This document shows positions 1 to 26,794 of a DNA stretch of 26,794 nucleotides, piece after piece; the first letter of the stretch is position 1; every line of letters starts with the position of its first letter. This DNA comes from Candidatus Eiseniibacteriota bacterium (GTDB taxonomy: Bacteria > Eisenbacteria > RBG-16-71-46): the NCBI GenBank assembly GCA_031364845.1, contig JANLWX010000068.1:1-26794 (forward strand), written 5' to 3'. A program made the position numbers and the translations under genes. The notes below the pieces were generated by a model, which was not told where the DNA came from, searched no databases, and saw only the letters and a list, made by a program, of their open reading frames with translations.

Positions 1-39
1 GTAGCGCTGGAGAATTCGCGGCTGCTTAGCATGAGCTAA
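1..39 (+). CDS. 3' end of an upstream gene (VALENSRLLSMS*), possibly the end of a GAF-domain helix
   Basis: Open frame from base 1 to TAA at 37-39. 'ALENSRL' resembles the AxAIENARL helix that ends GAF domains. Only 12 codons are visible. Confidence 0.3.
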   Translation, partial: VALENSRLLSMS

Positions 40-247
40 CCCTCGCAGGCGCTCATTGGGCCGTAATTCAGCAGGAAAGGAACGTCGCTGCCTTGCAGGG
101 CATCACTCTGAGGCGTTACGTCATAGACCTCGTGCTCATGACGCCCGCATCCAGTTAGGCTAGGGGCGGTAGACGGATAACTCTTGCCGGCCAGCCTGTC
201 GCTGCAACGCATTGATATTCGCCGGGCCAAATTAGGACACCTCTGCT

Positions 248-294
248 CCGTCAGATGTCGCGACCAATGTTGTGTCCCCGTCAGTGTGCCCGTC
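248..294 (+). repeat. Short direct repeats resembling tyrosine-integrase arm-type sites
   Basis: TGTGTCCCCGTC (271-282) and TGTGCCCGTC (285-294), plus CCGTCAG at 248-254 and 278-284, about 80-125 bp from the tRNA-fragment att core. Confidence 0.35.
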
Positions 295-374
295 CACCCC
301 TTCCAACCTGTCTAACGGGTCCGTTTCGTCTCATCCTGCCCATTGTCGTCCAAGGGGTTAGCGGGACGACCTGA

Positions 375-397
375 TTCGAATCCCGTTGGGGACGCCA
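375..397 (+). mobile_element. tRNA-Glu 3'-end remnant; att core of an integrative element extending leftwards out of the window
   Basis: TTCGAATCCCGTTGGGGACGCCA comprises T-loop, 3' T-stem, 3' acceptor strand TGGGGAC, discriminator G and CCA. This matches tRNA-Glu genes that start GTCCCCA. The upstream bases are CCTGA rather than ACGGG, so the T-stem cannot form and this is not an intact tRNA. Confidence 0.8.
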
Positions 398-406
398 GTT
401 TGGCTC

Positions 407-490
407 CGTTGCAGTAGCCCCAGCAGCGACGCGGGGTGCCGGGCGTTCAACTCGAACAACACCTTGTCCGCGCAGCTGAGATACGGGTTC
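407..490 (+). pseudogene. Possible C-terminal scrap of an outer-membrane beta-barrel protein
   Basis: Reads CSSPSSDAGCRAFNSNNTLSAQLRYGF. The ending 'LSAQLRYGF' looks like the terminal amphipathic strand (Y-x-F) of a barrel, but no stop follows and there is no N-terminus. Confidence 0.3.
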
Positions 491-501
491 GACCCGCGCG
501 C

Positions 502-642
502 GAAGTTCAGTTCTTCGACATGCACCTGTCGCTGTTGCCGCAGAACGTGCGCTGCGGCTTCCTCGGACCCGTGCACTGGGCGATCGTCGAGGCGGCCGAC
601 GTGAACGCGGGCGGCGCCGTGGTGCTCACCGCGTCGGTGGGA
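502..642 (+). pseudogene. Internal fragment of an acetyl-CoA hydrolase/succinate CoA-transferase family gene
   Basis: EVQFFDMHLSLLPQNVRCGFLGPVHWAIVEAADVNAGGAVVLTASVG matches the family pattern F-x-D-x-HLS...YGFLG..D.A.IEA......G...LT.SVG. Only about 47 aa remain, with no native start or end. Confidence 0.7.
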
Positions 643-661
643 TCTCGAGCGCTTTCGTCAC

Positions 662-3364
662 CTACTTCGACGCCACGGGCGCCAGGTTGCGCAGCCGCTC
701 GAACCAGTTGAGCGTGACCCGCACGCGGCGCAGCGGCGCGATATCGCGGTCCCGTTGCGTCTGGCGGGCGGCCACGATGGCGGAGCCATCCGGCGTGAGG
801 TCGTAGGATCCGACGATACCCCCCGGCCCGGCGGGGATCCGGATCCGGGCCCGAGGCCGCGAGGCCTCGATCGAGGACTCGCCGGCCGTGACCGACACCG
901 AGTAAAGCGAGTCGCCGAACCGGTAAAACAGCTCCATGCCCTGCCGCGACCATCTCGCCTCGGCGCCGCCCTGCGTGGAGATCTGCCACTTGCCCCCCGG
1001 CGCCGGGAAGGGCCGGACGTAGATCTCGGGCCGGCCCGATTCGCCCGACTGGTATGCGAGCCAGCGGCCGTCCGCGGAGAGCCGGGGACCGATCTCGAGC
1101 GTCGGCGTGTCGACCACGATTTCGTGCTCGGCTTCCTCGACGGCGCTCGTCTTCCACACCCCCCAGTTCCCGGCCACGTTCTGCGAGAAGAGAATGGTCG
1201 AGCCGTCGGGCGTGACCTGCCCGGGCACCTGAAGATTTGCCTTCGAGGAGAGCGCCTTCTCCTCGCCGGAACCATCCACCGGCTTCACGGTCAGCCGGCT
1301 CCCGGCGCCGCTCCTTGCCCCCGACGAGGAGTAGACGATGGACTTCCCATCGGGCGACCACACCGGACGCCAGTCCGCCCCATCCTCGTTGAAGGTCAGG
1401 CGCGTGCGCGTGCCCCTCGCCACGTCGAGCACCCACACGTCGGCTTCCGTGGCGGCACCGAGCGAGTAGGCGATGCGCCGGCCATCGGGCGACACGGCGG
1501 GCCCGCCGATCGCTCCAGGTTCAAGCAGGACCTGTTCCGCCCCGCCGGCCAGGGGAATGCGCACGAGGTCGCTCTGCTCGGCCGCCCCTTCTCCGCCGAA
1601 CATGGCGAGCATCGTGCCGTTCATCGAGACGTCGTACTGGGCGGCGCCTTCGGCGACGGAGGTTCGCAGCTTCTCGGCCAGCGGCACCGGGTTCCCCGTC
1701 ACCTCCATGCGCTCGACGTCGAACGGCAGCGCGAACAGCGTCTGCTCGTAGAGGTATAGGATGTGGCCGGTTGGGACATACCGCGGGTCGGTGCCGCCGT
1801 GGTGCAGCACCTTGCGCTTCCCGCTCTTGAGGTCGAGCACCTCGAGCCGCCCCTTCTCGAGGCCCGGGGCATTGGCGAACACCGTGAACAGCACGGCCGA
1901 CCGACCGGGAATCGCCCGCGGCCAGCGGTGCGAGATCTCGCCGGCGGTCGAGTCGAGCTGGGTGATCGCACGCGCCTCGCCCCCCGACTCGGAGACGCTC
2001 ATGAGCGGGCTGTTCGGGTTCGGGGCGTAGACGATGGTGCCCTCGTCGGTCCAGGTGCCGCCGCGGTTGAGTGCGACCGGCGCGAGGATGAGCGGCGCGC
2101 CGCCGCGGATCGAGACCTTCTTCAGCTCGCTGCGGGTGAAGAAGGCGATCCAGTCCCCGCCCGGCGAAAAGAACTGGTGGTAGGCCACCTCGGTGCCGGC
2201 GATCTCGCGCGGCGTCGGATCCGAGAGGTCCCGCACGTACATCAGGCGATCCTCGCCCTCGGGAACGAAGGCGATACGGTCGCCCTGCCGCGACAGCACG
2301 GCCGCGCTGCCGTAGCCCGAGAACAGCGGCTTCGGCGAGAGCTCCACGTCGAACTCCATGACCGGTGGCGGCGGCGCCGGGGGGCGCCACGGGGACCACG
2401 CCACCAGCGCGGCGAGGACGACCAGCGCCCCCGCCCCGACGAGCGGCAGGCGCGAGGCGCGGGGCACGGGCGAGAGAGGGGCCGCCGGCGACAGCGCCGC
2501 CTCGGCGCCCGCCGGGTTCGCAAGGTAGTCCTCGATCATCAGTCGCGCCTCGCCGATGTCGCGCAGGCGCCGCCGCGGATCCTTCTCGAGGCAGCGCCGG
2601 AGCAGGCGCATGACGGGCGCCGGGAGGTCCTTCGGCAGCCGGTCCCATTCGATCTCGCGCATCATCACCGCCGCCATCACCTCGGAGGCGGTCTCTCCGG
2701 TGAACGCCTGCTGCCCAGCGAGCATCTCGTAAAGCACGACGCCAAACGCCCAGATGTCCGCGCGCCGGTCCACCGGCTTACCCTTCGCCTGCTCGGGGCT
2801 CATGTAGCCCGGGGTACCGAGAATCACGCCCGCCAGCGTGTTCCTCGCCGTGACGGTCGGGGAGATGCTGATGCTCTCGCTGCCGGCGTTGCCCTCGAAC
2901 GCCTTGGCGAGCCCGAAGTCGAGCACCTTGACCACGTTGTCCTGCGTGATCATCACGTTCCCGGGCTTGAGGTCGCGGTGCAGCACGCCCTGGTCGTGCG
3001 CGGTTTCCATCGCATCGGCGATCTGGCGCGCGATGTCGAGCGCTTCGCCGAGCGGCACGGTGCCGCGCCCCATGCGCTCCGCCAGCGTCTCGCCGCGCAC
3101 GAGTTCCAGCACCAGGCAGTGAACGTCGCCGACCGACTCGAGACCGTAGATGGCGCCGATGTTGGGGTGGTTGAGCGAGGCCAGCACCTGCGCCTCACGC
3201 TGGAAGCGCGCCATCCGCTCGGCGTCGGAGCCGAACAACTCGGGAAGCACCTTCAGCGCCACGTCGCGGCCCAGCTTGCTGTCGCTCGCCCGCCACACCT
3301 CGCCCATCCCGCCGGCGCCCAGCTTCTCGCGAATCTCATAGTGGACGATGCGCGTCCCGATCAT
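662..3364 (-). CDS. Hanks-type Ser/Thr protein kinase with a transmembrane helix and extracytoplasmic TolB-like (PD40) beta-propeller repeats
   Basis: Kinase motifs GAGGMG, VALK, HRDLKPGN, DFG, GTPGYMSPEQ and DIWAFG are present, followed by TM segment LVGAGALVVLAALVAW and repeated SP(D/G)GxxIAY/F motifs. Start moved to ATG 3364 (MIGTRIVHY) because of the AAGGAG RBS. Confidence 0.95.
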   Translation of the reverse strand: MIGTRIVHYEIREKLGAGGMGEVWRASDSKLGRDVALKVLPELFGSDAERMARFQREAQVLASLNHPNIGAIYGLESVGDVHCLVLELVRGETLAERMGRGTVPLGEALDIARQIADAMETAHDQGVLHRDLKPGNVMITQDNVVKVLDFGLAKAFEGNAGSESISISPTVTARNTLAGVILGTPGYMSPEQAKGKPVDRRADIWAFGVVLYEMLAGQQAFTGETASEVMAAVMMREIEWDRLPKDLPAPVMRLLRRCLEKDPRRRLRDIGEARLMIEDYLANPAGAEAALSPAAPLSPVPRASRLPLVGAGALVVLAALVAWSPWRPPAPPPPVMEFDVELSPKPLFSGYGSAAVLSRQGDRIAFVPEGEDRLMYVRDLSDPTPREIAGTEVAYHQFFSPGGDWIAFFTRSELKKVSIRGGAPLILAPVALNRGGTWTDEGTIVYAPNPNSPLMSVSESGGEARAITQLDSTAGEISHRWPRAIPGRSAVLFTVFANAPGLEKGRLEVLDLKSGKRKVLHHGGTDPRYVPTGHILYLYEQTLFALPFDVERMEVTGNPVPLAEKLRTSVAEGAAQYDVSMNGTMLAMFGGEGAAEQSDLVRIPLAGGAEQVLLEPGAIGGPAVSPDGRRIAYSLGAATEADVWVLDVARGTRTRLTFNEDGADWRPVWSPDGKSIVYSSSGARSGAGSRLTVKPVDGSGEEKALSSKANLQVPGQVTPDGSTILFSQNVAGNWGVWKTSAVEEAEHEIVVDTPTLEIGPRLSADGRWLAYQSGESGRPEIYVRPFPAPGGKWQISTQGGAEARWSRQGMELFYRFGDSLYSVSVTAGESSIEASRPRARIRIPAGPGGIVGSYDLTPDGSAIVAARQTQRDRDIAPLRRVRVTLNWFERLRNLAPVASK

Positions 3365-3584
3365 GCACAGCTCCTTGGGGTCATGGGGGGGCCCGCGATT
3401 CCGGGCCGGCAGGGCGGTGTCCAGCACCGCTCAGGTTTTGGCGAGCGGGTGGGGGCTTGGGAACCAACACACGGCATGTCCGAGCCACGGGACTGTGCCG
3501 CAGCAAGATAATACAACTCGCCCAGCGGGCGCCGCCGAGCCAGGGACCATGCGCCCCACCCTGCAACCACCCCGCGATTGCCCC

Positions 3585-6500
3585 TCAGCGAATCCTCGCG
3601 AGTCGAATCGTCGCCCGGGTGCCGGGCCCCACCAGGTGCGCGTAGTAGATCCCCGACGGCATCGATTCGCCGTTCGCGTCGCGCCCGTTCCATTCGGCGC
3701 TGTGCTGGCCGGCGGCGAGTTCGCGGTCCACGAGGGTCACCACCTTCTGGCCGGTGACGGAGAACACGTCGAGCGTCACCTTGCCTGCGCGCGCGAGTGC
3801 AAAGCCCACGCGAGTCGCATGCGTAAAGGGATTGGGCCGGGCCCACTCGAGGCCACTCTTCGCGGGCGCGGTCGGCGCCGGTGCCACGTCGACGAGACTC
3901 GGGGCGCAGCCGCAACGGCCGATCCCGACGGCGTCGATTTCGTTCCATCCCGGCACCGCGGGGGAATTGAATTCGACGCGCACCGCGTCGACCAGGTACT
4001 GCGGTTCCGGGAACACGACGTCGAACTTGCGCGAGACGGGCGGCGCGGGCGCTGCCACGGCGGACCACACCTCCTGGTAAACACCAGTGTTGCGATTGCG
4101 CACCGATACCTTGTCGAGCGCTCCGGGGTTCCAGGTCTCGACGACCTCCACGAAGTTCGTCGGCGCCGGCGTTGCGAACTGCAGATCGAGATACTCGCGC
4201 TGGCCATCGGCGGTGAGGCTGGCCCACACGGCCACCAAGTCGCCGTACGCCGGGTACGCGTCCGGCGCGCCCAGCGCTTGAACGGCCGAGTAGGTGTTGG
4301 CGTCGTACTGGCTGCTGAACCCGTGGATGCTCGAGGCCCATTGCACGCTCGGCACGAAGCTGCTGCTCACCATGGCTGGAATGGTGCGCGTCGTGACGCC
4401 GTTCGAGTCGGTGATCCGCAGTGTGACGTCATACGCTCCGGGTGTGGGACCGAGCACGACCCGCGGATTGCGGGCGTTCGCATTGCTGACCCACAGCACC
4501 TGGGGCGAGAACGACCACTGGTAGGTCGCCGGGCCGTTCACCACCGAGTAACTCTCGAATTGCAGCGTGTCGCACGGCCCGCTGACGGTTTGCTTGTCCA
4601 CCATGGGCTGCACCAGCGTGGTCGTCGAGTTCTCGAACAGGTCAACCTGCCAGAACCCCGATGCCGTGGCGAGCCGGAGCTTCTTATTCTTGTACTGGAT
4701 GCCGGCGCGCACCATGTGCGTCGTGAGCTGCGGCGGCAGACCCGTGTTGTAGGGGACCCAATCCGGCATGGTGTTGTTGCGATAGAACACCGCACCATAG
4801 TCGCCCACCAGGTAGATGCCGCCGTTCGTGCCGAGTTGGTGCACCATGTCCTGCAGCTGGACGCCGTTGAGCGTCGGGGTCGTCCAGTTCGTCCAGGTCG
4901 CGCCGCCGTCGGTGGTCTTGAACACCTTGTTGCCATCGGGACCGTTGCGGAAGCACCACCACAGCACGTTCGCATCGGTGCCGCTCAACGCAATCGTCGA
5001 GATCTTGCGCTGCTCGGGCGTTGGCCCCATAGGGTTCGTGGTGAACCCCCAGTTGCCGCCCCCGTTCGTCGACTTGCGCAATATCCCCTGCGTCTGCGTC
5101 CACACCGTGGCATAGATCACCAGCGGATTGCTGCGGCTGATGCGAATGTGCTGGCCGATGCTGGTCGTGTCCGAGAACGGCAACGCGTTGGGGAACGAAG
5201 CACCATTGTTCATGGTCACCGCCAGCTTGCGCTTCTGCCCGATCCAATACACGTTCGAGTAGCGGGGATCCCATTCCTGGTCACCGGTATCCATGCCGAT
5301 GTAGAGGCCATCGCCACGTTCGGCCGACTGGTACGGGACCGCCGGGATGACCGTGGACACCGTCGGCTGGTCCGGCGTCTCCGGAAACACGACACGCTGG
5401 CCACCCACCAAACCGTTCCCGAAATCCAGGCCCCAGTAGACCATGCGGCTGTTGGCGGGATTGATGTACCCGGTGGCCGGCTCTCCCCCGCCGACGACGA
5501 TGGAGTAGCCGTTCGGGTAGCCTTCGTACCAATAGCCGACCGCACCGTTGTGGTACCGGCCACCGGCGATGGCGTCTTCGTTCCACCCCTGCGCGAAGCC
5601 CCATATTTCGGTGCCGCGCAGTCCCTCGTTGCGCACCGAGACGTTCGCCTGGGTCGCCCAGAAGTCGCTCGAGTAGTTCATCCCTCCGTCGGAGGCCACC
5701 CACGCATCACCACCGATCGAACGCATCTCCTGGATGTCGGCGTGCATGTAGTCGGCCGTACAGGGATACCCCACCGTGACGTAGGTCAACCCGCCGTCCG
5801 TCGAGCGATAGAGGCCCGTCGTCCCGACGACGAGCTGGTTGGCATCGGTGTCGGAGGCCGCGATCGACAGGTCGTAGAAGCCCTGGCCATTCGTCATCGC
5901 GAGGGGGCCGGCCGTTGATACGCATTCCGCCAACGAGTCGAGGGGCGAATTCGAGGCCACGATCGTCCAGTGCTCACCAGAGTCACTGCTGCGAAGGACG
6001 CGCGGGCCATTCGGCGTGAGCAGGGCGACATAGATGCGATCGGGGTCCGCGGACGTGACCGTCATGCGAGCGCCGCCGTCGCTTCCCAGGATGGCGTCGC
6101 CGACCCAGCCACCGAGGCGCTTCGTGAACGAATTGCCGCTGTTGGTGGACTTCAGGAAGTCGATGCTGTCGCCCGCCGCGTTCCGTGCAAGGAAGTAGAC
6201 GATGCTCGCGTTCCCGGGCTTGAACGCGAGATCGAACGCAGGACGACTCAGGCCCGAACCCCAGCCCGACGCCGTCGTGTGCGGGATCATCGCGGTGGCG
6301 GTCCCCAGGAATATCGTGTCGGGTTTCGCCGGGTTGATGCGGATGAAGTTCGGGCTGAGCCCGGCGACACTCAGGATCGGTGTCCACGAGGCACCGCCGT
6401 TCGTGGTCTGGTGTACCCCTGTGCCGTTGGCGACGAAGACGATGTTCGGGTTGTTCGGGTGGATCGCGATGCCACCGACTGCGGACGAGAAGTTCGCGTA

Positions 6501-7160
6501 GAACTCACCGACCGGAGACCAGTGCAGGCCCTTGTCGGTGGACTTCGAAACCACTCCGGTCTCGGTGCCGCAGTAGAGGACGTTGTGGTCGCTGCGCGCG
6601 ACGTCGAAGGCGTACACGTTGGCCTGCGACACCTTTGCGTCGTGAGCCGGCCTCTCGTCGGCCGCCCAGTTGGTCGTGATCGGCCCGACATAATTCCAGG
6701 TCGTGCTCTGTGTACCGGGCGCGATGCGCGCCGCCTCGACGAGCGGCGTGGGCCCACTCGGTCGCGCGAAGTCGATGGAGCCGTCCGGCTGCACGTAGCG
6801 CTCGATTGACCGGCGCCAGCGCAGGTAACGCTCGGCCCACGGGTCATCGCGCTCGGCGCCCTTCTCAGCCGCTTCTTCGGCGGCGACAGGCGCCTCGCCG
6901 CGCGCCTCGCTCGTGTACCACTGCTGGTATTCCCGCTGCACCTCGAACACGTTCACGTCCTTGGGATCGCGGTCCAGCCAGTGTGCCCACTCCGGAGCGT
7001 CGTTCTCGTCCCGGCGCTCGGCTGAAACCGAGTGGTACGCCTCTCGCGCGTGGCGCGAGGGCGCCCTTTCCACGGCCGTCGCTGCGGACGCAAGGCCCAG
7101 CAGGGCAAGATACGCAAGGGCGACAACGAGAGCCGGACGATGTGGGGCGACCGATCGCAT
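3585..7160 (-). CDS. Secreted VPS10/BNR (Asp-box) repeat glycosyl-hydrolase-like protein with a PKD-like domain, a galactose-binding-like domain and a C-terminal FlgD/T9SS-CTD-like domain
   Basis: Signal peptide; many S/T-T-D/N-G-G-x-T/S-W Asp boxes; MHADIQ; PKD-like YQWSF...PGAYDVTLRITDSNG; C-terminal PNPF...VFSVTGQKVVTL...WNGRDANG..MPSGIYY. Confidence 0.88.
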   Translation of the reverse strand: MRSVAPHRPALVVALAYLALLGLASAATAVERAPSRHAREAYHSVSAERRDENDAPEWAHWLDRDPKDVNVFEVQREYQQWYTSEARGEAPVAAEEAAEKGAERDDPWAERYLRWRRSIERYVQPDGSIDFARPSGPTPLVEAARIAPGTQSTTWNYVGPITTNWAADERPAHDAKVSQANVYAFDVARSDHNVLYCGTETGVVSKSTDKGLHWSPVGEFYANFSSAVGGIAIHPNNPNIVFVANGTGVHQTTNGGASWTPILSVAGLSPNFIRINPAKPDTIFLGTATAMIPHTTASGWGSGLSRPAFDLAFKPGNASIVYFLARNAAGDSIDFLKSTNSGNSFTKRLGGWVGDAILGSDGGARMTVTSADPDRIYVALLTPNGPRVLRSSDSGEHWTIVASNSPLDSLAECVSTAGPLAMTNGQGFYDLSIAASDTDANQLVVGTTGLYRSTDGGLTYVTVGYPCTADYMHADIQEMRSIGGDAWVASDGGMNYSSDFWATQANVSVRNEGLRGTEIWGFAQGWNEDAIAGGRYHNGAVGYWYEGYPNGYSIVVGGGEPATGYINPANSRMVYWGLDFGNGLVGGQRVVFPETPDQPTVSTVIPAVPYQSAERGDGLYIGMDTGDQEWDPRYSNVYWIGQKRKLAVTMNNGASFPNALPFSDTTSIGQHIRISRSNPLVIYATVWTQTQGILRKSTNGGGNWGFTTNPMGPTPEQRKISTIALSGTDANVLWWCFRNGPDGNKVFKTTDGGATWTNWTTPTLNGVQLQDMVHQLGTNGGIYLVGDYGAVFYRNNTMPDWVPYNTGLPPQLTTHMVRAGIQYKNKKLRLATASGFWQVDLFENSTTTLVQPMVDKQTVSGPCDTLQFESYSVVNGPATYQWSFSPQVLWVSNANARNPRVVLGPTPGAYDVTLRITDSNGVTTRTIPAMVSSSFVPSVQWASSIHGFSSQYDANTYSAVQALGAPDAYPAYGDLVAVWASLTADGQREYLDLQFATPAPTNFVEVVETWNPGALDKVSVRNRNTGVYQEVWSAVAAPAPPVSRKFDVVFPEPQYLVDAVRVEFNSPAVPGWNEIDAVGIGRCGCAPSLVDVAPAPTAPAKSGLEWARPNPFTHATRVGFALARAGKVTLDVFSVTGQKVVTLVDRELAAGQHSAEWNGRDANGESMPSGIYYAHLVGPGTRATIRLARIR

Positions 7161-7207
7161 GCGAACTCCAATAGCAGAGGGATCCCGAGAATCAGGTCAG
7201 AGTGGCA

Positions 7208-7216
7208 AGCATATCA
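7208..7216 (-). promoter_or_regulatory. Putative extended -10 promoter (TGATATGCT) for the VPS10 gene
   Basis: TGnTAnnnT about 50 bp upstream of ATG 7160 in a short intergenic gap. Confidence 0.4.
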
Positions 7217-7241
7217 CCGGGGGGGCGCTCCTTGGCTGCCG

Positions 7242-8351
7242 TCAGTGAATCCGGTCGAACGACGCTCCGTTGAACTTGAACACGCCATTCCCTGCCAACC
7301 ACAGGTCGCCATGGCGATCCGTGTAGATACCCATGATGTCCTTGCTCGTCAGCCCGTCATTGGCCGAGTAGTTTTTCAATGACTTTCCGTCGTATCGCCA
7401 GGCACCACTCTCGACGGTGCCGAACCAGATGTTCGCGGCTCGGTCTTCTCCGATAGAGAACACCCGATGCAGCGTGGGGGAACCATCGGTCACGTCCCCA
7501 GGCTGAGGCAGCGCTCTCCCACCGTGCGGCCCCAACTTGCCAAGCCCCTTCTCCTGCGTGAATCGGGTGGTGGCGTGGCCATCGTGCAGGATGACTCCGA
7601 TCCCATTGTTTCCGATCCAGAGCTTCCCCTTGCTGTCCTCGAAGACGCAACGGACGTGAAGCCGACCGGTGCTGTCGTTGAGTCCCAGGCTCTTGTCATC
7701 GATGGTGGTGAAGGACTTGCCATCGTATCCGAACACCGCAGTGTAGGTTGCGAACCAGGGCCTCCCGCCTTTCCCTTTGGCAATGCCCGTCGTCGCATGA
7801 GCACTGACTCGAGCAGGATCCGCGGGGACAGGGTATGCCAGGTAGGTGAAGGTCTTTCCGTCGTACCGATACACACCCGGCAGCGCTTCGATCTCGGTTG
7901 CTCCCATCCCCCCGTCCTCCTTGAACCACAGGTCTTCAGTCCCGAGTTGCCAATCGTTCTTCGAAGTGTAGTTCCGGTTGGCGGGCGTGATGATCTTCTC
8001 CCCGTCAAAGCCGCTGAGTCCGAAGCCTCCCTCGAACCACACAATTCCGTTTCCATCTTCGTGGATCGACCTGATCTGGTTGTCGCTCAGGCCGTCTTTC
8101 TTCGTGAAATAGGTGAGACTCTTGCCGTCGAAGCGGCAGACACCATCGTCCCAACTTCCGAACCAGTAGTTGCCCTTGCTGTCCTCGAGGATGGAGCGCA
8201 CGGTCTCGAAGCGGAGCCGTGGCGGCGGATCGATGGCGATGTTGATCGGCTGCGATCTCGTCACGTCCTGCTTCGTCGCGCAGGAGGTTGCGGGAACGAG
8301 GGCAAGGATGATGACTGCTGCCAGAGCCCGACGCACTCGACCGCGCGTCAT
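7242..8351 (-). CDS. Two-component-regulator-propeller (Reg_prop) repeat protein, probable lipoprotein
   Basis: Repeats of I-x-EDSKGNxWFG...GVxRYDGKSxxxYTxxDGL. Hydrophobic signal ends in PATS-C. No kinase domain. Start placed at ATG 8351 (MTRGRVRR). Confidence 0.88.
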   Translation of the reverse strand: MTRGRVRRALAAVIILALVPATSCATKQDVTRSQPINIAIDPPPRLRFETVRSILEDSKGNYWFGSWDDGVCRFDGKSLTYFTKKDGLSDNQIRSIHEDGNGIVWFEGGFGLSGFDGEKIITPANRNYTSKNDWQLGTEDLWFKEDGGMGATEIEALPGVYRYDGKTFTYLAYPVPADPARVSAHATTGIAKGKGGRPWFATYTAVFGYDGKSFTTIDDKSLGLNDSTGRLHVRCVFEDSKGKLWIGNNGIGVILHDGHATTRFTQEKGLGKLGPHGGRALPQPGDVTDGSPTLHRVFSIGEDRAANIWFGTVESGAWRYDGKSLKNYSANDGLTSKDIMGIYTDRHGDLWLAGNGVFKFNGASFDRIH

Positions 8352-8425
8352 CACCAACGTTGAACCCACTCTGGAGCGAGAACTCCTACCGGGCTGTCCC
8401 GATCTTTCAGCTGTGTTTTCGACCG

Positions 8426-10237
8426 TCAACGGAGGCGAACAACCCGCTCCACCTGATGACCGCCCGGAAAGCGATAGTCAACGAAGTAGATACCGGGCGA
8501 TGATGGCTCGATCCACGCCACCGTGTGTGTTCCCGCCAAAAGGGCACCATGAACAAGCGACTTCACTTGGCGGCCCTGAAGGTCGACCACATTCAATTCG
8601 ACCGTAGCCTCATGTGGAAGGGTGAAGCTAACGCTCAGCGGGCCGAATCCTGGGTTGGGCGTGACGCGGGTCAACTCGAATCGATGCGACACACTACCTG
8701 ATACCGAGACGGGCTCGCTGATCACGACCGCTTCGCGTCCATCACGCCCGACGAGATGGTACCAATAGCCCCGATCGGCCGAGGCGCTCCGGTCAAGAGC
8801 CACTCGGATTCCACCCTCCGTTGAGTGTTCGGTCGCGATCATCACCCATGGTCCCGCGACGACATCGGCTCGCTCGACCCAGACCTCAGCCAAGCGTGTT
8901 GTATCGACAACCCAGCGGACACGCACGCCGGCGGGATCGCGCTGGGCGGTGAACAGCGTTATGAGGGTCGGCGTGGACGCGCAGCCTAGACCTCGCGCGC
9001 CGATCAATCCGCAGCCCGGTGCGTCGAGCAATGGGGAATTCGCGGTGAGGCTGACGCTGTCGTGATCCACATCGCAGAACAGCGGGTCGACTGACATGTC
9101 CTGCGGTGAAGGGGACATGCCGGCTACGGCGCCCGAATCGTTGGCGAACCAGTCGTTACAGGAAAGGTTCGGAAGTGCCGAACCCGATACGACCCTGAGC
9201 CCGTATTGATGATTGCCGTACGCGATGTTTCGCTCGAGGCGAGTGAGGCCACGGCTATCGGCCTCGAAGCCAGACTCCCCATTGCCGAACGACGTGTTGT
9301 TCTGGACGGTGACTTCGCTACCACCCGTCAACACGACGCCGCTACCACCTGAACGTCCGACGACGTTGCCCTCGACCGTTCCATCGCCAACCCGAATCGC
9401 ATCGAAGGTGGAGCCGAGAATCACGTTGTTCTTCACCAGGACGGCCCCATCCCATACCTCTATCCCTATACCGCAGGCGAGGAGTTGGTTGTCAGCGAAT
9501 TCAGCCGACCCCGCGGACGGCGAATGAGCGAACAACCCCACTCCCGAGCAGCCCTCGATGAGGTTGTTTCGCACCGTCAACTGGCCATCCTCGATCGCGG
9601 CGGAAAACCCATTGTCGAAGCCACGAATGACGTTTCCCTCGATGTGGCAGCCGTTGGATGTCCCGAGCGTGATCGCAACGCTCCCCGGACCGGTCATCGT
9701 GCTGTGCCTCATCGTGAGACCCGCATCGGCCGGGTAGTTGACGTTGATTCCGCCAAAGACTCGGCAGGAGTCGACTGAAACATAGTGGATCAGGCTGAGG
9801 GCCGGCTGCCCTCTCAAAGTGCAATCAATGAAGTGGAGGTTCCCGGGGCTGTTTCCTGCCCCTTGGGAGGCGACTCCGGAATCGATCTCGCATCCACGGA
9901 ACACCGTGTTCCCATAGTGTTCGATCGGGCCGAGCACGTGCAGACCGCGGAAGTTGAACTCGCCATCAAGGATGAGCATGCCGGGCAGGGTCGGAAGAAC
10001 GCCGAAAGGGCCCGGTACGCCAATGACCGTGAGAGCGCAGTCATCAATGTTGAGCGGAGACGGTTCCAAGTGGGCGCTCATCAGGACGGTGTCGATGAGC
10101 GCATGGGCGTGAATCGCCTCCACCACCGCCCGAACGGTCGGGAAGTCCCCAGGAACCGTGACCGTCATGGCATGACCCGGCGCGACCATGAACAACAACA
10201 CGAGAGTCGAAAAAGGAATCAGGATAGAGCGGCGCAT
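8426..10237 (-). CDS. Secreted right-handed parallel beta-helix (NosD/pectin-lyase-like) protein with a C-terminal CTD-like domain
   Basis: Signal peptide, VPGDFPTV start motif, GNxIxG/NNxIxG repeats, SCNDWFAN...DPLFC...SPLLDAPGCGLIGA, and C-terminal PNP...VVDLQGRQV...PGIYFV. RBS AGAGGAG precedes ATG 10237. Confidence 0.88.
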   Translation of the reverse strand: MRRSILIPFSTLVLLFMVAPGHAMTVTVPGDFPTVRAVVEAIHAHALIDTVLMSAHLEPSPLNIDDCALTVIGVPGPFGVLPTLPGMLILDGEFNFRGLHVLGPIEHYGNTVFRGCEIDSGVASQGAGNSPGNLHFIDCTLRGQPALSLIHYVSVDSCRVFGGINVNYPADAGLTMRHSTMTGPGSVAITLGTSNGCHIEGNVIRGFDNGFSAAIEDGQLTVRNNLIEGCSGVGLFAHSPSAGSAEFADNQLLACGIGIEVWDGAVLVKNNVILGSTFDAIRVGDGTVEGNVVGRSGGSGVVLTGGSEVTVQNNTSFGNGESGFEADSRGLTRLERNIAYGNHQYGLRVVSGSALPNLSCNDWFANDSGAVAGMSPSPQDMSVDPLFCDVDHDSVSLTANSPLLDAPGCGLIGARGLGCASTPTLITLFTAQRDPAGVRVRWVVDTTRLAEVWVERADVVAGPWVMIATEHSTEGGIRVALDRSASADRGYWYHLVGRDGREAVVISEPVSVSGSVSHRFELTRVTPNPGFGPLSVSFTLPHEATVELNVVDLQGRQVKSLVHGALLAGTHTVAWIEPSSPGIYFVDYRFPGGHQVERVVRLR

Positions 10238-10247
10238 GAGATCTCCT

Positions 10248-10508
10248 CTAGGAGCAATTTCCCAATAGCACTGCAACCGCGTGGGAGTCACCGCTGTGCG
10301 TCACCGCGAGATCCGGCCGACCATCCTCGTTCAGATCCGCGATGGCCACCGACGTCGGAGACTGGCCTGACTCGAACAGGTAGTACGGTGCTTTGAAGAG
10401 GGGGCTCTCGTGAAGGATCGCGCTCGATGCCAGCATCCCTGCGACAACCAAGCACACCGCGAAGACAAAGTGGCTCGAAGTACACGTGAGCATTCGGGGA
10501 CGCGGCAT
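10248..10508 (-). pseudogene. N-terminal remnant of a secreted FG-GAP/VCBS repeat protein
   Basis: GGAGG RBS, signal peptide, then one FG-GAP repeat (GQSPTSVAIADLNEDGRPDLAVT...VAVLLGN). It stops at CS* where G-D-G would normally continue, 10 bp before the next start codon. Confidence 0.75.
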
Positions 10509-10556
10509 CGGCCTGACCTCCGTTGAGACGGACTCTTGAAGCGCTCTCTGCCCGCT

Positions 10557-10565
10557 ACCATATCA
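10557..10565 (-). promoter_or_regulatory. Putative extended -10 promoter (TGATATGGT) overlapping the upstream stop codon
   Basis: TGnTAnnnT about 50 bp upstream of ATG 10508, in the same CCGGTGATATG context as at 7210-7220. Confidence 0.35.
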
Positions 10566-12296
10566 CCGGAGAACTGCGATGCGGCTCGATGCAGTCTGCC
10601 CCGCTTGAGCGATTTGGATCATGTAGACGCCCACGGGAAGCCGCTCGAGTTTGACCGACCCGCGGCCCGAACTAGTGGGCGCTATCTCCCGCGTCGAGAT
10701 CCTGCGACCGCTCACGTCGAACACGACGAGCTGAGCGGAACCATTCGGAGGCATGGACCACATGACCTCTGGTCGACCGACCACAGGATTTACTGCTCGA
10801 ATCTGGAGCGAGGCGCTGGGGCCAGCCTCAACTGCGGTGGTTGGCGGCGCTAGTAGTCCGTTCTCCTGAATACGTTGAGCATAGATGTCGGTCGCCGAGC
10901 CCCCACGATAATCGGTCCACGTCATGATCGATCCGCCGGCGCCATCGGTCGCTGCTGCGAACAGGAAGGTCTGTGCGCCCTGGGCTGGAAGTTCCTGATG
11001 GCCGGGCGCGCTTGAGACCGAGGCCCCGTTGATCGGCCAGCGCCCGTCGATTTGCCCGTTCGACCAAACATGCTGGGCGTAAATGTCATCGTTGTCGTTC
11101 CGAAAGTCGTCCCACGCGAGCACTGCACCACCCGAGCCATCGGAGACCATGGCAACGCGCCACTGCGGCTTGTCGGCCGTACAGATGCCGAGCCCATTGA
11201 CCGGCCACTGAGGATCCAGTGCACCGTTGGCGAGCACGTGCGTCGCGAAGACGTCGGCCATCCATTGAGCATCAATGCCACTGGTTCGCCGATCGTCCCA
11301 CGCCACGATCGCGCCACCATTGCCGTCCGAAACGAGCGACGGATACCACTGAGTACCAACTGCAGAGCAGAGCGTCCGCCCGTTCACGGGCCATATCGGA
11401 TCGACGGAGCCGTTCGGAAGCACGTGGTGCGCTTGAACGTCCTTGTAACCATCGCTTCCCCCGTCATGCCAGGTGACGATCATGCCGCCAGCACCGTCCG
11501 ACACCGGCATTGGACTCCCCGCGCTGGGTCTCGTGCAGACCGTGCCTCCCCCGGCGAACGAGCCGTTGGCGCGCACGCGAAGCGCCGTGACGCGGCGTGA
11601 CTGCACCCAAGTTAGGAAACAACCGTGAGCACCGTCGGAAACCAACGTCGCCTCTGGCGAATAACTTGAACCCGAAGCTGCGATGATTCCCTGAGCGGGC
11701 CAGAAGGGATCGAGTGCGCCATCAGACAGCATGTGCTGGAGGTAGACGCTGAACGTTCCCAAGCTGTACTGGCTCCAGGTCGCCAGGATGCCCCCGGATC
11801 CATCCGAGATGACGGCCAGCCCAAGGGTGTTGGATGAAGTCACGGCCGCACCGTTCGCTGGCCATTGCGGATCTATTGTGCCGTTGGCGAACACATGCTG
11901 CGCGTAAATCTTGTTAGCGCCAAATCCATAGCGCACCCACACCATCAACACGCCGCCCGCCCCGTCGGAGACCAGTTGGGCGCCGCCTTGCGGGCCCAGA
12001 CCTTCGGAGATCATCAGTCCATTCGACGGCCACAGCGGATCGACCTCGCCACCGGAGAGAACGTGTTGCAGGTAGACGTCCGGGATCGGGTTCTCTGGAT
12101 CATCGGGCAGGTCGTTACGACGATCGTCCCATGCGATGAACACACCGCCTGACCCGTCGGCGACGATCACCGAGTTGCCTTGATCCTGAGAAGCCGTACT
12201 CACTGGAAGATTGGCCGTGGGGTCGGATGGCCATGATGCGAGAGCCGGCTGAGCTAGCGTAATTAGTGAGGCAACGCCGATGATCGCAGTTCGCAT
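10563..12296 (-). CDS. Secreted repeat protein (8 x SDGxGG..W.D.R..DIYAQ repeats, probable beta-propeller) with a C-terminal CTD-like domain
   Basis: Signal peptide ending PALA; eight (A/S/T)DG(A/S/N)(G/H)G repeats and six DPxWPxNG-like motifs; C-terminal NP...VFDVSGRRI...LPVGVYMI...IAVLR. Confidence 0.88.
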   Translation of the reverse strand: MRTAIIGVASLITLAQPALASWPSDPTANLPVSTASQDQGNSVIVADGSGGVFIAWDDRRNDLPDDPENPIPDVYLQHVLSGGEVDPLWPSNGLMISEGLGPQGGAQLVSDGAGGVLMVWVRYGFGANKIYAQHVFANGTIDPQWPANGAAVTSSNTLGLAVISDGSGGILATWSQYSLGTFSVYLQHMLSDGALDPFWPAQGIIAASGSSYSPEATLVSDGAHGCFLTWVQSRRVTALRVRANGSFAGGGTVCTRPSAGSPMPVSDGAGGMIVTWHDGGSDGYKDVQAHHVLPNGSVDPIWPVNGRTLCSAVGTQWYPSLVSDGNGGAIVAWDDRRTSGIDAQWMADVFATHVLANGALDPQWPVNGLGICTADKPQWRVAMVSDGSGGAVLAWDDFRNDNDDIYAQHVWSNGQIDGRWPINGASVSSAPGHQELPAQGAQTFLFAAATDGAGGSIMTWTDYRGGSATDIYAQRIQENGLLAPPTTAVEAGPSASLQIRAVNPVVGRPEVMWSMPPNGSAQLVVFDVSGRRISTREIAPTSSGRGSVKLERLPVGVYMIQIAQAGQTASSRIAVLR

Positions 12297-12709
12297 TGGG
12301 GCCTCTGGGGGCTTGACTGGGCGGCACGTCCCGACAACGCGTGCACATGAATCCTAGCACGATGAGTGCCCGCGAATTTACCTCACGTAAGGCCGGCGCG
12401 GACTGCGGGATACGGTGATTGGCAAGGACTGCGATTGGTGAACCTCGAGGAACCGTAAGTTCACCCGACAGGTCTTGGAGGAAAAGCCCCAGACTCAGAG
12501 CGATCCAGCACGGGCCGCATTCTTGTGCTCGTCTTCGATGATCTTGTGAACTTGTTGCGGGCGCGGGTTTCCACCTCCACAGATCGGAGCGCGGCACTCG
12601 CTACTCGTCTTCCCATCGGTTCTTCGGAAACAGTGACATCGCGTATTCGCAGAATGAGGTAACTGGACTTTCGCGAGGTACCCACGGCCTGTCTGATGTT
12701 GTCGGCCAT

Positions 12710-13306
12710 TCAAAACGTGAGCCCGATCACTATAGGCAGGATGTTCGTAACCTCATCTGAGGTGAGCACATTCAGCCAGTGCATCCCGACCGAAGGCCGC
12801 ACACGACTGGTCGAGGAGCCCATCCTGACTCCGGCCCCGATAGCGAACGCCGGCGCTGTGAAGCGCGCTCCAGGGATCGTCCTGCCAGGTTCGAACTTGA
12901 AGTCGCCGACCATCACGTGCCCCACACCCGCCGAGCTCACGAGAAAGGGCGCAACACCGTCCTTCTTCGCCTCGAACCTGAGGCCGACCATCGCTGTCAG
13001 CGCAGTAGATGACTCCACTACGGGTATGGTGCCGGCCCACGCGTCCATCGAGGCGCCCTCGCCAAATCGGAAATATTCGAGGTCCAAACTCCCACACACC
13101 GAGGGCGACAGCCTTCTGGCAATTCCCCCCTGCATCGCGAATGACGTGCTCGGCAATCTTACGGACCCGTTGTAGTGCTGGGGCACGGGAGACAGACCCA
13201 GGCCACAGTTCAAATAGGCAAGAGTCGCACCGCTCGCATGGACACCGTCACAATGGGTGAGTGCACCGACGATCAGGACGCACAGAACCGCTCCTAGCCT
13301 ACGCAT
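12710..13306 (-). CDS. Small outer-membrane beta-barrel protein (OmpA-like transmembrane domain)
   Basis: Signal peptide, alternating amphipathic strands (APFLVSSAGVG, FAIGAGVR), terminal LPIVIGLTF with C-terminal Phe, and GGGGAG RBS. Confidence 0.75.
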   Translation of the reverse strand: MRRLGAVLCVLIVGALTHCDGVHASGATLAYLNCGLGLSPVPQHYNGSVRLPSTSFAMQGGIARRLSPSVCGSLDLEYFRFGEGASMDAWAGTIPVVESSTALTAMVGLRFEAKKDGVAPFLVSSAGVGHVMVGDFKFEPGRTIPGARFTAPAFAIGAGVRMGSSTSRVRPSVGMHWLNVLTSDEVTNILPIVIGLTF

Positions 13307-13337
13307 CACTTCTCCCCGTCATTCGCCTGGCAGGCAT

Positions 13338-14891
13338 CTACGTCCCGGCCAAACGCCACCCCATCTCAGGAGCCAGCGGATTGCCGAACGAGTGCTTCCA
13401 GTAATTGATCCGCCATGCCGCCGTCGAGTCGGCAACCGCCGCCTTGGTCAGGGCCTCAGCAACTTGGGCAAGTTCCCGGTCTGATAGGCGTCGCTCGGCG
13501 CTTCGCGTGGTGCCGCCAATTACTCCTTGAACGGTCAGGATGGCGACGACAGAATCGGCCGGCAGCGTTTTCGCAGGGAGGCTCGCAAGTGCGCCGACCC
13601 ACGCCGCCATCGCGACTCGGGGAAGTCCTACCGTGTACGGACTCGATTGCTGATCGCTCCAACCCCACTCGCCCAACGGATCGCACAACGGGATGAAAGG
13701 CCGGCCGCGGTCCTGAAGGCCGACGCCGAAAACAAACGATTGACTGCGTCCGCCATTTCTCTGAGGGCGCGCATACAGAATGCGGACTCTAATGCTGTCC
13801 CCGTCAGATCCACGTAGTCGCGCAAATTGCGACAAGCGTGCTCCGCACTCCGGCGGAGGCAGAGGCGACCATGGTCCTTTGCGTGATTCCGTTGCAATGA
13901 TCCCGCGCACCTGACGAGTCAGCTCGGGGTTCGCGACCAAGATTCCGGTGCCGGGGTCGGCCGGAACCATCGGAATGAAGCCGCCGTCATAAGGAAGCAG
14001 GGCCCGGCGTCGCAAGAAACACAGGTACGTCCCGACGGCGCCAGTCGGGTCCGATACCATCATCTCTTCTTCCGCAAGATTGAGAAGCCTTGCCACTGCA
14101 TTCTCAGGTCCCTCCAACTTCACCCTCAACCCATCGCCCCGCACGTAACCCTTGGAGATGGAAGCGTTGATCGTTTGAGCGATTGCTTCGTGTGGAGCCT
14201 CGTACAGGCGCTCTTCGACGGTGAGTTTCGTCTCACCACGGCGGACCTCGGCCACGAGGATGTCCGTGGAGGCTCGCACGAGGCGGCGCAGATCTGCAGA
14301 CTCGCGTAAGCGGGCGTCGCTGGCATCCTGCTCAGCCCCACGCTGTCGCTCGACAGAGGCCGCGTGCTCCTTGGTGGAGTCGGCCATTCGAGCCTGAGAG
14401 TACAGCTGGGAAGCAAGGGCTTCGTCGTAGGCCAGCCTCACTTGAGGCACGGTGTGCCACAAAGAGTCCTCGCCATGGGAGCCCGCCAGGATGAAGCGCT
14501 TTCCCACGCGAGGCCCCTTCACCCGTTGGGCGTAGTACCTCTCATGGGCTTCCCACTCGGCGGGCGTCATGTTTCCGCAGCCGGGCATACTCTCGTCCAT
14601 GATCCATAGGGTCTCGAGGCTCCCCGGACGCAATCGGCCACGCAATACACGTTCGACCTGAAGGATGACGTGAGGTGGCTTGGCGATCGTCGCTGCTGCG
14701 TCGCTCACCGAAAGCACCTGCGCAACGACGAGATCAAATTCCGCATCGGACACGTATCCACCGAGTCCGGGGCTGGTTCCCGCTGACGCATATATGGCCC
14801 TGCTGACTTCAGGATCGGGCGGGTCCGGCAGCGCGGGAAGGGACGCGCACAGGCCAAGGATCAATAAAGCGATTGTGGACTTCTTCGTCAT
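13338..14891 (-). CDS. Hypothetical secreted protein with two similar TIMP/OB-like modules
   Basis: Signal peptide MTKKSTIALLILGLCASLPA from ATG 14891. Two D-(L/I)-(V/L)-VAxV...VE(R/E) motifs, each followed by a VG..F/Y-hydrophobic strand. Confidence 0.7.
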   Translation of the reverse strand: MTKKSTIALLILGLCASLPALPDPPDPEVSRAIYASAGTSPGLGGYVSDAEFDLVVAQVLSVSDAAATIAKPPHVILQVERVLRGRLRPGSLETLWIMDESMPGCGNMTPAEWEAHERYYAQRVKGPRVGKRFILAGSHGEDSLWHTVPQVRLAYDEALASQLYSQARMADSTKEHAASVERQRGAEQDASDARLRESADLRRLVRASTDILVAEVRRGETKLTVEERLYEAPHEAIAQTINASISKGYVRGDGLRVKLEGPENAVARLLNLAEEEMMVSDPTGAVGTYLCFLRRRALLPYDGGFIPMVPADPGTGILVANPELTRQVRGIIATESRKGPWSPLPPPECGARLSQFARLRGSDGDSIRVRILYARPQRNGGRSQSFVFGVGLQDRGRPFIPLCDPLGEWGWSDQQSSPYTVGLPRVAMAAWVGALASLPAKTLPADSVVAILTVQGVIGGTTRSAERRLSDRELAQVAEALTKAAVADSTAAWRINYWKHSFGNPLAPEMGWRLAGT

Positions 14892-15188
14892 CGTCGTGAT
14901 CCCGTCCTCGACTGAGGGAGGCGCCTGTAAGCTCGCTTTAATGGACAGCCTACTCCTTTCGGGACACGAGCGCGCCTCCGAGCAAACGCTGGAAATGGAA
15001 CGGCCCGACCCCAGGCCGTGTGAAAGCGGGAAGCAGGGTTGACGAAGCGAAGCCCCGAAAGCAGGATCCTTGGACGCACGCATGCGCCACCACGTGGAGT
15101 GGCCCCGATTCCGTGGACGGTTGAGGACTGCGGGTGATCGACGGCCGCGCGAGACGCTGTTTCGCTCGTGCAGCCCCCGACCTCTGAC

Positions 15189-16100
15189 TCATGCGGACGC
15201 ATGATGATCGTTCTGCGGGCATCCTGGGAAGGCGTTTTCGAGCGACTCGCCCCCAAGGCCCGCTTCGTAGCGCTGCTCGAACTGAATCGGTGAGAGATAG
15301 TCGATCGACGAGTGGCGCCGTCGAGTGTTGTACCAGCCCTCGATGAAGTTGAATACGCGCGGTCCCGCCACCGCCTGCGACGGGAAGCGATGCTTCGCGA
15401 GCAACTCGCACTCAAGCGTCGCGAAGAACGACTCGCACATCGCGTTGTCGAAGCAGTCGCCGACCGATCCCATCGACGGCCTCACGCCGGCATCGCGGCA
15501 TCGGGAACCGAACGCAATCGACGTATATTGACAGCCCTGATCCGAGTGGTGGATTACGTCCTTGGGCCGCCGGCGCGCCAACGCCATCTCCAGCGCGTCG
15601 AGAATCAGCTCGGTCCGCAGGTGATTGGCCATCGCCCAGCCGACGATGCGTCGGCTGAACACGTCGAGTACCACCGACAGGAACAAGAACCCTGCCCACG
15701 TCGGGATGTAGGTGATGTCGGCGACCCACAGCTTGTTCGGCGCGTCGGCAACGAACTCGCGCTTCACGAGATCGGGCGCGGGCCGCGCGTCGCGGTCGCG
15801 AATCGTGGTCCAGCAACCCTTGCGACGGGTGACGCCGACCAGTCCGGCCTTACGCATCAACCGGGCAACACGATTGTGCCCGACCGCGAGACCCTCGGCG
15901 TGCAGGTCCTTCAGGATGCGGATGCTGCCGTAGTTCCCATCCGAGTTCAGATGATGGCTGCGAATGCGCTCGAGCAACCGCTCGTTCGCTCGTGCGCGTG
16001 TCGAGGGTTCGCGGAGCTTCCATGCGTAGTATCCGCTGGAGGAGACACCCAGCAGACGGGACATCATCGCGATGCGGTGCTCGGCCTGATGGGCGCTCAT
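15189..16100 (-). CDS. IS3-family transposase OrfB (rve/DDE integrase core)
   Basis: [63 protein letters not shown] overlap with the orfA stop. Confidence 0.95.
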
Positions 16101-16411
16101 GAACCCGAATGCTTCTTCGGGGTCGACTGCGTCTCCTGCGCGAACCAGGCCGCGGCTTTTTTCAAAATCTCCCGCTCTTCACGCAGCGTCCGGTTCTCGC
16201 GGCGGAGCTGGCGCAGCTCTTCGCGCTCTTCGCTCGTCAGTCCGTCCTTGCGACTGCCCTCGTCGAGATCGGCCTGGCGGACCCAGTTCCGAATCGACTG
16301 CGCGGTGCACTCGAACTACTTGCCCAGCTCCTCGGGCGTCTGCCCGGCACGGACCAACTCGATCAGGCGGCGGCGAAACTCAGGCGGGTATGGCGGCTTG
16401 CTCTTCGGCAT
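16097..16411 (-). pseudogene. IS3-family transposase OrfA (HTH) with an in-frame TAG at codon 32
   Basis: [51 protein letters not shown]...[14 protein letters not shown] at 16316-16318, native TGA at 16097-16099. Confidence 0.9.
16156..16162 (-). promoter_or_regulatory. A6G slippery site for OrfA-OrfB -1 frameshift
   Basis: AAAAAAG within TTG AAA AAA GCC. The -1 frame ([22 protein letters not shown]) runs into OrfB. Confidence 0.7.
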
Positions 16412-16465
16412 CGTGGTGACCTCCGACCCAAAGGGTCAGGTGTCCACGAAACCGGGTCAACTCCA

Positions 16466-17373
16466 TCATTCGGATTGAGCCGATCGCCTCGCTCGCAAAC
16501 CAATTTCCCGCGAAACTCAGGCCGTGGTCTCCGAGAGGGGCTTTCCTCGCACTCCAATCCCGGGACGGTATCGGGGTATTCGATGCCACACAGCTGCAGG
16601 AGCCCATCCACCAGGTTGTCGAAGGACAGGCCAACGTGCTGTGGTCACCCGACGCAACGTGGATTGCCTGCCTTGTCCGCTCGATGAATCCGAGGTCGGA
16701 TCGGCAGGTCCTTGTCGCCGCACCGTTGAATGGGGGGAAGCGCGACACGCTATTCGATGGGCCTCGCGCATGGCCCTGGGTCTGGGCGTGCGATGGCAAC
16801 ATCCATTACTGGGACGAGCTGGGAACGCGTCACGCCCTCCCTCCACCCAAGGCATGGAGCGCTCAGAAGCCTTCCCGTCTGGCACCCCGCTCCGAATTCG
16901 TCTGGGGGGATTCACGGACTCCTCGAGTGTTCAGGCCCTGCTCCGGGTCCGATGAAGTGCACAGGCTTCCCGCCATCGATTCACTGGCCGGGACAGGATA
17001 CGTTCTCGTCTATGACGAGTTCACCGACGGAAAGAGATTCCTCATCCATGGCCCGGGCGCTTATTCGCACCCCGGCGGAGGATTCATCGTCGATGATCAG
17101 GGCACCATCCTCGACTCTCTCGGATGGGAGGTATCATGGACATCCGTCTCATCGGACGGACAGTTCGTTGTGGGTCAGCTGACCGTCGACGACGGTCACG
17201 CGATTTTGAGTTCGAAGCTGTTCCTCGGTGATGTTCACGGGCGATGGCGACGCGAGATCCCAAGGACCGATGGCGCTCTCGATCCTCACCTCTCGCGTGA
17301 AGGCTTCTTCATTTCCTACCAACAACACAGACACTCTGAGGATCGGACGTCTGAGTCTGCATTGAATACCTGA
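16466..17373 (+). pseudogene. TolB-like (PD40) beta-propeller gene truncated at its 5' end by the IS3
   Basis: The frame of ORF 16636..17373 stays open back to the IS end (IRIEPIASLANQFPAKLRPWSPRGAFLALQS...). Repeats WSPRG, WSPDA, FTDGKR, SSDGQ and SREG. No start codon or signal peptide at the junction. Confidence 0.65.
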
Positions 17374-17397
17374 CCACGCGCCCACTACGGTCAGGTA
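17367..17397. terminator. Inverted repeat between convergent ORFs; possible bidirectional terminator
   Basis: TACCTGACC-13 nt-GGTCAGGTA, a perfect 9-bp stem with no U-tract. Confidence 0.4.
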
Positions 17398-17610
17398 GCG
17401 GAAAAGGCTCGGCTATCTTGAAACGACTGGGCTCGGTCATAGGCCCACTTCCGCCGGGCCACGTAGGCATTGGCGTCGGGGACGCCACCCACCAGGACAC
17501 CACCGATGACGTAGAGATCCCCGGCCCGCGTCAGCGATGGATCGCCGAAAATACCGTCCATCCGCGGCCAAGCCGCACTGGCAAACGAAAGCAGCCCCGG
17601 CTGGACGCTC
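17391..17610 (-). pseudogene. Possible C-terminal scrap of a beta-propeller protein
   Basis: GIFGDPSLTRAGDLYVIGGVLVGGVPDANAYVARRK resembles the last blade of PD40-type propellers (GEPSLTxDGxLYF...DIYVARR). No credible start or signal peptide. Confidence 0.3.
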
Positions 17611-17652
17611 CGGGGCCTGAATTCCGCGAACTTAACTCGCCCGTCTGCCGAG

Positions 17653-18093
17653 CTACCGCAACACCCCCCTACCTGCCATCGCCCGCGAGTACGCACTGAA
17701 GAACACCAGCAACGCCGCAATGACCGCGCTCGTGATCGCCATCTGCTGACCCATGATGTCGCCGGCCTTGGTGAGGACATACGTGTAGAGCAGGCTCACC
17801 AGAAACGCCGCCAGCGACACGACAAAGGTGGAGAACGCGAGTTTATTTCGGAGCAGCAGCAGGATCGAAGCGAGGAACGCCCCGAAGACGCCGATCGCCC
17901 ACACGGCGGTCATCCAAGCCGGCATCTCGCGATAGTGGGCGATCTGTTCCGGCGTCATTCCGGCGCTCGCCATGTAGCTTTCACCCTGCGACAGGCTCAT
18001 CACGAAATCGAATACGCCGATGCAGTTGAACAGCAGCGCGATTACGCCGACCAGCCAGAGATGCCAGGGCGTTTTCGTCTTCGCGTCGATCAT
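17653..18093 (-). CDS. Hypothetical 4-TM membrane protein
   Basis: Starts KTPWHLWLVGVIALLFN, has four hydrophobic segments and MPAWMTAVWAIGVFG. RBS GGAGG. Confidence 0.85.
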   Translation of the reverse strand: MIDAKTKTPWHLWLVGVIALLFNCIGVFDFVMSLSQGESYMASAGMTPEQIAHYREMPAWMTAVWAIGVFGAFLASILLLLRNKLAFSTFVVSLAAFLVSLLYTYVLTKAGDIMGQQMAITSAVIAALLVFFSAYSRAMAGRGVLR

Positions 18094-18177
18094 CCGTCCT
18101 CCCCCAGGATTCGCGTGGCGTCCTTACACGAACTCGACTCGGCGACAAAGTCGACGGCGGTCACCGAATCGACCCGC

Positions 18178-18186
18178 ATGCTACCA
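18178..18186 (-). promoter_or_regulatory. Putative extended -10 promoter (TGGTAGCAT)
   Basis: TGnTAnnnT in the intergenic gap upstream of 18093. Confidence 0.3.
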
Positions 18187-18234
18187 CCACTGGGGTTGAA
18201 CCTGCCCTCGAGGGAGCGGGCACAAAGCCCTTGC

Positions 18235-18675
18235 TCACCGAGGCACTTTCGGCGTCGCCACCTTGTCGCGCCCGAACGGATCGCCTGCCGGCGTTTCGGT
18301 GTGCAGTGCGCAGACCCAGTCGCCATTGTGACGCACCCACACGCTCGCATCGTTCGCTTCGAGCGTCAGCGGCTTTCCGTCGACGATGAGGTGCTCGTTC
18401 ACCCTGTAGGCAATGATCGCGATGCCGTCGCCGATGAGCTTCACTTGGGCCTTGCCCTCGTCGAACGTGAACTCCTCCAGCTCCCAAGTTCCTTCGCCGG
18501 TCATCTTCTCCATGCTCTTGGGGTCGATCGTGGACACGCCCTGAGCGCCGACGACCACGCACGTCTCATCGGTCATCCGAGCGGCCTGTGCTCCGTCCTT
18601 CGATCGCATCGCTTCCCAGAAGCGCCTCTCGCGCGCCAGCAATTCCTGGGTGGTCGCCAGTGTCGTCGTTCCCAT
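18235..18675 (-). CDS. DUF4440 / NTF2-like (SnoaL-like) protein
   Basis: LLARERRFWEAM..KD...., AIIAYRV, DASVWVRHNGDWVCALHTET. RBS AAGGGAG. Confidence 0.88.
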   Translation of the reverse strand: MGTTTLATTQELLARERRFWEAMRSKDGAQAARMTDETCVVVGAQGVSTIDPKSMEKMTGEGTWELEEFTFDEGKAQVKLIGDGIAIIAYRVNEHLIVDGKPLTLEANDASVWVRHNGDWVCALHTETPAGDPFGRDKVATPKVPR

Positions 18676-18850
18676 GACCCACTCCCTTAGAACAAGTCCA
18701 TCCGCACGACCTCTTCAGCTCTCCCTGCTCAGACGCCGGGATTGGAGGATCGGTCCGAGTTCTTGATCGTTTCGAGCGATAGATCTCGGCGAATTGTGGA
18801 ACAGACGTGCACGGGATCTCGCCCCCCAGAGAGGGCGGACAAGTCGGCCC

Positions 18851-21454
18851 TCATCGCACGATCGCTCCACGCGCCGTGCGCATTTCATCCCCAACAAGCA
18901 GCCGCATGACGTACATGCCCGTACTCAATCGGCAACTCGTCGGCATTACCGCTCGATGGGCGCCCGGGCCAAACGCACCGACGTCCTGACGCCAGACCAT
19001 CCGACCGGCCAAATCGTACACCTCCAGAAGGGCCGGCCGATCGTCCGCCAGCGTGAATGCTATCGCGGGCGTTCGGGCGCTCGGATTTGGAGTGAAGCCC
19101 TCAAGGCGCACCCCCAGATCAAGTGGCACCATGATTGTGACCTCACCAACGACGCTCCCATGGTGGGTCCTCAGTGCATACGAATGCTCATGCCCAGGTT
19201 CGACCGTATCATCGTCGTAGAACAGACGACTTGCCCCATCCTGCACGGGCTTACCAATGAATAAGTACGGCCCTGTGCCCGATCTGCGGACGACCTCAAG
19301 ATCGCCAGCGCGAGTGTCAGAATGCCAGCTCAGCCGAACATGGCGCGGTAACGCCGCCCACTCCGCGACACTTGCAACGACCGAAGTGGGCTGCTCAGGC
19401 CAGGTCAGAAACCACATGTCTCCCAGGGGAAGTCCGCCGTACTGAGTCCCCCCAAAGATCACCATGCGATCTCGACGTGTGTCGTAAGACGCCGCATGCC
19501 CATAGCGAGCAGGGGGCGACGCCGCTCCGCTCCAAGACACCGGACTCAAATCAGCCTGGAGCTGCCACGGGGACTCGAACACGTCACCGTATGCTGAAGA
19601 CGCCAATCCGCCGAAGAAGAGGGTTCGTCGCCGATGAGGGTCATTGGCGACCGAATGGTAAGCTCGCTGAAAGGTCGAATTCGTGACACGCCATTCCAGC
19701 GAATCACCTAGCCGCAATTCCCAAGCGTCGTTAAGCGGAGTGTTGGGACTGAGTTCACCCAGCCCGCTAAACACGAGTAAACGATCGTGCTCCGGATCAT
19801 AAAATCCCGCATGTCCCATTCGATTCCGTGGCAGAGTTCCGGCCGGCGTCAGCTGTTGCCAGGACAATCCATTCGACAAAGAGAGAGCCCAGACATCATT
19901 CATGTAATGGCCTGCATTGTTCCCGCCCATGACAATCACACGATCTCGCTTGCTATCGTATGCAGCAACGAAGTTGTTTCGGCCCGTTGGAGTAGGTCCC
20001 GCCGCTTGCAGCAACGTCCAGGTGGGACTGCTACCGAGGCTCAGAGCCCACACATCCATGAGGTAGGCGCCCGCGTACCCGCCGATGAGCAGCATCCTTG
20101 ACCGCAAGGGATCGTGGATGCACTGATGCCCGAAGCGAGATTGTGGACGATTGCCGCTGAAATAGGTCGCCTCCCACTCTTGTTCCTCGCCCATGGCGAG
20201 TTGCCAAATCGTTCCAGGTGGGTCGGCGACTGCGCCGAACACGTCGCGCGCGCCACCGTAGAGGACGAATCGATCGGCTTCTGGGTCGTAGATCGCCGAT
20301 GCAGCGTAGCGCGGAACTGGAGCACCGACGTTACCCACCCAATGCGGCGGATCGGTCTGAACATCAAGTACTGGGGTATCGGACAGATTGCGATTGGCAG
20401 CTTCATCGCGTCCGCCATATGCCACCAGCCTCCTCCTCACCGGATCGAAGATTGCGGCCAGAGAGTGACGCAGCGATGGGGTCGTCCCTCCAGGTGATAC
20501 CGGGGTCCATGATGTGCCTTGATCGAGTTCGAGTCTCCACACGTCGGCCATGGATGTCGTCCCGTAGCCTCCGAAAGTCAGCATTGAACGGGTCGCTGAA
20601 TCGTAGACCGCTGCATGAAAGAAACGAGAAGGAGGAGACACACCGGAGGGCGTTACGGGTGCGAGCTGGGTCCAACCCGGATCATCCACCAGGGAGAGGC
20701 GCCAGACTTCACCATTCGCTGTTCCGTTCAGGTTGCCGCCATAGAGAATGGCGCTGTCTGTGACAGGGTCGTAGATCATCGAAGCACCATCACGCTGACT
20801 GGGCGCGGCCCCGACTACCTCGAGCAGTGTCCACGTTGGTGGCGAAGTGGACAGTTCGAGCTCCCACAAGTCGTTCATAAAACCACTCACTGGATTGTAT
20901 CCGCCAAATACGATAAGGCGATGGCGCACTGGATCGTAGCAGCCGCTCGGGGCGATACGGGCAACTGGTGGGGTCCCTTGAGTAACGACATTGCGATATT
21001 GAGGCACCGCGTTGAGAGGGATCATCACCGTTGCATTCGTCACAGTTCCATCGCTCCCGCCAAACAGCATCAGCGCATCCGCCGCGGGGACGTGAACTCC
21101 GAGCGCACCCGTGATCGTCGAGAACGGCGAACCGGTCACGGGAGTCGACGTCCATTGCCCGCTTGTCAGATCGAGCGAGAATCGTTTCTCGCGAGTCCCG
21201 AACGCGCCTCCGTAGACGACCATCATTCGGCGGGCAGGGTCGAGGATGGCCACGTGACCGTAGCGCCCCTGACTGAGATCGTTGTAAGGACCGTTGGATG
21301 CTAGTTGAGTCCATGTAGGCAGTGCGTCGGCAAGAGAGACTCGAGAGACGACTTGGCATGTCACAAGCAAACACAAGGCGACCGCTGTTGTGCGCAAAGA
21401 GGAATACAACTCGACATGAGCGATGCGCTCTCGAACCACTCCGGGCGGTTCCAT
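18851..21454 (-). CDS. Secreted Kelch-repeat (double beta-propeller) protein with a C-terminal CTD-like domain
   Basis: About 12 repeats of R..H...YDPxRxR...(F/Y)GG....NDxWxL; C-terminal PNPS...VYDLAGRMV...LSTGMYVMRL...AIVR. Start uncertain: ATG 21454 overlapping the upstream stop as TGATG, or TTG 21397 giving the cleaner signal peptide MRTTAVALCLLV. Confidence 0.88.
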   Translation of the reverse strand: MEPPGVVRERIAHVELYSSLRTTAVALCLLVTCQVVSRVSLADALPTWTQLASNGPYNDLSQGRYGHVAILDPARRMMVVYGGAFGTREKRFSLDLTSGQWTSTPVTGSPFSTITGALGVHVPAADALMLFGGSDGTVTNATVMIPLNAVPQYRNVVTQGTPPVARIAPSGCYDPVRHRLIVFGGYNPVSGFMNDLWELELSTSPPTWTLLEVVGAAPSQRDGASMIYDPVTDSAILYGGNLNGTANGEVWRLSLVDDPGWTQLAPVTPSGVSPPSRFFHAAVYDSATRSMLTFGGYGTTSMADVWRLELDQGTSWTPVSPGGTTPSLRHSLAAIFDPVRRRLVAYGGRDEAANRNLSDTPVLDVQTDPPHWVGNVGAPVPRYAASAIYDPEADRFVLYGGARDVFGAVADPPGTIWQLAMGEEQEWEATYFSGNRPQSRFGHQCIHDPLRSRMLLIGGYAGAYLMDVWALSLGSSPTWTLLQAAGPTPTGRNNFVAAYDSKRDRVIVMGGNNAGHYMNDVWALSLSNGLSWQQLTPAGTLPRNRMGHAGFYDPEHDRLLVFSGLGELSPNTPLNDAWELRLGDSLEWRVTNSTFQRAYHSVANDPHRRRTLFFGGLASSAYGDVFESPWQLQADLSPVSWSGAASPPARYGHAASYDTRRDRMVIFGGTQYGGLPLGDMWFLTWPEQPTSVVASVAEWAALPRHVRLSWHSDTRAGDLEVVRRSGTGPYLFIGKPVQDGASRLFYDDDTVEPGHEHSYALRTHHGSVVGEVTIMVPLDLGVRLEGFTPNPSARTPAIAFTLADDRPALLEVYDLAGRMVWRQDVGAFGPGAHRAVMPTSCRLSTGMYVMRLLVGDEMRTARGAIVR

Positions 21455-22101
21455 CAGCGCTCCCGCTCGAACACCACGTGCATCGCCGCTTCTGACGTCT
21501 TGTGACTCCGGACCCGATATCCGAGCGCGTGCAGATCGAGGCCCGACCACAGGTTCTCCCCCGAGCCGAGGACCACGGGTGAGATCGCGACGTGCATCTC
21601 ATCGACGAGCCCGCCGCGGAGGTATTGTCGAATCGTCTCCGCGCCGCCCCCGATCCGGATGTCCTTCCCCGCAGCGGCGTCGCGAGCGCGCTTCAGCGCC
21701 TCGTGGATCCCATCCGTCACGAAGTGGAAGGTCGTTCCGCCTGCCATCTCGAGTGTCTTGCGCGGGTGGTGCGTGAGCACGAAGACCGGCACATGATAAG
21801 GCGGCTCATCGCCCCACCAGCCCTTCCACTCGTCGTCCGGCCACGGGCCGCGGATCGGGCCGAACATGTTGCGCCCGAGGATCCACGCACCGAGATTTTC
21901 CGTGCCCCGGAGTGCGAACTCCGCGTCGACGCCGGTGCTCGCGCCTTCCTTGCCGAACATGGATTGGAAAACCTGCGTTGGCCGGAACCAGCCGTGGAGT
22001 TCCTCACCGCCCACGCCGAGCGGATTCTCAAGGTCCTGGCGCGGGCCCGCGCCATACCCGTCGACCGAGACGGTGAATGCATTCACGCGCAGCTTGCTCA
22101 T
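21454..22101 (-). CDS. Dihydrofolate reductase family protein (RibD C-terminal domain)
   Basis: TVSVDGYGAGP, ILGRNMFGP, WWGDEPPYHVPVFVLTH, IGGGAETIRQYLRGGLVDEMH..ISPVVLGSG. RBS GGAAGGAG before ATG 22101. Confidence 0.93.
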   Translation of the reverse strand: MSKLRVNAFTVSVDGYGAGPRQDLENPLGVGGEELHGWFRPTQVFQSMFGKEGASTGVDAEFALRGTENLGAWILGRNMFGPIRGPWPDDEWKGWWGDEPPYHVPVFVLTHHPRKTLEMAGGTTFHFVTDGIHEALKRARDAAAGKDIRIGGGAETIRQYLRGGLVDEMHVAISPVVLGSGENLWSGLDLHALGYRVRSHKTSEAAMHVVFERER

Positions 22102-22166
22102 GCGAATTCTCCTTCCACGATGTTTCCAACCGCGCACACGCTACGAAGTCGCGCGCATGAACGAGG

Positions 22167-22556
22167 CTACTGAGCCTTACCGCGCCGCACGCTCCACAAC
22201 CCCTGCGCCGAGAGAATGACCGAGAAGAACGCGACGACCCCGAGCGTCAACATCGTCCACACCCAGAAGTGGATTCCGTCAGAGCCCACGATCCGGCCGC
22301 CGACCATTCCCGCTCCGCGCATGTGCGCGAGCGGCATGACCGACCCCAGCAGCGAGCCGAGGAGCATGATCACGTATTTCAGGCGACCTTCGGAGAGTAC
22401 CAGCGTCCCGTACAGCCACACGACCATGATGAGAATCGCGCGGACATTCGTGAACCCGTCCGGATCGAACCCGCGAACGACATCGTCCGAGATGTGAACA
22501 ATCGCGAGTGCGATCGAGATCAACGAGGTGATGGTCAACGTGAGCTCGTGTTTCAT
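22167..22556 (-). CDS. Hypothetical 4-TM membrane protein
   Basis: Four hydrophobic segments with HISDDVVRG and PLAHM motifs. ATGA coupling to the Xre gene. Confidence 0.8.
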   Translation of the reverse strand: MKHELTLTITSLISIALAIVHISDDVVRGFDPDGFTNVRAILIMVVWLYGTLVLSEGRLKYVIMLLGSLLGSVMPLAHMRGAGMVGGRIVGSDGIHFWVWTMLTLGVVAFFSVILSAQGLWSVRRGKAQ

Positions 22557-22798
22557 CGGGCAGTCTCCCTATCCGTTTCGCGCTTGCCCGCTGGCTCCGG
22601 TTCGAACCGAAGAATGTCGCCGGGCTGACACGAGAGCGCCTCGCAGATCGCCTCGAGCGTCGAGAAGCGAATCGCGCGCGCCTTGCCGGTCTTCAGGATC
22701 GAGAGGTTGGCGAGCGCCATTCCGATCCGGTCCGCGAGGTCGGTCAGCGTCATCCGCCGATCGTGGAGCAGGTCGTCGAGCTTGACGGTGATCGCCAT
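22553..22798 (-). CDS. Xre/Cro-CI family HTH regulator (YozG-like)
   Basis: MAITVKLDDLLHDRRMTLTDLADRIGMALANLSILKTGKARAIRFSTLEAICEALSCQPGDIL. True start is ATG 22798, 2 bp after the DUF2975 stop. Confidence 0.93.
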   Translation of the reverse strand: MAITVKLDDLLHDRRMTLTDLADRIGMALANLSILKTGKARAIRFSTLEAICEALSCQPGDILRFEPEPAGKRETDRETAR

Positions 22799-22800
22799 GC

Positions 22801-23328
22801 TCACACCGTCCCTTCGAGCTCTTCGCGCATACGCGTGCCTTCCGCGAACACCCGGGCCAGCAGGAACGTGAGGAACACGGCGAGCCAGGCGGTGGAGGAA
22901 AAGCCGGCATCGAGATGGAGCGGATGCGATGGGATCGAAACGCGCTTGGCGAGGGCGTCGATGACAATGCTGAAGAGCTGCAGCATGAGCAGCACCCATG
23001 CGATCGCATTCAGGCGCGACGCGTTCGCGGCGACGAACGGGTCGCCCGCCCGCACGGTTTCGACCATCGCGAGCAGTCGTTTGAGGACGGCATGATTGAG
23101 CGGGACCGTGAACAGGCCGAGCACCGCGATTGCGCGCAGGCCCATGACCAGACGGTCCGCTGCGAGCGAGGGCGAGAGATCGAAGGACTTCATGATCCAC
23201 TCCTCGTTCGGCATGACGAACAGGAGAGCCAGGATCAGGGGGACCGTCAGCCAGTTGAGGACGATCAGGATCCGCAGGATGAGGTGGGCGATCGGCAGAG
23301 CGGCGGATGACGAGGCGGGTCGGGACAT
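22801..23328 (-). CDS. DUF2975 family membrane protein
   Basis: GDPFVAANASRL and LLARVFAEGTRMREELEGTV* signatures, four TMs, AAAGGAG RBS, and canonical position upstream of a YozG-like gene. Confidence 0.92.
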   Translation of the reverse strand: MSRPASSSAALPIAHLILRILIVLNWLTVPLILALLFVMPNEEWIMKSFDLSPSLAADRLVMGLRAIAVLGLFTVPLNHAVLKRLLAMVETVRAGDPFVAANASRLNAIAWVLLMLQLFSIVIDALAKRVSIPSHPLHLDAGFSSTAWLAVFLTFLLARVFAEGTRMREELEGTV

Positions 23329-23346
23329 GACTTTGCTCCTTTCGGG

Positions 23347-23407
23347 TTATTGATAATCAATAATCGCCTTATCGATTACCGTCAAGCACTATATCGGCAA
23401 TCGATAA
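23347..23407. promoter_or_regulatory. Three 17-bp palindromic operators (TTATCG-N5-CGATAA-like) overlapping the DUF2975 promoter
   Basis: TTATTGATAATCAATAA (23347-63, perfect palindrome), TTATCGATTACCGTCAA (23369-85) and ATATCGGCAATCGATAA (23391-407). A minus-strand -35 TTGACG lies at 23380-85. Confidence 0.75.
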
Positions 23408-23475
23408 CGACAGGAGCAGTTCTGCTCGAGACGACCGACGGTATCGGCCGTCCCGCAAGGATTTACAGCGACGTC

Positions 23476-23718
23476 CTAATAGCTGAGGTCAACCCCTGCC
23501 CGCAGGGTCCGCGGCGCCCCGGGCGTGATGTTGTTGTTGTTGTGCGCGGTCGAGTAGTAGCGGGTGTCGAACACGTTCTCGACGTTGAACTGCATCGCCA
23601 GCCGATCGTTCACGCGCGCGAACAGCGCCGCATCGGCCCGCGTGAACGCCGGCAGCGTGACGGCGTTGTCAATGGCCGCGAACACCTTGGCCTGCCGCAG
23701 AAATCCGAGCCCCACTCC
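23476..23718 (-). pseudogene. C-terminal fragment of a TonB-dependent siderophore receptor
   Basis: GVGLGFLRQAKVFAAIDNAVTLPAFTRADAALF...QFNVENVFDTRYY..AHNNNNITPGAPRTLRAGVDLSY*, a typical TBDR C-terminus. An in-frame TAG lies immediately upstream (23719-21). Confidence 0.88.
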
Positions 23719-23719
23719 C

Positions 23720-24134
23720 TAGCGCATTGAGCGTTGACGCTGCAGCGCCGGTGAAAACTTTGAAACTGCTCGATCGCCTTCGAGAGAGCGGGGCTGTCGG
23801 CGGAGAACCGTACGAGGTCGAGCAGGCGATCGGCGACTTCGTGGCTCACCACGTGTTCCCATCGACACGCCTCAGCCGAAGCCCGCTCGGGTGTGAGGCC
23901 GATCACCTCGGTCAGCAATGCCAGCACGATCGTGTAGCGCCCGCGCACGTCGGCAGCCACGCGGCGCCCCGTGGGCGTGAGCACCGGGAAGCGGGCGGCA
24001 TCGAACTTCACGAGACCGCACTCGGCGATTTGGCTCAAGGTGAGCGAGGCCGTGCCCTTGGTCACGCCCACGCGCGTCGCGATGCTGATCTGCGTGGTCG
24101 TTTCGAACGCGCTGCGCAGCTCACAAAGTGTCGC
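23720..24134 (-). pseudogene. DtxR/MntR-family metal-dependent repressor, truncated at both ends
   Basis: HTH IATRVGVTKGTASLTLSQI, LTPTGRRVA, and metal-site AEACRWEHVVS. It lacks a start codon and the N-terminal xxxEDYL helix, and runs into the TBDR fragment out of frame. Confidence 0.8.
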
Positions 24135-24618
24135 GCCGGATCTCCGCGGAGAAGATCCGCCACGAGCGCTGCTCCGGCGTGGCGCCGTCGACCATGCTCC
24201 GACGAAGCGTGTACGTGCCTTTGAATGCCTGACGAGCGTCACTGGTTGTGACGGCGCGGATCTTTACGGGGATCTCGACGTAATGCGATCCCGCCGCGCC
24301 TTCGGTTCGACCCGGGGGCGAGAGCACGACGTCGACCGTCTTGGTGTTGGCAAAGCCATCGCGGAACTCCGCGAGGCTCTTGCCGCTTGCGGCGCCGCTG
24401 TCGGCCCAGAACAGGTACGCGTCGTCGTAGCGGCGCTCATGAATGGCTCGGTAGTACTCGTGGAGGACGCTCGACGTCGTGTGTTGGAGCATTGCGAGTG
24501 TGTCGGGTTCCGGTGGTCCCATCCGGTCGCCGGCATCCTGGCATCCGCAGGCAAACGCGAGCACCGCAAGGGTCGACACCCAGAAGCCACGTACGACGCG
24601 CAAGTTCGCTCGCATCAT
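24121..24618 (-). CDS. Hypothetical lipoprotein (NTF2-like)
   Basis: GGGAGG RBS; signal peptide with AFAC/GC lipobox; YYRAIHERRYDDAY..W, F..GFANT, EGAAGSHYVEIPV, YTLRRS.VDGAT.EQRSWRI. Confidence 0.82.
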   Translation of the reverse strand: MMRANLRVVRGFWVSTLAVLAFACGCQDAGDRMGPPEPDTLAMLQHTTSSVLHEYYRAIHERRYDDAYLFWADSGAASGKSLAEFRDGFANTKTVDVVLSPPGRTEGAAGSHYVEIPVKIRAVTTSDARQAFKGTYTLRRSMVDGATPEQRSWRIFSAEIRRDTL

Positions 24619-24821
24619 CAGTACCTCCCTCGTTGAGACACGCGACCAGAATACGCCCATTCGTGCCTTCGTGGACGCTCTCGAGAACACTGAAGGCTTC
24701 GCGGGCTTGCACGATCACTACCGCCGCGCTCGGAACCCCCAATCTTGCGGTGGGAGTGTCCCTATGTGCGCCGGTGACCCGCCCGCTGTCCCCGAGCCCG
24801 CGCGTAGTCCACGATGGGCTC

Positions 24822-25502
24822 ATGAGAACTCTCCTCGCTGCCGTCCTGCTCGTTGCGATCGGATCGCCACTGGCTGCCCACGGTGACTCGCGGCCTCTCG
24901 ATCCCAACACACTCACGCTGGTCAACGCCCGCGCCGAATCCGTCGTCTACCGCGGTCAGCCCGCGATCCACCTTCAGTCGCGCATCGGTCACGAAGCCGA
25001 CGACGACTCGATGCTGGCCATCGTTCCCGGCAGCGCGTTCAGGGACGGCACGATCGAACTCGATGTCGCCGGCTCACCCATCCCCCAGGTGCCCAACGCG
25101 CGCGGCTTCATTGGCGTGGCGTTCCGCGTCCAGGCCCGGCCCGATTCGTTCGAGTGCTTCTACATCCGTCCCACCAACGCGCGGGCGGAGGATCAACTGC
25201 GGCGCAACCGCTCGGTCCAGTACACCTCGAGCCCCGCTTTCTCGTGGCAACGACTGCGCACGGAGTCGCCCGGTGTCTACGAGAGCTACGCCGACATGGA
25301 ACCGGGCGCGTGGGTCCATCTCAAAGTCGAGGTCTCAGGCACCAAGGCGCGCCTGTTCGTGAACGGCGCCACCCAGCCCACGCTGATCGTGAACGACCTC
25401 AAGCTCGGCGATACTCGTGGCGCGATCGCGCTGTGGTCCCATACGTACACCGACGGCTATTTCGCCAATCTGCGCGTGAAGGATGCGCCGCGCACTCGAT
25501 GA
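24822..25502 (+). CDS. Secreted ConA-like/DUF1080 (3-keto-disaccharide hydrolase-like) domain protein
   Basis: Signal peptide MRTLLAAVLLVAIGSPLAA; FRDGTIELDVAG, RGFIGVAFR, ECFYIRPTN, WVHLKVEV.G..ARLFVN, GAIALW....GYFANL. Confidence 0.82.
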   Translation: MRTLLAAVLLVAIGSPLAAHGDSRPLDPNTLTLVNARAESVVYRGQPAIHLQSRIGHEADDDSMLAIVPGSAFRDGTIELDVAGSPIPQVPNARGFIGVAFRVQARPDSFECFYIRPTNARAEDQLRRNRSVQYTSSPAFSWQRLRTESPGVYESYADMEPGAWVHLKVEVSGTKARLFVNGATQPTLIVNDLKLGDTRGAIALWSHTYTDGYFANLRVKDAPRTR

Positions 25503-25515
25503 TTCGCGTTCGGCT

Positions 25516-26793
25516 CTAGCCCACGGGCAAGTCACGGAACTGCGGATGTTCCACGACCGCCGCGCGCCACGCATCATCGCCAGCGGCTCCCAGCGGGATC
25601 TGCGCATCGCTGCGCTGCCAGCGGCTCAGCCACTCGGCGCCCAGCAATTCGCGCCCCGTGCGCGTGGCGGCCAGGGGTGACAGGCCGATCGTCGTCTCCA
25701 CTTTCGGTCCGGTCGCGCGCCCCTTCGCCACATGGAATCCTGCGGCTAGCATGGCGGCGCGCACTTGCGTGGAGTACGTGTACGTGAACAACTCCGTGTG
25801 CTTGTGCTCGCACACGTCCGCCAGCTCGCGGAATGCCGCCAACGTCCACAGGTCGCTGTCGACCTTGAACGAGAACGGGTCGAAGAAGATGATGTCCGGC
25901 GGCGGCGCATCGAACTTTCGAGTCGCGAAGTCGCCCGGCATCAGCAACCAGTCGATGGCGCCCGAAGCGCTCAGCCACTGGTTCTTCGCCAGCAGCGCGT
26001 GTGGTGCGGCATGGCGGAGATGTTTGAACCACAGCGGATGCCGGAGTGCCAGCCGCAGCGAGTCGAGGTCGTTCTCGAAACTCACCAGCACCAGCCGGCG
26101 CTTGCGCTCCTCACCCATCGCTTCGACGGCATGGATGGTCGCCATCGCATTGGTGCCCGCCCCGAGGCCGACATCCCACACCACGAGTGGATGCACGTCG
26201 ACTTCCGCCAGCCGCTCGATAAGCCGCGACTGCTCGACGTAGAGCGAGCGGGCCTCTTCAGCGGGGTCATTCACGGAATGCATCGTTTCGCCGGAGACCG
26301 TATCGCGAATGCGCCCGACATCGCCGCCAACCACGACCTCGTAGCGTCCACGCCGCATGGCGCGGGCCAATTGCTGAGCCTTCGTGACGCGGGTCACCTT
26401 GTTGCCATAATTGTCGCGCGCATCGAGCACTTGGCGCTGCGCCTGATAGAACTCGATCCACGTGCCCGCGAGCACATGCTCGCGCATGCTGCGCATGAGG
26501 TGCATGTAGAAGTGCAGGTTGTGCAGTGCGAGCAACTGAGTGGCCTGCGAATCCCATGTGCGCTGAAGGTGGAAGAGATAGGCGATTGAGTAGGTCCGGC
26601 AGGTGTAGCACGTGCAGGCCGGGTCCAACGGACCCTCACGATCACGGTAGGCAGCGCGCTTCAAGGATCGCCGGCCGATGCTCGTGAACACGACGCCCTG
26701 CTGGGCCAGCGACGTCGGCAGGATGCAATCGAACATGTCGACGCCGCGATGCACGGCTTCGAGCAGATCGCGCGGCGTGCCGACGCCCATCAG
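25516..26793 (-). CDS. tgt: tRNA-guanine transglycosylase (C-terminal part) fused to an MnmC/MnmD-type SAM-dependent methyltransferase; 5' end outside the window
   Basis: TGT part: LMGVGTP, GVDMFDCILPT, Zn site CTCYTC...HNL. MTase part: MHSVNDPAEEA, VWDVGLGAGTN, SFEND, GDF, FFDPFS.....LWT, FTY.....VRAAMLAAGF. One continuous reading frame. Confidence 0.9.
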   Translation of the reverse strand: MMGVGTPRDLLEAVHRGVDMFDCILPTSLAQQGVVFTSIGRRSLKRAAYRDREGPLDPACTCYTCRTYSIAYLFHLQRTWDSQATQLLALHNLHFYMHLMRSMREHVLAGTWIEFYQAQRQVLDARDNYGNKVTRVTKAQQLARAMRRGRYEVVVGGDVGRIRDTVSGETMHSVNDPAEEARSLYVEQSRLIERLAEVDVHPLVVWDVGLGAGTNAMATIHAVEAMGEERKRRLVLVSFENDLDSLRLALRHPLWFKHLRHAAPHALLAKNQWLSASGAIDWLLMPGDFATRKFDAPPPDIIFFDPFSFKVDSDLWTLAAFRELADVCEHKHTELFTYTYSTQVRAAMLAAGFHVAKGRATGPKVETTIGLSPLAATRTGRELLGAEWLSRWQRSDAQIPLGAAGDDAWRAAVVEHPQFRDLPVG

Positions 26794-26794
26794 A

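Follow-up and report, generated by a model that had tools for sequence, protein, structure and literature searches.

The gene at the end of the window (the whole stretch of 26,794 nucleotides analyzed, which is the whole of contig C127) proved to be the 3' part of a fusion gene that joins a variant TGT to an MnmC2-related methyltransferase in a protein of about 670 aa. The TGT half forms a subfamily of its own, carried beside a canonical tgt as an add-on to the queuosine (Q) pathway, and we see about an even chance that the fusion couples preQ1 insertion with N-methylation in RNA, possibly outside U33-G34-U35. The features of the window gene are as follows.

25516..26793, minus strand: 3' part (425 aa plus stop) of the TGT-methyltransferase fusion gene of about 670 aa (open frame; overlap with contig C112)
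26440..26793, minus strand: C-terminal third of the variant TGT domain, residues 1-118 (Pfam TGT E 1.7e-43; alignment to PDB TGTs)
26728..26730, minus strand: Asp22, catalytic nucleophile, equivalent to Z. mobilis Asp280 (alignment; role according to the available text of PMC5699537)
26701..26724, minus strand: altered RNA-contact segment with Ile24, Ser28, and Gln31 replacing Z. mobilis Val282, Arg286, and Arg289
26521..26616, minus strand: Zn site, Cys60, Cys62, Cys65, and His91 (alignment to E. coli and Z. mobilis TGT; 68/68 fusions)
26353..26439, minus strand: inter-domain linker, residues 119-147, of variable sequence
25519..26352, minus strand: class I SAM-dependent methyltransferase of an MnmC2-related subfamily, residues 148-425
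26149..26175, minus strand: SAM-binding motif I, residues 207-215 (motif from PMC3527978)
25879..25881, minus strand: Asp305, proposed amine-activating base, corresponding to E. coli MnmC Asp178 and Aquifex Asp193 (39/39 fused domains)

One stop-free frame runs on the minus strand from position 26793 to a TAG at 25516-25518 and encodes 425 aa, open at the contig end. Recovery of the full gene, which the preliminary description of this DNA had called for, located the missing 5' part on contig C112, where the first 245 codons lie at 3-875 on the minus strand in a frame that opens with ATG; the first 141 bases of C112 are identical to the last 141 of the window, and this exact overlap occurs on no third contig. 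Contigs from a second sample (X2) span 25825-26545, including the linker, with zero letter differences. Among the matches listed, all 120 homologues carry both PF01702 and PF05430, most of them about 670 aa long. When species genomes were scanned with an alignment of the methyltransferase, at least 592 of at least 600 stretches were confirmed, of which 80 were kept; with one locus from a relative these made 81 loci, comprising 76 TGT fusions in one frame, two cut by contig ends, one in frameshifted pieces, and two stand-alone genes. A chimera, or a lost stop codon unique to this assembly as the preliminary description had feared, is ruled out by the two-domain homologues, the one-frame loci, and the X2 contigs across the linker, and we regard the fusion gene as confirmed.

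No sigma-70-type promoter and no terminator site was found upstream of the fusion on C112. The DNA upstream of it (L004 1047-4527, minus strand) holds, in a row, an alpha/beta-hydrolase-like gene, a caspase-domain gene (PF00656), and a gene with no Pfam match, and this three-gene row looks like a conflict or signalling module. Elsewhere in the window, insertion-sequence transposase genes (integrase core plus HTH_21, IS3-like) lie at 15189-16419, and the ORF list places several large proteins of secreted type, whose C-terminal sorting-like domains resemble one another, at 3585-12296 and 18851-21550 on the minus strand.

The domain layout first described, a single ORF with a TGT and an MnmC2/MnmD-type methyltransferase, was borne out by the Pfam and NF033855 matches and by homologues, and its nucleophile motif and intact Zn site by alignment to E. 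coli and Z. mobilis TGT. One detail needed correction: the part that had been taken for the C-terminal half of a TGT is indeed C-terminal, although residues 1-118 cover only the last third (Pfam TGT profile 233-350 of 357). The linker, first placed at about 26420-26350, spans 26353-26439. Residues 168-370 match NF033855 MnmC2 (76.4 bits), and residues 298-370 match PF05430 (E 2.6e-12). Pfam and profile searches gave no FAD-oxidase (MnmC1) match C-terminal to the methyltransferase, in line with the initial reading, the frame stopping 55 residues past the MnmC2 match; nor did the Pfam search give a PUA match in the 3' part of the fusion. In a structure model of the homologue P0002, each domain was confident (pLDDT 89.9), the linker was the lowest-confidence region, and the domain orientation was not fixed (pTM 0.61), so that the model neither supports nor excludes the hand-over of one RNA between the domains.

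Carriers of the fusion belong to at least six phylum-level groups of bacteria and include Steroidobacterales, Ca. Eisenbacteria, Bdellovibrionota, Verrucomicrobiota, Ca. Binatia, and Leptospirales. The gene is rare in the window's own lineage, where it was present in two of the 61 genomes searched (the window's genome and G027, at 89% identity). In quick trees, which like all trees in this work had midpoint roots, the window methyltransferase and the G027 TGT domain fell among Steroidobacterales sequences together with one Ca. Eisenbacteria copy, a placement that fits horizontal acquisition of the fusion in the window's lineage. All-against-all ORF clustering of 95 loci revealed no neighbor gene conserved across phyla, only lineage-specific neighbors, and no recurrent DNA-metabolism or defence neighbors. 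The tRNA-gene context was patternless (four tRNA genes and one tmRNA in 107 loci), and no match to the fusion was found in the plasmids or viral contigs searched. An Atlas search returned PF05430 clusters alone.

For the TGT half, we compared residues between 68 fused domains with a near-complete TGT and 31 canonical copies from the same genomes, 13 of the 81 loci having been dropped as partial, frameshifted, or unfused. All 68 fused TGTs have Asp102, Ser103, Gln107, Asp156, Cys158, Gln203, Met260, Asp267, and Asp280, as well as the stretch Gly229-Glu235 (with Gly230, Leu231, Ala232, and Val233) and the four Zn ligands, and the guanine-pocket residues and both catalytic Asp residues were also confirmed in the window's own gene. 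The base pocket is more uniform among the 68 fused TGTs than among the 31 canonical copies, and the fused TGTs retain the dimer-interface positions. The available text of PMC5699537 counts Cys158, Leu231, Ala232, and Val233 among the preQ1 determinants; inspection of the substrate pocket, another step suggested at the outset, found the preQ1-type pocket kept in 68/68.

The RNA-contact positions behaved differently. Arg286 was present in 0/68 fusions versus 31/31 canonical copies, Arg289 in 6/68 versus 31/31, Val282 in 1/68 versus 31/31, and Lys52 in 23/68 versus 30/31; in a further set of 29 fusions that overlaps the first, neither Arg286 nor Arg289 occurred (0/29 each). Arg286 and Arg289 of TGT are said, from work by Xie and colleagues in 2003, to read U35. 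With Arg286 lost and Arg289 mostly lost, position 34 of GUN tRNAs is therefore not assured as the site of the fused TGT. E. coli position 288 is Arg in 68/68 fusions and position 283 is Arg or Lys in 62/68, and because these basic residues were gained near the lost arginines, the RNA surface seems to have been altered, not abolished. Lys285, whose replacement in E. coli TGT (K285D) abolishes activity, was dropped as evidence: the position is Asp in 37/68 fusions, yet it is Lys in only 2/31 canonical copies.

A quick tree built with 36 of the 68 fused TGT domains placed them all on one side of a branch with a support of 100. Full-length fusions scored about 409-462 bits with TIGR00430, above the equivalog cut-off of 306.75, and the partial TGT domain in the window alone scored 132.2. 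From alignment and tree together, we assign the fused TGT to a distinct TGT subfamily. Its members are not confined to fusions: when 18 tgt copies that were either additional or sole in Oligoflexia-like genomes were retrieved, 16 belonged to the variant type, 14 of them stand-alone and two with a truncated methyltransferase. The fusions in L227 and L228 (G231 and G233) stop after the N-terminal half of the methyltransferase, in frames of 567 and 525 aa.

In the methyltransferase half, Glu169, motif I, Glu240, Asp305, and Tyr338 were found in 39/39 fused domains and Lys364 in 38/39; the MnmC2 counterparts of these residues are Asp26, Glu101, Asp178, and Aquifex Tyr225 and Lys236 (PMC3527978, PMC3648344). 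The domain has the class I fold of 3VYW/2QY6 with motif I, the ribose Glu, and the catalytic D-x-F. With the MnmC2 catalytic residues kept, amine N-methylation on RNA is therefore the expected chemistry. Two residues conserved in E. coli MnmC, Pro182 and aromatic residue 24 (PMC3648344), are missing: the window has Phe309 in place of the former, and among the 39 fused domains this position is mostly Phe, Tyr, or Ser, with Pro outside the three commonest residues; Phe24 is replaced by Ser167 in the window and by Ser in 39/39. The NF033855 score of 76.4 bits is below the equivalog cut-off of 136, and a long, supported branch splits the fused domains from typical MnmC2 in a quick tree. Although expected to function as a TGT plus an MnmC2, the fusion was filed under neither Tgt nor MnmC2 because it fails one defining feature of the former and two of the latter. 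Stand-alone sister methyltransferases that keep the MnmC2 proline may be the true MnmD of Oligoflexia-like bacteria. Such stand-alone genes lie near leuS in six Oligoflexia-like loci (L150, L151, L153, L157, L159, and L160), and the one in G098 is convergent with queF.

Profile searches of the window's genome (G000) detected canonical tgt, queA, queF, queC, mnmE, and mnmG, with no queH and no MnmM match. Its queG (G000:C227 6426-7424, minus strand) is interrupted in frame by a TAA downstream of the Fe-S motifs, either a genuine break or a mistake of the assembly; resting on one assembly letter, this stop was set aside as support for replacement of QueA/QueG. ARAGORN found no tRNA-Cys and no tRNA-Trp in this genome, and absences in the assembly therefore need caution. 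The canonical tgt of the window's genome (G000:C33, L001 1468-2670, minus strand) carries Leu in place of Cys158 and Trp in place of Ala232, an unusual base pocket present in all six canonical copies examined (G000 plus G001, G002, G006, G014, and G027; L178-L182), and these genomes have queA and queF where tested.

The wider genome profiling that had been proposed was carried out on 51 genomes, namely G027 and those of 50 of the 80 loci, picked so as to cover more taxa and to favor longer contigs. At least two tgt matches were present in 51/51 carriers, queA in 50/51, queF in 45/51, and mnmG in 47/51. The original suggestion that the fusion offers an alternative to QueA/QueG fails on these counts and on the canonical tgt, queA, queF, and queC of the window's genome: the fusion is an add-on to the Q pathway, not a replacement of QueA/QueG.

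Among 72 genomes around G104, mnmG was detected in 0/18 of those listed first and in 53/54 of the others, and mnmE was below the cut-off in all six tested of the 18. The mnmG-less lineage consists of the Ca. Binatia-like genomes G103, G104, and G111-G126, all of them metagenome-assembled and kin, and hence to be counted as roughly one event. Four of the 18 carry intact fusions, for which pairwise dN/dS was 0.16-0.32 in the methyltransferase and 0.16-0.20 in the TGT, and queA was kept in 18/18. Since mnmG and mnmE were not found in these four carriers, an MnmD would have no known substrate there. Among the same carriers, queF was not found in G103 and G104, nor queC in G104, G111, and G117, and a YhhQ-type transporter was found in one of the four (G117 only); with queF or queC missing where tested, preQ1 would come from assumed salvage, as it would for their canonical tgt too.

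The two halves are separable. In G081 and G093 they are split and unlinked, with both kept and nested inside the fused clade in quick trees. Of nine genomes with two tgt matches among 80 further genomes, eight were fusion carriers and the ninth, G173, has a stand-alone variant TGT (L175 2996-4270, G173:C37) with no methyltransferase-subfamily match in the genome; the same holds for G214 (L225, G214:C36). Within the variant clade, the G173 TGT branches off deepest, and its residue at Glu235 is Asp. Among 54 Oligoflexia-like genomes, where the score decided the class of single tgt copies and the motif was verified in two, a stand-alone subfamily methyltransferase was present in 9/10 genomes with only a stand-alone variant TGT and in 6/16 without a variant TGT. 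A Fisher test of co-occurrence was set aside, the genomes being kin and fused genes co-occurring by definition. The link between variant TGT and methyltransferase is thus strong, not strict. G221 yielded no tgt other than the variant (L226, G221:C43; L231, G221:C3), and its queA has no tgt within about 5 kb of it; if this genome is not incomplete, the variant TGT can serve GUN tRNAs.

The mechanism that we put at about even chances starts from the intact residues of the fusion. The variant TGT would excise guanine from an RNA loop via a covalent intermediate on Asp280 and insert preQ1 from the cell's pool, after which the tethered MnmC2-like domain would N-methylate the primary amine of the 7-aminomethyl group with SAM and Asp305. 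The product would be 7-(methylaminomethyl)-7-deazaguanosine, that is, preQ1 + 14 Da (predicted mass 326.15), and its methylated amine would no longer be free for QueA. As to the target, an RNA site other or wider than U33-G34-U35 is a tentative suggestion, and the same GUN tRNAs, in competition with QueA, would be an unlikely choice; the non-UGU or wider site is favored by the loss of Arg286 and by the replacement of Arg289, Val282, and Lys52 in most fusions. It is likewise possible, but doubtful, that this second TGT subfamily was retargeted to other G34 tRNAs, another tRNA position, or a non-tRNA loop, where it would write N-methyl-preQ1. The preliminary proposal of preQ1 insertion followed by methylation is supported in part: its chemistry is plausible and the halves appear to be coupled, in view of the preQ1 pocket, the MnmC2 catalytic residues, and selection, while its placement at position 34 of GUN tRNAs is the part that is not assured.

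An ordinary MnmD, converting nm5(s2)U34 to mnm5(s2)U34 and fused to a second TGT through common anticodon-loop work, with the two activities independent, is unlikely. In its favor, the fold and catalytic residues are those of MnmC2, and Jaroch et al. (10.1101/2023.12.21.572861), in the portion available, class such proteins as MnmC2 fusions. In 38/51 carriers, no clear MnmC2-family gene exists besides the fused (or split) domain, and the fused domain is the only PF05430 gene in the window's genome, which has mnmE and mnmG but no MnmM match; mnmG is present in 47/51 carriers; and the subfamily methyltransferase occurs without a variant TGT in the 6/16 genomes noted above. On the other hand, another MnmC2-family gene stands alongside in 13/51 carriers (typical MnmC2 of 87-116 bits in four, sister paralogues in nine more; the carrier L081, the named isolate and saprophyte Leptospira ognonensis, likewise has a typical MnmC2), the score of 76.4 bits against a cut-off of 136 and the long supported branch set the domain apart from typical MnmC2, and a second TGT with a perfect pocket is left unexplained. 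The domain is also intact and under purifying selection in the four genomes without detected mnmG and mnmE, which argues against two unrelated wobble activities, the conservative option raised in the preliminary description.

An about equally unlikely reading is that the variant TGT serves another target, or is a reader, eraser, or salvage enzyme for deazaguanine, and that the methyltransferase acts on another amine, with no N-methyl-preQ1 in RNA. It draws on the clade-wide alteration of the RNA-contact surface (Arg286 in 0/68 and, in the overlapping set, 0/29), on the occurrence of each half alone, and on precedent: TGT paralogues have switched targets before, DpdA works on DNA, and the TGT-fold protein Cap10, in the part of its description available, was solved with a modified protein partner. 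However, the variant TGT retains both catalytic Asp residues, the Zn site, and the dimer-interface positions, the new basic residues fit a changed rather than a lost RNA surface, no DNA-metabolism or defence neighbors recurred among the clustered loci, and the plasmids and viral contigs searched gave no match. Methylation of the free preQ1 base before insertion of N-methyl-preQ1 by the variant TGT, or a methylated base that serves as a sink, is improbable, given that the domain keeps the tRNA-binding Lys and base-stacking Tyr of MnmC2 and that the TGT pocket is of the tight Cys158/Val233 type, not enlarged.

Bacterial TGT is the entry to one pathway, from preQ1 to queuosine at G34 of four tRNAs; canonical Tgt inserts preQ1 at G34 of tRNA-Asp, -Asn, -His, and -Tyr. 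If the coupled insertion and N-methylation proposed here is true, a second branch in at least six phylum-level groups would build another base from preQ1, probably at another site, and would add an RNA nucleoside and a TGT target absent from the literature searched. Fusion genes, where named, are annotated simply as Tgt and are therefore miscounted in pathway surveys. A TGT whose loop specificity has changed in nature would reveal the residues that set UGU recognition and could broaden TGT-based RNA labelling. Should the domain be only an MnmD, the outcome would be a minor annotation correction.

In the literature searched, which comprised openly available papers and the main texts of preprints, neither a study of the activity of the fusion nor N-methyl-preQ1 in RNA was found, and the available text of the 2026 review PMC13602947 contains neither. 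The gene pair itself is on record: Jaroch et al. (bioRxiv 10.1101/2023.12.21.572861), in the text available, name TGT among MnmC2 fusion partners in one sentence, with no test, and from a genome set that by design excludes MnmEG-less carriers. Their TGT/MnmC2 fusions are the same pair, PF01702 plus an MnmC2-type domain without MnmC1, and the window gene belongs to this catalogued class. The altered TGT, the extra canonical tgt, and carriers where MnmEG was not found are unmentioned in that text.

Compared with bacterial Tgt (E. coli and Z. mobilis; TIGR00430), the fused TGT shares the catalytic Asp102 and Asp280, the preQ1 pocket, and the Zn site, and Z. mobilis 1Q2R has 43% identity and a TM of 0.95 over the target to the P0002 model. 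It differs from canonical Tgt in forming a separate clade, in being an extra copy beside the canonical gene, and in its C-terminal methyltransferase. Archaeal TGT and DpdA preQ0 inserters have Val-Val where the fused TGTs have Leu231-Ala232 in 68/68, and archaeal TGT carries a PUA domain, to which the 3' part of the fusion gave no match. In contrast to MnmC2/MnmD (NF033855), the fused methyltransferase falls below the cut-off, forms its own subfamily, and is kept in genomes where MnmEG was not found; bifunctional MnmC has a C-terminal FAD oxidase, MnmC1, to which the fusion has no match. The nearest parallel to the proposed function is a phage system: in the available text of 10.1101/2023.04.13.536721, N-methyl-preQ1 occurs in nature in phage DNA (mdPreQ1), and DpdA plus DpdM follow the same proposed logic, preQ1 insertion and then N-methylation, to reach the same base. 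According to that text, DpdM has a DUF3109 fold with a Cys-rich metal motif, whereas the fusion domain is a PF05430 domain of Rossmann fold unrelated to it. Writing of N-methyl-preQ1 at a new RNA site by a retargeted TGT subfamily, a possibility that we hold only tentatively, would be convergent with the phage DNA mark.
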